Shown: positions 1 through 64,000 of the stretch, piece after piece
Position numbering within the stretch: the stretch's first letter is position 1
How the letters are laid out: the number at the start of each line of letters is the position of its first letter
DNA from: Patescibacteria group bacterium
GTDB taxonomy: Bacteria > Patescibacteriota > Microgenomatia > UBA1400 > CG1-02-47-37
Reading direction: 5' to 3'
Length of the DNA stretch: 64,000 nucleotides
Assembly: GCA_034718535.1 (NCBI GenBank)
Contig: JAYEMX010000064.1
Span: 4,328 to 68,327, forward strand
Program-made: the position numbers and the translations under genes
The notes under the pieces: generated by a model
Told to the model about the DNA's origin: nothing
What the model saw: the letters and a program-made list of their open reading frames with translations, nothing else
The model's database searches: none

Positions 1-17
1 AAAGTGAATCTTTACAA

Positions 18-350
18 TTGCCAATTTACTATTTACTGGTTACCAATACTCAGAAAAGACCGGTAAAAAAAGCCAGTTATTGGTATGTTAACTTAGATAA
101 AAAACCGGTTGAGCAAAAATTGCCAAATATAAAAAAGGCTAAAGAAAAAATTTTAAAAATTGCCAAAGAGATTAAATTGGCCAGACAATTAGAGAGATTT
201 AAGTGTCCGACCAACGGATGTAGGGCGTGTAAGCAAATGAAGAGGATTATTAACGGAGAGGGTAAATTGGTAGGAGTGGATAACATTCGAAGAGATGTTT
301 ATATATTGCCGAGAGCTAGTAATACTATACCGGATGGAAAAATACTGTAA
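18..350 (+). CDS. Hypothetical protein, C-terminal fragment; the reading frame is open to the window start, so the gene probably begins upstream. Contains a Cys cluster (CPTNGCRACK).
   Basis: ORF with no stop between position 1 and 350 in this frame; no family recognised. Confidence 0.3.
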   Translation: MPIYYLLVTNTQKRPVKKASYWYVNLDKKPVEQKLPNIKKAKEKILKIAKEIKLARQLERFKCPTNGCRACKQMKRIINGEGKLVGVDNIRRDVYILPRASNTIPDGKIL

Positions 351-388
351 ATAGAGGGGTCTGTAAAAATAAACCTTTTAGGTTAAAT

Positions 389-446
389 TTAGCACTCCTG
401 GAGTGTGAATTTCTTTCACTCCGGGAGTGGAGTCTTTCTTTTGTAG
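389..446 (+). terminator. Two short hairpins (cactc-ctg-gagtg and cactc-cgg-gagtg) followed by a T-rich tract; likely terminator between the convergent + ORF and rpsI
   Basis: Inverted repeats read directly; tctttctttt follows the second hairpin. Confidence 0.3.
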
Positions 447-469
447 CCTACAGGGTCAGTCCTTGAAGG
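447..469. repeat. REP-2-like palindrome, hybrid variant (cctacagggtcagtccttgaagg), 7 nt 3' of the rpsI stop
   Basis: Outer arms match REP-2 (cctaca...tccttgaagg); centre cagggtcag matches the REP-1 core. Confidence 0.5.
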
Positions 470-475
470 TTGAAT

Positions 476-874
476 TTATCTCTTTGGGGATTGGCGCTGG
501 CGACGAGCTTTACCACCCATGCCTGCTTTGCGTCGTTCTCTTTTTCTCGGATCTCTGGTAACCAGACCTTTTTTTCTAAGTAAAGTTTTGAATTTTTTTT
601 GGTTAACTTTAATTAAAGCTCTGGCAATACCATGAATAGAGGCATCTAGTTGACTTGATTTTCCCGAACCTAAAACTTTTACGGTTACATAATATTTTTT
701 TAAAACATCACAAATTTTAAAAGGCTCTAAAAATAAGCCTTGATTGACACTTCCGGGAAAATATTTATTAATCGGGAGACCATTAACTTGATGGTCTCCT
801 TTACCAGTAAATAATCTAATTCGAGCAATAGCTCTTTTTCTTCTACCGACTGCGTAAACATATTTTTTTGCCAT
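476..874 (-). CDS. rpsI: 30S ribosomal protein S9
   Basis: Conserved S9 sequence ending RRQRQSPKR; follows rplM. Confidence 0.92.
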   Translation of the reverse strand: MAKKYVYAVGRRKRAIARIRLFTGKGDHQVNGLPINKYFPGSVNQGLFLEPFKICDVLKKYYVTVKVLGSGKSSQLDASIHGIARALIKVNQKKFKTLLRKKGLVTRDPRKRERRKAGMGGKARRQRQSPKR

Positions 875-875
875 A

Positions 876-1301
876 CTATTTATCCTTTTTCTTTAATTTA
901 TCTTGATAAATATGCTTATCTGTTTTAAATATTCTTAATCTTTTTAAACGTAAGGCTCTTAGTTTGTTTTTTGGCAACATATTTGAAACAGCCCTGGTGA
1001 TAATTTTTCTGGAATCTTTTTTTAATTGACGTTTAAAAGGAATTTTTCTTAAACCACTGGGGTAGTTGGTATGGTGATAATAAATTTTATTTTTTTGTTT
1101 TTTACCGGTTACTTTAACATAATTGCTGTTAATAATTACAACATAATCACCACAATCCAAGTGCGGAGTAAAATAAGGTTTGGTTTTGCCAATTAACTTT
1201 TGGGCGATTTGAGTTGAAATTCTGCCTAAAACTTGATCTTTAACGTCAATAAGGTGCCAAGCTCTTTTAATGTCTGATTGTTTAGTGGTGGTGGTGTTCA
1301 T
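876..1301 (-). CDS. rplM: 50S ribosomal protein L13
   Basis: L13 family similarity (KRAWHLIDVKDQVLGR). Confidence 0.9.
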   Translation of the reverse strand: MNTTTTKQSDIKRAWHLIDVKDQVLGRISTQIAQKLIGKTKPYFTPHLDCGDYVVIINSNYVKVTGKKQKNKIYYHHTNYPSGLRKIPFKRQLKKDSRKIITRAVSNMLPKNKLRALRLKRLRIFKTDKHIYQDKLKKKDK

Positions 1302-1303
1302 AA

Positions 1304-1669
1304 TTATTTTTTACCTTTATCAACGAATTCGATTTTGGCCATCATAGTGTTGTCCCCTTTTCTTTGACCAAGCCTGATTACTCTAGTAAAGCCAGAGGTT
1401 CTTTTTTTGGTTTTTGGAGCAATAACATCAAAGAGATGATTGGCGGCTTTTTGGTTAGATAAAAAAGCTATAACTTGGCGACGACAAGAAAGAGAACCCA
1501 GTTTGGCTTTAGTCATTAATTTGTCGATTAATGGTTTTATCGCCTTAGCTTTGGCTTCTGTGGTTTTAATTTGTTCTTTAAAGATTAAATTGGTTAATAA
1601 GCTTTTAAACAGAGCTTTTCTCTGTTTGATATTTCTACCAAGTTTTTTACCTTTAATTCTATGTTTCAC
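1304..1669 (-). CDS. rplQ: 50S ribosomal protein L17
   Basis: L17 family similarity; follows rpoA. Confidence 0.9.
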   Translation of the reverse strand: MKHRIKGKKLGRNIKQRKALFKSLLTNLIFKEQIKTTEAKAKAIKPLIDKLMTKAKLGSLSCRRQVIAFLSNQKAANHLFDVIAPKTKKRTSGFTRVIRLGQRKGDNTMMAKIEFVDKGKK

Positions 1670-1671
1670 AA

Positions 1672-2589
1672 TTACTCCTTAATAATAACGTCTTTTTCTT
1701 TAAGTTTATTAAGAATTATATCAATTGACTTACTTCCCAGGTTTTTAACCTTGGAAATGTCTGATTGAGTGGCCTTGGATAATTCTTTAACAGTTGAATA
1801 ACCGCCTTTTCGTAGAGCATTAGCAATACGGGTGGGTAAATCTAGTTCTTCAACTGATAATTCTAAAAACTCATTTTCATCTTCCTCTTCAACATCTTCT
1901 TCTAAGCTAACCTCAAAAGTCGGATCAACAATTTGGGTAAATGAAGAAATTAAAATAGAAGCGGCTTGCTCTAAAGCTTTTAATGGCTTAATGGTTCCGT
2001 CTGTATAAATTTCCATAATTAATTTATCCAGATCAATTTTCCTACCGACACGGGTAATTTTTACTTGATAATTAACCCTGATAACCGGGGAAAATGAAGC
2101 GTCTAAAATCATTTGACCAAGTTTATCGGTCTGACGATTTTTAGCCGGTAAATAGCCATGGCCGGCTTCAATTAAAAGTTTGGCGTTTAGTTTTGAGTTT
2201 TTATCTGAAAGGTTGGCTAAGACAAAATTTTTATTGGCAATTTTAACATTAGCCGGAGTTTTAATGTCCCCAGCCTTAACTTCTCCGGGCCCAACAGCAT
2301 TTAAGCTTAATTCTATTGGTTTTTCGCCTTTATAACTTAATCTAACTTGTTTTAGATTTAAAAGTAGCTCAACAATGTCTTCTTTAACTCCCGATAAAGT
2401 AGTAAATTGATGATTAACTCCCTCGATTGAAACTTTGGTAATGGCGGCCCCAGATAGACTGGTTAGTAAAACTCGGCGTAAAGCATTACCAATGGTTTGA
2501 CCATAACCTTTTTCTAACGGAGTTAATTCAAATTTACCAAAATCGTCAGTTTCGGCAATGGCAGTGGTTTTAAAGTTTGGTTTGATCAT
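1672..2589 (-). CDS. rpoA: DNA-directed RNA polymerase subunit alpha; start chosen at the internal Met MIKPNF to avoid overlap with rpsD
   Basis: Alpha NTD and CTD motifs (ELTPLEKGYGQTIGNALRR; ELSVEELDLPTRIANAL). Confidence 0.9.
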   Translation of the reverse strand: MIKPNFKTTAIAETDDFGKFELTPLEKGYGQTIGNALRRVLLTSLSGAAITKVSIEGVNHQFTTLSGVKEDIVELLLNLKQVRLSYKGEKPIELSLNAVGPGEVKAGDIKTPANVKIANKNFVLANLSDKNSKLNAKLLIEAGHGYLPAKNRQTDKLGQMILDASFSPVIRVNYQVKITRVGRKIDLDKLIMEIYTDGTIKPLKALEQAASILISSFTQIVDPTFEVSLEEDVEEEDENEFLELSVEELDLPTRIANALRKGGYSTVKELSKATQSDISKVKNLGSKSIDIILNKLKEKDVIIKE

Positions 2590-2602
2590 AAACCTCCTAT
2601 AT

Positions 2603-3229
2603 TTATCTTGAGTAAAACTCAACAATTAATTGTTCTTGAATATTAATATCGATCTCATCACGTTCAGGCAACCTCTCAAGCTTAGCGGCGATAGCTTTTC
2701 TGGTTAACCATTTTGGAATAATTAAATCTTTTTTGGCTTTGGCAAGAAGGATGGCTACATCCGGAATTTTTTGGCCTTTTTTATTTAAACTAATAACCTG
2801 GCCGGGTTTAACCAAATATGAAGGAATGCTAGCTTTTTTACCATCAATTTGAATGTGACCATGAGAAACAAGTTGCCGAGCAGCCGGTCTAGTAGAAGCA
2901 AAACTGGCTCTATAAACCAAATTATCCAACCGTGATTCTAAAATCTGTAATAGTTTTTCTCCAGTGGCGGCTTGAGTTTTTCTGGCCATTTGAAAATATT
3001 TTCTAAATTGTCTTTCTAAAACACCATAGGTGATTTTTAATTTTTGTTTTTCTTTTAACTGAGTGCCATAATCTGAAAGTCTTCTTCTTTTTCTTCTTCT
3101 TGGTTTTTTACCGCGAGAGCCCGACGGATGGGTTTTTTTGGCAAGAAGTTTATCAAATTTTGGATTATTAAATATATTTTCCTCAAATTTTCTAACTAAC
3201 TTACCTCTTTTGGTTGATATTTTTGCCAT
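2603..3229 (-). CDS. rpsD: 30S ribosomal protein S4
   Basis: S4 family similarity (MAKISTKRGKL..., S4 RNA-binding domain). Confidence 0.92.
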   Translation of the reverse strand: MAKISTKRGKLVRKFEENIFNNPKFDKLLAKKTHPSGSRGKKPRRRKRRRLSDYGTQLKEKQKLKITYGVLERQFRKYFQMARKTQAATGEKLLQILESRLDNLVYRASFASTRPAARQLVSHGHIQIDGKKASIPSYLVKPGQVISLNKKGQKIPDVAILLAKAKKDLIIPKWLTRKAIAAKLERLPERDEIDINIQEQLIVEFYSR

Positions 3230-3234
3230 ATTAT

Positions 3235-3615
3235 TTAACCTCTACGTCTTTTTTTAGGACGGCAACCATTGTGTGGAATGGGAGTGATGTCCGATATTTG
3301 GGTAACTTTTAATCTACTTGATCTAATAACCCCGAGAACAGCATCACGGCCAGAACCCGGTCCTTTAATAAAAACCTGAACCGTGGATAGTCCATAATCT
3401 TTAGCTTTATTGATAGCTGCTTCAATAGCGGTAGTAGCGGCAAACGGAGTTGACTTTCTTGAACCTTTAAAACCCGAAGCTCCGGTTGAACTCCAACAAA
3501 TAACATTACCTTTTAAATCTGTAATTGAAATTAAAGTGTTATTAAAAGTAGCGGTAATGAAAATTTTACCTGAAGTAATTTTGGTAGTTGAAGTAATAGG
3601 TTTAGTTTTTTTCAT
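3235..3615 (-). CDS. rpsK: 30S ribosomal protein S11
   Basis: S11 C-terminal signature ...[14 protein letters not shown]. Confidence 0.92.
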
Positions 3616-3623
3616 ATGGAACT

Positions 3624-4031
3624 TTATGATTTATTTTTAGAGTCTTTATTTAATTTAGCGGCGTCATCTTTTTTCAAAGCTCCGACCGTCATTCTTCTAC
3701 CGCGTCTGGTTCTGGCATTATGTCTGGTTCTTTGACCTCGAGCGGGTAATTTAGCGGTATGACGCAAACCCCTATAAGTGCCAATTTGTTTTAATCTTTT
3801 AATATTTTCGGTGATGATTTTTCTAAGAGAACCTTCCGTGGGGACAATTTCTAAAGATTTTTGGATTCTAACCACTTCATCTGAAGTTAAATCTTTGGCT
3901 CTTTTATCAGGATCAACGTTAGCTAGTTTTAAAATACCTTTTATGTTATTTCTGCCAACACCATAGATATAAGTCAGAGCTATCCCTGTTTTTTTATTTT
4001 GAGGTAAATCAATACCGGAAATTCTTGGCAT
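3624..4031 (-). CDS. rpsM: 30S ribosomal protein S13
   Basis: [10 protein letters not shown]... S13 N-terminus. Confidence 0.92.
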
Positions 4032-4033
4032 AT

Positions 4034-4147
4034 TTATCCTTGACGCTGTTTATGGCGAGGGTTTTTACATATAACATAGACCGTTCCTTTACGACGGACT
4101 ATTTTGCAATTAATGCATCTTTTTTTAACTGAAGATTGTACTTTCAT
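4034..4147 (-). CDS. rpmJ: 50S ribosomal protein L36 (37 aa); not in the ORF track
   Basis: Reverse strand translates to [37 protein letters not shown], the canonical L36 zinc-ribbon. Confidence 0.9.
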
Positions 4148-4155
4148 AAAAAAAT

Positions 4156-4187
4156 CTCAAAACCAAGTAGTTTTAGCAGGTTTTGAG
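4156..4187 (-). terminator. 9-bp stem hairpin (ctcaaaacc/ggttttgag) followed on the minus strand by AUUUUUUU, ending 1 nt before the rpmJ AUG
   Basis: Read from sequence; intrinsic-terminator-like structure after infA. Confidence 0.45.
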
Positions 4188-4198
4188 GTTGTTAATTA

Positions 4199-4420
4199 TT
4201 ATTTTAATCTGTAAACGATTCGACCTTTGTCTTGATCGTAAGGAGATTGTTCGACTTTGACTTTATCTCCCGGAAGAACGCGAATTCTATACATTCGCAT
4301 TTTACCGCCCAAGTGACAAAAAATTGTTTTGTCTGAGTTGTTAATTTTTACTTTAAAAGTAGCGTTGGGAAGATTCTCAAGGACTACACCCTCTACTTCT
4401 ATAATGTCTTTCTGGCTCAT
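4199..4420 (-). CDS. infA: Translation initiation factor IF-1
   Basis: S1-like IF-1 sequence ([33 protein letters not shown]). Confidence 0.92.
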
Positions 4421-4463
4421 TATTGTTTTTATTATATCAGATAATTAATAATTTTTCTAACCC

Positions 4464-5201
4464 TCATGTCAATATGACAGGGTCAGACCCTGTCACTGCA
4501 ATGGTGTGTTCAAACATGCCGGCCATTTGACCGTCTTTAGTAACTATAGTCCAATTATCTTTTGGGTCGGTTTTGGTGTCGCTTGAACCTTTCATGTAGA
4601 TAACCTCAATGGCAATAGTCAGGCCCTTTTTTATAATAGGGGTGTTTTCGATTTTTCCCTCAAGAAAACAGGGAATCATGGGTGGTTCGTGAAGAGTCTT
4701 TCCAATACCGTGGCCGGTTAAATTTCTGGATACATTGTAGCCGTTAGATTCAATAGTGCCTTGAATCGCTTTTGAAATATGTCCAATATGATTATTTACT
4801 TTGGCTTGTTTAATAGCCAAATCCAGGGTTTTTTGGCCGATTTCCAGAAATTTTAATTTTTGAGGATAATCAGTCGGATTACCAACAATAAAACTAATAC
4901 ATGAATCTGTATTAAAACCCTTGTAAAGCATACCAATATCAATAGAAACAATATCGCCCAGTTTTAATTTTTTATCATCGGGAATACCGTGAACCAAGCC
5001 TTCATTTAAATTAATACAGGTGGCCCAAGAATAGCCGGGTACCATGGCGAAATTAGGTTTACCACCGGCTTTTTTAATTAAAGTTTGAGCCTTAGCTTCA
5101 ATTTGACTTAATTTAATTCCGGGTTTGGATATTTTTTTTAAGTCTTGTTTTATTTGGTGTAATTTAGCACCACCTTCGGCCATTAAATTGATTTTATTCA
5201 T
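4464..5201 (-). CDS. map: Methionine aminopeptidase type I
   Basis: MAP metal-binding motifs; the last 8 codons (VTGSDPVILT) are encoded by a REP-1 palindrome. Confidence 0.9.
   Translation of the reverse strand: MNKINLMAEGGAKLHQIKQDLKKISKPGIKLSQIEAKAQTLIKKAGGKPNFAMVPGYSWATCINLNEGLVHGIPDDKKLKLGDIVSIDIGMLYKGFNTDSCISFIVGNPTDYPQKLKFLEIGQKTLDLAIKQAKVNNHIGHISKAIQGTIESNGYNVSRNLTGHGIGKTLHEPPMIPCFLEGKIENTPIIKKGLTIAIEVIYMKGSSDTKTDPKDNWTIVTKDGQMAGMFEHTIAVTGSDPVILT
4475..4495. repeat. REP-1 palindrome tgacagggtcagaccctgtca, embedded in the map 3' coding end
   Basis: Perfect 10+1+10 palindrome identical to the copies flanking RAYT-1. Confidence 0.7.
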
Positions 5202-5764
5202 TGTGTTTGTTTTTTGATAAGATTGAGGGTGTGGTTAAGTTTTTTAAATAGTTTTTTGGTTTGTTTGTTATTTTTAATTAAAAAGTCAGCCATGGCAATT
5301 GGTCCGCCTTTGTGAAGGTTAACTAGTTCGGCGGTGTCACGTTGACTAGCTTGGGTTTTATTTAAAGAACGAACTGATCTTTTGGCTAAGCGCTGATAAC
5401 GAATTGATGGACGAGCATAAATACAAATAAGAGATAAGTGGTTAAATTTGCTTTTTAAATAAGTGTATTCTTCCCAAGAGTAAAGACCGTCTAAAAAAAC
5501 TATATTTGATTTTTTTAAAACTTTATCAATGCGAGGCTTAATTTTTATAGCCATGGCGGCCATACCAAGTTTTTTTCGAATATCTTCCCGATATTTTTTT
5601 TCATTAATTTCAGTTAAGGGAAGTCCCAGTTCTTTTAGGCCAATATCTGTTTGGTCGCCAAAACGTAAAACCGGATAGCCTTGTTTTTTAAAATGATCAC
5701 AACTGGTAGATTTACCGCTACCAGCCATGCCGACTATGGCAATGATAGTTTTTTTATCAGTCAT
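5198..5764 (-). CDS. P-loop NTPase, putative nucleotide or nucleoside kinase (extra kinase between adk and map)
   Basis: Walker A AIVGMAGSGKST; size and context resemble a small kinase; exact family not resolved. Confidence 0.4.
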   Translation of the reverse strand: MTDKKTIIAIVGMAGSGKSTSCDHFKKQGYPVLRFGDQTDIGLKELGLPLTEINEKKYREDIRKKLGMAAMAIKIKPRIDKVLKKSNIVFLDGLYSWEEYTYLKSKFNHLSLICIYARPSIRYQRLAKRSVRSLNKTQASQRDTAELVNLHKGGPIAMADFLIKNNKQTKKLFKKLNHTLNLIKKQTQ

Positions 5765-6332
5765 GATTAACTGTTTTTAATACATCTTGGTGAATGGCAG
5801 GTATAGATTGTTCACCGTTGATGGTTTTTAATAAATTGTTCTCTTTATAAAATTTTAGAACGTCAGCTTCTTGCTCGTGATAGATTTTTAAGCGAGAGGT
5901 AATTTTTTCTTTTGAGTCATGAAGAGAGCCATCCGGACTTTTTCGACCTCTTTTAAGTAAGCGTTTAATTGATTCCTCTTGTGAAATATCAAGATAAAAA
6001 ACAAAATTTACGGTTTTATTATATTTATTTAGTTTGTCAGCTAAAAATAAAGCTTGGGTGTGGTTTCTGGGAAAACCATCAATAATAAAACCAGACTGAA
6101 CATCCGGTTGTTTAAGTCTATGTTTCCATAAAACAAATATTTCCGAATCGGCCAAATAGTGGCCTGTTTTAAAAACTTCTCGACAAGAGTCACCCATTAT
6201 GCCTTGATCTTCGGCGGCATATTTTCTGACCAGGTCGCCTGAGCCCAAATAAGGAATATTAAGTTTTTTAGACAACATTTTGGCTTGAGTTGATTTGCCC
6301 GAGCCTTCCGGGCCGTAAAATATTATAAACAT
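5757..6332 (-). CDS. adk: Adenylate kinase
   Basis: FIIFYGPEGSGKSTQ P-loop, GFIIDGFPRN NMP-binding motif; position after secY. Confidence 0.88.
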   Translation of the reverse strand: MFIIFYGPEGSGKSTQAKMLSKKLNIPYLGSGDLVRKYAAEDQGIMGDSCREVFKTGHYLADSEIFVLWKHRLKQPDVQSGFIIDGFPRNHTQALFLADKLNKYNKTVNFVFYLDISQEESIKRLLKRGRKSPDGSLHDSKEKITSRLKIYHEQEADVLKFYKENNLLKTINGEQSIPAIHQDVLKTVNHD

Positions 6333-6338
6333 AGATAA

Positions 6339-6402
6339 TTAAGGTTCGGAATAAAAGGTTACGAACTCGAACTTTTTAAAGTTCGTAACCCTACAGAACC
6401 TT
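6339..6402. repeat. PAL element, composite: outer arms aaggttc/gaacctt enclose a perfect inner palindrome ggttacgaact...agttcgtaacc
   Basis: Fills the secY-adk spacer; ends 6 nt before the adk ATG. Confidence 0.6.
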
Positions 6403-6405
6403 TAT

Positions 6406-7680
6406 TTAGAGGAAACTGTCATAGTTTCGCATAATTAATTGAGATTCAAAGTTTTTACTAGTTTCAAGAATAACAGAAACAACGATTAAAATACCAGTAC
6501 CGCCAATAGTCATGGTGGTAATATTGGTTATATATCTGGCAATAGAAGGCAAAATAGCTATAAATCCTAAAAATAAAGCCCCGGCTAAAGTAATTCTGCT
6601 TAAAACATAAGAGAGATAGTCGGCAGTAGACTTGCCCGGTCTGATCCCGGGAATAAAGCCACCGTTTTTTTTGATGTCTTCGGAAATTTTATCCGGATTA
6701 AAAGTAACAGCAGTATAAAAATAAGTAAAAGCAATTACCAAGGTTAAATAAATAAGGTGGTAAGGAACTTTATTCGGATCAAAAAGGTTAACCAAACCAG
6801 TGGCAAAAGCAACTATTTTAGGGTTATTAACTTCGGTTAAAAATCTACCTAAAACAGATGGCATTAAAACCAAAGAAACGGCAAAAATAATCGGAATAAC
6901 TCCGGCTTGATTAACTCTTAAAGGTAGATGAGTTGATTGACCCGGTTGAGTACGACCACTAACTCTTCTGGCATAACGAACTTTAATTTGACGAGTAGCT
7001 TCATTAACATAAATAACTCCAGAGATAACCGCTAAGCTTAAAACAGTAAAAGTAATAATACTGGTAAAATTTAAGGTTTGACTAATTGAAGAGGTTTGAA
7101 GTAAAGAAACTGGAAGACGACCAACAATACCGGCAAAAATCAATAAGGAAATTCCATTACCAATGCCATATTCTGTAAGGAGTTCACCCAGCCACATTAA
7201 TAAAACCGTACCGGCCACCATAGTAATAACCGTACTAATGGCAAATATGGGGCTTGATAAAGATATTATTTGTTGGTTTTTTAGTAAGGCAACCATACCA
7301 ATACTTTGAATAGCGGCTAAAGGAATAGATAATATTCTAGTCCATTGATTAATTTTTTCTCGACCATACTCACCTTCTTTGCTGATTTCTTCAAGCTTGG
7401 GAAAGATCATGGTAAGAAGGTTAAAAACAATTGAGGCATTAATGTAAGGGCCTAATCCCAAAGCCATAACTGAAAAATTAGCTAAGGTGCCACCGGAAAA
7501 AATATCTAAAAGACCTAAAAGTTCACTGGAGCCAAAAAGTTGTTTTAAAGCGCTAAGATTAACACCGGGAACCGGAATGTGGGCAATAAAACGAAAAATA
7601 ATAAAAATAAAAAGAGTGATTAATATTTTTTTTCTTAAATCTTTAATTTTAAATATATTTAAAATCGGTTGAATATTCAT
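6406..7680 (-). CDS. secY: Preprotein translocase subunit SecY
   Basis: 10-TM SecY family similarity; spc-operon position. Confidence 0.92.
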
Positions 7681-7694
7681 TTAGATAATGAACC

Positions 7695-8369
7695 TTAGGT
7701 TATTTTTTGTGATGATTTTTTCTTTTTCTTTGATGCTCCCGAAGTGCCTTTTAAGGTGACACCTTCCGGCTTCGCCGTCCCGACTCGAGATTCTCTCGTG
7801 TCTCCTGTTAAGGTCTCACCTTTTCTTCGAGGGTGAACTTTTTTCTTTTTCTTTTTGGGAGCATGTTTTTCTTTTAAGGTCTCACCTTTTCTTCGAGGGT
7901 GAACTTTTTTCTTTTTGGGAGTGATAGATGTTATTTTGCCACCAGCTTTTTTAATTTTTTTAGCGGCTGATTTTGAAACAGGCAGAGCAACATTTAAAGC
8001 AACTTTAAGATCACCATCTCCCAAGATTTTTACTGGCAAACCTTTAACTTTGACCGGTAAAATTTTGTTTTTGATTAAAGTTTTAACAGAAACAGTTTGG
8101 TTTTTCTTAAAACCGGCTAAGTGTTTTAGGTTTATAATGATTGGCTTTACCTTAACCGATTTATTTTTAAGCTTTCCGCGTAACATGGGAATTCTTCTGA
8201 TTAAGCTTTTTCTCATTGGTGTGCCTTCAAAGTAAAGAGGGACTTTACCTCTGGCTTTTTGACCTTTGGCTCCACGACCGGAAGTATGACCACCTTTACC
8301 AGAACCATAACCACGACCGACTCTTTTTTTAGATTTGGTTTTTGTTTTTGTGAGGGTGTTTAATGACAT
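7695..8369 (-). CDS. rplO: 50S ribosomal protein L15 with a Lys-rich C-terminal extension of about 75 aa
   Basis: L15 core (GRGYGSGKGGHTSGRGAKGQKAR), then a tail containing duplicated KKKKVHPRRKGETL. Confidence 0.85.
   Translation of the reverse strand: MSLNTLTKTKTKSKKRVGRGYGSGKGGHTSGRGAKGQKARGKVPLYFEGTPMRKSLIRRIPMLRGKLKNKSVKVKPIIINLKHLAGFKKNQTVSVKTLIKNKILPVKVKGLPVKILGDGDLKVALNVALPVSKSAAKKIKKAGGKITSITPKKKKVHPRRKGETLKEKHAPKKKKKKVHPRRKGETLTGDTRESRVGTAKPEGVTLKGTSGASKKKKKSSQKIT
7819..7920. repeat. Direct tandem repeat of about 50 bp (2 copies) inside the rplO 3' extension
   Basis: aaggtctcaccttttcttcgagggtgaactttttt... appears twice in tandem. Confidence 0.7.
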
Positions 8370-8385
8370 ATTGTCTCCTTAATTA

Positions 8386-8874
8386 TCAGTTTTTTCTTGG
8401 CTGAAGTTGTTTTAATGCTTTAATGGTGCAGTAAACGTTTGAGGCTTTGTTTCTGGTTCCAAGGACTTTACTGGAAATATTTTTGACTCCGGCGGCTTCC
8501 ATAACCGATCGAACAGCTCCACCCGCAATAAGACCACTACCTTTTGGAGCCGGTTTGAGCATGACTTTAGCGGCACCAAATTTAACTAAAATATCGTGAG
8601 GAATGGTACCTTTTCTTATGGGTACTTTAATAAGATTTTTTTTAGCTCTTCTAATGCCTTTTTTGATTGAGGAGAGAACATCCGGAGCTTTACCCAAACC
8701 AACTCCAACTCTACCTTTTTTATCTCCAACAACCATTAGAACGGAAAAACCGATTTGATTACCACCTTTGGTTTTTTTGGAAACACGATTAACTTGAATA
8801 ACTTTTTCATCAAATTCTTTGTCTTTTCGATATCTGTTTTGATTTCTGGTATTTCTTGGCATTGGTTTGTTCAT
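8386..8874 (-). CDS. rpsE: 30S ribosomal protein S5
   Basis: S5 family similarity; directly abuts rplO with no L30 gene between. Confidence 0.92.
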
Positions 8875-8875
8875 A

Positions 8876-9226
8876 TTAAAATTTTAAACCGGCTTTTCTG
8901 GCGGCCTCCGCTAAAGCTTTAACACGACCATGATATTTATATGAGCCACGATCAAAAGCTACTTTATTAATTTTTTTGAGTTTGGCTTTTTTAGCAATAG
9001 TTTCACCAATATTTTTAGCTAACTCTACTTTAGTTTTTTTCTTTGGATCAAGATTTTTACTATTAGCATTAACTAAAGTTACTCCTTTGATATCGTCGAT
9101 AATTTGAGCAGAGGTGTATTTATTGGATCTAAAAACAGTTAACCTCGGTCTTTTTTGATTGGTAGTTAAACTAGCTCTGGTTCTGATTTTTCTTTTGGTT
9201 TTTAAATTTTTGTATCTATTAATCAT
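8876..9226 (-). CDS. rplR: 50S ribosomal protein L18
   Basis: L18 family similarity. Confidence 0.9.
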
Positions 9227-9228
9227 AT

Positions 9229-9777
9229 TTAAACTTCAGCGGCCTTAGCGGCTTTACCTGGTTTTAATTTAACAACCTCGTCTTGATATCTGATACCTTT
9301 GCCTTTATAGGGATCGGGTTTTTTAAATTCTCTGATTTTGGCTGCAACTTGACCAACCAACTGCTTATCCGGACCCGAAATTATAATGGTTTTATTGTCT
9401 TTAAGTTCTACTTTAATCGAATCCGGAGCTTGGTAAATAATCGGATGAGAAAAACCAAGGGATAATTTGATAGCCTGGTCTTTGGTTTCAACTCTAAAAC
9501 CAGTACCTTCGAGTTTAAGAGTTTTAGAATAACCTTTAATAACTCCTTCAACCATATTAAAAAGCAGGCTTCTGACTAAACCATGAAAGGCCTTAGTTTG
9601 ATTTGTTGGTTTTTTTACGGAAACTGAGGCAATATTGTCTTTAAGAGTTACTTTGATTCCCGTCGGAATATTTTGAGTTAAAGTAACACCTTTTGAAGAA
9701 ACCGTCAAAAGCTTGTCTTTAATATCTAAAGTAACTTCTTTTGGGATAATAACTGGTTGATTGCCGATTCTAGACAT
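9229..9777 (-). CDS. rplF: 50S ribosomal protein L6
   Basis: L6 family similarity (two alpha/beta repeats). Confidence 0.9.
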
Positions 9778-9778
9778 A

Positions 9779-10183
9779 TTAATTTACTTTTAAAAGAACC
9801 TCTCCTCCCAGATTATTTTTTATGGCTTGTTTAGCTTCCATAACACCCTTTGAAGTTGATAATATAACCATACCCCTACCTCTTATATAAACCGGAAGTT
9901 CTTTGATGTTAGCATAAATTCTGACTCCAGGTTTGGAAATTCTTTTTATTTGATTAATGGCTGATTTTTTGTGAATGTATTTTAGAGTAACTTTTAAGGT
10001 TTTTTGAGGAGCTTTATTTTCCAGTTTATAGTCTTTAATGTAACCTTTGTTTTTTAAAATTTTAAGAATACTTTCTTTTAGAATTGAATTGGGAATAGAA
10101 ACAGTTTTATGTTTAACTAATTTGGCATTTCTAATTCTGGTTAATAAGTCTGCAATTGGATCTGATAACATAATTTTTACCAA
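9779..10183 (-). CDS. rpsH: 30S ribosomal protein S8
   Basis: S8 family similarity ([13 protein letters not shown]). Confidence 0.92.
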
Positions 10184-10362
10184 CTGGCTTTGGTAACTCC
10201 TGGTAATTCGCCTTTTTGGGCTAATTTTCTAAAACATAATCTACAAAGTCCAAAGTGTCTGATATAAGCTCTTGGTCGACCACAGAGCTGACAACGATTT
10301 TTTTTCCTTGAAGAAAACTTGGGTTTTCTTTTTTGTTTAGCAAAGTATTTAACTTTTGACAT
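10177..10362 (-). CDS. rpsN: 30S ribosomal protein S14, type Z (zinc-binding)
   Basis: 61 aa with CxxC...CxxC. Confidence 0.9.
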
Positions 10363-10376
10363 ATGGTTGTTTTATA

Positions 10377-10922
10377 TTATTTTATTTTTTGAAAAGGCAT
10401 ACCGAAAAGCTCCAGTAGCCTTAAGGCAATCTTGTTATTATCGGTATTAGTAACAAAATTTATTTGCAGGCCTCGAATAGTGTCGATTGTATCATAATCG
10501 ACCTCTTGAAAGACAGTTTGATCATTTAATCCTATCGAATAGTTGCCTCGACCATCAAAAGAACTTTTGGAAACACCTTGAAAGTCTCTAACCCTTGGAA
10601 GAACAATTGATACAAATTTGTCAAAAAATTCATACATTTTTTTTCTTCTTAAAGTAACCTTAACTCCAATTGGGTCGTTTTTTCTAATTTTAAAGGCGGC
10701 TTCAGCCATTCTAGCTCTGGTAATGATGGCTTTTTGACCAGCGATAAGGCTAATATAGTCAGAGACTTTTTTGACTATACCTTTATCTCCGGCTCCTTCC
10801 TTTAAGCCAACATTAATAATAATTTTGGTAAGCCTTGGAACAGCCAAATCATTAGTTAAATTAAATTCTTTTTTTATGGTTTTGACTATTTGTTTTTGGT
10901 ATTTTTCTTTTAATCTATTCAT
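10377..10922 (-). CDS. rplE: 50S ribosomal protein L5
   Basis: L5 family similarity. Confidence 0.92.
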   Translation of the reverse strand: MNRLKEKYQKQIVKTIKKEFNLTNDLAVPRLTKIIINVGLKEGAGDKGIVKKVSDYISLIAGQKAIITRARMAEAAFKIRKNDPIGVKVTLRRKKMYEFFDKFVSIVLPRVRDFQGVSKSSFDGRGNYSIGLNDQTVFQEVDYDTIDTIRGLQINFVTNTDNNKIALRLLELFGMPFQKIK

Positions 10923-10928
10923 AATATT

Positions 10929-10976
10929 GTTAAGGTTCGGAACTAGAACTTCGGAAAGTTCACGAACCTTAGGTTA
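10929..10976. repeat. PAL element, canonical 48-mer gttaaggttcggaactagaacttcggaaagttcacgaaccttaggtta
   Basis: Identical to the copies at 12539 and 13606 (the 13606 copy lacks the 3' ggtta); ends 6 nt from the rplE ATG. Confidence 0.75.
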
Positions 10977-10982
10977 TATTTT

Positions 10983-11291
10983 TTATGATATATTTTGATG
11001 GCATTTTTTACAAATTCTAATTTTCTTTTTACCTTGGCCTTGATAACCCACTCTGGTAATTTTCTTACACTTTGGACAAATTAAAGCAACTTTTGAAACA
11101 TAAATCGGTTTAACCAGATCAATAATGCCACCTGGTTTTGATTCGCCTTGTGCCTTAAGGTGTTTTTTGTAGACATTGATCCCTGGAACTAAAACCATGT
11201 TTTTTTTGGGAAAGATTTTTTCAATTTTACCGGTTTTACCTTTATCTTTACCAAGAGTAACTTTGATGGTGTCGTTTACTTTTAATTTCAT
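10983..11291 (-). CDS. rplX: 50S ribosomal protein L24
   Basis: KOW-domain L24 family. Confidence 0.9.
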
Positions 11292-11662
11292 AATACCTCC
11301 GGTGCCTGAGAAGCAATTTTATTATAGCCAAGTTCTTTAATTTCTCTGGCTATCGGTCCAAAAATTCTAGTACCTTTTGGTTTTTTGTTTTCAATGTTTT
11401 CTAAAATAATAGCGGCATTATCGTCAAAACGAATATAGGAACCATCTTTTCTCGCAGTTTCTTTTTTAGTTCTAACAATGACTGCTTTAACTACTTCTCC
11501 GGACTTTATTTGAGCATGGGGTTGGGATTGAATAACAGAAGCAGTAACAATATCTCCCAAATGACCAAAACGTTTTTTTGAACCACCATGGACTAAGATA
11601 ACCCGTAGTTTTTTACCTCCGGAATTATCAGCAACTTTTAAGGTTGATCTTAATTGAATCAT
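11288..11662 (-). CDS. rplN: 50S ribosomal protein L14; start set at the internal Met MIQL
   Basis: L14 family similarity. Confidence 0.92.
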
Positions 11663-11880
11663 ATAATTTCCCAACGTTTTTTCTTACTAATCGGCTTGGA
11701 TTCTTGAATAATAACTTTATCTCCCGGTTTTAGATTAGATTTTTGATTGTGAACCAAGTAGTTTTTTCTCTTGGTGATGATTTTTTTGTAAACGGGATGA
11801 GCCCATCTTCGGATAACTTGAACTTTAGCTGTTTTTTGCATTTTGACACTGATAACAGTGGCGGTTAGTTTTTTTTTCAT
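11659..11880 (-). CDS. rpsQ: 30S ribosomal protein S17
   Basis: S17 family similarity. Confidence 0.9.
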
Positions 11881-11890
11881 AAAATAATGT

Positions 11891-11929
11891 GAAGGTTACG
11901 AACTCGAACTTCTCAAAGTTCGTAACCTT
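11891..11929. repeat. PAL element variant B (aaggttacgaact...agttcgtaacctt, 13-bp stem); overlaps the last 11 codons and stop of rpmC
   Basis: Palindrome read directly; the rpmC stop TAA lies inside the gtaacc arm. Confidence 0.65.
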
Positions 11930-12120
11930 GATTTCTCACCCATCAAAGTTTTGATGAGAGCAATTTGATAACGGGTTTTTTTAAGAATTGAGGTGTTTTT
12001 TAAAGTATTGGTTTTTATTTTTAGTTTTTGGTCGATTAAATCTTTTTTAAACTTAAGAAGATCGGTAGTTAATTCTTTGGTAGTTTTAGCTTGAAAAGCT
12101 TTTTTATCTTTTAAATTCAT
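11896..12120 (-). CDS. rpmC: 50S ribosomal protein L29 with a 3' extension ([12 protein letters not shown]) encoded by a PAL repeat
   Basis: L29 family similarity; the tail is colinear with the repeat. Confidence 0.85.
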
Positions 12121-12530
12121 CTTATGATTTTTTTTATAAATTTGGTTTTCATGGGTAATTTTTGAGTAGCAAGTCTAAATGATTCGCGGGCAATACTTTC
12201 CTCTACTCCGGCCAGTTCAAAAATAACCCGACCCGGTTTGATAACACAAACATAGCCTTCAATTTCTCCTTTACCTCCACCCATACGGACACCTGCGCCT
12301 TTTTTAGTATAGGTTTTATCGGGGAAAACCCTAATCCAAAGTTTTCCAGTTCTTTTAGTATAATGGGTGATGGCTTTTCTGGCGGCTTCAATTTGTCTAT
12401 TAGTCATCCAACCCCTACCTATAGCCTTTAAGCCATACTCTCCAAAAGAGATTTTTGAACCAAGACTGGCATTGCCCTTCATAGAGCCTCTAAAATGCTT
12501 GCGGTATTTCATTCTTTTTGGTTGTAACAT
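12117..12530 (-). CDS. rplP: 50S ribosomal protein L16
   Basis: L16 family similarity. Confidence 0.92.
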
Positions 12531-12538
12531 AGTATAAT

Positions 12539-12586
12539 GTTAAGGTTCGGAACTAGAACTTCGGAAAGTTCACGAACCTTAGGTTA
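12539..12586. repeat. PAL element, canonical 48-mer; its 3' end supplies the last codons and TAA stop of rpsC and its 5' end lies 8 nt from the rplP ATG
   Basis: Identical 48-mer to the copy at 10929. Confidence 0.75.
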
Positions 12587-13235
12587 TTTCAAGTTCTCCT
12601 TTATAAACCCATACTTTGATGCCAACATAACCAAATTTGGTAAAAGCCGGTTTTTCAAAATAATCGATGTCTGCTCTGATAGTACTAAGAGGAACACTAC
12701 CTTTTGAGTATTTTTCGGTTCGACTGATTTCAGCTCCATTAATACGACCGGCCAAAGCAATTTTTATACCCTTGGCTCCACCAGTCATAGCTCTTTCCAA
12801 AGCTTGAGATACAGCTCTTCTGTGAGGATAACGTTTAGACATTTGATCGGCAATTCTCAAAGCAATTAACCTGGATGACAAATCCGGTTTCTTAACTTCA
12901 ACCACTTCCAGTTCAAATTTAGGAGCTTTTCCTTTCTTTTTATTTAATTCCAGTTTCTTAAGTAAAATCTTCTTTAACTCTTCGATTCCCGAACCGCCAC
13001 GGCCGATGACTACACCTGGTCTTGAAACATGAAGAGTAAATTTAATAGTGTTAATGGAGCGTTCGATTTTTACTTCGGTAATACCGGCAAGTTCAAGTTT
13101 TTTAAATAAAAATTTTCTTAATTGAATGTCTTCCAGTAAGAATTTTTTGTAATCTTCTTTAGTGGCAAACCAGTTACTTGACCAAGTATAAAGAGGTCCT
13201 ATTCTAAATGATTTTGGATGTACTTTTTGTCCCAT
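12579..13235 (-). CDS. rpsC: 30S ribosomal protein S3
   Basis: KH and S3-C domains. Confidence 0.92.
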   Translation of the reverse strand: MGQKVHPKSFRIGPLYTWSSNWFATKEDYKKFLLEDIQLRKFLFKKLELAGITEVKIERSINTIKFTLHVSRPGVVIGRGGSGIEELKKILLKKLELNKKKGKAPKFELEVVEVKKPDLSSRLIALRIADQMSKRYPHRRAVSQALERAMTGGAKGIKIALAGRINGAEISRTEKYSKGSVPLSTIRADIDYFEKPAFTKFGYVGIKVWVYKGELEIT

Positions 13236-13236
13236 A

Positions 13237-13602
13237 TTATTTTTTCTCTTTAGGCTTGATAGTTTTTTTTGGTTTATTTGACTTTAAAATTACTTTTATA
13301 TGACTGGTTCTTTTAAAAATTGAGTGAGCTCGACCGCGAGAAACCGGATTCCAGCGTTTGTAAGTAGCTCCTTCGTTTACTTCAATTGATTGAATTTCAA
13401 GAGAATCTTTGTTTAAATTTAAATTATTAACAGCATTGGCAATAGCCTGTTTGATGGTTTTCAAAAGTGGCTTGGCCGCTCTTTTTCTTAAGTAAGTTAA
13501 AGTATTAACGGCTTCGGTCAGACTCATGTTTCTGACTAAATCAGCCACTAGTCTAATTTTTCTTGGGCTGGTTCTGATAAATTTTGATTCTGCTTTGATC
13601 AT
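13237..13602 (-). CDS. rplV: 50S ribosomal protein L22
   Basis: L22 family similarity. Confidence 0.9.
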   Translation of the reverse strand: MIKAESKFIRTSPRKIRLVADLVRNMSLTEAVNTLTYLRKRAAKPLLKTIKQAIANAVNNLNLNKDSLEIQSIEVNEGATYKRWNPVSRGRAHSIFKRTSHIKVILKSNKPKKTIKPKEKK

Positions 13603-13605
13603 AAA

Positions 13606-13648
13606 GTTAAGGTTCGGAACTAGAACTTCGGAAAGTTCACGAACCTTA
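13606..13648. repeat. PAL element, canonical copy, 3 nt from the rplV ATG
   Basis: Identical to the 10929 and 12539 copies over the first 43 nt; lacks the 3' ggtta. Confidence 0.75.
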
Positions 13649-13656
13649 TGTTGTTT

Positions 13657-13941
13657 TTAAGTTTTAGTAATAGTTCTTTTAACCATTTTTCCGTGACCCC
13701 TAAAGGTACGGGTTGGAGCAAATTCTCCTAAACGATGACCAACCATGGCTTCATTAATAAAAACTTCTAAAAATTTATTGCCATTGTGAACCAGAAAAGT
13801 TTGACCGACAAAGTCTGGAGAGATTTGACTGGCTCTTGACCAGGTTTTAATAGGCTCTTTTTTGCCATCAGCTTTCATTTTAGCGATCTTTTTTAATAAT
13901 CGTTGATCTACGTATGGGCCTTTTTTATTTGATCTTGACAT
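13657..13941 (-). CDS. rpsS: 30S ribosomal protein S19
   Basis: S19 family similarity ([16 protein letters not shown]). Confidence 0.92.
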
Positions 13942-13976
13942 ATATTTTGTTAATCACTCCGGAGTGATTAAAGTTT

Positions 13977-14807
13977 TTATTTTTTATTTCGTTTTTTAAT
14001 AATAAATTTATTTGAATATTTTTTCGGTTTTCTAGTTTTTTTACCAAGGGTCTTTTTACCCCAAGGGCTTAATGGTGATGGCATACCAATACCACTTCGA
14101 CCCTCTCCTCCTCCGTGGGGGTGAGAACCGGGATGTTGAGCCGTACCCCGAACAGCAGGTCTAAATCCTAAGTGGCGCTTTCTTCCAGCTTTGCCTAGTT
14201 TTATATTTTTAACATCTTGATTGCCAACCTCGCCGATTGTAGCATAACATTCCAAGGAAATTAAACGGACTTCTCCGGAAGGAAGTTTGACTATGGCTTT
14301 TTTATCTTTACCCTGAAGAATGGCGGCAGTTCCGGCCGATCTAACCATTTGACCTCCCTTACCTGGGGTAATTTCTAAATTGTGAATTAAACTTCCAACT
14401 GGAATTTTACTTAAAGGACAAGCATTTCCGGGCTTGATCGGAGCTTTTTCTCCAGAAATGATAGGTTGATTAATTTTTAGACCTTTTGGAGCCAGAATAT
14501 ATCTTTTTGCTCCGTCAATATAATGGAGTAAAGCAATGTTGGCACTTCTATTTGGATCGTATTCTATGGTAGCCACCTTAGCTTGGATATCTCTTTTATC
14601 TCTCTTAAAATCAATGACACGATATAGTCTTTTATGGCGACCACCTCGATGACGAACAGAAATTTTACCACTACTGTTTCTGCCAGCCTTGTAGTTAATT
14701 ATTTTGGTGAGGCTTTTTTGTGGTTTAGTGGTGGTGATTTCACTGCGAATAATATCTCGTCGATGACGTCTGCCCGGAGTAGTTGCTTTATAGGTTTTTA
14801 TTGCCAT
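13977..14807 (-). CDS. rplB: 50S ribosomal protein L2
   Basis: L2 family similarity (GGGEGR motif region). Confidence 0.92.
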
Positions 14808-14809
14808 AT

Positions 14810-15211
14810 TTATTTACCTTGAGTCCTTTGTTCTTTTCTTTTACCCAAACCCAATGACTTTTTTTTCTTGGATTTAGATTTTGGGGTTAATTTTACAGTA
14901 GGTTTTTTAATAGTGGTTTTTTCTTCCGGCAATTTAAAATACTCAATTACTTGGCCTGGTTTTAAAGTAATAATGGCTTTTTTCTGATCTGAAGTTTTTT
15001 TAGCAATTTTACTTTTACCCGATCTTTTAACTTTACCTGCCTTTTTTACAGTCCTAACTTTGATAACATTGACCTTGAAAAGTTCTTCGACAGCATGAGC
15101 AATGGCATTTTTACCGGCTGATTTTTTAACAAAAAAAGTAAATTGGCTTTTTTTGGCAAGTTTAAAAGATTTTTCAGTGATGGATGGTTTTAAAATAATA
15201 TCAAGAGACAT
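14810..15211 (-). CDS. rplW: 50S ribosomal protein L23 with a Lys-rich C-terminal tail of about 35 aa; start set at the internal Met MSLDI
   Basis: L23 core ...[14 protein letters not shown] followed by K-rich tail. Confidence 0.8.
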
Positions 15212-15827
15212 GGTGTTCCTCAAAAGTTTTAAGTGATTTTTTGGTAAAGATAATTTGATTGGCATTTAAAAGATGATAGGTGTTTAGATTTTTGGCGGCG
15301 GTTAAACTAATATAAGTTAAGTTGTTAGTGGCTCTTTTTATAGATGTAAGGTTGGTAACAAGAATAATTTTTTGGGGAGATTTAAAAAGTTTGGTAAAAA
15401 TTTTATGGAATTTTTTAGTTTTGGGTTTTAGTTTTTCTAAACCGGTTATAGCCATAATTTTTTTGTCTTTTAATTGCTTAGTTAGGGCACTAAATAAGCT
15501 GGCACGTTTCATTTTCTTTGACAAAGTCAGTTTGTAATTTTGTTCACCGGTTGGCCCATGAGCTTTAGCTCCACCAACAAAAATGGGGGCATTTTTACTA
15601 CCGTGACGAGCTCGACCAGTGCCTTTTTGACGCCAAACTTTCTTTTTGGTAACTTTAATTTCTCCTCTCGACTTAGTTTTGGCAGAAGCCTGACGTTGAT
15701 TGGATAGATAAACCTTAATAGCTTGAGCCATTAAAGGTTGATTAATTTTAGCCCCAAAAATTTCTTTTTTAAGAGTAGTTTTTGTGGTTTTTTTGGTAGT
15801 GATGTTGTAGGTATTTATTGATGGCAT
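15201..15827 (-). CDS. rplD: 50S ribosomal protein L4
   Basis: L4 family similarity. Confidence 0.9.
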   Translation of the reverse strand: MPSINTYNITTKKTTKTTLKKEIFGAKINQPLMAQAIKVYLSNQRQASAKTKSRGEIKVTKKKVWRQKGTGRARHGSKNAPIFVGGAKAHGPTGEQNYKLTLSKKMKRASLFSALTKQLKDKKIMAITGLEKLKPKTKKFHKIFTKLFKSPQKIILVTNLTSIKRATNNLTYISLTAAKNLNTYHLLNANQIIFTKKSLKTFEEHHVS

Positions 15828-15830
15828 AGA

Positions 15831-16547
15831 TTACTGGGTATTTTTCTTTGGTTTAGGTTTATCATTTTTGGTTTTAGCCTTAGGTTTTTGATAAAGCTTG
15901 ATAGGGTTTTTTGAGTTTCCATATTTAGTGATTTTAAGTAAGGATTTAGTGTGGCCCGGAACCGTACCTTTGATGGTAAGAATATTAGTTTGATGATTAA
16001 CTTCTAAAACTTGAAGATTTTTAACTGTAACCGTATCTGTGCCAAATCTACCCGGCATTTTTTTACCCTTCCAAACACGACCCGGATCTGTTCCTGGACC
16101 AATAGAACCAATAGACCTTGGTCTGTCTGATTGTCCATGGGTTCTTGGTCCACCGGCAAAACCCCAACGCTTCATAACTCCGGCAAAACCTCTGCCTTTT
16201 GAGGTTCCGGAAATTTTGACTTTATCGTCCGGTTTTAAAGTATCCGAAACTTTAATTTGATCACCTACTTTTAAAGTTGGTTTTTCCAATACTTTAATTT
16301 CTCTGATAAATTTTGGAGGAGTTTTTAATTTAGCTTTTTTTAAGTGTTTTAAAAGCGCTTTTGATAAAGATTTTTTTGATTTTTTACCAAAAGCACATTG
16401 AACTGACCAATAACCGTCTTTTTTAAAAGATTTTATTTGAGTGACAGTTAGGGGGTTGGCCATGATTTTAGTTATTACCAAACGATTACCTTTATCATCA
16501 AAGGTTTGGGCAGTCTTTAATTTAGTGGCAAAAAATGTGTTAATCAT
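15831..16547 (-). CDS. rplC: 50S ribosomal protein L3
   Basis: L3 family similarity. Confidence 0.9.
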   Translation of the reverse strand: MINTFFATKLKTAQTFDDKGNRLVITKIMANPLTVTQIKSFKKDGYWSVQCAFGKKSKKSLSKALLKHLKKAKLKTPPKFIREIKVLEKPTLKVGDQIKVSDTLKPDDKVKISGTSKGRGFAGVMKRWGFAGGPRTHGQSDRPRSIGSIGPGTDPGRVWKGKKMPGRFGTDTVTVKNLQVLEVNHQTNILTIKGTVPGHTKSLLKITKYGNSKNPIKLYQKPKAKTKNDKPKPKKNTQ

Positions 16548-16553
16548 GGGGTT

Positions 16554-16862
16554 TTACATTCTAATTTCAATACCAACTCCGGCGGGCAGTTCCAGGTGCA
16601 TTAAACTATCTATAGTTTTGTCTGTAGAATCGATTATATCTACCAATCTTTTATGGGTAAGTAGTTGAAAGTGTTCTCTAGCATCTTTGTCCGCATGTGG
16701 GCTAGTGGTAACACAAACCAGTTTTCTTTTGGTTGGCAGAGGAATGGGTCCAATAACTTTAGCTCCGGTCGAAAGAGCGGTATCAAGTATTTTTTGGCAA
16801 CACTCATCTATGATCCTATGATCATAAGATTTTAATCTGATTCTGATTCTACCTTTTGGCAT
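16554..16862 (-). CDS. rpsJ: 30S ribosomal protein S10; start at the internal MPKGRIRIRL, not the extended ORF-track start
   Basis: S10 family similarity; upstream extension has no homology and covers leader repeats. Confidence 0.88.
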   Translation of the reverse strand: MPKGRIRIRLKSYDHRIIDECCQKILDTALSTGAKVIGPIPLPTKRKLVCVTTSPHADKDAREHFQLLTHKRLVDIIDSTDKTIDSLMHLELPAGVGIEIRM

Positions 16863-16940
16863 AATATAATAGTGACACGGTGACACATAGTGACACGGTT
16901 TTATCAAGATAAGAAGAGCCCGAAGGCTCGTCTTATTCAA
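16863..16940 (-). promoter_or_regulatory. Candidate S10-operon leader: 10-bp stem hairpin with UUCG tetraloop (aagacgagcc-uucg-ggcucuucuu), then three direct GUGUCAC repeats running up to the rpsJ AUG
   Basis: Read on the minus strand; in other bacteria this position holds the L4-responsive S10 leader. Confidence 0.35.
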
Positions 16941-16952
16941 ATTTTTAATTAT

Positions 16953-16996
16953 GTTAAGGTTCGGAACTTTTGAACACCTAAGAGTTCACGAACCTT
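16953..16996. repeat. PAL element variant, just 3' of the tuf stop
   Basis: gttaaggttcggaac...gttcacgaacctt arms. Confidence 0.65.
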
Positions 16997-17005
16997 GGTT
17001 TATAT

Positions 17006-18184
17006 TTATTTTAAGATCTTGGTAATAACACCGGCTCCGACAGTAAGTCCACCTTCACGAATAGCAAAGCGAAGACCTTCTTCTAAAGCAACTGGTTGAA
17101 TGAGTTTAGCGGTCATTTTAGCGCTGTCACCAGGCATAACCATTTCAACTCCCTTTGGTAAAATAACATCTCCGGTTACATCAGTAGTTCTGATATAAAA
17201 CTGAGGTTTGTATCCAGTAAAAAACGGAGTGTGGCGCCCACCTTCTTCTTTTGAAAGAATATAAATTTCCGCTTCAAACTCAGTAAAGGCTTTAACTGAA
17301 CCCGGTTTAGACAAAACCTGGCCCCTTTCAACGTCATCTTTTTCGACTCCGCGAAGAAGAATACCAACATTGTCACCAGCTTGACCATCTTCGAGTTGTT
17401 TTCTAAACATCTCGACTCCAGTAACAGTGGTTTTTTTAACCTTTTTTAAACCAATAATTTCGATTTCTTCACCGACTTTAATTTTACCCCTATCGATTCT
17501 ACCGGTAACGACTGTGCCTCTGCCTTTAATAGAAAAGACATCTTCAATCGCCATTAAAAAGGGTTTATCCAAATCTCTTTTTGGATCAGGAATATATTCA
17601 TCTAAAGCTTTCATGAGCTCTTCAATGGGTTTCTCAGCCTCGGCATCACCTTTCAAGGCTTTTAAGGCGCTACCTTTGATTATAGGAACATCTTTGCCTG
17701 GAAATTCGTATTTGGTTAAAAGTTCTCTGATTTCTTCTTCAACCAAATCAATCATTTCTTTGTCGTCTACCATGTCAACTTTGTTAAGGAAAACTACTAA
17801 AGCTGGAACATTAACTTGTTTGGCTAAAAGTAAATGTTCTCTGGTTTGAGGCATGGGGCCATCAGTAGCAGCGACGACTAAAATAGCACCGTCCATTTGA
17901 GCGGCACCGGTAATCATATTTTTAATGTAGTCTTTATGTCCCGGGCAATCGATATGAGCATAATGACGCTTATCTGTTTCATACTCTAAGTGAGAAATAG
18001 AAATGGTAATACCACGCTCTTTTTCTTCCGGAGAGTTATCAATCTCGTCAAATTTCATAGCATCTGCCATGTTCTTCTTTGCCAAATATTGAGTAATTGC
18101 GGCAGACAAAGTTGTCTTACCGTGATCGACATGACCAATGGTCCCGACGTTAAGATGGGGTTTGGTCCTTTTAAATGTTGCCAT
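17006..18184 (-). CDS. tuf: Elongation factor Tu
   Basis: [18 protein letters not shown] motifs; SD aaggagg upstream. Confidence 0.95.
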
Positions 18185-18247
18185 ACGGCCTCCTTTTTGT
18201 TTAATAGCTAGTTATTTATTCCTAGCAGTTTATATTTTAGCATAAAG

Positions 18248-18284
18248 TTAAGATTCCGAACACTGTTAGGTTGCGGAACCTTAT
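18248..18284. repeat. PAL element variant (gattccgaac...gttgcggaacc) in the fusA-tuf spacer
   Basis: Shares the ggttc(c)gaac core inverted arms. Confidence 0.55.
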
Positions 18285-18291
18285 GTTATTT

Positions 18292-20448
18292 TTATGCCTC
18301 TTTTTCAGATGTTAATGGATTTTGCTTTTTTATAATAGCTTGAGTAATATTTGCTGGAACTTCTTCATAATGAGATGGTTCCATGTAAAAACTGGCTCTA
18401 CCTTGAGTCATTGACCTTAAAATAGTGACATATTGAGTTAGTTCGGCCAAAGGAACAAGGGCGGTAATAATAGTGATTTTGCCTCTGACAGCCGTACCTT
18501 GAACTTGAGCTCTTTTAGCAGATAAATCCCCAATAATCTCTCCCATAAATTCTTCCGGTGTAGAAACCTCGACTTTCATGACCGGCTCTAACAAGATTGG
18601 GTCTGCTAATTTAACAGCTGCTTGAACCGCCATTGAACCGGCGATTTTAAAAGCAATTTCAGAGGAGTCGACATCGTGATAAGAACCGTCATAAACAATA
18701 ACTTTAACATCAACTAAAGGATAATTGGCTATGCAGCCGTTTTCTAAAGCTTCTTTGACGCCTTTGCCAACGGCTGGAATAAATTCTTTAGGAATACGAC
18801 CACCAACTACTTCTGAAACAAATTCAAAACCTTCACCGGGTTTTTTGGGTTCTATTTTCAATAGACAATGTCCATATTGACCACGACCGCCAGATTGCTT
18901 GATATATTTACCTTCGGCTTGGGCTTGCTTTTTGATAGTTTCTTTATAGGCAACTTGAGGTTGACCGGTATTGGCTTCGACACTAAACTCTCTTTTCATA
19001 CGATCGACTAGAATTTCCAAATGAAGTTCACCCATGCCGGAAATAATAGTTTGACCGGTTTCCGAATTACTTTTGATAGTAAAGGTTGGATCTTCTTCTG
19101 AAAGCCTTTTTAAGGCATAACCCATTTTTTCCTGATCGGCTTTGGTTTTTGGTTCAATAGATAGTGAAATGACGGGATCGGTAAAAGTAATTCCTTCAAG
19201 AATAATCGGATTATCAGCATCACAAAGAGTATCTCCGGTAGTGGTTTTTTTAAGCCCAACTACAGCAACGATTTCACCGGCAGAAGCTTGATCTATTTCT
19301 TCTCTGGTATTGGCGTGCATTAAAAGAAGTCGACCAACACGTTCTTTTTCTTGTTTAGTAGAGTTGGTAACATAACTACCTGACTTGAGAATTCCCGAAT
19401 AAACACGAATATAGGTAAGGCGGCCAACGTGAGGATCGGTTTGAACTTTGAAAGCTAAGGCGGAAAATGGAGCATCTTTTGTGTTAGACCTAATTTCTTC
19501 TTTATCTGTTTTTGGATTAGTACCCTTAATATCTTTAACATCAACTGGGCTTGGAAGGTAATTAACAACAGCATCTAGTAAAGGTTGAACTCCTTTATTT
19601 CTTAGTGAAGAACCGGCAAAAACCGGAACCACTTTATAGGCTAAAGTGGCTTTTCTTAAGACTTTTTTAAGTTCATTTACGGTTGGTTCTTTTCCTTCAA
19701 GAAATTTTTCCAATAGTTTATCATCGTGTTCACTAATTTGTTCGATAAGAAGGTTTCGATACTTTTTTACTTCATCTTTCATATCTTCCGGAATATTAGT
19801 TTCTTGATATTTAGCGCCGGTTTCGTCAGATTTCCAAATTAAAGTTTTTTGGTCAAGAAGAAGAACAACTCCTTTAAAAGAAGATTCAGCACCAATTGGG
19901 AGAGTCATAATAAGGGGATTAGCCCCAAGCCGTTCTTTAATGTCATTAACTGTGGCTAAAAAATTGGCTCCCAGTTTGTCCATTTTATTGACAAAACAAA
20001 GTCTGGGAACATTATATTTATTGGCTTGATGCCAAACAGTTTCAGATTGAGATTGAACTCCTTCTTCAGCATCTAAAACAGTAATTCCTCCATCTAAAAC
20101 TCGGAGGGATCTTTCGACTTCAGCGGTAAAATCAACGTGTCCGGGGGTATCAATGATATTAATTCTGTGCTCAACTTGATCAACGGCACCTTTTCTGGTT
20201 GGGGTCCAAAAAGTGGTGGTGGCGGCTGACATGATAGTGATACCTCTTTCTTTTTCCTGTTCCATCCAGTCCATTTGAGTGTCGCCATCATCAATATTCC
20301 CAATTTTATATGATTTACCGGTATAAAATAAAATACGTTCTGTGGTGGTGGTTTTTCCAGCATCAATATGGGCAATAATGCCAATATTCCTGATTTTATC
20401 AAGAGATATGTTTTTTTTATTGGTATTATTTGGTTGTTTATCTGCCAT
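18292..20448 (-). CDS. fusA: Elongation factor G; start at MADKQ
   Basis: [10 protein letters not shown]-domain and EF-G domains II-V. Confidence 0.93.
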
Positions 20449-20456
20449 AGGGCAAT

Positions 20457-20483
20457 AAAAAAATCGCTTCACAGAGAGCGATT
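20457..20483 (-). terminator. Hairpin (aatcgct/agcgatt, 7-bp stem) followed by a U7 tract, ending 8 nt before the fusA AUG; terminator or attenuator-like
   Basis: Read from sequence on the minus strand. Confidence 0.4.
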
Positions 20484-20512
20484 GCTTCGTGAAAATACTT
20501 TAGTATAAATTA

Positions 20513-20546
20513 ATAGAGGTATTATATGAAAAAAAAGATTATTTGT
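20513..20546 (-). promoter_or_regulatory. Candidate sigma-70-like promoter TAGACA-N17-TATAAT reading toward fusA
   Basis: Hexamers and spacing read on the minus strand; lies between REP-2 and the fusA leader hairpin. Confidence 0.3.
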
Positions 20547-20574
20547 CTAGAGGAAACCTGTAAAATCCAGGTGG

Positions 20575-20597
20575 CCTACAAGGAGAGTCCTTGTAGG
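20575..20597. repeat. REP-2 palindrome cctacaaggagagtccttgtagg, 10 nt 3' of the rpsG stop, with a partial duplicated arm (ttttgtaggttt)
   Basis: Same 23-mer as the REP-2 copy after the RAYT-2 stop (55548..55574) and related to the other RAYT-2 copies. Confidence 0.7.
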
Positions 20598-20607
20598 TTT
20601 TGTAGGT

Positions 20608-21087
20608 TTACCAGCGGAAGTGGGCAAAGGCTTTGTTGGATTCGGCAACTTTATGAGCTTGGGTTTTTCTGTCAACGGCACCACCTTGATTTTTTATGGC
20701 ATCTGTTAGTTCGGCGGCTAGTTTTTGATAAAAGTGATGATGTTTTGAGTTTGGTCTTTTTCTGGCGGCATCGATAATCCAACGAATGGCTAGTGACTCT
20801 CTTCTGTTTCCCCTAACAGGCACAGGAACTTGATAGGCAGCTCCACCAACTCTTCTGGATCTAACTTCCATAGTTGGTTTAGCATTGTTAATAGCTTGAC
20901 GTAAAGCAATAATTGGGTCTTCTTTTGTTTGTTTTTTGATAAGTTCCAAAGCTTGATAAACGTGTTTTTGAGCAATTGATTTTTTACCACTATACATAAT
21001 TTTATTAATTATTTTAGCTACCAACTTATTATTATAAAGCGGGTCGGGTTTAGTGATACGTTTGTTTACTTTTCCTGTTCTTGGCAT
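20608..21087 (-). CDS. rpsG: 30S ribosomal protein S7
   Basis: S7 family similarity. Confidence 0.92.
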   Translation of the reverse strand: MPRTGKVNKRITKPDPLYNNKLVAKIINKIMYSGKKSIAQKHVYQALELIKKQTKEDPIIALRQAINNAKPTMEVRSRRVGGAAYQVPVPVRGNRRESLAIRWIIDAARKRPNSKHHHFYQKLAAELTDAIKNQGGAVDRKTQAHKVAESNKAFAHFRW

Positions 21088-21092
21088 AATAA

Positions 21093-21599
21093 TTATTCTG
21101 CTTTCTTACTATCTGTAGGTTTATCATCTGTAGGTTTGTCATCTGCGGGTTTATTCTTTGTTCCCGTAGCTGCTCCGGCAGAAGTAGTAGCACCACTGGC
21201 TTTAGTGCCGTATTTTGATCTTGAAGTTTTTCGGCCTTCGACTCCAGAAGAATCATATTTTCCTCTAATAATATGATATTTTACCCCAGGTAAATCTTTA
21301 ACTCTCCCGCCTCTAATTAAAACAATAGAGTGTTCGGCTAAATCATGGCCTTCACCTGGAATATAAGCAGTAACTTCTTGCTTGTTACTTAACCTAACTC
21401 TGGCAACCTTACGAAGAGCAGAGTTTGGTTTTTTTGGAGTCATGGTTTTAACAACAGTGCAAACACCTCTTTTTTGAGGATTGGTGGTAGAAATTACCCT
21501 TCTGGTTATTAAATTTAAGGATTTTCTTAATGCGGTGGCTTTGATTCTTTTAGGTTTAGATCTTCTTTTTTTTCTGACAAGTTGATTAATAGTCGGCAT
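21093..21599 (-). CDS. rpsL: 30S ribosomal protein S12 with an acidic/Lys-rich C-terminal tail containing a DDKPT repeat
   Basis: S12 core ([12 protein letters not shown]..., [10 protein letters not shown]) then a tail encoded by 3 x 15-bp tandem repeats at 21098..21145. Confidence 0.9.
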
Positions 21600-21600
21600 A

Positions 21601-24600
21601 TTATTTTTTGATGATAGCTCTTTTTTTACTGGTTGGTATTAAACGACCAATGATAACATTTTCTTTTAATCCCAGTAAGTGGTCTATTTTACCATGAGCA
21701 GCCGAACTGGTTAAAATACTTGAAGTGTGTTGAAAGGAGGCGGCAGATAACCAAGATTCTGTATGTAAAGATGACCTAGTAATTCCAAGGACTGTTTTTA
21801 CAGCGGTGGCTTTTTTACCTTTGTTTTTGGTAGCTAATTTATTGGCAGATTCAAAAATATTTTTTTCAACAAGTTCACCAGAAAGCAAATCCGTATCTCC
21901 AACTGTTTCTACTTGATATTTGTCACACATTTTTCTGACAATAATTTCCAAGTGTTTATCGTGAATTGGAATTCCTTGTGATTCATAAACAGCTTGAACT
22001 TCTTCAATCAGATAATTTTGAGTCTTAGCCATACCACGAGTTTTTAGTAATTCTTTAATATTTAAAGAGCCCGAGGCAAGTCTTTCACCAACTCCAATTA
22101 ATTGATCATTTTTAACTTTTAAAATTGAAGTTAAGGAAATATTATAGGTTTTGGCATCATTTTTATCGGGCGGAGTAATAGTAACTTGATGACCTTGAAC
22201 TGTTTCTTCAATACTAACTTTTCCGGCAATAGTGGCTAAAGGAGAAGACATTTTAGGATTTCTGGCTTCAAAAAGCTCTTCAACTCGAGGTAGTCCTTGA
22301 GTAACATCGGCAGTAATAATACCACCGGTATGTTTAACTCTCATGGTTAGCTGAGTACCAGGTTCGCCGATTGATTGAGCAGCAATAACACCAACCGGAG
22401 ATCCAATGGTAATTTTCTTTTTGGTAGAAAAATCCCAACCATAACAAGAAGCACAAAGTCCGTGTTTAGCTTCACAGGTTAATGGAGACCTAACTTTAAC
22501 TAGATTAATTTTTGACTTAAATATTTTTTGAGCAATTTCTTCTGTAATTATTTTATTCTTTTTAACAATTACTTTATCGGCAATTTTTATGGTTTTGGCG
22601 GCCAACCTACCAACAATTCTAATTCCAAAAGATTTATCACGATTCCCTTTTCTGACAATATCCAATCCTTGCTTGGTTTTACAATCGTCTAGTCGAATAA
22701 TCATATCGTGAGCAACATCCACTAAACGACGAGTTAAGTAGCCGGCATCTGCTGTTTTAATGGCCGAGTCGGTTAAGCCTTTTCTTGAACCTCTTGAAGA
22801 AGTAACATACTCAAAAACAGATAGGCCTTCTCTAAAATTTGATTTGGTTGGAAGTTCGACAATTTTTCCCAAAGGATCAACTACCAACCCACGCATGGCG
22901 GCCAACTGTTTAACTTGATCTTTAGAAGCACGAGTTCCACCTGATTGAATAATTATTTTGACTGAATTTGATTCGTCAAAACTATTCCAAGTTTTATCGG
23001 CAATTATACTAGTAACCTCCATCCAAAGCTCGATACTTAGTCTTCTTTTTTCTTCTCTGGTAATTAAACCATTTTTATAGTTTTCTTCGATGAGAAGAGC
23101 TTTTGCATTTGATTTTTTAATGATGGTTGATTTTTCTTTGATTATTTTACAGTCGGAAACAGCCACTGATAATCCAGACAAAGTAACTCCTTCAAACCCA
23201 AGATCTTTAAGATCGTCTATTAGCTGAGCAGTTTCTTTTTTAGAACAAATAGTAATAGCTTTTTTAACTAAGTTTTTAATGTCTGAAGATTTAATGGTTT
23301 TATTAATAAACCTTAATGGTTCCGGTAAATTTTCATTTAGCATTAATCTGCCGACAGAAGTTTCGATAATTTTTTTGTTTAACCTAACCTTAATTAATTG
23401 TCTAGTTTTTATATCTTTTGATTGATGGGCAAAAATGGCTTCTTTTGACGAAGAAAAAATAGTTTCATCTGGTTTTATTCGAGAATCTATTGAGGTAATA
23501 TAGTAAATACCAAGAGCCATTTCTTTGTTTGGAAGAGTAATCGGTGAACCATCAGCCGGTTTAAGCAAATTATTGTCTGGCATCATTAATTCAATAGCTT
23601 CTTTTTGAGATTTTTTTGAAAGTGGAACATGAACAGCCATTTGATCTCCATCAAAGTCGGCATTATAACCAGCACAAACACAAGGATGAAGTTGGATAGC
23701 ACTACCTTCTACTAAAACAGGATAAAAAGCTTGAATACCGAGTTTGTGCAAAGTGGGGGCACGATTTAGTAAGATCGGATGATCTTTAATAATATCTTCT
23801 AAAATATCAAAAACTTCACGAGGTTTTCTTTCCAAAAAGTTCTTAGCGGATTTAACATTTGGGGCAAAATTACGATTAATAATTTCTCTTAAAACATAAG
23901 GTTTAAATATTTCTAGGGCCATTAATTTAGGTATACCGGCTTGATTTAGTTTTAGATGAGGACCAACTACGATAACACTTCTGCCAGAATAGTCGACTCT
24001 TTTACCAAGTAAATTTTGGCGGAAACGACCCTGCTTTCCTTTAAGCATGTCTGCTAAAGAACGAAGTTCTTTGGTTCCACGACGCCTAATGGCTTTGGCT
24101 TGGGAAGTATCTATTAAGGTGTCAACGGATTCTTGAAGCATTCTTTTTTCATTCCTTAAAATTATTTCCGGAGCACCAAGATTTATTAAGTGTTTTAAGC
24201 GATTGTTTCGATTGATAACTCTTCGATATAGATCATTGATATCACTTGAGGCAAAATGGCCGCTCGATAATTGGACCATTGGTCTTAAATCCGGAGGTAA
24301 GACCGGCAAAAGTGAGATGATCATCCAATGTGGCTCAATACTAACTTTTTTGAAACCTTCAATAATTCTTAGTATTTTACTAGCTTTAATTTGGCGTTGG
24401 CCGGTATATTTTTTGACTTCGTCACGATATTTAGTGGTTAATTCTTTAAGGTCAAGTTTTTTAATAACTTCTAAAACAGCCTCTGCACCCATACCAACCT
24501 TAAGAAAACCAGTAGCGTTATATTCGGTTAATTTTAAGTATTCATCTTCTGATAAAACCGAAAGTTTATAAGTTTTTTTAACCAAATCTTTAATAGCATC

Positions 24601-25281
24601 ATAAATATCTTTCAAAATATCTTTTTCCAAGGCAAAGCTTTCTTTTAAGGCAACAATTTGCCTTTTAGTTTTTAACAAGGCTTCGTTAACAGCCATTTCT
24701 ATTTGTTCTTTAGCTTTGATTTTCTTTTTAATGACTTTAATTGATTTGGTTCCTTTTATTTTAGTGTCTTCAATCTCTTTTTTTAGATTTTCTTTGAGAA
24801 TATTTACTTTATCGGTAAATTGTTTATCTTGGTCTTTATAAATACCTTTTTTGGCACTTTCATCAGACTCGATAACTAAATACTTGGCAAAATAAATAAC
24901 CCCAGATAGATTTCTTGGAGAAACTCCCAAGATTAAAGATAAGTGGGAGGGGGCGCCTTTGAAAAACCAAATGTGGGCAACCGGACTAGCAAGTTTGATA
25001 TGACCCATTCGTTCTCGACGAACTTTACTTCGAGTAACTTCCACGCCACATTTATCACAAATAATTCCCCGATAACGAATGCGTTTGTATTTTCCACAAT
25101 AACATTCCCAATCTTTGGTCGGACCAAAAATTTTCTCACAAAATAGACCATCTTTTTCCGGTTTTAAAGTTCTATAATTAATGGTTTCCGGTTTTAAAAC
25201 TTCTCCGTGAGACCAAGATTTAATTACTTCCGGAGAAGCAAGTTTTATTTGTAGGCTGGCAAAATTAGTTAATTTATTCAT
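21601..25281 (-). CDS. rpoC: DNA-directed RNA polymerase subunit beta-prime
   Basis: Zn-binding CxxC N-terminus, NADFDGD catalytic motif. Confidence 0.95.
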
Positions 25282-25287
25282 TGGTTT

Positions 25288-28200
25288 TTATTTTTTCTTT
25301 TTTGTTTTTTTAGTTTTCTTTTTAGGCTGTTCATTTTTATCTAATTTTTTCTTTGGTGGATTATCTTCTTTTGACTGATCAACAGTTCCACCGGGAATAA
25401 TGTTTAAACATAAACTGTTTAATTCTTTAATTAAAACTTTAAAGGATTCCGGAACTGTAGCTTCAGAAATATCCAAGCTTTTAACAATAGCTTCAAATGC
25501 TTTAGCTCTACCAACCACGTCGTCTGATTTTATGGTTAGCATTTCTTGAAGAGTGTAAGCAGCTCGATGTGCTTCTAGGGCCCAAACTTCCATTTCCCCT
25601 AAACGTTGACCTCCCATTTGGGCTTTACCGCCTAATGGTTGTTGAGTAACTAAAGAATATGGCCCAGTTGAACGAGCATGAATTTTATCTTCAACCATAT
25701 GAATCAGTTTTAAAATATAGGCAACCCCAACAGTAATTTTTTCGTCAAAAGGATGGCCAGTTCGACCATCAAAAAGTTTAATTTTTCCGTTTGTAGGAAG
25801 ATTTGCTTTTTTAAGCTCCTTTTGAGTAACTTCTTCTTTGATATGTTCAAAAACCGGGAGAGCTACTTTATAGCCTAATTTTTTGGCAGCCCAACCCAGT
25901 TGAGCTTCCAAAAGTTGGCCTAAATTCATACGAGCTAAAACCGACAATGGAGAAATAATAATATCAACCGGGGTCCCATCTTCAAAATAAGGCATATCTG
26001 CCACAGGAAGTATTTTTGAGATAACTCCTTTGTTTCCATGACGACCGGCTAATTTATCTCCAGATAAAATTTTTCTCATTTGAGCAACTTGAACTTTTAC
26101 TTTTTTTAAGACTCCCGGATTGAGTTCGTCGCCTTTTTCGCGATCAAAAATTTCAATATTAATGACAACCCCCGCTTCTCCGTGAGGAACTCTAAGGGAA
26201 GTGTCTCGAACTTCTCTGGCTTTTTCTCCAAAAATGGCTCTAAGTAATCTTTCTTCGGCAGTAAGTTCTGTTTCGCCTTTGGGGGCAATTTTCCCAACTA
26301 AAATTTCGTTTGGCTCTACTTGTGAACCAACAACAACAATTCCATCTTCTCCAAGATTAGCTAGTTCGAGCTCGCCGACATTGGGAATATCTCTAGTTAA
26401 TTCTTCTGCCCCCAGTTTAGTGTCCATTATTTTAGCTTCATATTGGTTTATTATTATTGAAGTTAAAATATCTTGTCTAACTAAACGTTCCGAAATAATA
26501 ATAGCATCTTCATAACCCAAACCTTCGTAGCTCATATAGGCAATAGTTAAATTTTGACCTAAAGCAAGTTCTCCATTATCACTAGCCGGACCATCAATAA
26601 TCAAATCTCCTGCTTTTATTTTATCTCCAGTGGAAACCATGGGTGTTTGAGAGTAGCAGGTAGATTGAGTAGTTCTTGAGAATTTAGAAATTTTATAATG
26701 AAGTTCGTTTTTAGAAATAGATATAAAATTTGGTAAAGATTCTTTTATTTTTTTAATATCTTTGATGGATGATTTGATAACAACTTCATTAGAATCAACA
26801 TAAGTTACTATTCCTGAGGTAAGTGACTTGACTACTCGATTCATGGCTTGAGCTACTATTTTTTCCATTCCAGTACCAATAATCGGAGAGTCTGGCTTAA
26901 TTAAGGGTACGGCTTGACATTGCATGTGAGTGCCCATTAGAGCTCGATTGGCTTCGTCATGAGCAATAAAAGGAATTAAAGAGGCTGAAGTACCAACCAC
27001 CTGGTGAGGAACAACATCAGCAAATTCAATTTGTTTGCTGTTAATTTCTATATACTCTGTTTGATAACGAGCCGGAATCCATTGATCTAAAATATAGCCT
27101 TTTTCATCTAAATTAATTTCTGCGTGAGTAATATAGTGATTTTCTTCTTCGTCTGAAGATAAGTAAACAATTTCATCGGTAACTTTAGCCACTGTTTTTG
27201 TACCTTTAGTTTCATGAATTACTTTTCTATAGGGTGCTTCTAAAAAGCCAAAAGGATTAACACGAGCATAAAGGGTAAGATAAGTGACTAAACCTATATT
27301 TGGTCCTTCCGGAGATCTAACCGGACATATACGACTATATTGACTGGCATTAATATCACGCATAGAAAAACTGGCTCTTTCTCGAGTAACTCCGCCAGGA
27401 CCCATAACCGAAAGCCTTCTAAGGTTATCGATTTCAGCCAAAGGGTTGGTTTGATCTAAAATAGTAGATAAACGATTTCTTCTAAAAAAGTCTGAAACAG
27501 CAGCAATAACCGGTCGAGGATTAACTAATAAACTTGGAGTAATTTCAATGTCTGCTTTTGAAAGACTCATTTTTTCTCTAATTGATCTTTCCAGTCGAAG
27601 TAAACCAAGCCTAAAAGAAGTGGTGGCAACTAATTCACCTACTCGTCTAACCCGACGGTTAGAAAGAGAATCAATATCGTCAACTTTACCTTGGCCATTT
27701 TGAAGTGCAATTAAGTATTTTATGGAGGCAATAATATCCTCTCTGGTAAGAACGTTAACATCGGCAGAAATATTTAACTCTAATCGACGATTTAGTTTAT
27801 AACGACCGACATCTCCCAGATCATAGCGACGAGGATCAAAAAACATTTTATGAAATAATTCTCTGGCATTTTCAATAACAGCCGGATCTCCGGGTCTCAT
27901 TTTTTGATAAATTTCGATTAAAGCCTCTTCATGTGTTTTAGTGGGGTCTTTTTCCAGGGTTGAGAAAATAAAAGGATGTTTTTGGTCAGTATCTACATCT
28001 TTAAAAAGATTGATAATTTCTTCATCTGTAGTTGGTTGAATGGCTCTAAGAAGAGTAGTAGCTGATATTTTGCGATGCTTATCTATTTTAACTGTAATAG
28101 TATTATATCTAGAAATATTTATTTCCAGCCATGATCCTCTTAAGGGTCTTAATTCTGCCTGATAGAGATTACGACCTGTAGAGGGATCTGTACTCCCGGA

Positions 28201-28620
28201 AAAAAATACGCCCGGTGAACGGACGAGTTGATTGACAACCGATCTTTCAATTCCATTGATAATAAAGGTGCCAATGTCGGTCATTTGAGGAATATCCCCT
28301 AAAAAAACCTCTTGTTTTGTGGTTTCTCCAGTTTGAAGATTGGTTAATTTAGCTTTAACTCTTATGGGTACATCGTAGGTTAAACCTTTTTCTTTAGCAA
28401 TATCCGAAGATTTTTTAGGATTTCCAACTGAATGTTTACCAAATTCTAGTTGCCAATTTTTACCGGTAAAGTCTTTAATCGGAGAAATATTTTTAATAGC
28501 ATTGGTAATGCCTTCAGACATGAACCATTGATAAGATTCTTTTTGAACCTTGAGAAAATTAAGCTCCGGAAGGTTTTTTGGATAAGGTTTCCAGTTGATT
28601 CTTTTAGATTTTTTTGACAT
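25288..28620 (-). CDS. rpoB: DNA-directed RNA polymerase subunit beta
   Basis: Beta-subunit conserved regions throughout; Lys-rich C-terminal tail. Confidence 0.95.
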   Translation of the reverse strand: MSKKSKRINWKPYPKNLPELNFLKVQKESYQWFMSEGITNAIKNISPIKDFTGKNWQLEFGKHSVGNPKKSSDIAKEKGLTYDVPIRVKAKLTNLQTGETTKQEVFLGDIPQMTDIGTFIINGIERSVVNQLVRSPGVFFSGSTDPSTGRNLYQAELRPLRGSWLEINISRYNTITVKIDKHRKISATTLLRAIQPTTDEEIINLFKDVDTDQKHPFIFSTLEKDPTKTHEEALIEIYQKMRPGDPAVIENARELFHKMFFDPRRYDLGDVGRYKLNRRLELNISADVNVLTREDIIASIKYLIALQNGQGKVDDIDSLSNRRVRRVGELVATTSFRLGLLRLERSIREKMSLSKADIEITPSLLVNPRPVIAAVSDFFRRNRLSTILDQTNPLAEIDNLRRLSVMGPGGVTRERASFSMRDINASQYSRICPVRSPEGPNIGLVTYLTLYARVNPFGFLEAPYRKVIHETKGTKTVAKVTDEIVYLSSDEEENHYITHAEINLDEKGYILDQWIPARYQTEYIEINSKQIEFADVVPHQVVGTSASLIPFIAHDEANRALMGTHMQCQAVPLIKPDSPIIGTGMEKIVAQAMNRVVKSLTSGIVTYVDSNEVVIKSSIKDIKKIKESLPNFISISKNELHYKISKFSRTTQSTCYSQTPMVSTGDKIKAGDLIIDGPASDNGELALGQNLTIAYMSYEGLGYEDAIIISERLVRQDILTSIIINQYEAKIMDTKLGAEELTRDIPNVGELELANLGEDGIVVVGSQVEPNEILVGKIAPKGETELTAEERLLRAIFGEKAREVRDTSLRVPHGEAGVVINIEIFDREKGDELNPGVLKKVKVQVAQMRKILSGDKLAGRHGNKGVISKILPVADMPYFEDGTPVDIIISPLSVLARMNLGQLLEAQLGWAAKKLGYKVALPVFEHIKEEVTQKELKKANLPTNGKIKLFDGRTGHPFDEKITVGVAYILKLIHMVEDKIHARSTGPYSLVTQQPLGGKAQMGGQRLGEMEVWALEAHRAAYTLQEMLTIKSDDVVGRAKAFEAIVKSLDISEATVPESFKVLIKELNSLCLNIIPGGTVDQSKEDNPPKKKLDKNEQPKKKTKKTKKKK

Positions 28621-28625
28621 GACTT

Positions 28626-28659
28626 TAAAAAACAGAAAAAACGGGTGACTAACCCGTTT
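28626..28659 (-). terminator. Intrinsic-terminator-like hairpin (aaacgggt-uaguc-acccguuu) plus UUUUUCUGUUUUUU, ending 5 nt before the rpoB AUG
   Basis: Read on the minus strand; no SD before rpoB. Confidence 0.45.
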
Positions 28660-28817
28660 GTTTGGATTTAAAACTAAATTAAGATGTTAAGGTTGTGAAT
28701 ATAAATCACTTTTTTCCTTTATTGACTTTTTAAAAAGTATTTTTAAGAAAGGGACGAACAAGACCTAGCCTGATAACAGGCTATGATTAAAGTATATTAA
28801 CAGATAACCAGAGAAAG

Positions 28818-29771
28818 TCAAGGAGAAAGATATTTTTTTATATTAGCATTGTGACCGGCAAGATCCTTGGCATAGTGATTATAACCACCGGAATCTGAGA
28901 CATAATATAGATAATTGGTGTTGGCGGGAGCAGTAGCGGCTTTTAGGGTTTCCAGGCCGGGATTTGATATTGGAGCTGGAGGAAGGCTTGAATTTTGATA
29001 GGTATTGTAAGGCGAAGGGGTTTTTAAATCTTTTAAAGTTAAATTGTTTGGCCACCAACCTCCTTCTTTACCTAAGATGTATTGAACAGTGGCGTCTATT
29101 TGTAGAGCCATATTAATATCTAAACGATTGTGAATAACACTAGAAACTAGAGATTTATCTTTTTGATGTTTGGCTTCTCTTTCGATTAAACTAGCCAAAA
29201 TAATGGTGTTTTTGTCTTGAGTAGGGCTTTTTTGATTAAAAGTTTTTAGTAAAAGATCTATAACGTCTTGGATTGAAGCAGTTTGAGGAATAAGATAAGT
29301 ATCCGGAAAAAGATGACCTTCATAGGGTTTGGCTTGAATAATAAAATCATTTTTAGTGAAGTTGGTGGTTTTTTCTTGTAATCGTTCGGCAATTTGCTCA
29401 ACTCTAAGGCCTTCGGGGAAAGTAATCCAAAAATCTAAACTACCATGAGTTAATGATTCAATAATAGTTTCTAAATCCATAGAAGGAGAAAGTTGAAAAT
29501 CCCCGGCCTGAAGTTTATTTGAATAGTTTTTTTGGTCGACAAATAGTTTAAAAGCTAAGTCTGATTTAATTAATTTAGCTTGTTTTAAGCGCTTGGCAAT
29601 ATTAGAAGTAGCTTGACCTTTTGGAATAACAAAAACTTGAGTTGAGGTAATTTTTGGATTAATCGGTTTAATTACCCATTGATACCAACCAATAGTGGTA
29701 AGAAAAAGAATAATCAACAAGATTAACCCTAGAAAGATAAGCTTTTTTAACATTAGTCTAAACTTCTTCAA
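28818..29771 (-). CDS. mltG: Endolytic murein transglycosylase MltG (YceG family)
   Basis: N-terminal TM then YceG-like domain. Confidence 0.75.
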   Translation of the reverse strand: MKKFRLMLKKLIFLGLILLIILFLTTIGWYQWVIKPINPKITSTQVFVIPKGQATSNIAKRLKQAKLIKSDLAFKLFVDQKNYSNKLQAGDFQLSPSMDLETIIESLTHGSLDFWITFPEGLRVEQIAERLQEKTTNFTKNDFIIQAKPYEGHLFPDTYLIPQTASIQDVIDLLLKTFNQKSPTQDKNTIILASLIEREAKHQKDKSLVSSVIHNRLDINMALQIDATVQYILGKEGGWWPNNLTLKDLKTPSPYNTYQNSSLPPAPISNPGLETLKAATAPANTNYLYYVSDSGGYNHYAKDLAGHNANIKKYLSP

Positions 29772-29958
29772 ATAAAGCGCGACGATACTTTTTGGTTTTT
29801 AAATCATGAATAAAAATACGACCACACTTGCAGGTAATTTTTTCTCTTTGATTGCTTAATTTTTTTGATTTGCCATCTTTTAACGGCATGCCACAACCAA
29901 CACATTGACCGCGAGAAAGCAACCAAGCCTGAACAGGTGCAATAACATTTTTAAACAT
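29758..29958 (-). CDS. Small zinc-ribbon protein (CxxC...CxC), hypothetical
   Basis: Four Cys in two pairs; overlaps the mltG start. Confidence 0.4.
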   Translation of the reverse strand: MFKNVIAPVQAWLLSRGQCVGCGMPLKDGKSKKLSNQREKITCKCGRIFIHDLKTKKYRRALFEEV

Positions 29959-29999
29959 AGATAGTCTCCTTTATAAAGATTATTAATAGATTTATTTTA

Positions 30000-30389
30000 T
30001 CAGTGTTTAGATAAGTCATCAAGATAAGATTGAAGGATTATGGTGGCGGCAATTTTATGGTCTTGGCGGCGTTTTTTTTGCGGAGCTTGAGCCTGGATCA
30101 TTTTAATCTTAGCTTCGTAGCTTGATAGGGTTTCGTCTTGGTAGTAAATAGGGAGATTGGCCAACTGACTAAGTTTAGTGGCAAATGTTTTTATTTTTGG
30201 AGCTAATTTTCCTTGAGTAATACCAATAACCATAGCTTCAATTTCATACTCTTTAATTATTTGAAGTAAAAACCGAAATATTTTTTTTCCCGAAAAATAA
30301 GTTTTTTGAGTTAAGGGAAAAGCTAAGGGTCCTTGAGCTAAGCTTAAGCCAAGATGTTTTAGGCCAAAATCTATACCGAGATAGTTCAT
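30000..30389 (-). CDS. ruvX: Putative pre-16S rRNA nuclease / Holliday-junction-resolvase-like YqgF (RuvX); start at MNYLGIDFG
   Basis: N-terminal GIDFGLKHLGLSLA matches the YqgF/RNase H-like fold start. Confidence 0.7.
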   Translation of the reverse strand: MNYLGIDFGLKHLGLSLAQGPLAFPLTQKTYFSGKKIFRFLLQIIKEYEIEAMVIGITQGKLAPKIKTFATKLSQLANLPIYYQDETLSSYEAKIKMIQAQAPQKKRRQDHKIAATIILQSYLDDLSKH

Positions 30390-31171
30390 ATCTCCGATAA
30401 TCTGGCTTTGACTATACCTCGGCGCCAATAAGTTCCGGGAGGAGTACAAGTAACTAAAGTCAGTTCTTTTTGATTATAGTGTTGTTCAAGAATGTTAATT
30501 TCGTCCGGAGCTACTTCGTAATAATCGTAAACCGTGTATTTATAAGAAATGCCATCATAATTAATAAAGACTTCATTTCCATTATCTAGGGTGGGAAGTA
30601 GAGAAAAAATAGCACGATAAGATTGGGGGTTGTAAAACTGAGGTAAAATAGAATGACCAAAGATAACTGAGTTACCGGCCTCCCCCGGATATGCGGTACC
30701 ACCATAATGGATTAAGCTGGTATTAAGGTCATCACCTCCAATAGCCACAACAGCGTTTTTAATTCTTAATCTGGGAATACTTAAAGTATAATGAGTAATT
30801 CTTGATGGAGAAAGAAGAGTTTGGGGTTTAGTAAAATTAAACCAGTTATTAACTTTTGAGTAATTAACAATTGAGTTTTCATTGGTGGTTTGGTTAGCCA
30901 GAACTTGGGGATTATTTGGGGAAATCGGATCTTGGATTGGGCTGATAAATTTGGGTTTTTTAGTACTTGTCATGGTTAGTTCATGAGAAATAATTGGGTA
31001 GCCAACAGAAATTAAAAGAGAGGCACCAACCGTAATCATGATAGTGGGAATTAATTTTTTTAAGTTAAAGAAGAATTGATGTTTTTGATTTTGAATAATA
31101 GTGGTTGGATTTGAGATCGGAGCTTTAGTATAGATAATACTCATATTTATATTATTCTGTTTTGAGCTCAA
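30386..31171 (-). CDS. Sortase-family transpeptidase, membrane-anchored
   Basis: VIFGHS (His) and LTLVTCTP (TLxTC Cys) motifs; N-terminal TM. Confidence 0.75.
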   Translation of the reverse strand: MSSKQNNINMSIIYTKAPISNPTTIIQNQKHQFFFNLKKLIPTIMITVGASLLISVGYPIISHELTMTSTKKPKFISPIQDPISPNNPQVLANQTTNENSIVNYSKVNNWFNFTKPQTLLSPSRITHYTLSIPRLRIKNAVVAIGGDDLNTSLIHYGGTAYPGEAGNSVIFGHSILPQFYNPQSYRAIFSLLPTLDNGNEVFINYDGISYKYTVYDYYEVAPDEINILEQHYNQKELTLVTCTPPGTYWRRGIVKARLSEI

Positions 31172-33347
31172 TTAAAATATTTTTGGTGACACGAGGTAGG
31201 GTTTTTATTTTTTTAGGTAGATTTGGAGTAATGGAAATGTCGGCTTTAATAAAGCTTGGTAGGGTGGCTAAATAATCTTGGATAATGTTAGGATACTTCC
31301 CTTTTAAATTATTTTTAATATCAGTGAAGTCAAGTTTGGGAATTAGTTTTGCCTTAAAATCAACATCAATGGTAGCAGTATTGTTTTGGTTTAAAATGGC
31401 CGGAGCTATTTTAACTTCACTATTTTGACTAATCTCGTAGTTAGAAGGAACTTTTTCTTTTATCGCCTGCTGAAGAAGCAAATTAAGGTCATTTTGATTA
31501 TATGAAAGGGCAGAATATTCTAAATTAGCTTGTAAGGTTAAATTTTTTGTTTCTTCATCAATGTCATGACTAAAGGATTTACTAATTAAGTCATCTTGAT
31601 CTTTAACATCTACTAAAGAAAGTCCTGCTCCTAATTTCTGTTGTAAATTAGAGGCGGCCTGCTCTTTTAAATTAGATGTTAGGGCTAGAAGTAAAGTGGC
31701 TTGATCCTCTTTACTTACGGCTTTAACCTCTCTGGCGATACCACCCGACAAACCATCAATAACTTTGGCTGAGTAGTTATCTTCTGAAAATTGTTTAAAG
31801 CTCATGCTGACACCTGAGGATAAATTGCCATCGGGACCAATTGAGCTGGCGGTGACCTTACCAATGGCTTTACCAAAAGTGATAGTAACACCATCACCTG
31901 TGTCGGTTGATGATGAAGAAGTGGCAGTAATCTCTTCGTCAAGAGTGTACTTTAAGTTATCGGGGCCAATTAAAACAGAGCCGGCTGAAAAAGTTTTAGT
32001 ATTATCGGTTTTGTTATAAATAGTAATATCTCCTTTGGCTGGATCACCGATTAAACTGATTCCGGTAGTAGGAATAGATTTTGAGCCTTTAACTGAAATA
32101 TCAACAGATTCTCCCGGTAAAATACCTTTTTCCGGATCTAAAATAGTAGCTTTAGGGTCAATAGTGAGGGTAAGATTTTCATCAATAGTTTTTGGTTCAA
32201 TATAAAGAATTATATTGGCTTTCGGAATATACCAATAAGCAGAAAAAAGGCCAATAAATAAAGTTATAAAAGCCATACTAATTATGGTGAAGGTTTTGGA
32301 AGTTTTTTTGAATTTAAAAATTGATTTAAGTTTAGAAAATAAATTAGAAAAGGTTTTGAGAAGTTTTGAGAAAAAGCCGATTATTTTTAATTTTAAACCG
32401 AATTTAGGTTTGACAGAATTTGAAACCTCAGTTTGTAGGTCTGGTTCTTTTTTAATTGATGGTGGTAAGGGTTTAGTTAATGGTTTAATATTTTTAGCTA
32501 TATCGGTAGGAGAAAAACCAAAAGATTCAGCAGTGGCTTCTGTTTTTTGGGGGACAGGTTCATGCTTTTTTTTTGGTGAAGGCTTAATATCAAAACCTAA
32601 TGATTTGGCAACTTCACTACCACCAGCAAGGGCAACCGCTTTTATGGAAGCATTTTCAGGCAAACTTTCGACTTTTGGAAAGTGAATAAATGGAAGCTTT
32701 TCCTCCCAGTCATAGGACATTAATTGTTGTTTGTCTTCTTCAAAATCTTTTTTACCATTATAAAGAATCATTCTTGAAGGCAAGGTGTCAATTTTATTAA
32801 ATCTTGACAAGCCTTCTTCAACATCAGGACCCAAATCCCCACTTCTACCAATTAACTTAACGCCAATAATTTTACCAAGTTTAACTAAGGATAGATTAAG
32901 TTCTGAGTCTGATAATCTTAAAAAGATGGCATTTGGAGGGGTACCTTCTTCTATTTTTAAATACTTAATAACGGCGGTATCAGTAACCACAAAGCCAAGG
33001 GGTTTTAATTCAAGTTCTTGACAAATTTTTTTAAGAAGGGCTTTTTTTTCACTCAAAATATCTTCTGATTCTATCCAAGTTTCAGGTAAGCCAAAGATTA
33101 CTCCCGAAGGCTCTTTTTCTAAATTTTTAGAGGCTTTAGAAATAGATTTATCAACGGCATTGAGTAAATTTTCCGAAGTTTTTCCATCCCATTGATTGAT
33201 TGGGCCAATTTTAACTATTTTGGTGTGGCCGTCGAGAACAGTCCAGACTGCGCTTTTGACTATATCGTCACTAATCTCCAAGGCAAAAAATTGCTCTGGA
33301 GCTTCTTCTTTGTTTTTTAATTTAGTGAGCAGATTTTTTAATTCCAT
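31152..33347 (-). CDS. Large membrane protein: N-terminal cytoplasmic FtsA/PilM-like (actin-fold-like) segment, one TM, then a large Ser/Thr/Asn-rich extracytoplasmic domain
   Basis: Residues 20-200 loosely resemble FtsA/PilM N-terminal subdomains; TM FITLFIGLFSAYWYIP. Confidence 0.35.
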   Translation of the reverse strand: MELKNLLTKLKNKEEAPEQFFALEISDDIVKSAVWTVLDGHTKIVKIGPINQWDGKTSENLLNAVDKSISKASKNLEKEPSGVIFGLPETWIESEDILSEKKALLKKICQELELKPLGFVVTDTAVIKYLKIEEGTPPNAIFLRLSDSELNLSLVKLGKIIGVKLIGRSGDLGPDVEEGLSRFNKIDTLPSRMILYNGKKDFEEDKQQLMSYDWEEKLPFIHFPKVESLPENASIKAVALAGGSEVAKSLGFDIKPSPKKKHEPVPQKTEATAESFGFSPTDIAKNIKPLTKPLPPSIKKEPDLQTEVSNSVKPKFGLKLKIIGFFSKLLKTFSNLFSKLKSIFKFKKTSKTFTIISMAFITLFIGLFSAYWYIPKANIILYIEPKTIDENLTLTIDPKATILDPEKGILPGESVDISVKGSKSIPTTGISLIGDPAKGDITIYNKTDNTKTFSAGSVLIGPDNLKYTLDEEITATSSSSTDTGDGVTITFGKAIGKVTASSIGPDGNLSSGVSMSFKQFSEDNYSAKVIDGLSGGIAREVKAVSKEDQATLLLALTSNLKEQAASNLQQKLGAGLSLVDVKDQDDLISKSFSHDIDEETKNLTLQANLEYSALSYNQNDLNLLLQQAIKEKVPSNYEISQNSEVKIAPAILNQNNTATIDVDFKAKLIPKLDFTDIKNNLKGKYPNIIQDYLATLPSFIKADISITPNLPKKIKTLPRVTKNILIELKTE

Positions 33348-35097
33348 TTTTTAAAGCAACATAAATACGACGCTTGCCGGCGCCGATTGAATCTTGTTTT
33401 ATAATCTTAACACCACCAATTTCCCCTGTCGAGTTAACATGGGGGCCACCACATAGTTCTTTACTGAAATCTCCAATTGAATAAACAGTCACCTTGTCTG
33501 GATAGTTTTCTTTAAAAAAGGCTAAGGCGCCGGAGTTTATAGCTGTTTTTAATTTTTCTATTTTTTTGGTGACAGATAAATCTTTTTTGATTTGTTTGTT
33601 AATTAGGTTTTCGACTTTTTTAAGTTGATCGTCTGTTAACGCTTGGTCGTGAGTGAAGTCAAAGCGCAATCTTTTGGCGGTGATATTACTACCCTCTTGT
33701 TTAATGTGATCTCCTAAAATTTGACGAAGAGTTTGATGAAGTAAATGAGTGGCGGTGTGTAGTTTGGTGGTGGCTTCTGATTGATCTTCTAAACCCCCCT
33801 TAAACATTCCAGCTGAAGCCGATTTAGATTTTTTGGAGTGAGATTTTTTTAGTTTATTAAAATCGGATTTTTTTATTTTAATGTTTTTAGATTTTAAAAT
33901 TTCCTGAGTAATTTCAAAGGGAAAGCCATGGGTTTGGAAAAGGTTAAAGGCAAATTGAGCATCGACTTTTTGACAAGAACCATCCTTGTTAGTAGCCCTA
34001 TCAATTAAGTTTAAACCTTTGTTTAGAGATTTTTGGAATTTATTGATCTCTTTTATTAAGGCTGGTTCATCAATGATTTTGGAAAAATTTTGAGAATTTA
34101 GTTCACCAGTTAGCTGTCTAAACTTAACAGCAGAGCGACGGATTAAACGACGAAGAACATAACCTTGTTGTTTATTTGAAGGTTCTAAGCCTTGATCAAT
34201 CATGGCTTTGGCTGATCGAAGGTGGTCGGCAATAATTCTCATTGGAGTTTTATTTTTGCCTTGATATTTTTTATTGGTAGCTTTTTCGATTGATTTAATA
34301 ATAGGTTTAAAAATATTTATTTGAAATATATCGGGAGTTTTTTGGACAGCTTGAGCTAATCTTTCAAGGCCTCCACCAAAATCAACGTTTTGTTTGGGAA
34401 GTGGCTTTAAAGAATTATTTTTTGTTTTTATGTATTGCATAAAAACCGAATTTCCTATTTCCAAATATCGACCACAATCACAGTTAAGGTGACACTTTTT
34501 ATCTTTATATTCTGATTTTTCATGAAAATTATATTCTTTTCCAAAGTCATAAAAAATTTCCGAATCAGGCCCACCGATTTCTCCAGTTGGCATTTTGTCA
34601 GGCGTGCCGGCCCTTGACCACCAGTTTTTTTCGGCAGGATATTGAAAAATGTGATTATCCTTAATACCCAGAGATTTCCAGATTTTAATAGATTCTTCAT
34701 CTTTTCTAATATTTTTATCTCCTTTAAAAACAGAAATAAAAAGTTTTTCTTTGGGAAGTTTTAAAATATTGGTTAAAAACTCCCAGATCCAAGCAAGTTG
34801 TTCTTTTTTAAAGTAATCTCCCAATGACCAATTACCTAACATTTCAAAATAGGTGGTATGGCGGTTATCTCCAACCTCATCAATATCTTCGGCTCTAAAA
34901 CATGGTTGAGAGTCAACCAGTCTTTTTCCCATTGGATGAGGTTCTCCCTTTAAGTATGGAACTAGTTGTTGCATGCCAGAATTATTAAAAAGAGTGGTGG
35001 GGTCATCTTGTGGAATTAGAGGAGCCGGAGGAATAACTGCGTGTTTTTTGTTGGTAAAAAAATCTAAATAAGCTTTTTTGATCTGATCAGTAGTCAT
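33322..35097 (-). CDS. alaS: Alanine--tRNA ligase, short form (591 aa: catalytic and editing domains, no C-Ala domain)
   Basis: AlaRS class II catalytic core; editing-site HxxxH...CGGPHV near the C-terminus. Confidence 0.8.
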   Translation of the reverse strand: MTTDQIKKAYLDFFTNKKHAVIPPAPLIPQDDPTTLFNNSGMQQLVPYLKGEPHPMGKRLVDSQPCFRAEDIDEVGDNRHTTYFEMLGNWSLGDYFKKEQLAWIWEFLTNILKLPKEKLFISVFKGDKNIRKDEESIKIWKSLGIKDNHIFQYPAEKNWWSRAGTPDKMPTGEIGGPDSEIFYDFGKEYNFHEKSEYKDKKCHLNCDCGRYLEIGNSVFMQYIKTKNNSLKPLPKQNVDFGGGLERLAQAVQKTPDIFQINIFKPIIKSIEKATNKKYQGKNKTPMRIIADHLRSAKAMIDQGLEPSNKQQGYVLRRLIRRSAVKFRQLTGELNSQNFSKIIDEPALIKEINKFQKSLNKGLNLIDRATNKDGSCQKVDAQFAFNLFQTHGFPFEITQEILKSKNIKIKKSDFNKLKKSHSKKSKSASAGMFKGGLEDQSEATTKLHTATHLLHQTLRQILGDHIKQEGSNITAKRLRFDFTHDQALTDDQLKKVENLINKQIKKDLSVTKKIEKLKTAINSGALAFFKENYPDKVTVYSIGDFSKELCGGPHVNSTGEIGGVKIIKQDSIGAGKRRIYVALKNGIKKSAH

Positions 35098-35110
35098 GAA
35101 GTTAAAGATT

Positions 35111-35452
35111 TTACTTAGCTAATGGTTTACCGGATTTAACAAAGATGTTTTTTTTGATTTTTGAAACAGTTTTGGTAACTTTTTTTTTGGTTTGGTTTGA
35201 TTTTTTTAGTAAATCTTGATTGGTGTTTTCCAAAGAGTTTTCCAATTTTTTGGCTTTAAGTTTGATGTTTTTTATTAATTCCGGTAGATAAGATTTAGTA
35301 TCATCCAAGTGCTTTGAAAATTCTTTTCGAATTTTTTTGCCTTTTTTTGTTTTATAAAGAAAAGTGGCACCAACCGCAACTGCAGCTCCAAGAGCCAAAC
35401 CAGCTGTGAGGTGTACTGACTTTTTATTTTTTGACATTCTTCTTTTTGTCAA
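35111..35452 (-). CDS. Hypothetical small membrane-anchored protein
   Basis: TM plus K-rich coiled-coil-like tail. Confidence 0.3.
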   Translation of the reverse strand: MTKRRMSKNKKSVHLTAGLALGAAVAVGATFLYKTKKGKKIRKEFSKHLDDTKSYLPELIKNIKLKAKKLENSLENTNQDLLKKSNQTKKKVTKTVSKIKKNIFVKSGKPLAK

Positions 35453-35699
35453 TCAAATTACTAGCTAGTTCAACTAGTTTAGCTCCTTTTTTTAGACCGG
35501 TGACAAATTCAGAGGCTTGCTCAATGGGGTCGGCTACACTTTTAGTAATTCTTTTCATGTCATCCATCATGTCATTGCTTTTTTGAAGAGTTTTTCTAAC
35601 CTCTTCTAAAATTCTAAAAATATAGATAGAAAAGATTACCAGTAGAATAACTAAGATGGTGACTACAACTACTAAAATTATTTGAGATAAAGTTAACAT
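35424..35699 (-). CDS. Hypothetical small membrane protein (DUF948-like organisation)
   Basis: N-terminal TM then helical domain. Confidence 0.3.
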   Translation of the reverse strand: MLTLSQIILVVVVTILVILLVIFSIYIFRILEEVRKTLQKSNDMMDDMKRITKSVADPIEQASEFVTGLKKGAKLVELASNLIDKKKNVKK

Positions 35700-35702
35700 A
35701 AT

Positions 35703-36845
35703 TTATTGTTTTTGCAATTTTCCTACTGTGATAATAACATCATATTCATTATCATCAGTCAAGGGTGTTTGGTTTTTAATGAGATCATAATCTGAATTTA
35801 GAGATCTTTCTATAATTGTCCAAACAGTTTCCGGAGTATTTGTTTTTAACTGAACAGAGGTTTTTTGGTGATCAAGTTCATCGGCGTTGTCAGCTATGAT
35901 TTCCACAAAGTCTTTGGCCTCTAAAATATCCTTGACTGTGCCAGCTACACCCCTACCTCCAGTACCATTTAGGACTAAAATTTTGTAGTCTGATAGAGTT
36001 ACTTCTATCTCCGGTTCTGGCGAGGGTGAAGGCGAGGGTGAAGGAGTTGGGTTTGGAGAAGCTACTATGAGGGGTGAAGGCGAGGGTTTTAGGTTGTTTT
36101 GCAGAGCATTTCTTTGAACTAAAATACCACCAGTGATGAGGGCGCCTAGGGTTAAGGTGACAATAAAAGCAATGATGAGAGTTTTGTTCGGTTTTGGTTT
36201 TAATTTCTTAGGTTCCGAACTATCCTTCACTTCGTTGCGGACCGCTGGAAGTTCGGAACTTTGAGACTTTGATGGTTTAAGTTTGGTGGGTGATAGTTTT
36301 TTAAGAGAAAGGTTAAGAACTTTTTCGTCTCTACCTTTTAAGTCTTTTTTTAAAGCAAGGCCGATGACTGGATTTGGATTGCGAATTTTTGAGATGGTTT
36401 TTGGTTCGATGGCTTGAAGTTTTAAGTTGGCATCAACAAGAGCTTGAGAGATAAGGGTAAAGATTGATTTGACTGGAGCAAAGGCAATAATTTGTTTGTC
36501 TGATTGAGTTTTTCGACCAGTTTCCTTAAAATCCCAGTTTTCATTTTCTAGAATTTCTGGAATTTCGGGTTTGATTTTTTCTTCGATTAACTTTCGCTCA
36601 TCTTTAACTTTAGTGTTAAAGGGGATGTTTAAACTTAAGACATATGATAATTCATCTGAAAGTAAAATTCTGATTGATTTAGTTTTAAGTTGTTTTTTTA
36701 CCTGAACAAAGGCTTTATCCAAAGAGTCTTTACTCCAAGTAATTTCATCTGACTTAATGATGGCAGGGGCCTTACCTGTCTTAACTAGAACAGCTTTAAG
36801 TTTGTCTTTGGTTAGATAGATGATGGGAATTTTTTTGTTAAACAT
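35703..36845 (-). CDS. Hypothetical membrane protein with a PSPSP linker and a C-terminal LytR_C-like domain; carries an in-frame PAL repeat
   Basis: TM LIIAFIVTLTLGALITGGILV; (SP)n linker; C-terminal segment resembles the LytR/CpsA/Psr C-terminal domain. Confidence 0.35.
   Translation of the reverse strand: MFNKKIPIIYLTKDKLKAVLVKTGKAPAIIKSDEITWSKDSLDKAFVQVKKQLKTKSIRILLSDELSYVLSLNIPFNTKVKDERKLIEEKIKPEIPEILENENWDFKETGRKTQSDKQIIAFAPVKSIFTLISQALVDANLKLQAIEPKTISKIRNPNPVIGLALKKDLKGRDEKVLNLSLKKLSPTKLKPSKSQSSELPAVRNEVKDSSEPKKLKPKPNKTLIIAFIVTLTLGALITGGILVQRNALQNNLKPSPSPLIVASPNPTPSPSPSPSPEPEIEVTLSDYKILVLNGTGGRGVAGTVKDILEAKDFVEIIADNADELDHQKTSVQLKTNTPETVWTIIERSLNSDYDLIKNQTPLTDDNEYDVIITVGKLQKQ
36209..36261. 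repeat. PAL element variant (ggttccgaac...gttcggaac) inside the CDS at 35703..36845
   Basis: Inverted arms with a 30-nt spacer, in-frame. Confidence 0.5.
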
Positions 36846-36853
36846 TTAATAAT

Positions 36854-37243
36854 TTATGGGTATTTTAAATTTCCACATTCGGATTCAAGTTTTTCGAATA
36901 GAGCTTTACAAACTTGATCTTGGGCGGAATTTTTAACTGAGTCGACAGCGTCAGAGGCTGCTTCTGATACTTTTTCGGTTATCTTTTCGGTGACAGTGTT
37001 GGTAATATTACCAGTGATAGTTTTTTCGTCATCGGGATTGGGAAAATATTCTGGAATTTTGATTTGGTTTGACTCTGGTAAGGCTTGGTTGGCGTAGTCG
37101 ATGGCTCCCTTAATCATGGGAGTGTTAACAACGGCAGGATTATTGAGGATGTTTTTTAGGCCGGGAAAGGTTAGGGTAGTTAACTGAACTAAGCCAAATA
37201 GAGCAAGCAGGATAACTATAATTCGACCGGATTGTTTTAACAT
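36854..37243 (-). CDS. Hypothetical secreted or membrane-anchored protein
   Basis: N-terminal signal/TM; no family recognised. Confidence 0.3.
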   Translation of the reverse strand: MLKQSGRIIVILLALFGLVQLTTLTFPGLKNILNNPAVVNTPMIKGAIDYANQALPESNQIKIPEYFPNPDDEKTITGNITNTVTEKITEKVSEAASDAVDSVKNSAQDQVCKALFEKLESECGNLKYP

Positions 37244-37287
37244 AGGGTAAGTCTAAAATATCAGGTTTTAAGAGTTTAAGCAATTAA

Positions 37288-37322
37288 ATGACAGTGACAG
37301 GGTCAGACCCTGTCACTGTCAT
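37288..37322. repeat. REP-1 extended perfect palindrome (35 nt: atgacagtgacagggtc a gaccctgtcactgtcat) upstream of RAYT-1
   Basis: Perfect 17+1+17 inverted repeat. Confidence 0.75.
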
Positions 37323-37334
37323 GTTCCCTGTGAT

Positions 37335-38030
37335 ATGATTATTAGGATGCCATCAAAGAATAGGAATAAAGTTTATAAAGAAAACGGATATTATCATGTT
37401 TATAATCGTGGGGTTGATAAACGAAAAATTTTTATGGATGAACAAGATTATGCTGTTTTTTTGCATTTACTAAAGTATTATCTTTCTCCACCCAGCAAAG
37501 AAGACAAACATCCTTTGTCGGATACTTCTACAGCTGTGATTAGGCCTAGGCCAATTGAAAATTTACATCAAGAGGTTAATTTACTTGCTTATTGTTTGAT
37601 GCCAAACCATTTTCATTTATTGATAAAACAAAAAAGTATTGATGGTATGACAAAACTAATTCATAAACTACTAACTATTTATTCAATGTATTTTAATAGG
37701 CGTCATAAACGTATTGGCCATTTGTTTCAAGGTTGTTATAAGGCAGTTTTAGCTGATAATGACGAGCAGGTTTTGCATCTATCTCGATATATACACCTTA
37801 ATCCAGTTAAGCTGACAGGGTCTGACCCTGTCAGGTGGCCATACTCAAGTTTGGCTTATTATTTAGGGGAGAAAACTGCTAAGTGGGTGAAACCTAAAGA
37901 AATACTTGAGTGTTTTGAAAAGATAGAAAAGAATAAACTAACAAATAAAAACTACAATTCTTATAAAGAATTTGTTTTTGACGATAAAAAAGATTCTAAA
38001 GAAACTGTTGGCAGGTTTTCTATTGATTGA
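37335..38030 (+). mobile_element. RAYT-type HUH tyrosine transposase (IS200/IS605 TnpA-like, Y1). The likely true start is MPSKN at 37347, matching the N-terminus of RAYT-2.
   Basis: YHVYNRG...LMPNHFHLL (HUH)...SRYIHLNPVK (catalytic Tyr); flanked by REP-1 copies and carrying one internally. Confidence 0.8.
37812..37834. repeat. REP-1 palindrome ctgacagggtctgaccctgtcag inside the RAYT-1 CDS, encoding LTGSDPVR
   Basis: Perfect palindrome, in-frame. Confidence 0.7.
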
Positions 38031-38048
38031 CAGGGTCAGACCCTGTCA
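38028..38048. repeat. REP-1 palindrome; its first 3 nt are the RAYT-1 TGA stop
   Basis: tgacagggtcagaccctgtca. Confidence 0.75.
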
Positions 38049-38063
38049 GTGGTGTATTTCTTT

Positions 38064-38690
38064 TTATTTGATGATGAGGTGAAGGGTGGTTTGGGTGGAT
38101 TTTTGGCGACGAGAAGTGGATTTTAGTTTGAGTTCCTGAGCGCCTGAGAGTCCATTAAAAACAGTGGTAAAATTACCATCTGATTCAAGATTAATAATTT
38201 TTCCATTTAAAGTAAGAGTGGCATCGTGATTAGTTTTACCTTTAATCAAAACCGGGGTAGCAAGAGTTTGACCATTTTTAGGTTTAAAGACAATTAATTT
38301 GGGTGGGCGATTAAGCTTGTAAAAGGATAAAGCCAGATATGAGGTAAATAAAAGGCCAATAATGATGGCAGTGATAATATTTCGAATGGAAGAAGATGGT
38401 TGCCAGGGAGAATTTAAGGGTTTGGTTAAACCCTTGGGGATAATCTTTTTTTTGCTTTTTTGATAGTCTCTTTTAAAAACAGCAGTGGTTTTATTGGGAT
38501 CTAATCCTAAAAGTTTGGCGTAGTTTTTAATAAAGCCAAGAATATAAGTGTAGGCGGGGAGTTTTTTATATTGATTTCTTTCCAGGGCTTTAATGGTGTT
38601 AACCGGAAGTTTTAGTTTAGATGAAACCGAAGTATAAGTGAGTTTCTTTTTTAGTCTGGCTGTTTTTAGTAAATCCCCTGCTTTTAGCAT
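38064..38690 (-). CDS. rodZ: RodZ-like cytoskeleton protein (N-terminal HTH, TM, C-terminal domain)
   Basis: HTH-XRE-like N-terminus (LLKTARLKKKLTYTSVSSKLKLPVNTIKALE), TM AIIIGLLFTSYLAL. Confidence 0.5.
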   Translation of the reverse strand: MLKAGDLLKTARLKKKLTYTSVSSKLKLPVNTIKALERNQYKKLPAYTYILGFIKNYAKLLGLDPNKTTAVFKRDYQKSKKKIIPKGLTKPLNSPWQPSSSIRNIITAIIIGLLFTSYLALSFYKLNRPPKLIVFKPKNGQTLATPVLIKGKTNHDATLTLNGKIINLESDGNFTTVFNGLSGAQELKLKSTSRRQKSTQTTLHLIIK

Positions 38691-38692
38691 AG

Positions 38693-40837
38693 TTATTCTT
38701 GATCATGAGATTGAGATAAAAAATTGTTGGCATTTGATATTAAAATATCTCTCGCTTTAGCCCCTTTACCAGGACCAACAATATTGGCTTTTTCAAGTTG
38801 ATCCAAGATTCTAGCGGCTCGAGCATAACCAATTTTTAATCTTCTTTGCATTAAAGAAGCAGAGGCTTTATTATACTGAATTATCATTTTGACAGCGTCC
38901 TTAAAAAGACTATCTCTTTCTTCTTTATTTGAATTAAGAACGGCGTTGGGCTTACCTTTATATTTACTGGTAACTTCTTCAGTATATTCAACTTTGAATT
39001 CGGATTTTTTTAAGAACTCTATTAAGCTTTTAGTGTCTCTGTCTGATAAAAAAGTACCTTGTATACGAGTGGGTTTAGATTGGGTTGGAGGAATATAAAG
39101 CATGTCTCCTCGGCCAAGTAATTTTTCCGCTCCAGGAGAATCAATAATAACCCTTGAATCAACCATGGAATTAACATTAAAAGAAATGCGGCAATTAATA
39201 TTGGCTTTAATTAAACCGGTTAAAACATCGACCGAAGGTCTTTGAGTGGCAAGAACCAAATGAATACCGGTGGCCCTAGCCATTTGGGCTAGTCTGGTAA
39301 TTGAGTCTTCGACTTCAGAGGGAGCATAAAGAATAATGTCTGCCAATTCGTCGATAACTATAACCAAATATGGTAAAGCCTGAAAACCTGAAAGTTCATT
39401 ATAACTAGCGATATTTCTAGCTCCAACTTCAGAGAATATTTTATAACGTCTTTCCATTTCCGATGTGGCCCATTTTAAAGCTGAAACGACTTTTTCGGGT
39501 TCGACAATAACCGGAGTCAGTAGGTGAGGAATATCATTATATAAAGTTAACTCGACTCTTTTGGGATCAACTAAGATAAACTTAACTTCTTCAGGGCTGG
39601 AGCGAAATAAAATACTACTAATAATAGAGTTAATACAGACAGATTTACCGGAACCGGTAGCTCCGGCAATAAGAACGTGAGGCATTTTGTCAATATCGGC
39701 AATAACCGGTTTTCCGGAAACGTTTAAACCTAAACTAAAAGCCAGTTTAGATTTTTCATTTTTTAGACTTTTCGAGGAAAGCATCTGACTTAGAGGGACT
39801 ATTTCGAGAGAACGGTTTGGTAATTCCAATCCAACCAGTGATCTACCTGGAATAGGAGCTTCAATACGAATTTGGCCTTGAGGTGCAGCAAGAGCTAAGG
39901 CTAGATCATTTTGAAGACTGGTAATTTTACTTAGTTTGGTGCCTTCGGCTATTTTGATAGCATATTGAGTAACAGCCGGTCCACGATTAACTTCTTCTAC
40001 TTTAGCTTTAATCCCAAAACTTTCCAAAGTTCTTTCAATAGTAGCGGCATTTTGTTTAACATCACCACGATCTGCCTTGGCTGTTTGAATATCTTTTAAA
40101 AGAGATAAAGGTGGATAGTGCCACATTTTTTGTTGAGCTCCGGGTAAATTACTAATAATTGAGGAGGTTTGTTTAGCTGAGGTTATTGATGGTTTTGACT
40201 TAGTTTTGGGTTTAACTGAAGGTTTGGTGGTTATAGTGGATTGAGTAGGATTGTCATCCTCGTCCATACCTTTAATAGTAAAACCCGAATCATTGGGTTT
40301 AAAGAGTGGTTTTTTTTTACTTTGAATGGATTCAAAAGCCTTTTTAAAGTTGGCAATAATTTTCTGAAGACTTAAAATAATGTCTTCCAGGCTAGTTTCA
40401 AAAATAATAACAAAGCTGATAAAAATGCCAGCTAATAAAACCAGAAAGGTTCCGGATTTGTTGATTAGATTAACCAGACTGATCCAAATCTCCCGACCAA
40501 TAGTTCCGGCCCTGGTAAGACTAATAGTGCTGATAAGTAAACATAAAGAACCAATAAATACGTTGGGTTTGGTTATTCTCCATTTTAATCTCGTTAGCAT
40601 TAATCCAGAAGCAAGAAAAATAAAAGGAAGTAAAAAAATACCCCAACCAAATAAAGAATTAAAAAAAGTATATATGGTTTCTAAAAACGGACTTTGGCGA
40701 GAAAGAGAAACCATGATTAGCGCACCAATTAAAATTAATCCTGTTGAAGAAAGAGTATATATGGTTTCTTTGGGAAGTTTTAATTTATATGGTTGTTTTC
40801 TTTTTCCCTTTGTGGATCTTTTCTTTTTCTTAGCCAT
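38693..40837 (-). CDS. ftsK: DNA translocase FtsK/SpoIIIE
   Basis: N-terminal TMs, Walker A GATGSGKS motor domain, C-terminal gamma domain. Confidence 0.88.
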   Translation of the reverse strand: MAKKKKRSTKGKRKQPYKLKLPKETIYTLSSTGLILIGALIMVSLSRQSPFLETIYTFFNSLFGWGIFLLPFIFLASGLMLTRLKWRITKPNVFIGSLCLLISTISLTRAGTIGREIWISLVNLINKSGTFLVLLAGIFISFVIIFETSLEDIILSLQKIIANFKKAFESIQSKKKPLFKPNDSGFTIKGMDEDDNPTQSTITTKPSVKPKTKSKPSITSAKQTSSIISNLPGAQQKMWHYPPLSLLKDIQTAKADRGDVKQNAATIERTLESFGIKAKVEEVNRGPAVTQYAIKIAEGTKLSKITSLQNDLALALAAPQGQIRIEAPIPGRSLVGLELPNRSLEIVPLSQMLSSKSLKNEKSKLAFSLGLNVSGKPVIADIDKMPHVLIAGATGSGKSVCINSIISSILFRSSPEEVKFILVDPKRVELTLYNDIPHLLTPVIVEPEKVVSALKWATSEMERRYKIFSEVGARNIASYNELSGFQALPYLVIVIDELADIILYAPSEVEDSITRLAQMARATGIHLVLATQRPSVDVLTGLIKANINCRISFNVNSMVDSRVIIDSPGAEKLLGRGDMLYIPPTQSKPTRIQGTFLSDRDTKSLIEFLKKSEFKVEYTEEVTSKYKGKPNAVLNSNKEERDSLFKDAVKMIIQYNKASASLMQRRLKIGYARAARILDQLEKANIVGPGKGAKARDILISNANNFLSQSHDQE

Positions 40838-40859
40838 AAAGTAATTATATAATAATTTC

Positions 40860-40937
40860 AGGTTCCGAACTAAAATATCGGAAACCTGCCTGCCATGCCT
40901 ATCGGCAGGTAAACCGGCAAGGCAGGGTTCGGAACCT
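40860..40937. repeat. Long PAL variant: perfect outer arms aggttccgaac/gttcggaacct enclose a 55-nt GC-rich insert with nested inverted repeats (cctgcc...ggcagg)
   Basis: Read directly; lies in the rnj-ftsK spacer. Confidence 0.55.
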
Positions 40938-40942
40938 AAAAG

Positions 40943-42283
40943 TTAACGGTTTTGATTGATTCGTATCTCTTTAGTTTTTATGGTTTCTGTCAAGAAATAA
41001 TTATTTGAGTGATCGAACTCAAGAACTTGAGCTGTTTTAGGAATGATGACTTGTTTAGAGTGATAGCCCATTTCTTTAGCTAATTTTTCATATTGGCGCA
41101 TATGTCTAAAACTGCCACCGATGGGATAAACATAACGAGCATTAACTAACTCCATTAAAAGCTGAATCTCTCCAGCAGAAGCATGACCCGAGACGTGAAG
41201 GTCTTCAATCATTTGGCTATGATTAACCGTGACTCCGAGTTTGGCTATTTGATCAAGAACTTTGTAAACCAAAGTTTCATTGCCCGGAATAATATCTGAC
41301 GAAAAAATAATTTTGTCGGTTAATTTTAATTTTAAAGTTCTATGAGTACCGGCGGCAAATCTGGTTAAAGAAGAACCTTCTTGGCCCTGACTGCCGGCAA
41401 TAATAACACAAACTTGATTATCTCGATATTTTTTTAGTTGATTTGGTTTAATAATGGCTTTAGATGAAACTTTTAAAAATCCAAGTTTGATAGCGATGGT
41501 AGTATTTCTTTCCATGGATCTACCGATAAAACAAATTTTTCTTCCCAAACTAATGGCTACATCAACTGCTTGTTGAATCCGATGAATTTGAGAAGACATG
41601 GTGGTAAAAATCAGACGACCATTCCAATAGCTAAATTCACGATGAATGGCTGGAGTTAAGGTAGCTTCTGAAGGAGTAAAACCCTGTCTTTCTCCTCTTA
41701 AGCAGTCAGAAATTAAACAAAGAATTTTCTTTTGACTTAAATTAACAATTTTTTGAAAGTTGGGAGGACGGTGGTCGATTGGAGTTAAATCAAATTTGTA
41801 GTCGGTACCATGATAAATATTACCAACCGGCGTTTCGATGACAAAATGAAAAGTATCTGGAACCGAGTGAGTAACATGGATAGGGTGAATAGTAAATAGT
41901 CCGAGTTTAATTTGATCTGATTCTTTAAAAACAGTAATTTTTTGATTTAATTTAAAGTCTTTGAGACGATCTTGAGCAAAACCAGCGGTTAAGCGAGAAG
42001 CATAAATGGGATGGTTGCCAATTTTAGGTAAAATGTGAGGCAGGGCAGCATGATGGTCATCGTGCCCGTGAGTCAAAATAATTCCTTTAATATTAATCTC
42101 CGGGTGATTTAGTAGATAACTAATATCGGGAATTAAGATATCATTAGTTTCTTTATCGTCCGGAAAGCCAATCCCGCAATCAATGATAATGGCTTCTTTC
42201 CCATATTGATATAGGTACATGTTATTAGTAACCATGCCCGGCCCACCGCCGAGAGGAATGATGCGTAAATTGTTATTGTTCAT
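40943..42283 (-). CDS. rnj: Ribonuclease J (metallo-beta-lactamase / beta-CASP)
   Basis: LTHGHDDH motif; beta-CASP region. Confidence 0.8.
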   Translation of the reverse strand: MNNNNLRIIPLGGGPGMVTNNMYLYQYGKEAIIIDCGIGFPDDKETNDILIPDISYLLNHPEINIKGIILTHGHDDHHAALPHILPKIGNHPIYASRLTAGFAQDRLKDFKLNQKITVFKESDQIKLGLFTIHPIHVTHSVPDTFHFVIETPVGNIYHGTDYKFDLTPIDHRPPNFQKIVNLSQKKILCLISDCLRGERQGFTPSEATLTPAIHREFSYWNGRLIFTTMSSQIHRIQQAVDVAISLGRKICFIGRSMERNTTIAIKLGFLKVSSKAIIKPNQLKKYRDNQVCVIIAGSQGQEGSSLTRFAAGTHRTLKLKLTDKIIFSSDIIPGNETLVYKVLDQIAKLGVTVNHSQMIEDLHVSGHASAGEIQLLMELVNARYVYPIGGSFRHMRQYEKLAKEMGYHSKQVIIPKTAQVLEFDHSNNYFLTETIKTKEIRINQNR

Positions 42284-43347
42284 ATTGGTAAATAGTTTTT
42301 AATATTTTTTAAGGTTAAGTGAATGTGCTTAGTTTGACCTTCAACTATTAGTTTAGCAATTTTATGACAAATTCCTTTAATAGTCCGCTCCAAAGTTCTG
42401 ATACCGGCATCAAAGCCCAGAGGTCTAACTATTTTTGGCCAAATATCATCATCTAAACTTAAATTGTCTTTGGTTAAACCAGACTGTTTTAAAGTATGAG
42501 GTAAAATATAATTTTTAGCGATAGTAATTTTTTCATTATCAGTATATGAAGGCATTTGGATAATTTCCAAACGGTCAAGAACAGCAGTGGCAATATTCCT
42601 AGTATTGTTGGCCGTAGCTATAAATAAAACGTTTGATAAATCGACTGGATAATCCAAATAATGATCGGTAAATTGAGAGTTTTGTTCCGGGTCAAGTAGT
42701 TCAACTAAAACACCCATAATATCGGCTTGAGCATTAGCGCCGACTCTATCAATTTCATCCAGCAAAAAAATTGGATTTTTGGTTTGAGCTTTTTTTAGAG
42801 CTTTAATAATTAAACCCGGTTCGGCATCGGGATGAAGTCTAGATTGACCCCTTAAATCTCTGGCTGATCCTAAACCGCCAAAAGGAATACGGACATATTT
42901 TCTTTGCATGGCTTCAGCCAATGAAGGACCAAAGGTGGTTTTACCAGTACCAACTAAACCAACTAAACATAAAATTGGGGCCCGTGAAATTTTATTATTA
43001 TAATTAAGATTATTTGACTGCGAACGAGTTAATGACAAAACAGAAATATATTCCAATATTTTTTCTTTAACTTGATCCATACCATAATGATGTTTATCTA
43101 AAATTTCTTTGGCGATTTTTAAATTTAGTCTATCTTGACTAAATTTTGTCCAAGGAAGACTTATAATCCAATCCAAATATTTTGAAGTACGTTCAAATTC
43201 GATTGAATAACCTCGGTGCTCCACCATTAAAGAAAGTCTTTTAATCATTTCTAAAGTTTTGATTTTTAACTCAGGGGGAAGAGTAATTTTAGATAGTCTA
43301 TTTTCCAATTTTTGGGTTTCTTTAACTAGGGCAGATGTCTGGTTCAT
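42280..43347 (-). CDS. Lon-family AAA+ ATPase module without LON N-terminal or S16 protease domains
   Basis: Lon signatures (KILEYISV, ILCLVGLVGTGKTT, LLDEIDRVG, LDPEQN, LFIATANN, LDRLEII) in a 355-aa protein ending before any protease Ser-Lys dyad; ATGA-coupled to rnj. Confidence 0.6.
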   Translation of the reverse strand: MNQTSALVKETQKLENRLSKITLPPELKIKTLEMIKRLSLMVEHRGYSIEFERTSKYLDWIISLPWTKFSQDRLNLKIAKEILDKHHYGMDQVKEKILEYISVLSLTRSQSNNLNYNNKISRAPILCLVGLVGTGKTTFGPSLAEAMQRKYVRIPFGGLGSARDLRGQSRLHPDAEPGLIIKALKKAQTKNPIFLLDEIDRVGANAQADIMGVLVELLDPEQNSQFTDHYLDYPVDLSNVLFIATANNTRNIATAVLDRLEIIQMPSYTDNEKITIAKNYILPHTLKQSGLTKDNLSLDDDIWPKIVRPLGFDAGIRTLERTIKGICHKIAKLIVEGQTKHIHLTLKNIKNYLPI

Positions 43348-43362
43348 AGGGCAAATGTGTTT

Positions 43363-45525
43363 CTAATGTTGTCGAGACCGACGACTATTAAAGTTACCAC
43401 TTGATCTTTGAGGGCTTGATTGCTGGCGTTGTCTAGCTTGATCTTCTTGTTCGGGAGTTAAAGTAGTTAAATCAATTCTATTCATTTCGTCTATTTTGGT
43501 AACTCTAACATGGAGAGAGTCACCGATTTTAACTACGTCGTTAATATTTTTAACAAATTGATCTGATAGTTTACTAATATGGACCATGCCATCTCTTCCG
43601 GGAAGTAATTCAACAAAGGCACCATAGTTTTCAACTCTAACAACCGTGCCATCAAATTCTTCACCAACTTGAATTTCTCTGGTTAGGCCTTTAACCCAAG
43701 TAACGGCTCTGTTTAAATTTTCATCAGTTTCTCCGGTAATGGTGACACAACCATCATCTTCGACATTAACTTCACACTCAGTAGATTTAATAATTTCTTT
43801 GATTTGTCTGCCACCCGGACCAATCAGTTCACCGATTTTTTCTACTGAAATATTAAGGGTGGCGATTTTGGGAGCATAAAGAGAAAGTTTTTTTCTCGGT
43901 GTAGCTAAGGTTTTGGCCATTGATTCCAAGACGGTTAGTCTGGCTATTTTAGCTTGGTTTAAAGCGGTTTCTAAAACTTTAAATGGTATACCGGAAATTT
44001 TAATATCCATTTGTAAGGCGGTAATGCCGTCTTTAGTGCCGGCTACTTTAAAATCCATATCACCAATATGATCTTCTAAACCTTGAATGTCGGTTAAAAT
44101 AGTATAGTCGTCTTCTTGTTTCATTAAACCCATAGCAATACCGGCGACTGGTTTTTTTAGAGGCACGCCAGCATCCATTAATGAAAGAGATGAGCCACAA
44201 ACAGAGGCCATAGACGAAGAACCATTGCTTGACATAATTTCGGAAACAACCCTGATAGTGTAGGGAAAGTTTTCTTTGGTTGGAAGCATTGGTTCAATAG
44301 CTCTTTCAGCTAAGGCTCCATGGCCAATTTCTCTTCTTTTTGGCCAACCAATTCGGCCGGTTTCACCAACACAAAATGGAGGAAAATTATAATGATGGAT
44401 ATATCTTTTCTTGGTTTCACCATTTAAATCTTCAATTAATTGTTCCAGCCTGGGTGAACCTAAAGTAACAACAGAAAGAGCTTGAGTAGCTCCTCTTTTA
44501 AACATGGCAGATCCGTGAGTTCTTGGAAGAAGACTAACTTTTGAAGAAAGATCTCTAACTTGATCAGTGGTGCGACCATCCGGTCTGATTTTTTTATCAA
44601 AAAGTTGAGTTCTTAATACTTGGTTAAAATAATTATTAATAACTTCTTTGATTGTATTGGGTTCTATATCTTCGAGTTGATTGATAACAGCTTGTTCGAT
44701 TTCATAAATTTCATTTTTAGGTGAACCTGCTTTTAATCTTTTAATAAAGTCGTCAAGTGAAGATTTGGATTTGGCTAAGATTTCTTTTTTATCTGTTTCA
44801 GAAATTTTACTTTCCAATACTTCTACTTTTTCAGTTCCAATTTCTTTTACTAATTGATTGATAACTTCTGTTATTTTTTTAATTTCTTCTCCGGCTGTTT
44901 CCAAGGCTTTGATGGTTAATTTTTCGGAAATTTCATTGGCTCCAGCTTCAACCATAACAATAGCCTGCTTAGATCCGGAAACAACTAAATCAAGTTTTGA
45001 AGTCTCCAGTTCTTTTTTAGTCGGATTAATAATTAAATTACTTTTTGGGTCAGTGCCGATTCTAACAGCTGCAATTGGACCTTTAAAAGGAATGTTTGAA
45101 ATACTTAAGGCGGCTGAAGTGCCGATTAATCCCAAAATGTCAGGATTGGTTTGTTTGTCGTAGGATAAAATCGAGACAATAACTTGAACTTCCGACATAT
45201 AGTTTTTTGGGAATAACGGCCTAATTGATCGATCAATTAGTCTGGCTTTTAAAATAGATTCGTCTGTTGGCTTACCTTCTCTTTTAACCCAACGAGAGCC
45301 TTTAATAATACCGGCGGCATAAAGCTTTTCTCGATATTCAACCGATAAAGGAAAATATCCCAAACTGGGGTTTTCTCTGCCGGCTACCACGGTAACTTGA
45401 ACAACAGTTTCTCCGGAAGTAACGATAACAGCACCGGAAGCTTGCTGAGCATAACTACCGACTTCAATAGTTATCTCTTTATTATTAATAGTTACAGATT
45501 TTGAGGTTATTTTAGTGTTTGACAT
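43363..45525 (-). CDS. pnp: Polyribonucleotide nucleotidyltransferase (PNPase) with an R/Q/S-rich C-terminal tail
   Basis: Two RNase PH domains plus KH and S1. Confidence 0.92.
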   Translation of the reverse strand: MSNTKITSKSVTINNKEITIEVGSYAQQASGAVIVTSGETVVQVTVVAGRENPSLGYFPLSVEYREKLYAAGIIKGSRWVKREGKPTDESILKARLIDRSIRPLFPKNYMSEVQVIVSILSYDKQTNPDILGLIGTSAALSISNIPFKGPIAAVRIGTDPKSNLIINPTKKELETSKLDLVVSGSKQAIVMVEAGANEISEKLTIKALETAGEEIKKITEVINQLVKEIGTEKVEVLESKISETDKKEILAKSKSSLDDFIKRLKAGSPKNEIYEIEQAVINQLEDIEPNTIKEVINNYFNQVLRTQLFDKKIRPDGRTTDQVRDLSSKVSLLPRTHGSAMFKRGATQALSVVTLGSPRLEQLIEDLNGETKKRYIHHYNFPPFCVGETGRIGWPKRREIGHGALAERAIEPMLPTKENFPYTIRVVSEIMSSNGSSSMASVCGSSLSLMDAGVPLKKPVAGIAMGLMKQEDDYTILTDIQGLEDHIGDMDFKVAGTKDGITALQMDIKISGIPFKVLETALNQAKIARLTVLESMAKTLATPRKKLSLYAPKIATLNISVEKIGELIGPGGRQIKEIIKSTECEVNVEDDGCVTITGETDENLNRAVTWVKGLTREIQVGEEFDGTVVRVENYGAFVELLPGRDGMVHISKLSDQFVKNINDVVKIGDSLHVRVTKIDEMNRIDLTTLTPEQEDQARQRQQSSPQRSSGNFNSRRSRQH

Positions 45526-45531
45526 GTGTTT

Positions 45532-45807
45532 TTAATTTTTTAATTTTAATTTTAATTTTTTAATAGTATTTTCGTGTCTTTTTTTATCTTTGCTTTTTAA
45601 GTAATTTAGTAAACGACGACGTTTACTGACCATGGCTAATAAGCCTTTTCTTGAATGATTGTCTTTTTTATGTTTTTTAAGATGTTCTGTAAGTTCTTTA
45701 ATCCGTTCTGTAAGAAGAGCAATTTGAATTTCTGGTGAACCGGTATCGCCTTTTTGTGTGGCAAATTTTTTAATTATTTTTTCTTTTTTTGAAGTAACTA
45801 ATGTCAT
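45532..45807 (-). CDS. rpsO: 30S ribosomal protein S15
   Basis: [17 protein letters not shown]...HSRKGLL signature. Confidence 0.9.
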
Positions 45808-45847
45808 AACTCTGGTATTTTATCAGATAAAGGTAAATATATAAAGG

Positions 45848-46846
45848 TTAGATCTTAGATGAAGAGCTAGTTAAAACTTTTGGCTTTAGCCAATCGGGTT
45901 GAGGAGCTCGAGATTTCTCTGGTAATCTCTGTAAAGGTTTAGTAGAGGGTTGTTGAGGGATAGATTGAGATAATTGAGGGGGTTTGTTTGGAGTAGAAAC
46001 GGGGTGGAGCTGGTTAGTTGGTTGAAGTGACGGGGTGGTTGGCCAGCTTGGAATTTGTCTTGGAGTTTTTGAAGTAAAAGGAGTAGTAGGGCGAGGAGTT
46101 GATAAAATATAACCTTTTTTAGCCCCTAAACGAATTAACTCTGCTACGGTTTCATAGGTTTCCGGAGATGAAGCTTGAGCTAAGTTGTTGGTGGCAGATT
46201 CAATGCCTGTAAGTAAGTTGGTGGCAATATCTTGATTGATGGAAAGATTAAGTGATTTTAAAACCGTAAAAGTAATTTCACTGCAACCAGTTGAGGTGGG
46301 ATCATATATATTAACAGTGCCAAATTGAGTATTTTTATCTAAGTTTGATAAATTAACTATGGGTGTTTTTGGATCATCAAGTAAAGTTTTTTCTTGCTGA
46401 TACAAAGACCCCAGGTCTTCTTTACTTTTGGTGCCGATAATAAAAATAAGGTCGGCATTTGAACCGGTGTAGGAATATTTAACTGATTGAGAGTCAAGGG
46501 GTGGAAAGCCGGCTTTTGGTTCAATGGTCAGGTGAATTTTTTTGTTTTGAGGGTCTTTGTCATAGGAAACTTTTTCTAGAGAATCTTCATCATATTGAAA
46601 AGAGATAACTAAGTTCTGGTTGCCAATGTTTGATTTGATTTTATCAACGGCAAAAAGACGATTAAAATTAACTGTCATAGGGGTTGAACAACCAATGGTA
46701 GGATTTTTTTGCTGATTAAGTAAAGATAAATAAAGAGATAGTCCGGCAGATACAATGTCTAGGTTGGGATTTTGGGGAAGTAAAATTAAGACTGTTTTTG
46801 CAGTTTTTAGGGCAGTTAAGATAGGTTGGGTGTTATATTGTTTCAT
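45848..46846 (-). CDS. DHH-family phosphoesterase-like protein (NrnA-like position after infB) with an apparently degenerate catalytic motif and a P/T/Q/S-rich C-terminal tail
   Basis: N-terminal VLILLPQNPNLDIVSAGLS resembles NrnA motif I/II without the Asp/His; tentative. Confidence 0.3.
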   Translation of the reverse strand: MKQYNTQPILTALKTAKTVLILLPQNPNLDIVSAGLSLYLSLLNQQKNPTIGCSTPMTVNFNRLFAVDKIKSNIGNQNLVISFQYDEDSLEKVSYDKDPQNKKIHLTIEPKAGFPPLDSQSVKYSYTGSNADLIFIIGTKSKEDLGSLYQQEKTLLDDPKTPIVNLSNLDKNTQFGTVNIYDPTSTGCSEITFTVLKSLNLSINQDIATNLLTGIESATNNLAQASSPETYETVAELIRLGAKKGYILSTPRPTTPFTSKTPRQIPSWPTTPSLQPTNQLHPVSTPNKPPQLSQSIPQQPSTKPLQRLPEKSRAPQPDWLKPKVLTSSSSKI

Positions 46847-46857
46847 AATTTTTCTTT

Positions 46858-46934
46858 AAGGTTGAACCCTGTCTCACTTTGTTCGACTAAACATCTCGAC
46901 TTTTAGTCGGGATTTCCGGAGAGGGTTCAACCTT
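46858..46934. other. Nested inverted-repeat structured element of about 80 nt in the infB to DHH-like spacer (outer aaggttgaaccct / agggttcaacctt; inner gactaaa / tttagtc)
   Basis: Read directly. Confidence 0.4.
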
Positions 46935-46986
46935 ATTATTTCTACTTAATTTCTGATTATCTCAAAGATATCCTTTAAAGTCAATG

Positions 46987-48462
46987 TTATAGGATATTTT
47001 TGTAGGCAATAAGTTTATCTTTTGGTTGAAAGTCCAACTTAGAAGTAAAACTAACTCCACATTGTTCCCCTTTTATGACTCTATCAACAATTTTCTTTTC
47101 TTGATTAATGGATTTAATTTTACTATCAGCAATGGTTTGTTTTTTTCTAATTAAATGAACTTTACTTCCAGGGGTAAGTTTACCGCTAATAACCTCACAA
47201 CCGGCTATTTTTGCACCTTTAACAGTAAACTCAGCAATGATTTTGGCTGTAGCCAATTCCTGTTCATCTATGGTGGGTTCTAATATTTTTAAAATTTCTT
47301 TTTGAAGATCGTCTAAAAGTTTGTGAATTAAAGAATAAGTTTTGATTAAAATTGATTCGCGATCAGCTAAATTGATGACAGAAGTAGCTGATTTAACCCT
47401 AAAGGCAATAATTTTGGCTTTAGTGGGTTGAGCTAGTAATACATCTGATTCGGAAATGTTTCCAACCCCTGAAGAAATTAAAGTGATGTCGTCGCCCAAA
47501 TTTTGAATAATGGCCTCTAAAGTTCCTTTTGTGTCTGCTTTTAGAATTATTTTGAGGGTTTGTTTGTCAGTTTCAGACTCAGAGGGTTCGGAGTTTTCTA
47601 GGGCAACATCTTCTGATTTTTCCGCCTTGACTTGGCCTTTGGCTCTTGATTTAATCGGGATTGAGACATCGGCTTTTTCGGGTTCTTTGGTAGTAACAAT
47701 AGAGCCAACCGGCGGTACTTGTTTAAAGCCCAAAATAAGAACTGGTTGACCGGGAGTAACTTGAGTTAAATTTTTGTTGTTTTCATCAAATAAAGCTTTG
47801 ACTTTACCAGAAGTATTTTGAGTAAAAATAGGGTCAGATATTTTTAAAGTTCCTGTTTTAACAATAATAGTGACAACAGCCCCTCTTTTTTGATCAAGAG
47901 ATGACTCGATAACTATGCCGGAAAAATCAGCCTGATCTTTATTTTTTAGTTCTAAGATATCAGTTGAAAGTAAAATCATTTCAAGAAGTTGATCTAAATT
48001 TTTCCCTGTTTTAGCAGAAACAGGAACACAGACTATATCTCCACCAAAACCCTCAACTGCAACTCCGGCATCAGCCAAATCTTTTTTTACAATGGCGGGT
48101 GAGGCATTAGGTAAATCCATTTTATTGATAGCTACTAAAAAAGGGACTTTTGCCAGCTTAATATGATCTAAACATTCTTTAGTTTGAGGTTTTATTGATT
48201 CAATGGCATCAATGACTAAGATAACCAAATCGGTTGCTTGAACCCCCCTAGCTCTCATGGCTGCAAAAGCAGCATGACCAGGAGTGTCGATAAAAGTTAA
48301 AGGTCTAGTTTTGTGTTTTATTTGATAGGCTCCAATATGTTGAGTAATCCCGCCGGACTCATTATTGGCAACTTTTGTTTTTCTTAAAGCATCAAGAAGG
48401 GTGGTTTTGCCATGATCGATGTGACCCATGACGGTAATAACTGGCGGCCTATTTTTTTTCAT
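46987..48462 (-). CDS. infB: Translation initiation factor IF-2, short form (491 aa) beginning at the G domain
   Basis: VITVMGHIDHGKTTLLD, DTPGH, NKMD motifs. Confidence 0.88.
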   Translation of the reverse strand: MKKNRPPVITVMGHIDHGKTTLLDALRKTKVANNESGGITQHIGAYQIKHKTRPLTFIDTPGHAAFAAMRARGVQATDLVILVIDAIESIKPQTKECLDHIKLAKVPFLVAINKMDLPNASPAIVKKDLADAGVAVEGFGGDIVCVPVSAKTGKNLDQLLEMILLSTDILELKNKDQADFSGIVIESSLDQKRGAVVTIIVKTGTLKISDPIFTQNTSGKVKALFDENNKNLTQVTPGQPVLILGFKQVPPVGSIVTTKEPEKADVSIPIKSRAKGQVKAEKSEDVALENSEPSESETDKQTLKIILKADTKGTLEAIIQNLGDDITLISSGVGNISESDVLLAQPTKAKIIAFRVKSATSVINLADRESILIKTYSLIHKLLDDLQKEILKILEPTIDEQELATAKIIAEFTVKGAKIAGCEVISGKLTPGSKVHLIRKKQTIADSKIKSINQEKKIVDRVIKGEQCGVSFTSKLDFQPKDKLIAYKNIL

Positions 48463-49630
48463 CTAGTTTTTCCTGAATTTCTTGAACTGTTTTTGGGCCC
48501 AAACCTTTGATGTTTTTGAGATCTAAACTAGATGCTCCTTTAAGGTCTTTTATGGTGGTTTTTTTAGCCTGAATTAAAGCGTTTCTGGCCCGACTGGAAA
48601 GTTCCAACTTATCTATTTCATACTCAAGATCGTCTTTGGTGGCACTGACTTTTTTGCCTTTGGGGCCCATTAAATTAATTTTGTATCCGGTTAATTTAGC
48701 TGCCAGCCTGACATTTTGACCTTCTCTGCCTATAGCTAAAGATAGTTGATCTTCCGGAACAATGATGTCGGCAATTTTATCTTTTTCATTAATTTTTACT
48801 TTTAAGTTTTCAGCTGGTTGAAGAGAAGAGGCAATGAATTTAGAATTATCTTCAGAGAACTCAATGATGTCTATTTTTTCTCCACCGAGTTCATTAATAA
48901 TAGCCTGAACCCTAACTCCTTTTTGGCCAACACATGAACCAACAGGGTCAACTCCGGCTTGAGTTGAAGCAACAGCGACCTTAGAACGATTGCCAGCTTC
49001 TCTGGCAATAGCTTTGATTTCCACAGCTTCTGAATTTACTTCTGGAACTTCTCTTTTAAATAAGCCTAAGACTAGTTCTTGATCGGCTCTGGAAACAATA
49101 ATTTGTTGACCTCTAGCGGTTTCTCTAATATCTTTAATATAAAGGGTTAAGCGTTGATTTAGTCGATAGTGTTCGTCACGAGCCTGTTCTTCCGGAGGCA
49201 TTAAACCTTGACCTCGACCGATATCACAAATAATAAACTTACCTTCAAATCTTAAAACCATACCATTAACCATAGAACCAACTCTATCACTATACTCATC
49301 AATAATAGCGTCTTTTTCTTCTTCTCTGATTTTTTGTAAAATCACTTGCTTGGCTGTTTGAGCAGCAATACGACCAAAATTTGGAGGAGTAACGTCTTTT
49401 TTGGGTTTATCTTCAATAATCTGAAAAATTTTGACTGATCCAGTAATTTCGTTTAGTTCAGCCTCAAATTCTAGTTCTTCGTCAACCTCATGATCTTTTT
49501 TATAGGCGGCAACTAAAGCTGATTTTATGGTTTTGATAACCGCTTCAATCGGAATACCTCTTTCCGAACAAATCTGATTTAAGGCCGAGGTAAATTCAGT
49601 TCTGGCAGATTTTGGAGTGATTGTTTTCAT
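48449..49630 (-). CDS. nusA: Transcription termination/antitermination factor NusA
   Basis: NusA N-terminal, S1, KH1/KH2 and C-terminal HhH region. Confidence 0.88.
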   Translation of the reverse strand: MKTITPKSARTEFTSALNQICSERGIPIEAVIKTIKSALVAAYKKDHEVDEELEFEAELNEITGSVKIFQIIEDKPKKDVTPPNFGRIAAQTAKQVILQKIREEEKDAIIDEYSDRVGSMVNGMVLRFEGKFIICDIGRGQGLMPPEEQARDEHYRLNQRLTLYIKDIRETARGQQIIVSRADQELVLGLFKREVPEVNSEAVEIKAIAREAGNRSKVAVASTQAGVDPVGSCVGQKGVRVQAIINELGGEKIDIIEFSEDNSKFIASSLQPAENLKVKINEKDKIADIIVPEDQLSLAIGREGQNVRLAAKLTGYKINLMGPKGKKVSATKDDLEYEIDKLELSSRARNALIQAKKTTIKDLKGASSLDLKNIKGLGPKTVQEIQEKLDEKK

Positions 49631-49671
49631 ATTAATCAGCAGGCTATGAATAACTGCAAGTTATATTTAAT

Positions 49672-49696
49672 AAAAAAGATGGGTTTCAATCCATCT
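49672..49696 (-). terminator. Hairpin agatgg-guuucaau-ccaucu followed by a U6 tract on the minus strand, downstream of the membrane-protein gene and upstream of nusA
   Basis: Read from sequence. Confidence 0.4.
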
Positions 49697-49798
49697 CTAA
49701 GTTTGTAATTTATTTAACTAGGCATAGTTTATCATGAGAAATGGTCTAGGGCAAGAGACCTACAAGAGACCTGCGGGGGATTGGGTAAAGAGAGTGGG

Positions 49799-50899
49799 TT
49801 ATTTTTTTAGTTTTTGGTTGAAGCGAGGGAGAATAAGGCGGTCAATGGTAAAGGGAGAGATTAGTGAGATGACTTCCAAAGTGAAAATGGAGAGTTCAAA
49901 AGCACTGGGGATTAGTCTAGTAATATAGTAAGCGCCGATGCCCAAGAGAGCCGCGCTTCTAAGATTATCTTTAAATAATTGTTTTTGAGTGGAAAAAATA
50001 ATGTTTTCGGGAATATTTTGAGATCTGGCGATCCTGGCCTTTTTAAAAATTTTCGGGATATTAAGCCAAAGCACAACTATAAAAGCGCCAATAGCGGTAA
50101 TGGCATTTAGAGTATAGTTGGGAACACTAACATCGCCTGAAAAAATTCTTAATTCCCAACCCTGAGGATAGTAACGAACCAAAATATAAGCTATTACAAA
50201 AAATAAAGTGAGAAACCCAGTAGAGTTTTTTAAGAAAGATTTTAAATAGTAGCTTAAAGTGGCAGTTTTAGGGTTAATTTTTTTTATGTCCGGAAGTCGA
50301 TGATAGTATTTAATTAATTTACCGTGAAGTAATTTATAAATTAAGATTAAGCCCCAAATAATAAAAACCCAACCCCAACCATAATCCTTGGTAGTAATTG
50401 GAATAGGGTATGGCAATCTGAAGATTGGGTCTTTAATGGGATAAGCGGGGTATTTTGAAAAAGCAAAAAGTAAATTTGGATTAAGTTTTATTGTGTAAAA
50501 ATCAGTTAAAAAAAGTTTACCAATGGAAATATAAGAAATAGTTTGGGTGAAGAAGTTAATAATGTACCAAAGAATGGTCGGGTCTCCTTTTTTTACAGAT
50601 TGTTTGATTAAAAACTGTTGATGTTTTTGATTTTTAACACTTTCTACTTTAGATTCAAATTCTTTAATGTGAGTTGAAAGAACTAGGTTTATAATTCTGA
50701 AGGGAACCATAAAAAAAGTTTGGAAAATACCAAGGCCAATGACGGCAATCCACATGTGTTGGATGTAGTGATAGATAAAGAAAAGAATCGAGGCGTAAAA
50801 TTTTACAGTAAGCCCAGAAAAAAATGCATAAATTAATAAGATTAAAAAAATTAAAGAAAAAAAAGTAGATGTTTTGGGGAGATTGGATGATTTATCCAT
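49799..50899 (-). CDS. Hypothetical polytopic integral membrane protein (possibly YidC/Oxa1-like insertase; uncertain)
   Basis: Multiple predicted TMs; follows dnaJ. Confidence 0.3.
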   Translation of the reverse strand: MDKSSNLPKTSTFFSLIFLILLIYAFFSGLTVKFYASILFFIYHYIQHMWIAVIGLGIFQTFFMVPFRIINLVLSTHIKEFESKVESVKNQKHQQFLIKQSVKKGDPTILWYIINFFTQTISYISIGKLFLTDFYTIKLNPNLLFAFSKYPAYPIKDPIFRLPYPIPITTKDYGWGWVFIIWGLILIYKLLHGKLIKYYHRLPDIKKINPKTATLSYYLKSFLKNSTGFLTLFFVIAYILVRYYPQGWELRIFSGDVSVPNYTLNAITAIGAFIVVLWLNIPKIFKKARIARSQNIPENIIFSTQKQLFKDNLRSAALLGIGAYYITRLIPSAFELSIFTLEVISLISPFTIDRLILPRFNQKLKK

Positions 50900-50902
50900 A
50901 CT

Positions 50903-51742
50903 TTAGGTAAGTGTATCAAACTTTTTTAAAGCCTGCTTTTGAGCTCGGGTAAGTTTTTGCGGAATTTTTATAATAAGACGAATATATTGATCTCCTCGAC
51001 CAACTCCTCTTAAGTGAGGCATACCCTTGCCCTTAAGACGAATTAAAGTATTTGGTTGAGTACCTGAACGAACTTTAAGCTTAATATTTTTTCCGTCAAC
51101 AGTTGGAACGCTGATAGTTCCACCAAGTGTAGCTTGGGCAAAAGTGATCTGATGATTAATAAAGATATCATGTCCTTCCCTCTTAAAGGTTTTATGTGGT
51201 TTGACTTCGATGCTGACAAAAAAATCATTAAACCTAATTCTGGTGCCGTCATCGGCTCCCGGAGGAATTTTTATTTTATATTCTTTACCTTGATGAATAA
51301 GATTTTTTTCAACTCCTTTAACAGCCTGGATAAAATCGATGGTAATACCATAACGAGGAATTTGTCTGGCTTGTCTAAAGGGTGAAGCTCCTCCACTAAA
51401 AAAAGATTCAAAAATTTCAAAAGGATCGGTAAATCCACCAAAATTAAAACCTCCGGTTCCTTGTCCACCAGTGGTGGAGTATGAGTAAGTAAATGGACTT
51501 TTAAATCCCCTTGATGGGTCAAAAGCAGCATGACCAAATTGATCATATTGTTTTTTCTTTTTAGGGTTTGAAAGAACCTCATAGCTTTCAGAGATTTCTT
51601 TAAACTTTTCGATGGCTTGTTTGCTTTTGTTTTTGTCTGGATGATATTTTAGGGCCAGCTTGCGATAAGCTTTTTTAATCTCAGCTGTTGAGGCATCCTT
51701 TTTAACCCCAAGGACTTCGTAAAAATCTCGCTTGGTAGTCAT
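50903..51742 (-). CDS. dnaJ: J-domain chaperone, DnaJ-like type II (J domain, G/F region, C-terminal domains, no CxxCxGxG zinc finger)
   Basis: J domain with HPD (ALKYHPDKN); Cys-free. Confidence 0.8.
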
Positions 51743-53655
51743 TAGTCTTCAATGACTTCGCCTTCTTGGGCTTGAGTTTTATCTTCAGATTTTTTATTTT
51801 TGTCTTTATTTTTGGTTGATTTTTTGCCTTTGGATTTTTTGGCAGCTTCTTGTTTTTGCTGGGCTTTATACATGGCAGCACCAACTTTTTGTAAAGATTC
51901 GGATAAATCTTTAGATTTAGCCTCCAGTTCATCTTTGTCAGCTTTTTCCAAGACACCTTTTAGGGATTTGATTTTTTCCTCAATGTCTTTTTTATCTTTT
52001 TTGTCGACTTTATCACCGGCATCTTTTAAAGTTTTTTCGGCGGTAAAGATTAAAGTGTCGGCTTGATTTTTAATTTCCACTTTTTCTTTTTTAAGTTTAT
52101 CTACTGCTGCATGCTTTTCCGCCTCTTTAGTAATGTTTTCCACTTCTTCGTCGGACAATCCAGTAGAGCCTTTAATGGTTATTTTTTGCTCTTTGCCAGT
52201 GGCTTTGTCTTTAGCAGAAACATTTAAAATACCGTTAGCATCAATATCAAATTTAACTTCGATTTGAGGAACGCCACGAGGAGCCGGTGGGATTCCGTCC
52301 AAGATAAATCTTCCAAGAGATTTATTATCAGCAGCCATGGCTCTTTCTCCCTGAAGAACATTAATTTCCACGGAGGTTTGATTGGCGGCGGCTGTGGAAA
52401 AAGTTTGAGATTTTGAAGATGGAATAGTGGTATTTCTTTCGATTAACGGAGTAGAGACACTGCCTAGAGTTTCTAGTCCTAAAGTAAGAGGAGTTACATC
52501 TAAAAGCAAAACATCAGTAACATCACCCATTAAAACACCAGCTTGAATAGCGGCACCGATAGCAACTACTTCATCTGGATTAACGGATTTATTTGGCTCT
52601 TTACCAAAGAATTCTTTAACCACTTGCTGAATTTTAGGCATTCTGGTTTGACCACCAACTAAAATTATTTCATCAATGTCTTTTTTATCAAGTTTGGCGT
52701 CTTTAAGACAAGATTTAACCGGCTTCATGGTTTTTTCAATAAGATCATCTACTAATTTTTCCAAATCAGCTCGAGTTAATTTCATGGTTAAATGAAGGGG
52801 TTGCCCGTCTTTGCTTTGAGTAATAAATGGTTGATTAATTTCTGTTTCTCCTGAAGAGGAAAGTTCTATTTTGGCTTTTTCGGCCGCATCTTTGATTCTT
52901 TGTAAAGCTTGTTTGTCTGCTTTTAAGTCAATACCATGTTCTTTTTTAAACTTTTTAGCGATGTGGTCAATTATTTTTTGATCAAAATCATCTCCTCCAA
53001 GGTGAGTATTACCATTGGTGGCTTTAACTTCGTAGACGTTATCTCCCAGTTCTAAAATAGAAATGTCAAAAGTGCCACCGCCCAAATCATAAACAGCTAT
53101 GGTTTCCACTTTTTTCTTTTCAAGGCCATAGGCTAAAGCGGCGGCAGTAGGTTCATTAATAATTCTTTCTACTTTAAGACCGGCAATTTCACCAGCTTGC
53201 TTGGTAGCTTGACGTTGAGCGTCGTTAAAATAAGCAGGAACAGTGATAACGGCTTTTTCAACTTTTTCTCCCAAGTAATCTTCGGCATCGGTTTTAGCTT
53301 TGGCAAGAATTTTGGCGGCAATTTCTTGTGGAGAATATTTTTTATTGTTAACTTCGACATTAGCAATATCATCTTTGCCCCTAACTACTTTATATGGAAC
53401 CATATTAATAGTTTTTTGAGTATTTTTGTCTGAAATTTTTCTACCCATTAAACGCTTGACAGAGTAAACTGTGTTTTCCGGATTTAAAACCATTTGGCGT
53501 TTAGCAATATCGCCGACTAAATTTTTGACTGGTTCTACTATTGAAGGAATTAAATTATTACCTTCAGATGAGGGGATGATTTTAGGAGAGCCTCCCTCCA
53601 TAACAGCAATGGCTGAATTAGTGGTTCCTAGATCGATTCCAATTATTTTTGACAT
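51742..53655 (-). CDS. dnaK: Chaperone DnaK (Hsp70)
   Basis: [18 protein letters not shown] Hsp70 signatures. Confidence 0.95.
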
Positions 53656-53657
53656 AT

Positions 53658-54059
53658 TTATTTGCCTCCTTGGCCAACTTTTACTTGAGCAGGGCGTAAA
53701 ACTTTTTCATGGATAGTATAGCCCTTTTTGATAATTTCTATTATTTTGTTTTTTGGTCCTTTGATTAGTTCAACACAATCTGATGTTTTAGGATCAAACT
53801 CTTGATTTAAAACTTTTATTTCCTTAACTCCTTCTAAATCTAAAATTGATTTAAACTGATTGATGGCCAGTTTTAAGCCTTTATCTTTTAAATGTTGATC
53901 AGCTCTTTCAAGGTCATCTAAGACTGAAAGAAGTTTGTCAATTATAGATGAGATAGCAAATTTGACATAATCAGATTTATCTTTTTCTATTCTTTTTTTT
54001 AAGTTTTGATAGTCGGCTAAAGCTCTCTTTAATTGATTTTTAATAGGTGATTTTTTCAT
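53658..54059 (-). CDS. grpE: Nucleotide exchange factor GrpE; start at the internal Met MKKSP
   Basis: GrpE family; position between hrcA and dnaK. Confidence 0.8.
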
Positions 54060-54063
54060 AATA

Positions 54064-54789
54064 TTACCAATTTTTGGATATTTCTGTAACAAGTTCCCCA
54101 AAATATCTGATAGTAGGAATGACAGATGGATAATTTAATCGAGATGGTCCGATAATGCCAAGCGAGCCATTGATGTCTCCGGTTTTAAAGTCGGTAAAAA
54201 CTAATCCCAAAGTTTGGAAAAAATCATTATTAAAATCTTCGCCGATTATTAAATGAATGGTTTCATCTCCGGTAACATGCGAAAATAAGTTACTTAATTT
54301 ACTATATTCGTCGATCATAGAGAGAACTTCGCGAGTAACATCAATATCATAAAATTCAGGATTGTTTAAAATATTGGCATGACCAGCATGAAAAACATCC
54401 CCTTTATTAGTGTATGAAAGAGCCAAGCAATCGGTTTTATCAGCTAAAACTCGAGTAATTTCTTTTAAAAATTTATTAACTTCAAAGCGGTGGTCCCAAA
54501 CTTTTTCTTTAACAGCTACTTCGTCGGCTACAGATAAGTCGTCTTCTTTGAGAAGTTCTCTGACATAATACTTTAAACCCATAGGTGTAGGAGTTCGTCC
54601 GGCTGAGGTATAGGGTTGGTTTAAAAATCCAGATTTGGTTAAAGTTACCATTTCATTTCTAATAGTAGCCGGAGAGATACCAAGATCATATTTTTTTTCA
54701 AGAGTAACACTACCAACCGGTTCGGCGGTTTCAGTATATTCAGTAATAATTGCTTTTAAAATTTGAGCTTGTCTATTTGAAAGTTGCAT
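54064..54789 (-). CDS. hrcA: Heat-inducible transcription repressor HrcA; start at MQLSNRQAQIL. The ORF-track N-terminal extension covers the CIRCE element and a REP.
   Basis: Winged-helix N-terminus; hrcA-grpE-dnaK-dnaJ order. Confidence 0.8.
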   Translation of the reverse strand: MQLSNRQAQILKAIITEYTETAEPVGSVTLEKKYDLGISPATIRNEMVTLTKSGFLNQPYTSAGRTPTPMGLKYYVRELLKEDDLSVADEVAVKEKVWDHRFEVNKFLKEITRVLADKTDCLALSYTNKGDVFHAGHANILNNPEFYDIDVTREVLSMIDEYSKLSNLFSHVTGDETIHLIIGEDFNNDFFQTLGLVFTDFKTGDINGSLGIIGPSRLNYPSVIPTIRYFGELVTEISKNW

Positions 54790-54791
54790 AA

Positions 54792-54818
54792 TTAGCAGAA
54801 GGATAACACGACTGCTAA
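54792..54818. promoter_or_regulatory. CIRCE-like operator TTAGCAG-N13-CTGCTAA, immediately 5' of the hrcA start
   Basis: 27-nt element with perfect 7-nt inverted arms; outer TTAGCA/TGCTAA match the CIRCE consensus. Confidence 0.55.
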
Positions 54819-54847
54819 TTAGTGTCAAGGATTGTTTTGGCAATAAA

Positions 54848-54870
54848 CCTACAAGGAGAGTCCTTGAAGG
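54848..54870. repeat. REP-2 palindrome (cctacaaggagagtccttgaagg) upstream of RAYT-2
   Basis: Imperfect inverted arms around the agag centre. Confidence 0.65.
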
Positions 54871-55048
54871 CTTATACTTGAGGGTGTATACTGAATTTAA
54901 TGCCTTCAAAAAATGCTTTAAAAATCTATAAAGAAGATTCTTATTATCATATTTATAATCGAGGAGTGGCTAAGGCAAATATTTTTAAAGACAAAAAGGA
55001 TTATAAAGTTTTTCTTGATTATTTGAAAATATATTTATCTCCTGTCGA

Positions 55049-55071
55049 CCTACAAGGAGAGTCCTTGAAGG
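55049..55071. repeat. REP-2 copy inside the RAYT-2 CDS (encodes DLQGESLKV)
   Basis: cctacaaggagagtccttgaagg in-frame. Confidence 0.65.
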
Positions 55072-55352
55072 TTTCACCATCAAGAGAATTGAAAAATTAT
55101 TCAGATGAAATTATCTTGGTTGCTTATTGCTTAATGCCAAACCATTTTCACTTATTAATTCATCAAAAAAATAAGGATTCTATTAATTACTTTATGAGAT
55201 CTTTGGCTACAAAATATTCAAGATATTTTAATACTAGATATGATAGGGTTGGCCCATTATTTCAAGGTGTTTATAAAGCTGTTAAGGTTGACAATGAAGA
55301 TCAGTTGGTTTATTTGACTAAATATATTCATCGAAATCCTATTAATATCCTA

Positions 55353-55375
55353 CCTACGAGGAGAGTCCTTGTAGG
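55353..55375. repeat. REP-2 copy inside the RAYT-2 CDS (encodes LPTRRVLVGY), directly after the NPI(N) motif
   Basis: cctacgaggagagtccttgtagg in-frame. Confidence 0.65.
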
Positions 55376-55547
55376 TTATAAATACTCTAGTTATGGAAAT
55401 TACTTGGGATTATTTAAACAGGTCTGGGTAAAGCCAAATATGATTCTTGGATTGTTTTCTGCCTCTAATAAGTTATTTAGTTATAAAAGTTTTGTGGAAG
55501 AATTAGAAGAAGATTATAGTTCTATAAATAAAATTGTTCTTGATTAG

Positions 55548-55574
55548 CACCTACAAGGAGAGTCCTTGTAGGTG
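55548..55574. repeat. REP-2 perfect palindrome cacctacaaggagagtccttgtaggtg, 1 nt after the RAYT-2 TAG stop, followed by a partial arm duplication
   Basis: Read directly. Confidence 0.75.
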
Positions 55575-55587
55575 CTTGTAGGTTGAG

Positions 55588-57381
55588 TTATTTTTGGAGG
55601 ATGGAGAGGAAGGCTTCTTGGGGTAAGTTGACTTTACCGATTTGCTTCATGCGTTTTTTACCTTTTTTCTGTTTAGATAAAAGTTTTTGTCTTCTGGTGG
55701 GGTCACCACCGTAAAGCTTGGCGGTAACATCTTTTCTAAAGGCTTTAATTGTTTCTCTGGCAAGAATTTTACCACCTAAGGCTATTTGGATAGGGGTTTC
55801 AAATTGCTGACGAGGAATTATTTCTTTTAATTTTGAGGCTAGTTTTTTAGCAGTAGATAAAGCTTTTTCTTTGACGATTAAAATTGATAGGGGTTCAATT
55901 GGTTGATGATTAAGAAGAACTTGAAGTTTAACAATTTTTGCCGGTTTAAATTCTAAAAATTCCCAGTCTAGGCTGGCAAAACCAGAAGAAACCGATTTTA
56001 GGGCTCCAAAGAAATTGCTGATTAATTCTTGAAGGGGTAAATTATAGATTAGTTTGACTTGATTGCCAAAAAATTCTTGGTTTTGAAGCTTGGCTCTTTT
56101 ATTTTGACATAAATTCATTACTCCACCTAAGTATTTAGCGGGAACAAATATAACTAATTTGATAAAAGGTTCTTTAGTTTGATTAATTAAAGTGGGGTCT
56201 GGAAAGTTGGTTGGGCTTAAAATAGATATTTCTTGATTATTTTTCCTTAAAATAATTTTATATTTAACCGAAGGACTGGTGATAATTAATTCGAGTAAAA
56301 ATTCTCTTTCTAAACGTTCCTGAATAATATCTGAGTGAAGCAACCCTTGAAAGCCTATTTTGTAACCACTGCCTAAAACAGAAGAGCTGACCGGAATATA
56401 AGAAAGACTTGAATCAGATAAACTTAGTTTTTCTAAAGCCTTGGTTAATTTAATAAAATCTTGAGAATTGATCGGATATAAATCCATAAAAACCATAGGT
56501 TGGGGTTCTATAAATCCGGAAAAGGGTTTTACTTTATTATCGGGTGGATTAATGGTAACAGTGTCACCTACCCTACAAAGGGAAATATCTTTTAATCCGG
56601 TTGCAAGATAACCGACTTCGCCTGAAAAAAGTTCTGTTCCCGGTTTCATTTGAGGTAAAAAATAACCAACTTCTTCCGGGCTAAAGGTGGCTTGGTTGGA
56701 CATTAGCATAAGTTTATCTTGTTTTGAAATTTGGCCGGCAATCAAACGAACATAAGCAATAACACCTTTGTGAGAATGATAAAAAGAGTTAAAAACTAAA
56801 GCTTTAAGGGGTGCTTTGGTGTTAATTTTGGGAGAAGGAAGATGCTCTATTACCACTTTAATTAATTGAAGTACGCCTTGTCCTGTTTTAGCGGAGATCT
56901 GTAATATTTTGTTTTGGGAAAATCCAAAAGTTTTTTTGATTTCTTTTAAAGTTTTTTTGATCTCGGCATTAGGATGGTCAATTTTGTTGATAACCGGAAT
57001 TATTTTTAGGTTGGCTTCAATAGCTTTATTCATATTTGCCATGGTTTGGGCTTGAATGCCTTGGGTGGCATCGACTAAAAGAATGGCTCCCTCACAAGCA
57101 GCCAGGGAGCGAGAAACTTCGTAAGAAAAGTCAACATGGCCGGGGGTATCAATTAAATTTAAAATGTAAGCCTGGTTGTTTAATTGGTACTTCATTCGAA
57201 CCGGAGCCAATTTAATAGTAATTCCCCGCTCTCTTTCAATAGGATTTGAATCTAATAATCGATCTTTTCTATCTTTTGGTTTAACTGTGTTGGTAATTTC
57301 AAGGAATCGATCTGTTAAAGTGGTTTTACCATGATCAATATGACTAATGACACAGAAGTTTCTAATGTTGGGCTTATTCAT
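55588..57381 (-). CDS. lepA: Elongation factor 4 (LepA)
   Basis: IRNFCVISHIDHGKTTL G domain; LepA-specific C-terminal domain. Confidence 0.9.
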   Translation of the reverse strand: MNKPNIRNFCVISHIDHGKTTLTDRFLEITNTVKPKDRKDRLLDSNPIERERGITIKLAPVRMKYQLNNQAYILNLIDTPGHVDFSYEVSRSLAACEGAILLVDATQGIQAQTMANMNKAIEANLKIIPVINKIDHPNAEIKKTLKEIKKTFGFSQNKILQISAKTGQGVLQLIKVVIEHLPSPKINTKAPLKALVFNSFYHSHKGVIAYVRLIAGQISKQDKLMLMSNQATFSPEEVGYFLPQMKPGTELFSGEVGYLATGLKDISLCRVGDTVTINPPDNKVKPFSGFIEPQPMVFMDLYPINSQDFIKLTKALEKLSLSDSSLSYIPVSSSVLGSGYKIGFQGLLHSDIIQERLEREFLLELIITSPSVKYKIILRKNNQEISILSPTNFPDPTLINQTKEPFIKLVIFVPAKYLGGVMNLCQNKRAKLQNQEFFGNQVKLIYNLPLQELISNFFGALKSVSSGFASLDWEFLEFKPAKIVKLQVLLNHQPIEPLSILIVKEKALSTAKKLASKLKEIIPRQQFETPIQIALGGKILARETIKAFRKDVTAKLYGGDPTRRQKLLSKQKKGKKRMKQIGKVNLPQEAFLSILQK

Positions 57382-59084
57382 AGAGAAGGTTTGGAATTAT
57401 TTATTTGTGGAGGGGCGGGTTTTAGAGTTTTTTTGGTTTGAGATAAAACTTTGCTTAAATTTTTAGCTCTTTTTATTAAATCGATAAAATTATCAAGCTC
57501 TTTTATTTTAAAAAGTTTTGAGAAAAAAATATAAACAAATAGTCCAATGGTAGAAGTAATAATTACTAATATAATCAGGTTAAATGTTTTGGCGGTATTT
57601 AAAATATAGCGATCAAGAACCCTTAGGGGTATCCATAAAGAAACGCCAGTGATAATAGTAGCTGTGGACATTTTTATAAAAGGAAAAAGTAGGTCTTTTT
57701 TATTAACTCCCCCCAATCGTTTTGAAAGCAGTATTATCAAAAAACCACCATGGAAAAATGACGACAAAGAAATGGCTAAAGCCAATCCAAGAACATTTAA
57801 TTTTAATGGATAGACAAAGAAAAAGCTTAAAAGCACATTAAAAATAACAGCTGAAGCTCCAATAAAAAGGGGAACTTTGGTATTACCAATAGCATAAAAG
57901 CCTCGAACTAAAATTTGAATGGCAGATTGAGCAAAAACAGATAAAGCAAAAAGAGCCACTACTTCACCGGTTAAAAGGGTGGCTTCCCAAGGAAAATTGC
58001 GAGCCCCAAAGGCAAGACGAACTATAGGTATTCTTAAAACTAAAAGCATCATGCCAGCAGGTAGACTTAAATATAGGGTTTGTTTAAGTGATGATAAGAA
58101 CAGTTTTTTAAACTTTTCAAGTGATTTTGAATTATATTCTCTTGATAAAGTTGGGAGGGCAGCTTGACCAATAGTGGCTCCAAACAAACCAACCGGCAAA
58201 GCATTTAAGTGTTGGGCAAAGTAAAAGATTGATAAAGACCCTCTTGAAAGTGAGGTGGCAATAAAAACAGCTACGGTTAATTCTATTTGAGAAACAGCTA
58301 AAGCTAAAGTTCTGGGTAACATTAACCTGCCAATGCGACGGACTCCTGTATTTTTTATATTAATTGAAGGTTTAAAAACAAAACCGATTTTTTTAATTAA
58401 AGGCAGTTGAATGATTAAATGAAGAAAGGCTCCAATTAAAACTCCAAAGACCGGACCATATATACCAAAGCGCGAACTTAAAACTAAAATTCCAAAGATA
58501 ATACCTAAATTGTAGGCAATTGGTGAAAGGGCCGGAATAATAAAATGTCGATGAGATTGAAGAATCCCGGTTAAAAAATTTGAAATTACAAAAGCTCCTT
58601 GAGCAAAAACCAATAACCTGGTGAGATTTGTCATTAAAGTAATCTCTGCCGGTGAAAATGAAGGGGCAATTAATTTACTTAAAGGTTTGGCAAAAGTAAT
58701 TAAAACAACGGCAAAGACAAAAAATAAGATTATCCCTAAAGTAATGATGGTTGAAGCTAGGCTCCAAGCTTGATTTTTGTCTTTTACCAAATAATTGGTA
58801 AAAACGGGAATAAAGGCAGCAGAGAGGGCTCCAACGACTAAAAGTTGAAAAATCATATCCGGAAGCCTAAAGGCGGCAAAGTAGACATCAAGTTGCCAAG
58901 AGGTGTTAATTCCAAAAAATGTGCCAGCTAAGAATCTATCTCGAAGAAGCCCAAGTATCCTGGAGAAAAAAACCGCTACCATTAAAACAGAGGCAGCAGA
59001 CAAAATATTATTTTGTCTCCTTAGTAATAAGCCTTTGCTATTTTTAAGAAAATTATTAACCATAACTTCAGGCGAGTATAACAT
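57378..59084 (-). CDS. murJ: Lipid II flippase MurJ (MviN)
   Basis: MurJ family; 14 predicted TMs. Confidence 0.8.
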   Translation of the reverse strand: MLYSPEVMVNNFLKNSKGLLLRRQNNILSAASVLMVAVFFSRILGLLRDRFLAGTFFGINTSWQLDVYFAAFRLPDMIFQLLVVGALSAAFIPVFTNYLVKDKNQAWSLASTIITLGIILFFVFAVVLITFAKPLSKLIAPSFSPAEITLMTNLTRLLVFAQGAFVISNFLTGILQSHRHFIIPALSPIAYNLGIIFGILVLSSRFGIYGPVFGVLIGAFLHLIIQLPLIKKIGFVFKPSINIKNTGVRRIGRLMLPRTLALAVSQIELTVAVFIATSLSRGSLSIFYFAQHLNALPVGLFGATIGQAALPTLSREYNSKSLEKFKKLFLSSLKQTLYLSLPAGMMLLVLRIPIVRLAFGARNFPWEATLLTGEVVALFALSVFAQSAIQILVRGFYAIGNTKVPLFIGASAVIFNVLLSFFFVYPLKLNVLGLALAISLSSFFHGGFLIILLSKRLGGVNKKDLLFPFIKMSTATIITGVSLWIPLRVLDRYILNTAKTFNLIILVIITSTIGLFVYIFFSKLFKIKELDNFIDLIKRAKNLSKVLSQTKKTLKPAPPQINNSKPSL

Positions 59085-59089
59085 GGGCC

Positions 59090-59119
59090 TTGATAGAGCT
59101 ACAAGTAAAATGTTATGAT
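59090..59119 (+). promoter_or_regulatory. Candidate promoter TTGATA-N18-TATGAT in the divergent murJ/rpsT spacer; -10 ends 8 nt before the rpsT ATG, so a leaderless or short-leader mRNA is possible
   Basis: Hexamers read directly. Confidence 0.3.
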
Positions 59120-59126
59120 ACGGGCT

Positions 59127-59369
59127 ATGCCAATAATTAAATCAGCAAAAAAAAAGTTAAAACAAGATAAATTTCGAACGATAGTTAATCTTGTTTATCG
59201 AAACAAAATTAAGAAGACTTTAAAAGAGGCTCGAGAGAAAAAAACAAAAAAATCTTTAAAATCTGTTTATAGTGCTTTAGACCGCGGAGTTAAAAAAAAA
59301 GTGATTCATAAAAATAAAGCGGCTCGATTAAAATCTAGGTTGTCAAAACTGGTAAAGAATAAGGTATAA
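59127..59369 (+). CDS. rpsT: 30S ribosomal protein S20; start at MPIIKSAKKKL
   Basis: S20 N-terminal signature. Confidence 0.85.
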   Translation: MPIIKSAKKKLKQDKFRTIVNLVYRNKIKKTLKEAREKKTKKSLKSVYSALDRGVKKKVIHKNKAARLKSRLSKLVKNKV

Positions 59370-59378
59370 TGTCAGTTA

Positions 59379-59918
59379 ATGGCTGCCCAAAAAAAACAAA
59401 TTAATTTGCTCCCTAAGGATAAGTGGGAAGTTGGAATAGTCGGTAAACTGCTGAAGTGGGCTTTAAATATTGGACGCTATGTAGTGGTTTTTACAGAGTT
59501 GATTGTGATTTCCGCTTTTTTGTTTCGTTTTTCATTGGACAGAAAATTGACGGACCTTCGAAAAGAAATGAAACAGAAACAAGAAGTGGTAGTATTTTAT
59601 GAAGATTTTGAAAGTAGTTTTAGAAAAATTCAGAAACAGTTAGAAAATATAAAAGAAACTAATGCTTCCAGCGTTGATGTTGAGTCGATATTGTTAAATA
59701 TCAGTCAAATTACACCGATTGATACTGTTTATAGCAGGATTAATATTGTTGCGGAAGAAGTTTCTTTGGAGGGAGAAACTTTATCTGAAATTGGTTTGGC
59801 TACTTTGTTGGCAAAAGCTCAAGAAAATAAAAAATTCAGTGAAGTTGTTCTTGAAAGTGTAGCTTCGGCAACAGAAAAAAATCAAGTAATAAAATTTAGA
59901 ATGACTTTAGGTTTATGA
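59379..59918 (+). CDS. pilN: Type IV pilus assembly protein PilN-like
   Basis: N-terminal INLLP motif, single TM, coiled-coil periplasmic part. Confidence 0.65.
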   Translation: MAAQKKQINLLPKDKWEVGIVGKLLKWALNIGRYVVVFTELIVISAFLFRFSLDRKLTDLRKEMKQKQEVVVFYEDFESSFRKIQKQLENIKETNASSVDVESILLNISQITPIDTVYSRINIVAEEVSLEGETLSEIGLATLLAKAQENKKFSEVVLESVASATEKNQVIKFRMTLGL

Positions 59919-60556
59919 AATTTGGGAGCAGATTAAATACCAGCAGAGATTACAATAAATATATAAAAAGATTGCAACAATTGTCTTTAAATCCGGTGGC
60001 AAAAGTATCTGGAATTATCAGTTTAACAATTTTTACAGTGGCATTTTTTGGTATTTTTGCCATTTTACCGACTTTTAAAACAGTTGGTTCTTTGTCTAAA
60101 GAGATTAAAGATATTAAGGAAATTAATCAAAAACTTTCTTTAAAAATTAAGGCTCTGGGGAGTGCCGAAGATATTTATAGTCAAGTGGTAAATGATCTTG
60201 AGTTGGTTAATAAAATGCTACCTGAAACAGCAAGTTTTGATCGTTTGGTTTGGCAGATTGAATGGTTAGCGATGAATACCGAGATTGAATTATCATCAGC
60301 TAATTTTGGAGAATTCCAAATAGTAGGTCCGGAAATAATTGAAAATGATTTGGGTAAAATTGAAGTTGAGCTAACTTTAGTTGGTGGTTATTCACAAATA
60401 AAATATTTTGTTAAAAAATTAAATAGAATTGATAGATTGATTTCAATTAATGATGTTAGAATTGCCAATAAATCTTTTTTAAAAAAAGACAATGATGTTT
60501 CTGCCAACATTAAGTTTAATGCTTACTATTTAACTAGTGATATTAATAATTTATGA
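59915..60556 (+). CDS. pilO: Type IV pilus assembly protein PilO-like
   Basis: Short cytoplasmic N-terminus, TM, coiled coil; follows pilN with a 4-nt overlap. Confidence 0.5.
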   Translation: MKFGSRLNTSRDYNKYIKRLQQLSLNPVAKVSGIISLTIFTVAFFGIFAILPTFKTVGSLSKEIKDIKEINQKLSLKIKALGSAEDIYSQVVNDLELVNKMLPETASFDRLVWQIEWLAMNTEIELSSANFGEFQIVGPEIIENDLGKIEVELTLVGGYSQIKYFVKKLNRIDRLISINDVRIANKSFLKKDNDVSANIKFNAYYLTSDINNL

Positions 60557-60897
60557 TCAGTAAAATTTACGAAAATCAGTTAAAAAATCAATTATTTAAA
60601 TTGTCTCTTATGACAATAATAACGGTAATTATCTGGATCGGATTTGCCACTTATGAAAGTTTATCTAAAAGTAAAATTGGTAAAACAACTCATTTACAAA
60701 TTAAACCCTTGACGGCAAGTCTTGATTTTGACACAATAAAAGATATTAAAAGTCGGGAAAAAATTACCAAAGCAGACTGGGATTCTTTGGTTCCGCAACT
60801 GCCAATGAATTTGGTATTGCCTGATATACCGGGAACCGAATCCGGTCAAATTAATAATAATTTGACAGCCAGTAATAGCGGAGAATTGGAAAAGTAG
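60553..60897 (+). CDS. Hypothetical small membrane protein, coupled to pilO
   Basis: TM LSLMTIITVIIWIGFAT. Confidence 0.3.
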   Translation: MISKIYENQLKNQLFKLSLMTIITVIIWIGFATYESLSKSKIGKTTHLQIKPLTASLDFDTIKDIKSREKITKADWDSLVPQLPMNLVLPDIPGTESGQINNNLTASNSGELEK

Positions 60898-60904
60898 CTA
60901 ATTT

Positions 60905-62239
60905 ATGAAAATGCCAGGATCAAAATTTCATTTTCCAACTGCATTGGGCTTGTTTATATTACTGGTGGCAGTCGGGGTGGGTTTATTTTTAGTTAAAACA
61001 AAAACCGGAGTTAAAATTGGAACAGATGAAAGCTTTATTCCCAAACAAGTAAGAATTACTAATGTAAATGAAACAGGGTTTACTGTTTCTTGGTTAACCA
61101 ATGGCTCAATAAATGGATTGGTAAAATATGGTTCTGAATCTAATTCAATTAAACAAAGTGCTTTAGATGATCGAGATCAGATGACAGGAGAGTCAGGCAA
61201 GTTTGAAGTTCATTATGTAACGGTTAAAAATTTAAGTCCAAGTACTAATTACTTTTTTAAATTAGAATCCGGTAAAAAGCAATTTGATAATAATGGCAAA
61301 CCTTTTGAGATAGTTACCGGAGCAGTTCTTGGAACTCCACCGGCGGCCGATCCGGTTTATGGAACAATTTTATCTAGTTCGGGTTCGGGAGCTGAAGGAG
61401 TAATTGTTTATCTTAATATGCCTAATGCAGCTCCAATGTCTGCTTTGGCTAAAACTAATGGTAATTGGGCTTTATCTTTATCTATGGCAAGAACTTCGGA
61501 TTTAGGTAGTTATTTGGTTTACGATACCCAAGCCACAATGATTAATATTTTGGTTCAAGGTGGAAGTGTGGGTAATTCACCAGTAATTACCACTACCAGC
61601 AATGATAGTCCGGTGCCAGACATTACTTTAGGAAAATCTCATGATTTTAGAGATGTGGTAGATGAAAGTATAAATAATTTAGATGCTTCGACAGATGTTG
61701 ATAGTGAGCCCAGCAATAGTGGTTTTGATTTAGCTCCGGTAGCTAGTGGTAGTGCAATGATTACAGAGTCTGGTGAAATAACTTTGGATAATCCAAGCTT
61801 TGAGGGTGAAATAATTAATGCCACTCAACCGGCTTTTATTGGAACCGGATTGCCGGGAACTGTTTTGTCGATAACTGTAAATTCTCAAAATGCTTATACC
61901 GGCTCTACTACTATTGATGAAGATGGTTCGTGGGAGTTTATTCCTTCCGAAGGACTAGAACCCGGAGAGCATGAGGTAACTGTAAATTATATTGATAGTG
62001 AAGGAGATGAAAAAACTTTGACTAGATCATTTTTGATTGCGGCGGCGGGAGAATCTGAAGTACCGGCAATTACGGCAACTGAGTCCGGAAGTGTGGGGTC
62101 GACTTTATCGGGAAGAACAGAACTACCATCAACTGAATCCGGAGTGCCTGATCCGGGGACGTGGGAGGTAACTTTAATGATGTTATTAACTGGCGTTGGT
62201 TTGGTTTTTGGTGGCGTAATTATTAAAAATAGGATATAA
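60905..62239 (+). CDS. Surface protein with an N-terminal signal-anchor, an FN3 (purple-acid-phosphatase N-type) domain and a C-terminal LPSTE + TM + KNRI sorting-signal-like tail
   Basis: ITNVNETGFTVSWLTNG...HYVTVKNLSPSTNYFFKL FN3 pattern; C-terminal ELPSTESG...hydrophobic...KNRI. Confidence 0.45.
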   Translation: MKMPGSKFHFPTALGLFILLVAVGVGLFLVKTKTGVKIGTDESFIPKQVRITNVNETGFTVSWLTNGSINGLVKYGSESNSIKQSALDDRDQMTGESGKFEVHYVTVKNLSPSTNYFFKLESGKKQFDNNGKPFEIVTGAVLGTPPAADPVYGTILSSSGSGAEGVIVYLNMPNAAPMSALAKTNGNWALSLSMARTSDLGSYLVYDTQATMINILVQGGSVGNSPVITTTSNDSPVPDITLGKSHDFRDVVDESINNLDASTDVDSEPSNSGFDLAPVASGSAMITESGEITLDNPSFEGEIINATQPAFIGTGLPGTVLSITVNSQNAYTGSTTIDEDGSWEFIPSEGLEPGEHEVTVNYIDSEGDEKTLTRSFLIAAAGESEVPAITATESGSVGSTLSGRTELPSTESGVPDPGTWEVTLMMLLTGVGLVFGGVIIKNRI

Positions 62240-62247
62240 CTATTTAT

Positions 62248-63702
62248 ATGGATAATGCCCTGCCGACCGGAACCAATAATAATAAGCAAACCGATGATAC
62301 CCAAAATAAAGTTGATATTGCACCGGCTTCTCCTCCACCTGCACCACCACCTTTAGTTGAGCCGGAAAAACCAGAAGAAATTAAGGGTCCAAATCAAGTA
62401 AAAAAAATTGGGAAAAAGATTAAAAAAAATGGGTTAAAAATAGCCGGCGGTTTAATGATGTTTTTATTAGTGGCTGGAGGATTATTTGTTGGTAGAAATA
62501 TAGTTCAAGAAAGACAGGTGATAGAAAAAGAGGCATATGATCCAGGAGCAAGACGTAGATGTTCTGATATATCTGACATTGATGATTGTGGTAATTTTTG
62601 TCATATAGTTGACGGATATGGGTGTAAAAAAATTAATGGAGAATGTAAGGCCTTTTTAGAACCAGCTTGTAAGAAAACACGAGATAATAGTTGTACAGAT
62701 GAGGATTATACAAATAATACTTGTTGTAACAGCTTTTCGAGTGGTAAATGTGATGGTATTTCTGAAGGAAAACGAGGAGATTGCCCGTCAGGACAAGTTT
62801 GTAAGGCTTATGACCATAAATATGGTAATCCTACTTGTTCTTGTGCAAGCGGTATTCCGCCAGGTATGGATTGTGGATCTAAACCAGATCCATTGCCTGA
62901 GTTTGAAGAAACAGGAAGTATAGGCCCTTTTCCAAGAACTGGGAAATTGGTTGTATATCTTTATGGTGAAAACGGTTTAGGAGATGGTAAGTCTGGTTAT
63001 GCTAGTGGTGTAGAAAAACTTAGATTTGATTATAATGGTGAAGTTACAGATGTTGAATTAAATGGTAGTTCAAAAGAAAAAGTGGTAACAGATATTGTAG
63101 TGCAACAAGGTGATTCTATAATTATTACAGATACTTTTGAGCATGATCAAAAAGCCGGGTGTGCCCCTGATCATAGTTTACCTCATCAAGGAATAGGTTG
63201 GATGCCTATTAATTCAGACAATACTTGTGGGACGGGATTACCAGGACCTCCACAAGGTGGAGTTCAAACTCCTTTTGATACCCCAAGTATACTAGCTGGA
63301 ATAGAATGGGCCGAGAGTCTTGGCAATGAATTATTGGCTAAACAATGTTGGGCAGACTGGAGAGAGTGGCCGGGAGATTATGATTTTGAGGACTATTTTT
63401 TAATGTTTTCTTATGAACCGGCTGATGGTCCAGATAATCCATATTGCGAGGATTTAACTTATTCGGGAAATGAAGATTTTGGTGAAGAGCTTAGCTTTAC
63501 TTGCGTTGGTAGTGGAGATTATTATCGTTTTAGGTATATGATTAATGGTGGCTCCCCCATTCTTATTAATCAAGACAATGTTAATGGCAACACCACTAGT
63601 ATAAATTTAAATGAATATGGTGATTGGTTAGTTCAATGTAAGGTTTGTAATTCTAGTAATGTTTGTACTGTTTGGGGTGAGGCAAATGAAATAGCAAATT
63701 AA
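62248..63702 (+). CDS. Cysteine-rich (>30 Cys) type-II membrane-anchored extracytoplasmic protein with a Pro-rich cytoplasmic N-terminus; unknown function
   Basis: TM IAGGLMMFLLVAGGLFVG; dense Cys spacing (CGNFCH, CCNS, CSCASG). Confidence 0.4.
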   Translation: MDNALPTGTNNNKQTDDTQNKVDIAPASPPPAPPPLVEPEKPEEIKGPNQVKKIGKKIKKNGLKIAGGLMMFLLVAGGLFVGRNIVQERQVIEKEAYDPGARRRCSDISDIDDCGNFCHIVDGYGCKKINGECKAFLEPACKKTRDNSCTDEDYTNNTCCNSFSSGKCDGISEGKRGDCPSGQVCKAYDHKYGNPTCSCASGIPPGMDCGSKPDPLPEFEETGSIGPFPRTGKLVVYLYGENGLGDGKSGYASGVEKLRFDYNGEVTDVELNGSSKEKVVTDIVVQQGDSIIITDTFEHDQKAGCAPDHSLPHQGIGWMPINSDNTCGTGLPGPPQGGVQTPFDTPSILAGIEWAESLGNELLAKQCWADWREWPGDYDFEDYFLMFSYEPADGPDNPYCEDLTYSGNEDFGEELSFTCVGSGDYYRFRYMINGGSPILINQDNVNGNTTSINLNEYGDWLVQCKVCNSSNVCTVWGEANEIAN

Positions 63703-63705
63703 TTA

Positions 63706-64000
63706 TGATAAATAATACACAAAATAATTCTAAAGTTAGTTCAACCCCAATTACTCCCATTTCCCCTATTAATCCCAAAGTTGATAAAGGTGAGAAAAAA
63801 TGGCTATTGTGGGGATTAGTTGGATTTACCGGAATCTTATTGATTACTGCTATTATCTTATTTATTCAACTTAAAAAACCAGTTAAACCAGAAACTCCAA
63901 CAATAAAAGAAACAAGAACAGGGGAGAGTTGTGAAACGGGTGGATTTACTGATGATTTTTCAAATATTGATCTTTCTAAGTGGAGACCTGGAGGTGAGGG
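63706..64000 (+). CDS. Membrane-anchored protein, 5' partial (runs off the window); downstream domain start resembles ConA-like lectin/GH16 N-termini
   Basis: TM LLWGLVGFTGILLITAIILFI; motif FTDDFSNIDLSKW. Confidence 0.3.

Follow-up and report, generated by a model that had tools for sequence, protein, structure and literature searches.

A stand-alone Lon-type AAA+ module without protease and N-terminal domains, encoded between pnp and rnj in a Patescibacteria group bacterium

Lon is described as an AAA+ protease with the motor and the peptidase fused in a single chain (PMC9569914), and the roles of its ATPase and coupling residues, including M284, Y294 and W297, have been assigned from the cryo-EM analysis of Y. 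pestis Lon (PMC7239648). The ADP-bound E. coli fragment EcLon(235-584) is packed into an open helical hexamer, the HI(CC)/NB region of LonA has been argued to be similar to the H1-M/NB2 region of ClpB, and canonical Lon oligomerises with help from both its protease ring and its N-terminal region (PMC6722904). A natural derivative, LonC of Meiothermus taiwanensis, is a Lon-like protease without ATP-powered unfolding activity (PMC3391209). Protease-independent 'chaperone' activity of Lon is debated, with different papers crediting either the ATPase or the N-domain: the anti-aggregation activity of LONP1 is reported to require the ATPase but not the protease activity (PMC8368198), whereas a 2026 preprint describes an ATPase-independent, N-domain-mediated chaperone-like activity of LonP1 (bioRxiv 10.64898/2026.05.06.723147).

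The window, i.e. the whole stretch of 64,000 nucleotides analysed, contains a stand-alone Lon-type AAA+ ATPase gene, designated X (42280..43347, minus strand), whose open reading frame starts with ATG and encodes 355 amino acids corresponding to E. coli LonA residues ~250-580. Searches of the literature turned up no account of a Lon lacking its protease, whether from CPR bacteria or from other organisms, and the family represented by X is apparently undescribed so far.

Domain content and gene boundaries

The X protein matches Pfam AAA (residues 126-264) and Lon_lid (residues 287-340) and no other domain. The NCBIfam model TIGR00763 (lon) aligns only over its positions 255-570 of 795 with 341.6 bits (cut-off 608.05), and NF008053 scores 267 bits (cut-off 891). 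Among solved structures, those of LonA proteins match best (B. subtilis 3m6a, and residues 250-580 of E. coli 6u5z; phmmer, E 1e-76 to 1e-80), the top 50 Foldseek matches of the AF2 model (pLDDT 89.7) are all Lon, and comparison of this model with 6n2i, the AAA+ fragment of E. coli Lon, gives TM values of 0.86/0.90. Since Lon is the best match in sequence, profile and fold, no other AAA+ clade fits X better, and the Lon subfamily proposed in the first-pass annotation is upheld by the combination of AAA and Lon_lid, the partial TIGR00763 match and the LonA structures.

All parts of the LonA AAA+ module are present: an N-terminal three-helix bundle of residues 3-63 (43159..43341, minus strand), equivalent to the LonA NTD-3H by the 6n2i alignment and by AF2 helices H3-20, H25-44 and H49-63; the large alpha/beta subdomain of residues ~76-268 (42544..43122, minus strand), delimited by the Pfam AAA match and the AF2 model; and the small alpha-helical lid subdomain of residues 269-355 (42283..42543, minus strand), which holds the Lon_lid match. 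The N-terminus is equivalent to E. coli Lon residue ~250 and the C-terminus coincides with the AAA+/P-domain boundary of Lon; the attributes of a whole LonA protein, namely the S16 domain, LAN with the coiled-coil region and a score above the NCBIfam cut-off, are all missing. The start codon is credible, since alignments with homologues span from residue 1-2 through the C-terminus.

On the upstream side, the stop codon of pnp (43363..45525, minus strand), encoding a 720-aa PNPase with profile matches to two RNase_PH domains, KH and S1, lies 15 bp from the X start, while on the downstream side the X stop codon overlaps the start of rnj (40943..42283, minus strand) in an ATGA at 42280..42283 (minus strand; the plus strand reads tcat). 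This rnj encodes a 446-aa RNase J with profile matches to beta-CASP, MBL and RMMBL, and without the C-terminal domain. The pnp-X-rnj neighbourhood was thus read correctly at first pass. With junctions of 15 bp and -4 bp, a frameshifted remnant of a protease or N-domain cannot fit, and a split gene was rejected also on the basis of negative tblastn and HMM searches. HMMs of Lon_C (S16, PF05362) and LAN (PF02190) gave no match in the six frames of the window, nor any even at E<=10, by six-frame or ORF search, in 594 kb around 47 family loci, taken up to 10 kb on either side of each family match; the Lon_C/LAN searches detected every one of the canonical Lon loci that these scans also brought up, and these loci served as positive controls. 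Across these 47 loci no recurrent unannotated neighbour of the family gene was found either. X is hence confirmed as a genuine, intact Lon-type AAA+ module without protease and without N-domain, and the earlier statement that both domains are lacking stands on Pfam content, boundaries and HMM searches alike.

The same ~350-aa architecture is found in more than 100 sequence clusters and at 47 distinct genomic loci, with the best 120 clusters comprising proteins of 298-375 aa that carry AAA and Lon_lid only. In a neighbour-joining tree, the family forms one clade apart from canonical LonA, and its members appear, from their sequences, to be a monophyletic LonA-derived group that lost the LAN and coiled-coil N-terminal region and the C-terminal S16 protease. 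X can rightly be called a protease-less ATPase, since the whole family is conserved and monophyletic. All sources with a taxon name are Patescibacteria, except for a few MAGs that carry other labels, and the family is apparently confined to this group (CPR). That X might be a truncated, decaying pseudogene of lon, or a piece of an intact lon gene produced by faulty assembly, could be suspected from its score under the TIGR00763 cut-off and from the label 'ATP-dependent Lon protease' that JGI pipelines give to homologues; this reading can practically be dismissed, as it is refuted by the shared architecture in independent assemblies, where the genes on either side are complete, by clean domain boundaries and by dozens of columns invariant down to ~40% identity.

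Three other candidates were set aside. Extensions of longer members (P0129, P0134, P0140, P0146, P0160 and P0163) are low-complexity tails rich in Q/P/S/N and not degenerate domains. Tandem-AAA Lon proteins top the representative search, the sole taxon-named one, P0121, being from Dependentiae; X is not their split-off D1 ring, as they fall in other clades and each has its own S16 domain. Matches to a BrxL-like anti-phage defence ATPase by PADLOC were marginal (E >= 2.5e-5).

ATPase machinery and proposed re-specification of the central channel

The alignment with Lon locates on the minus strand a Walker A motif GLVGTGKT (42937..42960) with K136 at the position of Lon K362 and a family-specific Leu-Val for the canonical Pro-Pro, a family-invariant Walker B motif IFLLDEID with D197/E198 (42748..42771), the invariant sensor-1 Asn247 corresponding to N473 (42607..42609), the invariant trans-acting arginine finger Arg259 corresponding to R484 (42571..42573), and the sensor-2 Arg317 in the lid subdomain (42397..42399). 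Equivalents of the whole Lon catalytic set, K362, D423/E424, N473, R484 and R542, are therefore present, and K136, D197/E198, N247, R259 and R317 occur in 109/109 near-family sequences and are also invariant in 12 distant ones. The network coupling the PS1-beta-hairpin and NTD-3H is retained with equivalents of E447, Y456, Y294 and W297, the last two being Y57 and W60 of the NTD-3H of X; E221 is found in 107 of the 109 near-family sequences, all of which have Y or F at position 230. The lid bears a family-specific motif, W303...RPLGFDAGIRTLER. Judged by these residues, X looks like a live ATPase and is predicted to be competent. Conservation of the trans arginine finger R259 points to active sites formed jointly by neighbouring subunits, and hence to an oligomer, which may take the form of a Lon-like ring or spiral.

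Differences from canonical Lon are found in the channel. Pore loop 1 (42814..42852, minus strand) aligns as RGQSRLHPDAEPG with the canonical RGHRRTY(I/V)GAMPG, with the changes R395 to Ser, Y398 to His, I399 to Pro, G400 to Asp and M402 to Glu, such that the substrate-gripping Tyr398-Ile399 pincer of Lon is His172-Pro173 in X. At the Tyr398 position, 40 family loci with a readable motif contain H (11), F (6), I (4), S (3), Y (3), R, N, A, D and Q (2 each), and E, L and T (1 each), whereas Y is found in 51/51 canonical Lon loci of the same scan, which were chosen for this independent count by presence of Lon_C and LAN. The canonical set used for the position comparison and conservation was chosen by a Tyr-containing regex, and invariance of the Tyr in that set is circular because the regex includes it. 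Within the family the R395 equivalent is an invariant Ser, and the conserved tip of pore loop 1 is acidic, (D/E)-A-E-P-G, with D174 and E176 in X. In the entry loop of NTD-3H, Tyr47, which aligns with Lon M284, is present in 107/109 near-family sequences, and position 44 is mostly aromatic (F in 28, Y in 27 and H in 21 of 109). Altogether 21 positions are family-specific as against 64 common to the family and canonical Lon, the former clustering in the Walker-A lead-in, pore loop 1, pore loop 2 and the sensor-2 lid. The first-pass annotation credited X with the complete Lon ATPase signature set and suggested that it could be a protease-less unfoldase: the first claim holds for the residues of nucleotide binding and hydrolysis but not for the Tyr-Ile of pore loop 1, now His-Pro, and of the second the absence of a protease stands, while the unfoldase part is weakened by replacement of the Tyr398/Ile399 pincer and by the variability of its position.

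Genomic context and proposed function

X lies in a long co-directional housekeeping array, hrcA-grpE-dnaK-dnaJ-...-nusA-infB-rpsO-pnp-X-rnj-ftsK, in a window with 59/67 ORFs on one strand. Overlaps occur at 16 of 60 same-strand gene junctions of the window and measure exactly 4 nt at six of them; the ATGA from which translational coupling to rnj had been proposed does exist, but overlaps of this kind are common here. Because X is part of such an array, adjacency and ATGA coupling are weakly informative. Among informative family loci, rnj is directly downstream of X in 17/39 and lies at most four genes downstream, in the same orientation, in 26/39 (49-86% identity), and pnp is directly upstream in 11/30 and within four genes upstream in 17/30. 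Family-4 UDG genes often sit between X and rnj, and one genome has pnp-X-ftsK without rnj. In another subclade X is divergent from, and back-to-back with, groES-groEL (7 loci), groES being within four genes of X in 8 loci, and in some subclades X adjoins alaS/UDG or unrelated genes; in the groESL-type and other contexts neither rnj nor pnp is nearby. The pnp-X-rnj order is therefore real but limited to one lineage and a part of the family, and, since rnj-ftsK and rpsO-pnp are equally syntenic, the block was inherited whole; the groESL adjacency may likewise represent inherited synteny. The CIRCE consensus is absent from the window at up to 3 mismatches and from three groES-X intergenic regions tested (L008, L012 and L020), and HrcA/CIRCE control of X was rejected on this basis. 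Rfam and tRNA scans of the whole window yielded nothing, promoter-like sites around X were not enriched (41 against 35 expected), and no terminator-like match falls within the pnp-X or X-rnj junction.

The reading that we favour, with a probability of roughly 0.5, is that X, an oligomeric ATPase of Lon descent, acts independently of any protease in the remodelling or chaperoning of proteins. Precedents are EcLon(235-584) for the oligomer and the anti-aggregation activity of LONP1 for a Lon function that needs no proteolysis. ATP turnover would serve a non-degradative job such as client binding and remodelling, holding, or release, and the central channel would be re-specified by loss of the pincer, by the acidic tip and, in the near family, by the near-invariant NTD-3H Tyr. 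A re-specified channel and non-degradative use of ATP would thus make X a housekeeping proteostasis factor rather than a motor that processively unfolds substrates and translocates them into a peptidase, probably co-transcribed with pnp, rnj and ftsK merely through the long housekeeping array. Chaperone genes are part of its context, with the divergent groES-groEL in one subclade and hrcA-grpE-dnaK-dnaJ at the head of the array here. Against this reading, the N-domain credited with LonP1 activity in the preprint (bioRxiv 10.64898/2026.05.06.723147) is missing from the X family. Self-assembly of the AAA+ module alone is also not guaranteed, because the canonical protease ring and N-terminal region aid oligomerisation.

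A genuine but modified unfoldase or translocase without protease, similar to ClpX working by itself or to a disaggregase with one ring and threading substrates through the Tyr47 loop and a His/Phe/Tyr pore loop, is conceivable because Phe or Tyr occupies the pore-1 position in 9/40 loci and the near family has Tyr47. Residue 47 falls at the substrate-contacting M284 spiral position, with aromatics prevailing at position 44, F, Y or H is present at the Tyr398 position in 20/40 loci, and the residues coupling the PS1-beta-hairpin to the pore are kept; however, the Ar-Phi-Gly motif has become X-Pro-Asp, an invariant Ser stands in for R395, the tandem arginine with a stabilising role in the engaged loop, and half of the loci have small, polar or charged residues at the Tyr398 position, which makes this reading unlikely. 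A two-component Lon, with X docking on a ring of S16 or other peptidase subunits from another gene and feeding proteolysis, in the manner of ClpX with ClpP or HslU with HslV, would account for the intact ATPase machinery and PS1-beta-hairpin and for the aromatic pore-1 residue retained in some members, and to our knowledge the other HCLR-clade protease motors (ClpX, HslU) are all separate polypeptides. We consider it quite improbable, given that the 594 kb around 47 loci revealed neither Lon_C/LAN nor a conserved unannotated neighbour, and that the clade as a whole shows no constraint on the pore-1 aromatic, contrary to expectation for a translocase that works processively. The family-invariant L-G-F/Y at residues 310-312 resembles the IGF docking motif of ClpX only superficially, as it precedes the sensor-2 Arg by five residues and sits in the lid by the nucleotide pocket, not on a protruding loop.

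Partnership with the RNA-decay machinery, suggested at first pass, would have X as a subunit or regulator of a degradosome-like PNPase/RNase J assembly, for example remodelling RNPs or nucleases. The tight junctions with pnp and rnj in this window and the recurrence of both genes within four genes of X agree with such a role, but it is improbable in view of the pnp-X-ftsK genome, the UDG and other genes inserted before rnj, the subclades beside groESL, alaS/UDG or unrelated genes, the equal synteny of rnj-ftsK and rpsO-pnp, and the frequent overlaps in a co-directional array; the acidic pore tip (D174, E176) would also be ill-suited to RNA binding. Still more doubtful is a specific version, in which X would be the ATP-dependent remodelling subunit of a CPR-specific PNPase/RNase J complex, taking the role of a DEAD-box helicase and using its acidic, non-aromatic pore to strip or unfold basic RNA-binding proteins.

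As a remodelling or chaperoning ATPase, or simply as a Lon motor without proteolysis, X may serve as a natural test case. The family, widespread and strongly conserved, offers a clean natural system for the Lon AAA+ module's own activities and its assembly without a protease ring, makes addressable the question of what a channel without the canonical tyrosine binds, and bears on the organisation of proteostasis in ultra-small CPR cells. It also flags a systematic mis-annotation by the JGI pipelines, whose protease label on homologues could make the proteolytic capacity of these genomes look inflated.

Comparison with known systems

With LonA (TIGR00763; MEROPS S16, S16.001), X has in common the NTD-3H, the AAA+ large subdomain and the Lon lid at 36-44% identity, the equivalents of Walker A/B, N473, R484, R542, E447, Y456, Y294 and W297, and the fold (TM 0.8-0.9). 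It differs by the absence of LAN, coiled-coil and the S16 Ser-Lys protease, by His/Pro/Asp for Y398/I399/G400, by Ser for R395, and by LV for PP in the Walker-A lead-in. In ClpX and HslU the pore loop is strictly aromatic-hydrophobic, and the partner peptidases are known and usually encoded in the vicinity. Like them, X is an HCLR-clade AAA+ protein with a PS1 beta-hairpin, probably of the single-ring type and encoded apart from a peptidase; unlike them, it lacks the strict pore aromatic, and no S16 peptidase gene was found around the 47 loci (594 kb). ClpB/Hsp104 are AAA+ chaperones without protease, as X would be, but ClpB combines two AAA+ rings with an M-domain coiled-coil and conserved tyrosines in the pore, whereas X would form a single ring and lacks both a coiled-coil and a fixed pore aromatic.

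Of E. coli Lon 235-584 (PDB 6N2I), X is the exact natural counterpart with near-identical boundaries, residues 10-354 aligning with residues 10-340 of the chain; that fragment, however, is a laboratory product of limited proteolysis, while X is naturally encoded and conserved, with its pore loops re-specified. LonC of M. taiwanensis (PMC3391209) is, like X, a natural derivative of Lon that has abandoned one of the two activities, but the two proteins are mirror images: LonC retains the protease with a dead ATPase-like module, and X has a live-looking ATPase and no protease.

Domain content and integrity of the stand-alone Lon ATPase

The stand-alone Lon ATPase is encoded from an ATG start at 42280..43347 on the minus strand (355 aa), with PNPase (identified by Pfam and NCBIfam) upstream and RNase J (rnj, 40943..42283, minus strand, 446 aa) downstream. 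The pnp stop codon lies 15 bp before its ATG, and its own stop codon overlaps the start codon of rnj, the plus-strand tcat at 42280-42283 reading ATGA on the coding strand. Pfam assigns AAA (residues 126-264) and Lon_lid (287-340) and no other domain, and the NCBIfam Lon equivalog model TIGR00763 is matched at profile positions 255-570 of 795 only, with 341.6 bits against a cut-off of 608 bits. The best solved-structure matches are all LonA or LONP1 (E 1e-76 to 1e-80), including B. subtilis LonA (3m6a) and E. coli Lon (6u5z), in which residues 250-580 are spanned. Since ORF, overlap, domain and structure matches and both neighbours agree, the first-pass annotation was correct in describing a Lon AAA+ module without N-domain or protease, set between pnp and rnj with an ATGA overlap.

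The same annotation had named a frameshifted protease domain downstream as the sign of a pseudogene or split gene. No such domain was found, and the flanking junctions, one of 15 bp and one an ATGA overlap, are too tight to house lost domains. With the protease and N-domains of two canonical Lons as queries, tblastn matched nothing in the window, and neither did profile HMMs built from 100 Lon_C (S16 protease) and 45 LAN (N-terminal substrate-recognition) domains in any of its six frames. The best 120 homologue clusters, comprising its own (a Patescibacteria MAG, 69.8-kb contig) and 119 others of 298-375 aa with identities down to ~60%, all contain AAA and Lon_lid only. Their named sources are Beckwithbacteria, Gottesmanbacteria, Shapirobacteria, Microgenomates, Dojkabacteria and "Patescibacteria group", and a few MAGs bear Pseudomonadales, Spirochaetia or Nevskiaceae labels; where flanks were retrieved, most of these share the flanking gene order of CPR loci and hence are probably mislabelled. 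In all, 47 distinct family loci including the window (594 kb in total) were recovered by scanning GTDB genomes and JGI metagenomes, and Lon_C and LAN were absent from the family ORF in 47/47 and from the remainder of these loci even at E<=10, while 53/53 canonical Lon loci from the same scans, used as positive control, were flagged with both. Longer members (up to 669 aa) are extended by low-complexity Q/P/S-rich tails only, and a simple neighbour-joining tree of AAA+ modules, built without support values, places the stand-alone forms in a single clade apart from canonical LonA and multi-AAA Lons. The gene is neither a pseudogene nor a split gene, and its reading as decayed or artefactual is refuted.

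Conserved ATPase core and altered channel loops

The AlphaFold2 model, obtained with a 24-sequence family alignment, is confident (mean pLDDT 89.7, pTM 0.83) and comprises three helices at the N-terminus, an alpha/beta subdomain and a lid of helices; Foldseek retrieved only Lon structures from the PDB, and 6N2I, an AAA+ fragment of E. coli Lon, superposes with TM scores of 0.86/0.90. That fragment, EcLon(235-584), is a limited-proteolysis product which binds ADP and forms an open helical hexamer in its packing (PMC6722904), and the stand-alone ATPase is effectively its natural counterpart. Residues were numbered on E. coli/Y. pestis Lon through solved-structure alignment, with roles taken from PMC7239648, and conservation was counted in 109 near-family sequences, with 12 distant stand-alone representatives given where they differ. 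[quoted passage not shown] The second pocket residue W60 (W297) is kept in 107/109 (9/12 distant) and the bridging Glu E221 (E447) in 107/109 (7/12 distant), and Y230 (Y456) at the PS1-beta-hairpin turn is Y or F in all.

Of the conserved positions compared, 64 are common to the family and canonical LonA, and another 21 are family-specific. The latter cluster in pore loop 1, in pore loop 2, where P is replaced by I210 and A by V213, in the lead-in to Walker A, with LV for PP, and in the sensor-2 lid, with LGFD for YTRE. In the alignment, the family parts from canonical Lon at pore loop 1: RGHRRTY(I/V)GAMPG is replaced by RGQSRLHPDAEPG, with R395 changed to Ser and M402 to Glu invariantly in the family, and I399 to Pro and G400 to Asp in the query. 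Its Y398 counterpart is His, as in 95 near-family sequences (12 Arg, 1 Phe), and among 40 family loci with a readable motif it varies widely (H11, F6, I4, S3, Y3, two each of R, N, A, D and Q, one each of E, L and T), as compared to Tyr in 51/51 canonical Lon loci from the same scan. The near family also carries a 2-3-residue insertion in an NTD-3H loop beside the near-invariant Tyr47 (107/109; codon 43207..43209, minus strand), which aligns to Lon M284, a residue of the upper substrate-contacting spiral above the pore (PMC7239648). The aromatic "paddle" may have shifted from pore loop 1 to the NTD-3H entry loop in the near family.

Gene neighbourhood in the window and across the family

In the window, 59/67 ORFs lie on the minus strand, and the ATPase gene (X) belongs to the array hrcA-grpE-dnaK-dnaJ-x-nusA-infB-(DHH-like)-rpsO-pnp-X-rnj-ftsK-HTH_25. 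As 16/60 same-strand junctions overlap, 6 of them by 4 nt, the ATGA overlap is unremarkable. The pnp-X-rnj order is present in the window and not family-wide: rnj follows immediately in 17/39 informative loci and within four genes in 26/39, ftsK within four genes in 20/39, and pnp precedes immediately in 11/30 and within four genes in 17/30, counts that take in related, phylogenetically non-independent lineages. One genome has pnp-X-ftsK without rnj, a member of 39% identity has pnp four genes away on one side and ftsA/pilM...ftsK on the other, and a Dojkabacteria member has only unrelated genes around it. Directly or closely behind X, and before rnj, there is often a gene for a family-4 uracil-DNA glycosylase, in many cases with a 1-4-nt junction (L019 3421-4053, L029 2220-2855, L031 1632-2273, L033 11044-11649, L035 1085-1732, L046 1621-2247, L048 4327-4956), with a family-1 UNG-like gene in its place in L032. 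In seven loci, forming a coherent subclade with pore loop QSKT.PE(A/S)EPG, groES-groEL divergently adjoins X, and in an eighth it lies a few genes downstream. Given these exceptions, the RNA-decay neighbourhood is a gene order inherited in one lineage.

In the groES-divergent subclade, a conserved promoter-like pair, TTGTCAAG ... TCTGCTAA(T/C), ends 2-13 nt before the ATPase ATG (L008 ~2880-2931, L012 ~6370-6418, L020 ~580-623, L036 ~1330-1381, L037 ~620-672), a spacing that points to a promoter of its own for the ATPase gene and possibly to an mRNA with little or no leader. The groES-ATPase intergenic regions of L008, L012 and L020 were searched for a CIRCE element and had none, and there was none (<=3 mismatches) in the 64-kb window despite HrcA, whose complete hrcA-grpE-dnaK-dnaJ operon (50903..54909, minus strand) heads the co-directional array. 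The window RNase J covers positions 5-437 of the 549 in the RNase J1 profile, scores below the TIGR00649 cut-off and so lacks the C-terminal domain; short forms (443-458 aa) also occur in L001-L003 and L016, with 554-566 aa in other CPR loci. Between infB and rpsO, a 332-aa ORF (45848..46846, minus strand) has no Pfam match and a long P/Q/S/T-rich C-terminal tail; the L021 gene at its position matches DHH (PF01368), suggesting an NrnA-like nanoRNase as a third RNA-turnover gene of the array. Two IS200-like Y1 transposase-family ORFs (PF01797; 37335..38030 and 54900..55547) are among the few plus-strand genes, and the former, kept in place in the related genome L001 at 78% identity, may therefore be domesticated or REP-associated rather than an active IS. 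No tRNA gene was found in the window, although ribosomal-protein and rpoBC regions are present, and no Rfam family reached its gathering score.

Candidate function and relation to known Lon systems

The conserved trans-acting arginine finger, which has no other rationale, supports an ATP-hydrolysing oligomer. This would keep the coupling by which nucleotide site, PS1 beta-hairpin and NTD-3H are linked inside Lon, with re-specified channel-lining loops and no partner to which substrates could be delivered. Our preferred reading, at a probability of about one half, is that the ATPase remodels proteins or acts like a chaperone, independently of any protease and in a housekeeping role. LONP1 offers some precedent: its anti-aggregation activity is reported to require ATPase and not protease activity (PMC8368198), and it is reported to cooperate with mtHSP70 in folding (PMC7801493). 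As counter-evidence, a 2026 preprint attributes LonP1 chaperone-like activity to the N-domain, independently of ATPase (bioRxiv 10.64898/2026.05.06.723147), and the family has no N-domain.

A modified true unfoldase, gripping substrates through Tyr47 and a His/Phe/Tyr pore residue, would suit the putative paddle shift, and is rather unlikely given the many other residues at that pore position. A two-component Lon, its peptidase encoded at an unlinked site, would account for an ATPase without protease; with no Lon_C elsewhere in the family loci, it is unlikely. The first-pass proposal of an RNA-decay partner draws on pnp and rnj, and the groESL and other settings make it quite improbable.

The protein descends from the LonA AAA+ module and is predicted to work like it. 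Its family is named only "AAA family ATPase" by NCBI and "ATP-dependent Lon protease" by JGI, the latter being a mislabel, and no description of a stand-alone protease-less Lon ATPase family was found in the literature. The top representatives of an exhaustive search, none in the window, are proteins of 900-1700 aa in which two or three Lon-type AAA+ modules in tandem precede one Lon_C domain (P0121-P0128, P0130, P0133, P0135-P0139 and others; only P0121 has a source taxon name, Candidatus Dependentiae), and such multi-ring Lon proteases form their own clades in the neighbour-joining tree. According to reviews, every Lon unites an ATPase and a protease domain within a single chain (PMC9569914). 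Compared with Lon protease, the stand-alone ATPase lacks the S16 and LAN domains and the pore-1 tyrosine and scores below the curated cut-off, and hence, judged by its sequence, fails the defining features. LonC is its mirror image: there the protease is kept and ATP-powered unfolding lost (PMC3391209), whereas here an ATPase stands without protease.

Follow-up and report, generated by a model that had tools for sequence, protein, structure and literature searches.

A probable domesticated REPtron of a Patescibacteria group bacterium with copies of its hairpin inside its own reading frame

What is a transposase gene doing between hrcA and lepA in the genome of a Patescibacteria group bacterium, and what are the short palindromes that accompany it? 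RAYT/REP systems are the textbook example of a domesticated transposase with its own repeat family, and we know of no settled reason why hosts keep them. A preliminary description of the 64,000-nt stretch of DNA analysed here (the window) had proposed that the gene, RAYT-2, and its palindrome, REP-2, make up the second of two distinct transposase/hairpin pairs, the other being RAYT-1 and REP-1. Our analysis supports the presence in one genome of two paralogous Y1 transposases, each with its own hairpin, and the RAYT-2 locus is probably best regarded as a domesticated REPtron, consisting of a single-copy, vertically inherited Y1/HUH nuclease-transposase and a cognate 23-nt palindrome. Systems of this kind are known; the form encountered here, in which the hairpin lies inside the reading frame of its own enzyme, is common to a large clade and appears to be new, and the in-frame copies within both transposase genes are the most unusual feature of the locus.

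The 215-residue reading frame, which starts with MPSKN as RAYT-1 does, had been described as a paralog of RAYT-1, and the two products are indeed 49% identical (E 2e-62). Both match the Pfam profile PF01797 (Y1_Tnp) above its cutoff of 23 bits, with 44.4 bits for RAYT-2 and 38.8 bits for RAYT-1, so that the homology to Y1 transposases on which the preliminary description depended holds. The HUH motif of RAYT-2 is H82-F-H84 and its tyrosine motif Y142-IHRNP; the HUH residues and Y142, H144, N146 and P147 are invariant in an alignment of 30 homologs, and this invariance, together with the intact reading frame, rules out a pseudogene. In the AF2 model (mean pLDDT 81.8), Y142 lies within a predicted helix (133-149), and the modelled chain has the ferredoxin-like Y1 fold: the leading Foldseek matches among solved structures (4er8_A, 2a6o, 2xma and 2f4f) have E values from 8.6e-7 to 2e-4 and a probability of 1.00, and the best of them (8.6e-7) is 4er8_A, the E. 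coli RAYT complexed with a REP hairpin. Solved RAYT and TnpA structures are tied to RAYT-2 by fold comparison only, since a PDB profile search with RAYT-2 gave no match and a PDB single-sequence search gave only weak, spurious ones. With the NCBIfam RAYT equivalog model NF047646, for which the cutoff is 80 bits, the two proteins score 41.4 and 47.3 bits; they are related to the curated RAYTs, which are largely proteobacterial, but are not their equivalogs. A database search returned at least 7,800 related proteins, and those named among the best 120 belong to Patescibacteria.

REP-2 had been reported to flank the transposase gene, and copies do lie on both sides of it; two further copies, inside the reading frame, had been overlooked. 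The gene is thus associated with four copies, located upstream, at codons 50-58 (site 1), at codons 151-159 (site 2) and abutting the stop codon (Table 1). With up to three mismatches allowed, the REP-2 pattern occurs at five places in the window, against none expected. The upstream copy exists where it had been placed, at 54848, and only its letters had been misread, for positions 54848-54870 end in CCTTGAAGG and not in GTAGG. This copy bears one A.A mismatch in its stem, which it shares with the first in-frame copy; it folds as single-stranded DNA at -7.4 kcal/mol (z -4.8), and the relatives compared also have a hairpin ahead of the ATG, at a distance of -35 to -55 nt. The 27-nt palindrome reported after the stop (55548-55574) is correct, and its pairing in fact reaches 31 nt (55546-55576), overlapping the final 2 nt of the RAYT-2 stop. 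It sits midway between the convergent stops of RAYT-2 and lepA and folds at -15.3 kcal/mol (z -8.2). The tail that follows the REP-2 hairpin includes TTGTAGGTT. Both flanking copies show the loop GAG on the plus strand, that is, they are in direct orientation; GTAG occurs in REP-2 solely as part of the 3' arm, and CTAC stands at the 5' end.

The two internal copies are read in different frames. At site 1 a perfectly paired stem would bring a TAG stop into frame, in place of which a T>A change (GAAGG) gives Lys; the site is centred on the same codon, and in the same phase, in most members of the clade. Site 2, with one G.T pair, lies directly 3' of the catalytic-Tyr motif. In the AF2 model both encoded peptides fall in low-confidence loops (pLDDT 60 for site 1 and 53 for site 2), which are the internal stretches of lowest pLDDT in RAYT-2 and are hypervariable in length across the family. 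As regards other identities for these repeats, the spacings of 201, 304 and 197 nt and the location of copies within a reading frame rule out a CRISPR-like array, simple terminators are ruled out by the lack of a U-tract after the hairpins, and an Rfam scan of 54000-56500 revealed no credible RNA family.

Table 1. Positions of the transposase genes, hairpin copies and promoter-region features in the window
Feature	Position	Strand	Description and basis
Diverged copy CCTACAGGGTCAGTCCTTGAAGG	447..469	+	Outer stem REP-2-like; inner stem and loop REP-1-like
Dispersed REP-1 copy	4475..4495	.	In frame, last codons (VTGSDPVILT-stop) of a Peptidase_M24 (Map-like) gene on the minus strand
Perfect REP-2 copy with tail (CCTACAAGGAGAGTCCTTGTAGGTTTTGTAGGTTTA)	20575..20608	+	Pattern match, folding
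REP-1 upstream of RAYT-1	37288..37322	+	17-bp stem around TGACAGGGTCAGACCCTGTCA; palindrome search, folding
RAYT-1	37347..38030	+	227-aa paralog, 49% identical to RAYT-2; ORF, PF01797, alignment
REP-1 in frame within RAYT-1	37812-37834	+	Encodes LTGSDPVR, homologous to site 2; pattern match
REP-1 downstream copy	38028-38048	+	Starts with RAYT-1 TGA stop; pattern match
CIRCE-like site	54792-54818		TTAGCAGAA-N9-GACTGCTAA; 29 nt from upstream REP-2
hrcA promoter-like sequence	54828-54800	-	TTGACA-17-TATCCT, between hairpin and hrcA; sigma-70 scan
Upstream REP-2 copy (ACCTACAAGGAGAGTCCTTGAAGGCTT)	54847..54873	+	Pattern match, folding, comparison with relatives
Extended -10-like box TGTATACT	54885..54892	+	TTGAAG-17-TATACT; 7 nt before RAYT-2 ATG
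RAYT-2	54900-55547	+	Y1/HUH transposase-family protein, 215 aa; ORF listing, profile, alignment, fold
Site 1, in-frame REP-2 copy 1	55048..55072	+	Encodes D50-V58 (DLQGESLKV); pattern match at 55049-55071
Site 2, in-frame REP-2 copy 2	55352..55376	+	Encodes L151-G159 (LPTRRVLVG); pattern match at 55353-55375 (aa 152-159, PTRRVLVG)
Downstream REP-2 copy	55546..55576	+	Perfect 14-bp stem, 3-nt loop; folding, palindrome search
Repeated 3' arm (GTGCTTGTAGGTT)	55572..55584	+	After downstream hairpin; read directly

RAYT-1 carries three copies of REP-1, the equivalent of site 1 being missing, and the window holds one RAYT gene per hairpin type. The two hairpins are not as unlike as had been thought. 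Far from differing completely in sequence, REP-1 and REP-2 are identical at 12 of 21 aligned bases, and eight of the nine differences correspond to four stem pairs that have been altered on both sides and are still complementary. Such compensatory changes fit co-evolved enzyme/hairpin pairs, and multiple REPtrons or enzyme/hairpin pairs per genome have been described previously (PMC3733652, PMC6006769, PMC8266576).

The position of RAYT-2 had been taken for an insertion between the hrcA operator and lepA, a notion at odds with orthologs that share this slot in several independent assemblies. The order hrcA-RAYT-lepA is found in L003-L008 (orthologs of 77-78% identity) and only the lepA side is kept in L002/L025 (81-82%). 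The place next to lepA is thus common to all orthologs of 77-82% identity, and hrcA is still found upstream in three of four lineages. Paralogs occupy other sites, between PPDK and PGI in L009 and L011-13, and with gatB downstream in L014/15 and dnaE upstream in L015. These conserved slots, across orthologs and paralog lineages, indicate that the RAYT-2 gene is old and vertically inherited. There is one gene per REP type, inherited vertically at a stable position, with synteny conserved in three paralog lineages, and no tnpB is present.

The upstream copy does lie 29 nt from the CIRCE-like hrcA operator, close to the 30 nt or so first reported. An effect of the hairpin on heat-shock control is not supported, since the CIRCE-like site and the promoter-like sites are intact, and the alignment of relatives shows that this site and the -35/-10-like boxes are kept between hairpin and hrcA. 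On its other side, in at least 12 related loci, the hairpin is immediately followed by TGTATACT or TATAAT and then by 5-8 nt to the ATG, which suggests that the RAYT-2 mRNA may be leaderless and that the upstream hairpin may occupy the spacer/-35 position. A generic sigma-70 scan yielded 13 weak matches against 4 expected, and only the -10-like box conserved across loci is relied upon here. Over about 58 kb all genes but RAYT-1 and RAYT-2 lie on the minus strand; this orientation would make the minus strand co-directional with replication, whereas the plus-strand GC skew is positive.

The evolution of the hairpins was followed in a sample of 60 non-identical related loci, across which hairpin sequence varies between lineages and agrees among the up to four positions within a locus. 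Hairpins peculiar to the lineage occupy the four positions in L002, L003, L006, L009, L011, L014/15, L025, L037, L039, L041, L043 and L061. Agreement between site 2 and the downstream copy at 17 or more of 19 nt is seen in 28 of the 60 loci and in 7 of 400 locus pairs drawn at random, and the corresponding figures for the upstream and downstream flanks are 46 of 60 and 23 of 400. Within the clade of at least 55% identity, the site-1 copy is present in 16 of 19 loci and the site-2 copy in 18 of 19. A first screen for perfect stems of at least 7 bp had missed the hairpins of L006 and L013, both of which were recovered by DNA alignment and looser searches. Change among the copies is concerted: a stem pair has gone from A-T to G-C in three of the four copies of L003, and the A-T to G-C change in the 5' arm is found in all four copies of L006. 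In these two loci the remaining arms retain the old state, and there are other lineages in which every copy reads CCTTC...GAAGG. Sister lineages have GAAG or GCAG in place of GTAG, and REP-1 has GTCA.

It is the nucleotide sequence of the internal copies that is constrained. Divergence at third codon positions is 0.098 in hairpin codons and 0.408 elsewhere, a roughly four-fold stronger conservation, and the encoded peptides vary (GES, GRT, GPT, GQS, GQA and others) with base pairing conserved. In 91 of 97 homologs the two peptides, at site 1 and at site 2, change together as a single loop would if translated in two frames, compared with 24.6 +/- 3.9 of 97 when the pairings are shuffled. The site-2 hairpin is found in another phase in L039, L040 and L043, and these shifts argue for replacement events rather than pure tracking by point mutation. 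In the window, the non-coding upstream copy bears the T>A change required by the site-1 frame, an observation that we also count among the evidence for replacement. The orientation of the loop, which in practice means that of the 1-5 loop nucleotides alone, is flipped among the four positions in L011, L014, L038, L043, L044 and L061, with flanks mutually inverted in L011, L038, L044 and L061 and direct in L014/15; such lack of conservation sits uneasily with a recognition strictly specific for strand and loop. The hairpins contain 19 G.T and 12 A.C mismatches, counts that speak neither for nor against G.T tolerance on the sense strand, the mark expected of a function as RNA. Internal copies are also missing in some members, RAYT-1 lacking site 1 and L038 and L045 lacking one copy each, and are thus not essential.

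Away from its enzyme gene the hairpin is rare. REP-2 is not confined to RAYT-2, for the 64-kb window contains one perfect and one diverged extra copy of it, as well as one extra copy of REP-1, and these copies (that at 447 by reading) lie at or just past gene 3' ends. The perfect copy is located 10 nt past the stop of a minus-strand ORF (20608-21087) that, by eye, we take to be rpsG, and upstream of an ORF that we likewise take to be fusA, and it has a tail like the repeated 3' arm of the downstream RAYT-2 copy. A species-genome search for REP-2 returned 21 stretches, all from other MAGs, and three extra exact copies lie away from the RAYT in the species genome that, within the collection, is closest. 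Related loci contain six copies outside the RAYT genes in 284 kb (about 2 per 100 kb). Neither the window nor the relatives approach the more than 100 copies per genome usual for dispersed REPs, and at so low a copy number the enzyme is not maintaining a large REP population. The hairpin has nonetheless entered protein genes. The LepA of L003 contains a 10-aa hairpin insertion that is absent from three orthologs, and copies are also found in frame in YchF, ArgRS (argS), a radical-SAM protein and a glycosyltransferase, so that conserved protein genes here accommodate the palindrome in frame without being disrupted.

Judged from its homology to TnpA(REP) of E. coli and to the TnpA of IS200/IS605, the enzyme of the proposed REPtron would bind the palindrome as a folded ssDNA hairpin and there cleave and religate the adjoining DNA. 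The unit is very compact, with an extended -10 box between the first hairpin and the ATG, 7 nt before the latter, and with the second hairpin right at the stop. The hairpin itself may be viewed as a mobile cassette only some 23-30 nt long, rarely deposited and mainly so at gene 3' ends, which in gene-dense genomes could also be deposited in frame inside genes; two such cassettes lie in the enzyme gene itself, read in different frames, where it encodes two surface loops of variable length. Copies would be homogenised by enzyme-mediated hairpin replacement, by selection of hairpins that the co-evolving enzyme recognises, or by both. With the upstream copy in the promoter spacer/-35 region and two copies transcribed, a cis brake on a potentially genotoxic enzyme seems plausible.

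The strongest rival holds that the hairpins in the reading frame are selected cis-regulatory sites by which the enzyme throttles its own synthesis, and that selection, not copying, keeps them matched. We regard it as unlikely, if a possibility to be taken seriously. The abutment, in at least 12 lineages, of the upstream copy on an extended -10 box that is itself conserved, the fixed positions of the internal copies and their strong nucleotide-level conservation all speak for it, as does the fact that both RAYT genes oppose minus-strand genes, head-on transcription or replication making hairpin extrusion plausible; against it count the loss of internal copies in some members, loop flips that alter the hairpin presented on a given strand, and the phase changes at site 2. 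This reading overlaps with the domesticated REPtron and differs from it only in what keeps the copies matched.

That the palindromes are host regulatory or structural elements unrelated to the transposase-like protein, with the copies in the reading frame persisting on account of their peptides, appears quite improbable. Dispersed copies at or just past gene 3' ends and a downstream copy between two convergent stop codons would suit such elements, and REPs are known to lie and act in 3' UTRs in other bacteria (PMC3733652). Yet hairpin sequence tracks the RAYT lineage and not the neighbouring genes, the peptides vary freely in low-confidence loops while pairing and third codon positions are conserved, a cassette has newly entered LepA in one lineage, and most copies lack a directly following U-tract. 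Finally, an active IS200/IS605-type insertion sequence, recently arrived between hrcA and lepA and moving whole with the flanking hairpins as its ends, is highly improbable: the Y1 fold, the IS608, ISDra2 and IS200 TnpA among the structural matches, the hairpins on the same strand at both ends and a compact unit whose promoter adjoins the left hairpin all recall such elements, which share the catalytic fold, subterminal hairpins on one strand and ssDNA chemistry, but the unit is single-copy per hairpin type in the window (whose two genes, 49% identical and with different hairpins, are not the near-identical multiple copies expected of IS200/IS605), orthologs and other paralog lineages hold fixed syntenic slots as described above, tnpB is lacking, left and right hairpins are identical in sequence, and the 215-aa protein has a C-terminal extension compared with the roughly 130-150 aa of solved IS200/IS605 TnpA chains.

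The proposed domesticated REPtron has a close counterpart in that of E. coli (RayT/YafM = TnpA(REP), PDB 4ER8), which is the best structural match, with the same Y1/HUH fold and with HUH and Tyr...NP motifs that align with those of RAYT-2; in both cases a single-copy, vertically inherited gene is flanked by cognate hairpins, and in E. coli enzyme and hairpin are known to co-evolve (PMC8266576). The two proteins are only 18% identical and differ in length (165 aa versus 215 aa), RAYT-2 scoring below the NCBIfam RAYT cutoff, and REPs are present in the flanks of E. coli rayT only, with none inside the ORF, as opposed to two inside RAYT-2. E. coli REPs are imperfect and bulged, with a 5' GTAG (PMC8266576), and REPs commonly exceed 100 copies per genome (PMC2817692), whereas the window palindromes are short, perfect and found at about 2 per 100 kb, and the canonical single-stranded 5' GTAG foot (GT[AG]G) is missing from the hairpins described here. 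Flanking REPs are inverted in RAYT systems (Nunvar 2010, PMC2817692) but direct in the window and variable among its relatives. Short perfect palindromes are shared with Group 3 RAYT systems (S. maltophilia, Marinomonas; Pseudomonas REPINs), where recognition depends in part on the bases of the loop (PMC8266576) and several specific RAYT/REP pairs can share one genome (PMC3733652, PMC6006769); Group 3 REPs occur in large numbers, for the most part as inverted doublets (REPINs), while the window copies are rare and mostly single.

Tolerance of palindromic repeats in frame in housekeeping genes is likewise documented for intragenic REPs and Rickettsia palindromic elements (RPEs; PMC3733652), and is seen here in LepA, YchF, ArgRS and the Map-like protein. 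Those inserts are mostly dimers or groups of 20-30 aa, or longer RPE-1 elements (PMC3733652); the unit described here comprises just one hairpin, some 23-30 nt (8-10 aa) in length, and it differs from them in having an identifiable cognate Y1 enzyme and fixed in-frame sites in the gene of that enzyme. Co-evolving RAYT/REP pairs and intragenic REPs are thus already known (PMC8266576, PMC3733652). In the full-text literature on REPtrons, as far as its incomplete coverage extends, we found no report of this family in Patescibacteria or of cognate REPs inside a RAYT reading frame.

These results extend RAYT/REP systems to the very small, gene-dense genomes of Patescibacteria, where they are pared down to a few hairpins located mostly at the enzyme gene, and the matched enzyme/hairpin variants across lineages constitute a natural series for the study of specificity. 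The 8-10-residue inserts that palindromes encode in essential proteins matter for annotation and alignment. Should the internal copies be no more than passengers that the gene tolerates, they would amount to a curiosity of REP biology. We hold it rather unlikely that the in-frame hairpins are functional parts, with a recognition site at the promoter and twice in the coding sequence coupling enzyme, substrate and expression; if they were, the protein loops, one of which directly follows the catalytic-Tyr helix, would change automatically with the hairpin, and the site-1 frame, in which GTAG yields a TAG stop, would have pushed the hairpin family away from the canonical GTAG tag. A hairpin inside the reading frame suggests testable self-regulation or self-homogenisation and, should the loops also aid hairpin recognition or regulation, the family would possess a built-in route for the co-diversification of enzyme and site.

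REP-2, a 23-nt palindrome (CCTACAAGGAGAGTCCTTGTAGG), occurs five times in the window at three or fewer mismatches, compared with none expected from shuffles; its loop keeps the same orientation in all five copies, and all of them fold as single-stranded DNA (-7.4 to -15.3 kcal/mol, z -2.9 to -8.2). Two copies flank RAYT-2, a Y1/HUH transposase-like gene, and two more, here termed site 1 and site 2, are translated as part of it in different reading frames (Table). The preliminary description of this region was correct as to the open reading frame, its coordinates and the MPSKN start common to RAYT-2 and its paralog RAYT-1, and it placed the flanking hairpins properly (54848 and 55548), with one base of the quoted upstream sequence wrong and 27 nt assigned to a downstream palindrome whose pairing spans 31 nt; sites 1 and 2, being internal to the reading frame, escaped notice. 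Neither of the two outcomes it had named against its own reading was found: REP-2 is not confined to these sites, having a further perfect copy at 20575 and exact copies in other MAGs, and both RAYT proteins match the Pfam Y1_Tnp model above threshold. The 3' arm is duplicated after both perfect copies, as GTAGGT-nn-TTGTAGGTT (20598-20608 and 55573-55586), with a similar tail in the related locus L006 and two extra arms in L003; this tail may mark where the mobile unit really ends, or it may be a cleavage or target motif.

Positions of the RAYT genes, their hairpins and neighbouring sites (window coordinates unless a locus is named)
Feature	Position	Remarks
RAYT-2	54900-55547 (+)	215 aa; N-terminus MPSKN
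REP-2, upstream of RAYT-2	54848	one mismatch, ...TTGAAGG
REP-2, site 1	55049	mismatch identical to 54848 copy; encodes D50-V58 (DLQGESLKV)
REP-2, site 2	55353	A>G change, hence a G.T pair; encodes L151-G159 (LPTRRVLVG), directly after YIHRNP motif
REP-2, downstream of RAYT-2	55550	perfect; extends to 31-nt palindrome (55546-55576) overlapping stop codon
REP-2, dispersed	20575	perfect stem
RAYT-1	37347-38030	227 aa; 49% identical to RAYT-2, E 2e-62
REP-1, upstream of RAYT-1	37288-37322	
REP-1, in frame in RAYT-1 (LTGSDPVR)	37812-37834	position homologous to site 2
REP-1, end of RAYT-1	38028-38048	starts on the TGA stop codon
REP-1, dispersed	4475-4495	
CIRCE-like inverted repeat TTAGCAGAA-N9-GACTGCTAA	54792-54818	upstream of hrcA
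Promoter-like TTGACA-17-TATCCT for hrcA	within 54792-54828	overlaps CIRCE-like repeat
Remaining in-frame REP-2 copies	L034 4715; L021 1257; L024 6652; L022 2808	

Residues H82, H84, Y142, H144, N146 and P147 are invariant among 30 homologs, and the AlphaFold2 model of RAYT-2 (pLDDT 81.8, pTM 0.80) has as its closest solved structure the E. coli RAYT in complex with a REP hairpin (4er8_A, E 8.6e-7), followed by the IS608, ISDra2 and IS200 transposases. The two internal stretches of lowest confidence in this model, residues 51-60 and 151-160, coincide with the hairpin-encoded peptides and correspond to the two loops whose length is hypervariable across the family. This family is very large, with matches to at least 7,835 database proteins; of the best 120, those that carry a name are from Patescibacteria or Beckwithbacteria.

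The four-hairpin architecture belongs to the clade as a whole and evolves in concert. DNA alignment reveals all four copies in each ortholog, and more distant loci carry very different hairpins at the same positions (ACCTACAAGGACGGACCTTGTAGGT, ACCTTCAAGGACAGTCCTTGAAGGT, CCTGCAGGGCCAGGCCCTGCAGG, CCTTTCGGGAGACTCCCGAAAGG, TGACAGGGTCTCGCCCTGTCA). Over 60 non-identical loci, and with a match defined as at least 17 of 19 nt, the upstream hairpin matches the downstream one of its own locus in 46 cases (23 of 400 random locus pairs), site 2 matches the downstream copy in 28 (random, 7/400) and the upstream copy matches site 1 in 23 (random, 11/400). In the class with at least 55% identity, the cognate copy is present at site 1 in 16 of 19 loci, at site 2 in 18 and at both in 15, whereas more distant members mostly have the flanking pair alone, the classical form of the REPtron (a RAYT gene with its cognate flanking REP hairpins). 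Both peptide motifs are found in 97 of the best 120 homologs, and in 91 of these 97 the two variable dipeptides correspond to a single 5-nt loop read in two frames (24.6 +/- 3.9 for shuffled pairings), with the same orientation in 68 and a flipped one in 23. Among four orthologs, the 17 hairpin codons have a third-position divergence of 0.098 and the remaining codons one of 0.408, a fourfold effect that is large despite the non-independence of the pairwise counts. In L003, three of the four copies have G-C (CCTGC...GCAGG) in place of the stem pair A-T (CCTAC...GTAGG), and in L006 the A-T to G-C change is seen on the 5' arm of all four; because a few arms retain the old state, these loci show homogenisation under way.

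The hairpin is also shaped by a coding constraint at site 1. In that frame a perfect ...CCTTGTAGG would read TTG-TAG, a stop, and three solutions avoid it: lineages with T at this position carry GAAGG at site 1, yielding a lysine and an A.A mismatch, while others have GCAGG compensated by CCTGC, or GAAGG compensated by CCTTC in every copy. The non-coding upstream copy in the window bears the T>A of site 1, as opposed to GTAGG in the orthologs L002, L003 and L025, which suggests that sequence has passed between hairpin copies. Phase is shifted at site 2 in L039, L040 and L043 and at site 1 in L078 and L097, which indicates occasional hairpin replacement, not point mutation alone.

The dispersed copies, judged by their sequence contexts, depict the hairpin as a small mobile cassette whose insertions are in frame. 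In L003 (7700-7770), the GTPase domain of LepA contains 10 aa (STCKDSPCRP) that three orthologs lack, through an insertion of 30 nt that includes the hairpin cognate to the RAYT located 1.7 kb away. Exact REP-2 lies in frame at the same YchF site in three MAGs (L016 3177, L018 7097, L032 4350), where the hairpin is identical over 23/23 nt and the flanks have diverged, and in other MAGs at a second YchF site and in ArgRS (a tandem pair), a radical-SAM protein and a glycosyltransferase. In the window, the final codons (VTGSDPVILT-stop) of a Peptidase_M24 (Map-like) gene (4467-5201, minus strand) are a REP-1 hairpin, which seems to have replaced sequence and not to have added to it, because this C-terminus is, we assume, no longer than is usual in Map sequences. 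The REP-2 copy at 20575 stands 10 nt past the stop of a neighbouring ORF, presumably rpsG. Hairpin density is low, with six copies in 284 kb away from RAYT genes; the exact REP-2 pattern is found in only 21 stretches among 185,579 species genomes, and the closest genome has four copies at its RAYT and three elsewhere. REP-2 hairpins also occur in several TPA MAGs whose titles read 'uncultured Gammaproteobacteria' or 'Pseudomonadales' (L016, L017, L019, L025, L026, L028, L029, L031 and L036), with RAYTs resembling those of the window in L019, L025 and L026; these taxonomic labels look wrong. A third family of repeats, each about 40 nt long with a nested hairpin (AAGGTTCGGAACTAGAACTTCGGAAAGTTCACGAACCTT), is present at 6355-6393, 10932-10970, 11892-11930, 12542-12580 and 13609-13647, with partial matches near 16941 and 18235, and fills 20-70-nt spacers between minus-strand genes that we take to be a ribosomal-protein cluster; no transposase belonging to it was found within the 64-kb window.

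RAYT-1 is built on the same plan, with REP-1 (TGACAGGGTCAGACCCTGTCA) at four places in the window. REP-2 had been said to differ completely from REP-1; when aligned, the two are identical at 12 of 21 bases, and eight of the nine differences amount to four stem pairs altered on both sides with complementarity kept. The relaxed core ACARGG-N5-CCYTGT has 11 sites in the window against 0.33 expected. One of these sites, a hybrid-looking hairpin at 447-469 (CCTACAGGGTCAGTCCTTGAAGG), is REP-2-like in its outer stem and REP-1-like in its inner stem and loop, and may have arisen by recombination between the two families or represent a step from one to the other; it apparently lies just 3' of a ribosomal-protein gene on the minus strand, which we take to be rpsI.

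RAYT-2 had been described as inserted between the hrcA operator and lepA, but its genomic position shows that it is not a recent insertion: in several independent assemblies, orthologs at 77-78% identity share this slot, with hrcA on one side and lepA-murJ-rpsT on the other, and those at 81-82% retain the lepA side alone. Another paralog lineage has its own fixed slot (PPDK|RAYT|PGI), and a further one has gatB downstream and, in the single locus reaching that far, dnaE upstream. The RAYT of L025 is 81% identical to that of the window, and the stretch of L025 that was aligned does not differ from that of L002, where lepA follows. Nor is there reason to see an effect of insertion on heat-shock control, because the CIRCE-like repeat (self-complementary at only 7/9 arm positions) and the promoter-like site, which stand between the upstream hairpin and hrcA, are both conserved in L003 and L006. 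Immediately 3' of the upstream hairpin, at least 12 lineages conserve TGTATACT or a TATAAT box followed by 5-8 nt and the ATG, which points to a leaderless RAYT mRNA from an extended -10 promoter with the hairpin as spacer or -35 region. The downstream hairpin starts 0-9 nt past the stop, or overlaps it, in most of the related loci listed. From about 400 to 59,000 in the window, the plus strand has no long ORFs other than the two RAYT genes, against about 55 consecutive ones on the minus strand. In seven related loci, too, the called neighbours run opposite to RAYT, on both sides or, in L014, on the single side available. Plus-strand GC skew in the window is positive, at odds with gene orientation as an indicator of replication direction.

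REPtrons, several RAYT/REP pairs per genome, RAYT/REP co-evolution, REPs overlapping RAYT gene ends and in-frame intragenic REPs in other genes are already known (PMC3733652, PMC6006769, PMC8266576, PMC2817692, PMC5581495). The core of the preliminary description, two such pairs in one genome, thus adds a member to a kind of system already on record. In the RAYT/REP full-text literature searched, we found no description of a cognate hairpin at fixed in-frame sites within the RAYT gene, or of this protein family in Patescibacteria. As opposed to E. coli rayT, with REPs in its flanks only, RAYT-2 has them also in frame inside the gene. Classical systems reach the curated NCBIfam equivalog score and have a 5' GTAG foot, inverted flanking orientation and high REP copy number, whereas both ORFs here score only 41-47 bits against a cutoff of 80, the window hairpins have no such foot, the flanks are not inverted and copy number is low. 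Because all four traits differ, we call the locus REPtron-like in its working and a new variant in its form. From these sequence patterns we infer catalysis, a homogenisation route and autoregulation as follows. By homology, the enzyme would recognise the folded single-stranded hairpin and cut and join beside it, occasionally depositing or replacing hairpin cassettes with a strong bias towards its own neighbourhood. Two such cassettes would have become fixed in permissive loops of its own gene, where enzyme-mediated replacement, selection for recognition, or both, may keep them matched to the flanks, and the promoter-proximal and internal copies plausibly restrain expression.

Follow-up and report, generated by a model that had tools for sequence, protein, structure and literature searches.

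How the pilus machine of CPR bacteria is organized outside the membrane without PilP and PilQ is a gap that the operon described here addresses: host contact in CPR depends on type IV pili (PMC11623550, PMC6744442) and PilQ is absent from CPR (PMC6744442). In the DNA studied here (the window, i.e. the whole 64-kb stretch that was analysed) an earlier note had pointed to pilN and pilO with no pilM upstream, followed by genes for a small transmembrane (TM) protein, a 444-aa FN3 protein, a 484-aa protein and an anchored ORF. What does a PilN-PilO pair do in such company? All of these ORFs were found on the + strand; the gene upstream of pilN is rpsT, not pilM, and beyond it lies murJ in divergent orientation. 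The features are:

30386–31171, − strand: sortase (PF04203, 1.2e-23; TIGR01076, 55 bits, cut-off 39)
59090–59119, + strand: candidate operon promoter in the murJ/rpsT intergenic region, best sigma-70-like match (TTGATA-18-TATGAT with TG; consensus match only)
59127–59369, + strand: rpsT, ribosomal protein S20 (PF01649, 2.8e-15), 9 nt upstream of pilN
59379–59918, + strand: PilN (PF05137, 2.7e-7, 30.9 bits)
59915–60556, + strand: PilO (PF04350, 3.7e-11, 43.8 bits), 4-nt overlap with pilN
60553–60897, + strand: small bitopic membrane protein, 114 aa, third core gene, with orthologues at the same position in all loci
60905–62239, + strand: FN3/Ig envelope protein, 444 aa (Pfam, AF2 model, Foldseek, 183 homologues)
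62111–62158, + strand: juxtamembrane motif of the FN3/Ig protein, GRTELPSTESGVPDPG (family alignment)
62162–62239, + strand: C-terminal TM helix of the FN3/Ig protein with conserved Gly (G.GL..GG), then KNRI and stop
62248–63702, + strand: Cys-rich type II membrane protein, 484 aa (conserved ends and beta-domain)
63705–64000, + strand: last operon gene, 5′ part, 98 codons (N-terminal region and TM anchor), cut by the window end

Gene order and its conservation

The six ORFs follow rpsT head-to-tail (pilN, pilO, the 114-aa, 444-aa and 484-aa genes and the cut last ORF) with inter-gene spacings of −4 to +9 nt, and no convincing terminator was found inside the operon. Co-transcription of rpsT and pilN is probable; the sigma-70-like sites in the murJ/rpsT intergenic region are not more numerous than expected from shuffled sequence. 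The operon genes are real, with hundreds of homologues, and the membrane or surface anchoring that had been claimed for their products is supported.

Related loci were collected by two independent ascertainments, one via the FN3 protein and one via PilN (80 loci). The locus scans used narrower alignments, as the broader ones were too diverse. The order pilN, pilO, small protein, FN3/Ig protein held in 52 of 52 informative PilN-ascertained loci (those with enough downstream sequence; PilN identity 39–79%), and the same core order was found in the loci retrieved via the FN3 protein at 29–78% identity. Where upstream sequence was available, rpsT preceded pilN in 53 of 62 PilN-ascertained loci, and the core is kept where the upstream gene is an AddA-like helicase or a co-directional murJ instead of rpsT. 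The four-gene core thus travels together in fixed order, whatever lies upstream. These counts rule out a chance adjacency of unrelated genes, and the suggestion of a genuine module is borne out by co-inheritance in every relative examined. The operon is lineage-specific to Microgenomatia (Candidatus Beckwithbacteria and relatives, CPR).

The genes downstream of the core are variable; eight contigs break off 89–556 nt past the FN3 stop codon, and in three scaffolds N-gaps fall within these genes. The 484-aa protein consists of a disordered N-terminus (residues 1–62), a TM segment (63–96), a variable Cys-rich region (97–215), a beta-domain (220–395) with the signature QCWADWREWPGDYDFEDYF and an FN3-like domain (399–480). 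Its length and Cys-rich character agree with the earlier note, but we counted 23 cysteines instead of more than 30. Among operon orthologues only the ends and the 220–395 domain are conserved. Fold searches on the operon proteins gave only generic FN3/Ig matches, apart from a weak resemblance to Ig domains and the N-terminal jelly roll of GH2; no lectin activity is claimed.

The 98 residues of the last ORF comprise an N-terminal region, a TM helix and ∼35 residues beyond it, and this stretch gave no Pfam or NCBIfam match; the ConA/GH16-like lectin of the earlier note is a putative assignment. The anchor is homologous to those of L004_223 (1.5e-17) and L001_205 (4.6e-16). At this last position the ectodomain varies between relatives, with DUF11 and a weak WAP-like Cys-knot match (E 0.014, below cut-off) among the assignments. 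Most of the genes end in an LPxAG-type motif plus a hydrophobic C-terminus (27 of 32 ORFs: LPEAG 14, LPQAG 7, LPVAG 3, similar motifs in the others); in most of them no basic residues follow. Apart from their conserved anchors and end domains, both genes downstream of the core are hypervariable.

PilN, PilO and their co-inherited partners

PilN and PilO both score above the curated Pfam cut-offs of 22.8 and 22 bits, respectively. PilN starts with a cytoplasmic segment containing KQINLLPKD, spans the membrane with a single TM helix and continues as an outer PilN domain. Its segment GRYVVVFTELIVI..FL.RF.LDR is conserved among orthologues, and the INLLP-type motif is kept in most of them and degenerate in the most distant ones. 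In characterized systems this N-terminal motif is the binding site for cytoplasmic PilM, and we know of no other role for it. The 114-aa protein gave no Pfam or NCBIfam match; a ...PL(T/N)P.LD... segment is conserved after its TM helix and is followed by a disordered tail.

The other partner, the 444-aa protein, is anchored at both ends. It contains a TM segment (residues 10–33), an FN3 domain (46–137), a second beta-sandwich (150–245), a disordered linker (254–289), an Ig/Big_13 domain (300–378), a disordered ST-rich linker (383–402), the juxtamembrane motif (403–418) and a second TM segment (420–443). Its Pfam matches exceed their curated cut-offs: fn3 with 28.5 bits (cut-off 25), Pur_ac_phosph_N with 41.2 (30) and Big_13 with 51.4 (27). 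With the AF2 model (pLDDT 81), Foldseek returned only generic hits among tandem FN3/Ig adhesins and S-layer proteins; an adhesin and a structural stalk would be equally compatible with them. Neither the small protein (Pfam, NCBIfam) nor the FN3/Ig model (fold search) showed similarity to PilP or PilQ.

The search for pilM, pilB, pilC and pilin genes that the earlier note had proposed found none within the 64-kb window: PilM, PilB, PilC, PilT and prepilin signatures are missing from it, and a regex search for class III prepilin signal peptides had no hit there. Likewise, the flanks of ∼110 related loci contain no pilM, pilB, pilC, pilT, pilD or pilin gene. Two further proteins, of 731 aa (adjoining the sortase) and 380 aa (a LytR_C protein), were considered as carriers of PilM- or FtsA-like N-terminal cytoplasmic domains; neither a Pfam search up to E 10 nor a search of PDB sequences returned a match. 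In a complete UBA1400 genome, from the same order, pilM lies inside the main pilus locus, where no pilN or pilO is listed (PMC7143001). Only the PilN/PilO family assignments and the INLLP motif tie the operon to pili, since neither the window nor any flank examined encodes a pilus ATPase, platform protein, pilin or PilM.

This lack of pilus genes near the operon in ∼110 loci would fit PilN/PilO-fold proteins recruited to a non-pilus envelope role, in wall, S-layer or surface-glycoprotein assembly. So would the usual neighbours, which are envelope genes: murJ upstream and, downstream of the operon in relatives, genes for a PMT-family protein O-mannosyltransferase, a 540-aa polytopic DUF6798 protein, LytR_cpsA_psr and FemAB. 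Furthermore, the operon proteins are rich in Pro/Ser/Thr linkers, typical targets of O-glycosylation, and transcription together with the gene of a ribosomal protein points to constitutive expression. However, the INLLP-type motif is kept in PilN, and PilN and PilO both pass their family cut-offs; pilus genes are widespread in CPR, and the same-order genome has a pilM without pilN/pilO at its pilus locus. The murJ/rpsT adjacency carries little functional weight because housekeeping-gene order is generally conserved in these genomes, and it breaks in some lineages. On balance we regard a non-pilus role as unlikely.

Our preferred reading, held tentatively and at slightly less than an even chance, is that PilN and PilO work with the doubly anchored envelope protein in a lineage-specific core that is followed by hypervariable surface proteins. 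PilN and PilO would serve as alignment proteins in the type IV pilus machine of this organism, and the remaining genes of that machine (pilM, pilB, pilC, pilins) we infer to be at another locus. The small protein and the FN3/Ig protein would assemble with them in the membrane via TM helices and membrane-proximal segments. The three-domain beta-sandwich stalk would project into the wall zone and may take the envelope-side role played by PilP/PilQ in outer-membrane bacteria, while the Cys-rich and LPxAG-tailed proteins would be variable, surface-exposed proteins made alongside the machine.

The C-terminal tails and the sortase question

The FN3/Ig protein ends in ...RTELPSTESGVPDPGTWEVTLMMLLTGVGLVFGGVIIKNRI, and LPSTE, a hydrophobic segment and KNRI can be read from this tail as described before. 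It is not a plain stop-transfer anchor: the best-conserved linear motif of the whole protein lies here, with the family consensus R-[TV]-x-[MLQ]-P-[SA]-T-x-x-G-[VI]-P-x-[PS]-G. Of 120 homologues, 115 carry the motif, and its R, P, T, G, P and G hardly vary; it is also present in 39 of the 41 complete orthologues from PilN-ascertained loci. Mean column conservation is 0.74 in the motif, the highest of any region, compared with 0.68–0.72 in the domains, 0.69 in the first TM helix and 0.34–0.36 in the linkers. Despite this conservation the motif is predicted to be disordered. In the preferred reading a partner or a processing enzyme would recognize it.

The earlier note had likened LPSTE and the segments after it to a sortase sorting signal. 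As an LPXTG-type pentapeptide this fails: among the 115 homologues the first position is M (76), L (21) or Q (16), and the fifth is G in only six. When the profile of the whole tail was run against 1.84 billion representatives it matched only orthologues of the FN3/Ig protein. As a whole, the tail therefore does not look like a shared, modular sorting signal. A search for such tails in other proteins, also proposed earlier, gave none in the 64-kb window.

The sortase gene reported at 30386 is confirmed by the Pfam Sortase match, and its GHS and TLVTC motifs can be read directly; it exceeds the TIGR01076 cut-off but falls below every class-specific cut-off. It is the only candidate enzyme in the window for LPXTG-like tails and lies 29 kb from the operon, unlinked. 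In a sortase-dependent surface module, the FN3/Ig protein and the last protein would be substrates, cleaved by this enzyme at [MLQ]P[SA]T or at [VI]PxxG/LPxAG and linked through the C-terminus to peptidoglycan; candidate peptides would be RTELPSTESGVPDPGTW and ...LPEAG.... As both proteins have an N-terminal TM anchor, they could become membrane-to-wall tethers or wall-anchored adhesins. The tripartite layout of the FN3 tail speaks for such a module: the motif is followed by ∼20 hydrophobic residues and then by Lys or Arg (K in 91 and R in 11 of 115). An [LVI]PxxG motif directly before the TM helix, 4–5 residues upstream of it, is found both in the FN3 family and, among relatives, in the last gene of the operon, and some FN3 orthologues carry LPEVG, VPITG or IPASG there. 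Within 499 kb of CPR sequence, tails of this kind were confined to the operon proteins and their paralogues, plus the canonical VPQTG proteins encoded at a Dojkabacteria locus. The LPEAG-type tails match a sortase-dependent surface-protein model weakly (E 0.0088–1.3, far below cut-off). Natural sortase motifs include LPKAG and LPAAG (S. aureus SasF, SasD), LPQTxE (L. plantarum), and pilin VPPTG and LPLAG. Sortase is also near-ubiquitous in Microgenomates (PMC6744442).

However, [VI]Px[PS]G and LPxAG lack Thr at position 4 (in the FN3 family P 85, S 23 and T 3 of 115), and [MLQ]P[SA]T-x lacks Gly at position 5. Canonical CPR signals in the same sequence look different, with [LIV]P[EQ]TG, a TM helix and a long basic tail; most LPxAG tails have no basic residues. 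The extended FN3 tail is confined to one family, and the conserved Gly in its TM helix would be unusual for a discarded segment. None of the 80 PilN-ascertained loci showed a sortase gene within 8 kb of the operon, and no operon protein, the FN3 protein included, matched an NCBIfam sorting-signal or CTERM model. The proposed sortase-linked surface system is partly supported, by a conserved module with membrane- or surface-anchored products and a sortase in the window; LPSTE is not LPXTG and the sortase is unlinked. Sortase processing is possible, but we consider a sortase-dependent module unlikely.

In many orthologues the tail reads G-V-P-E-P-G, TM helix, basic residue, reminiscent of a PEP-CTERM-like signal of the exosortase/archaeosortase type. 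VPEPG occurs in part of the family (E in 29 of 115, followed by P in 85 of 115), but the Glu is not conserved, with K, T, H and D common. Even at E up to 1 there was no match to an NCBIfam PEP-CTERM/CTERM model. In neither the window nor the flanks did we notice a polytopic gene resembling an exosortase, and the signal is not common to many proteins. This already disfavoured explanation is highly improbable.

The preferred core and a processing enzyme could also be combined. The core would then be the missing envelope-side part of a Microgenomates pilus machine that has no secretin; a sortase or other enzyme would cut at the motif and fix the stalk to peptidoglycan as a covalent membrane-to-wall strut around the pilus, with the Cys-rich and LPxAG proteins displayed alongside as host-contact factors. 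We consider this elaboration a long shot.

Comparison with known systems

For one large CPR class the operon offers strictly co-inherited candidates for partners of PilN-PilO: the small protein, and the three-domain protein that is anchored at both ends and carries the linear motif. It also pinpoints two adjacent surface proteins that differ strongly from strain to strain. These proteins are targets for complex prediction, cryo-tomography and proteomics. Two C-terminal tail types are defined, RTx[MLQ]P[SA]TxxG[VI]PxxG plus TM and LPxAG plus TM; in the searchable literature we found no description of either.

Several known systems share features with this locus. A surface-glycoprotein pathway of Actinomyces oris, reportedly described by Wu et al. 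in 2014, involves GspA, LcpA and a sortase. It resembles the operon in an LPXTG-like-tailed surface protein whose genome also encodes an LCP-family enzyme and a housekeeping sortase; an LCP gene and the PMT glycosyltransferase lie just downstream of the operon in relatives, outside the window here. However, the two are unrelated in sequence. LPXTG signals of Gram-positive substrates are like the FN3 tail in their position ∼35–38 residues from the C-terminus, their Pro motif, hydrophobic stretch and Lys/Arg, and in the presence of a sortase in the genome. The operon tails differ in having no conserved L-P-x-T-G, two tandem partial motifs, a motif restricted to one family, a TM helix with conserved Gly and, in most LPxAG tails, no basic end.

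PamR of the CPR Pam pilus, which also occurs in Microgenomatia, is an FN3-type envelope protein with a C-terminal TM helix that has been proposed to tether the filament to the membrane (bioRxiv 10.64898/2026.03.03.709456). The FN3/Ig protein shares with it the FN3-type domains and the C-terminal TM helix in a CPR envelope protein, whereas the pam operon, by its published description, encodes the chaperone-like PamC and PamD and pilins and no pilN-pilO (bioRxiv 10.64898/2026.03.03.709456). In Saccharibacteria TM7x, pilM, pilN and pilO stand together inside pilus loci (PMC11623550). In the type IVa PilMNO(PQ) subcomplex of Pseudomonas, Myxococcus and Thermus the pilM gene is adjacent, whereas here it is not, no pilus gene is linked, the downstream proteins have no detectable PilP/PilQ similarity and the large protein is TM-anchored at both ends. 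The operon nevertheless shares with that subcomplex the PilN and PilO families, the adjacent overlapping pilN-pilO genes and the INLLP-type N-terminus, and a small protein and a beta-sandwich protein follow pilO where pilP and pilQ sit in diderms.

The pilN-pilO operon and its surroundings

The window has a low GC content (~35%) and carries housekeeping genes of a CPR bacterium whose nearest named relatives are Candidatus Beckwithbacteria. Its FN3 and Cys-rich proteins match NCBI proteins of a Patescibacteria group bacterium MAG at 100% identity. The open reading frames that an earlier note had placed around pilN and pilO were all found at their positions, and the sortase gene it reported at 30386 is real.

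Features of the operon, and the sortase gene
30386-31171, - strand: sortase
59127-59369, + strand: rpsT (S20)
59379-59918, + strand: PilN
59915-60556, + strand: PilO
60553-60897, + strand: bitopic protein, 114 aa
60905-62239, + strand: FN3/Big_13 protein, 444 aa (FN3/Ig protein)
62248-63702, + strand: Cys-rich protein, 484 aa (NCBI locus tag U9Q63_03170)
62905-63432, + strand: domain with the signature QCWADWREWPGDYDF[NE]DYF (residues 220-395 of the Cys-rich protein), conserved in CPR and unannotated
from 63705, + strand: last ORF of the operon, running past the window end (98 residues inside the window)

Pfam matches to PilN, PilO, fn3/Pur_ac_phosph_N and Big_13 all lie above the curated cut-offs. 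Since the operon genes are only -4 to +9 nt apart, the top promoter-like site precedes rpsT and nothing inside the operon passes as a convincing terminator, one transcription unit is the simplest reading. The rest of the window carries ribosomal-protein genes and the genes for rpoA, rpoB, rpoC, EF-Tu, EF-G, SecY, FtsK, RNase J, PNPase, NusA, IF-2, DnaK, DnaJ, GrpE, HrcA, LepA and MurJ; no PilM, PilB, PilC, PilT or prepilin signature was found in these 64 kb. The sortase gene shares 20 nt with the gene of a 731-aa protein without family match (31152-33347, - strand), in which a TM helix joins a cytoplasmic N-domain to a ~350-aa ectodomain, and a nearby 380-aa protein (35703-36845, - strand) is built similarly and adds a LytR_C domain. 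Both were considered as PilM or FtsA, and neither matches by sequence.

In most 2-kb windows, and in all of them from 28 kb onward, the + strand has a GC skew above zero; over positions 1-64000 the cumulative skew never lastingly reverses and ends at 2.2, matching the single-strand G/C disparity published for the order UBA1400, Beckwithbacteria included (PMC7143001). Two IS200/Y1-transposase-like ORFs (PF01797; 37335-38030, 1.2e-9, and 54900-55547, 2.1e-11) lie on the + strand within minus-strand housekeeping arrays. At the site of the second, the related loci L001-L003 carry a GH39 gene and L004 carries nothing.

A strictly conserved four-gene core

The order pilN-pilO-small-FN3, where small denotes the gene of the 114-aa bitopic protein, is strictly conserved. 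On comparison across relatives, as the earlier note had proposed, it was present in all loci retrieved via the FN3/Ig protein, with homologues down to ~29% identity, from a complete Beckwithbacteria chromosome and from Shapirobacteria, Levyibacteriota and UBA1400 MAGs. Because this set was ascertained through the FN3/Ig protein itself, a PilN alignment was scanned against JGI metagenome contigs as an independent test. This yielded 80 loci with 39-79% PilN identity, and in all 52 that reach far enough downstream the order was the same. The upstream neighbour is rpsT in 53/62 PilN-ascertained loci, an AddA-like helicase-nuclease gene in one sub-lineage and a co-directional murJ in another; as the core persists beside different upstream genes, it is the core that is inherited as a unit and not the rpsT or murJ neighbourhood.

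The AlphaFold2 model of the FN3/Ig protein (69 sequences, pLDDT 81) comprises a helix (10-33), an FN3 domain (47-137), a second beta-sandwich (150-245), a disordered linker (254-289), an Ig/Big_13 domain (300-378), a disordered Ser/Thr-rich segment (383-419) and a second helix (420-443). Foldseek matches were generic throughout, all of them tandem FN3/Ig proteins (SiiE, contactins, ice-binding adhesins and S-layer proteins among them). Conservation is 0.68-0.72 in the folded domains and 0.34-0.36 in the linkers; it is 0.69 in TM1, with P11, T12 and G15 invariant, and 0.56 in TM2, where the glycines are near-invariant. The top value, 0.74, falls on residues 403-418, predicted to be disordered, so that a conserved linear motif lies by the second TM helix.

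When 115 of 120 homologues were anchored on this motif, the consensus read R-[TV]-x-[M76/L21/Q16]-P-[S85/A30]-T-x-[SGA]-G-[V80/I35]-P-x-[P85/S23]-G (n=115), followed after 4-5 residues by a hydrophobic helix of pattern G.GL..GG and then K or R. The LPSTE of the window protein, which the earlier note found reminiscent of a sortase sorting signal, is thus one case of [MLQ]P[SA]T-x rather than an LPXTG pentapeptide, given the M76/L21/Q16 at its first position. NCBIfam recognised no LPXTG, PEP-CTERM or other CTERM domain in the tail. A 44-residue tail profile searched against 1.84 billion representatives matched 117 proteins; the full-length matches were all orthologues of the FN3/Ig protein, as tested with a tail-less query, and the others were short fragments. 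The extended tail is therefore specific to this family rather than a sorting signal shared among proteins.

The downstream surface-protein genes

Two variable surface-protein genes follow the core. The product of the first, a predicted type II membrane protein, has 23 cysteines rather than the more than 30 initially counted. It consists of a disordered N-terminus, a TM helix (63-96), a low-confidence Cys-rich segment (97-215), a well-predicted beta-domain (220-395) and an FN3-like domain (399-480). Its operon orthologues align only in the anchor, in the last ~85 residues and, in some, in the 220-395 domain, and the middle of the protein is swapped wholesale. No Pfam model covers the 220-395 domain, which also occurs in surface proteins that other CPR, Dojkabacteria included, encode outside the operon; at L028 8001-11473 the QCWADWREWPGDYDF[NE]DYF domain is common to Dojkabacteria DUF11/CLIPPER proteins ending in VPQTG, a TM helix and a basic tail.

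The last gene of relatives, homologous to the truncated window ORF across the N-terminal anchor, likewise keeps its anchor and an LPxAG tail and swaps its ectodomains (a weak WAP-like Cys-knot match, DUF11, Pro/Ser repeats). For the window ORF itself, labelled ConA/GH16-like in the earlier note, the 98 residues inside the window gave no Pfam or NCBIfam match. Eight contigs from different assemblies (L003, L009, L010, L011, L012, L014, L015, L019) break off early in the Cys-rich gene, 89-556 nt past the FN3 stop and within its 5′ portion; in three scaffolds a gap of 100 Ns interrupts the Cys-rich or the last gene (L001 12563-12662, L002 11800-11899, L017 13158-13257). Strain-level hypervariability or repeats would leave such breaks and gaps, which suggests one or the other in the downstream genes. 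A Cys-knot unit of ~40 residues (e.g. ITCFDQCTSNTQCSGALKCQAVAGVNRCVNPSCSTESDCVC) occurs singly or in tandem in the Cys-rich and last proteins of relatives (L004 12757-13428, L004 11341-12753, L006 12085-13152, L007 13001-14044), its sole Pfam match being a WAP-type one below cut-off (E 0.014). A tandem duplication of the Cys-rich gene together with the LPxAG-tailed one was seen 3′ of the core in some metagenome loci (L035 10856-14841, L071 7504-10667).

The last gene ends in LP-x-A-G and a hydrophobic segment in 27 of 32 ORFs (LPEAG 14, LPQAG 7, LPVAG 3, others), and the [VI]PxxG of the FN3 family is equally far from its helix; LPEVG, VPITG, IPASG or IPSVG stands there in some orthologues. Across 499 kb of CPR sequence, C-termini with [LIVM]PxxG plus TM were confined to the FN3 and last operon proteins, two downstream paralogues at locus L023 (LPKSG and LPEAG, basic tails) and the two DUF11/CLIPPER proteins of Dojkabacteria, whose VPQTG is canonical and whose basic tail is long. 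By their sequence the operon tails resemble sortase signals, yet they depart from the canonical [LIV]P[EQ]TG of the same superphylum, as seen in the alignment of Cys-rich-protein homologues. This resemblance makes sortase-mediated wall anchoring, with RTELPSTESGVPDPGTW and ...ELPEAGVSAP... as candidate substrate peptides, possible; given the non-canonical form and the finding of no sortase within 8 kb of the operon in 80 PilN-ascertained loci, we consider it improbable.

Directly 3′ of the operon, relatives carry on the opposite strand a PMT-family (GT39) protein O-mannosyltransferase, and also a ~540-aa polytopic protein with a DUF6798 match (L001 13678-17714, L004 13486-17442, L007 14051-16914, L027 10112-13454); a LytR_cpsA_psr enzyme follows in L001, L004 and L027, not in L007, and then UvrD and FemAB genes. 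This PMT/DUF6798/LytR_cpsA_psr neighbourhood, taken with the linkers rich in Pro/Ser/Thr in the operon proteins, hints that these proteins may be O-glycosylated. A neighbourhood of murJ, PMT, LCP and FemAB would also suit PilN/PilO-fold proteins with an envelope role apart from pili, a reading we regard as unlikely.

A proposed link to type IV pili

PilN keeps the N-terminal motif (K/E)x-I-N-L-L-P-K across the family, and no pilM adjoins pilN-pilO in any locus examined. In characterised systems the INLLP-type motif of PilN binds PilM. A closed UBA1400 genome is described with all its pilus genes, pilM included, at a single locus, whose listing names neither pilN nor pilO (PMC7143001). In CPR genomes generally, PilB, PilT, PilC, PilM, PilN and PilO are enriched and PilQ is lacking (PMC6744442). 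We infer that in this lineage pilN-pilO left the pilus locus and became linked with other genes.

Beyond family assignment and synteny, the functional steps are what we infer from this arrangement. PilN-PilO of the operon would serve the type IV pilus of the organism, with the small and FN3/Ig proteins as their membrane partners; as PilP and PilQ are absent from this lineage, these two may make up the envelope side of the machine, and the variable downstream proteins could be surface-exposed factors. That the FN3/Ig protein is conserved while the neighbouring genes are hypervariable argues for a structural component rather than an adhesin.

Known pilus alignment genes are thus found in a new, conserved association; in the literature searched, neither the operon nor the tail motifs nor pilN-pilO apart from pilM in Microgenomates were found described. 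The operon bears on the organisation of CPR pili outside the membrane, for which it provides specific, testable candidates. In Saccharibacteria pilM, pilN and pilO lie together (PMC11623550), whereas the present operon has no adjoining pilM. In the recently described CPR-specific pilus Pam, PamR is likewise FnIII-type and C-terminally anchored (bioRxiv 10.64898/2026.03.03.709456); judged by its published description, to which both comparisons are confined, the Pam operon differs from pilN-pilO-small-FN3.
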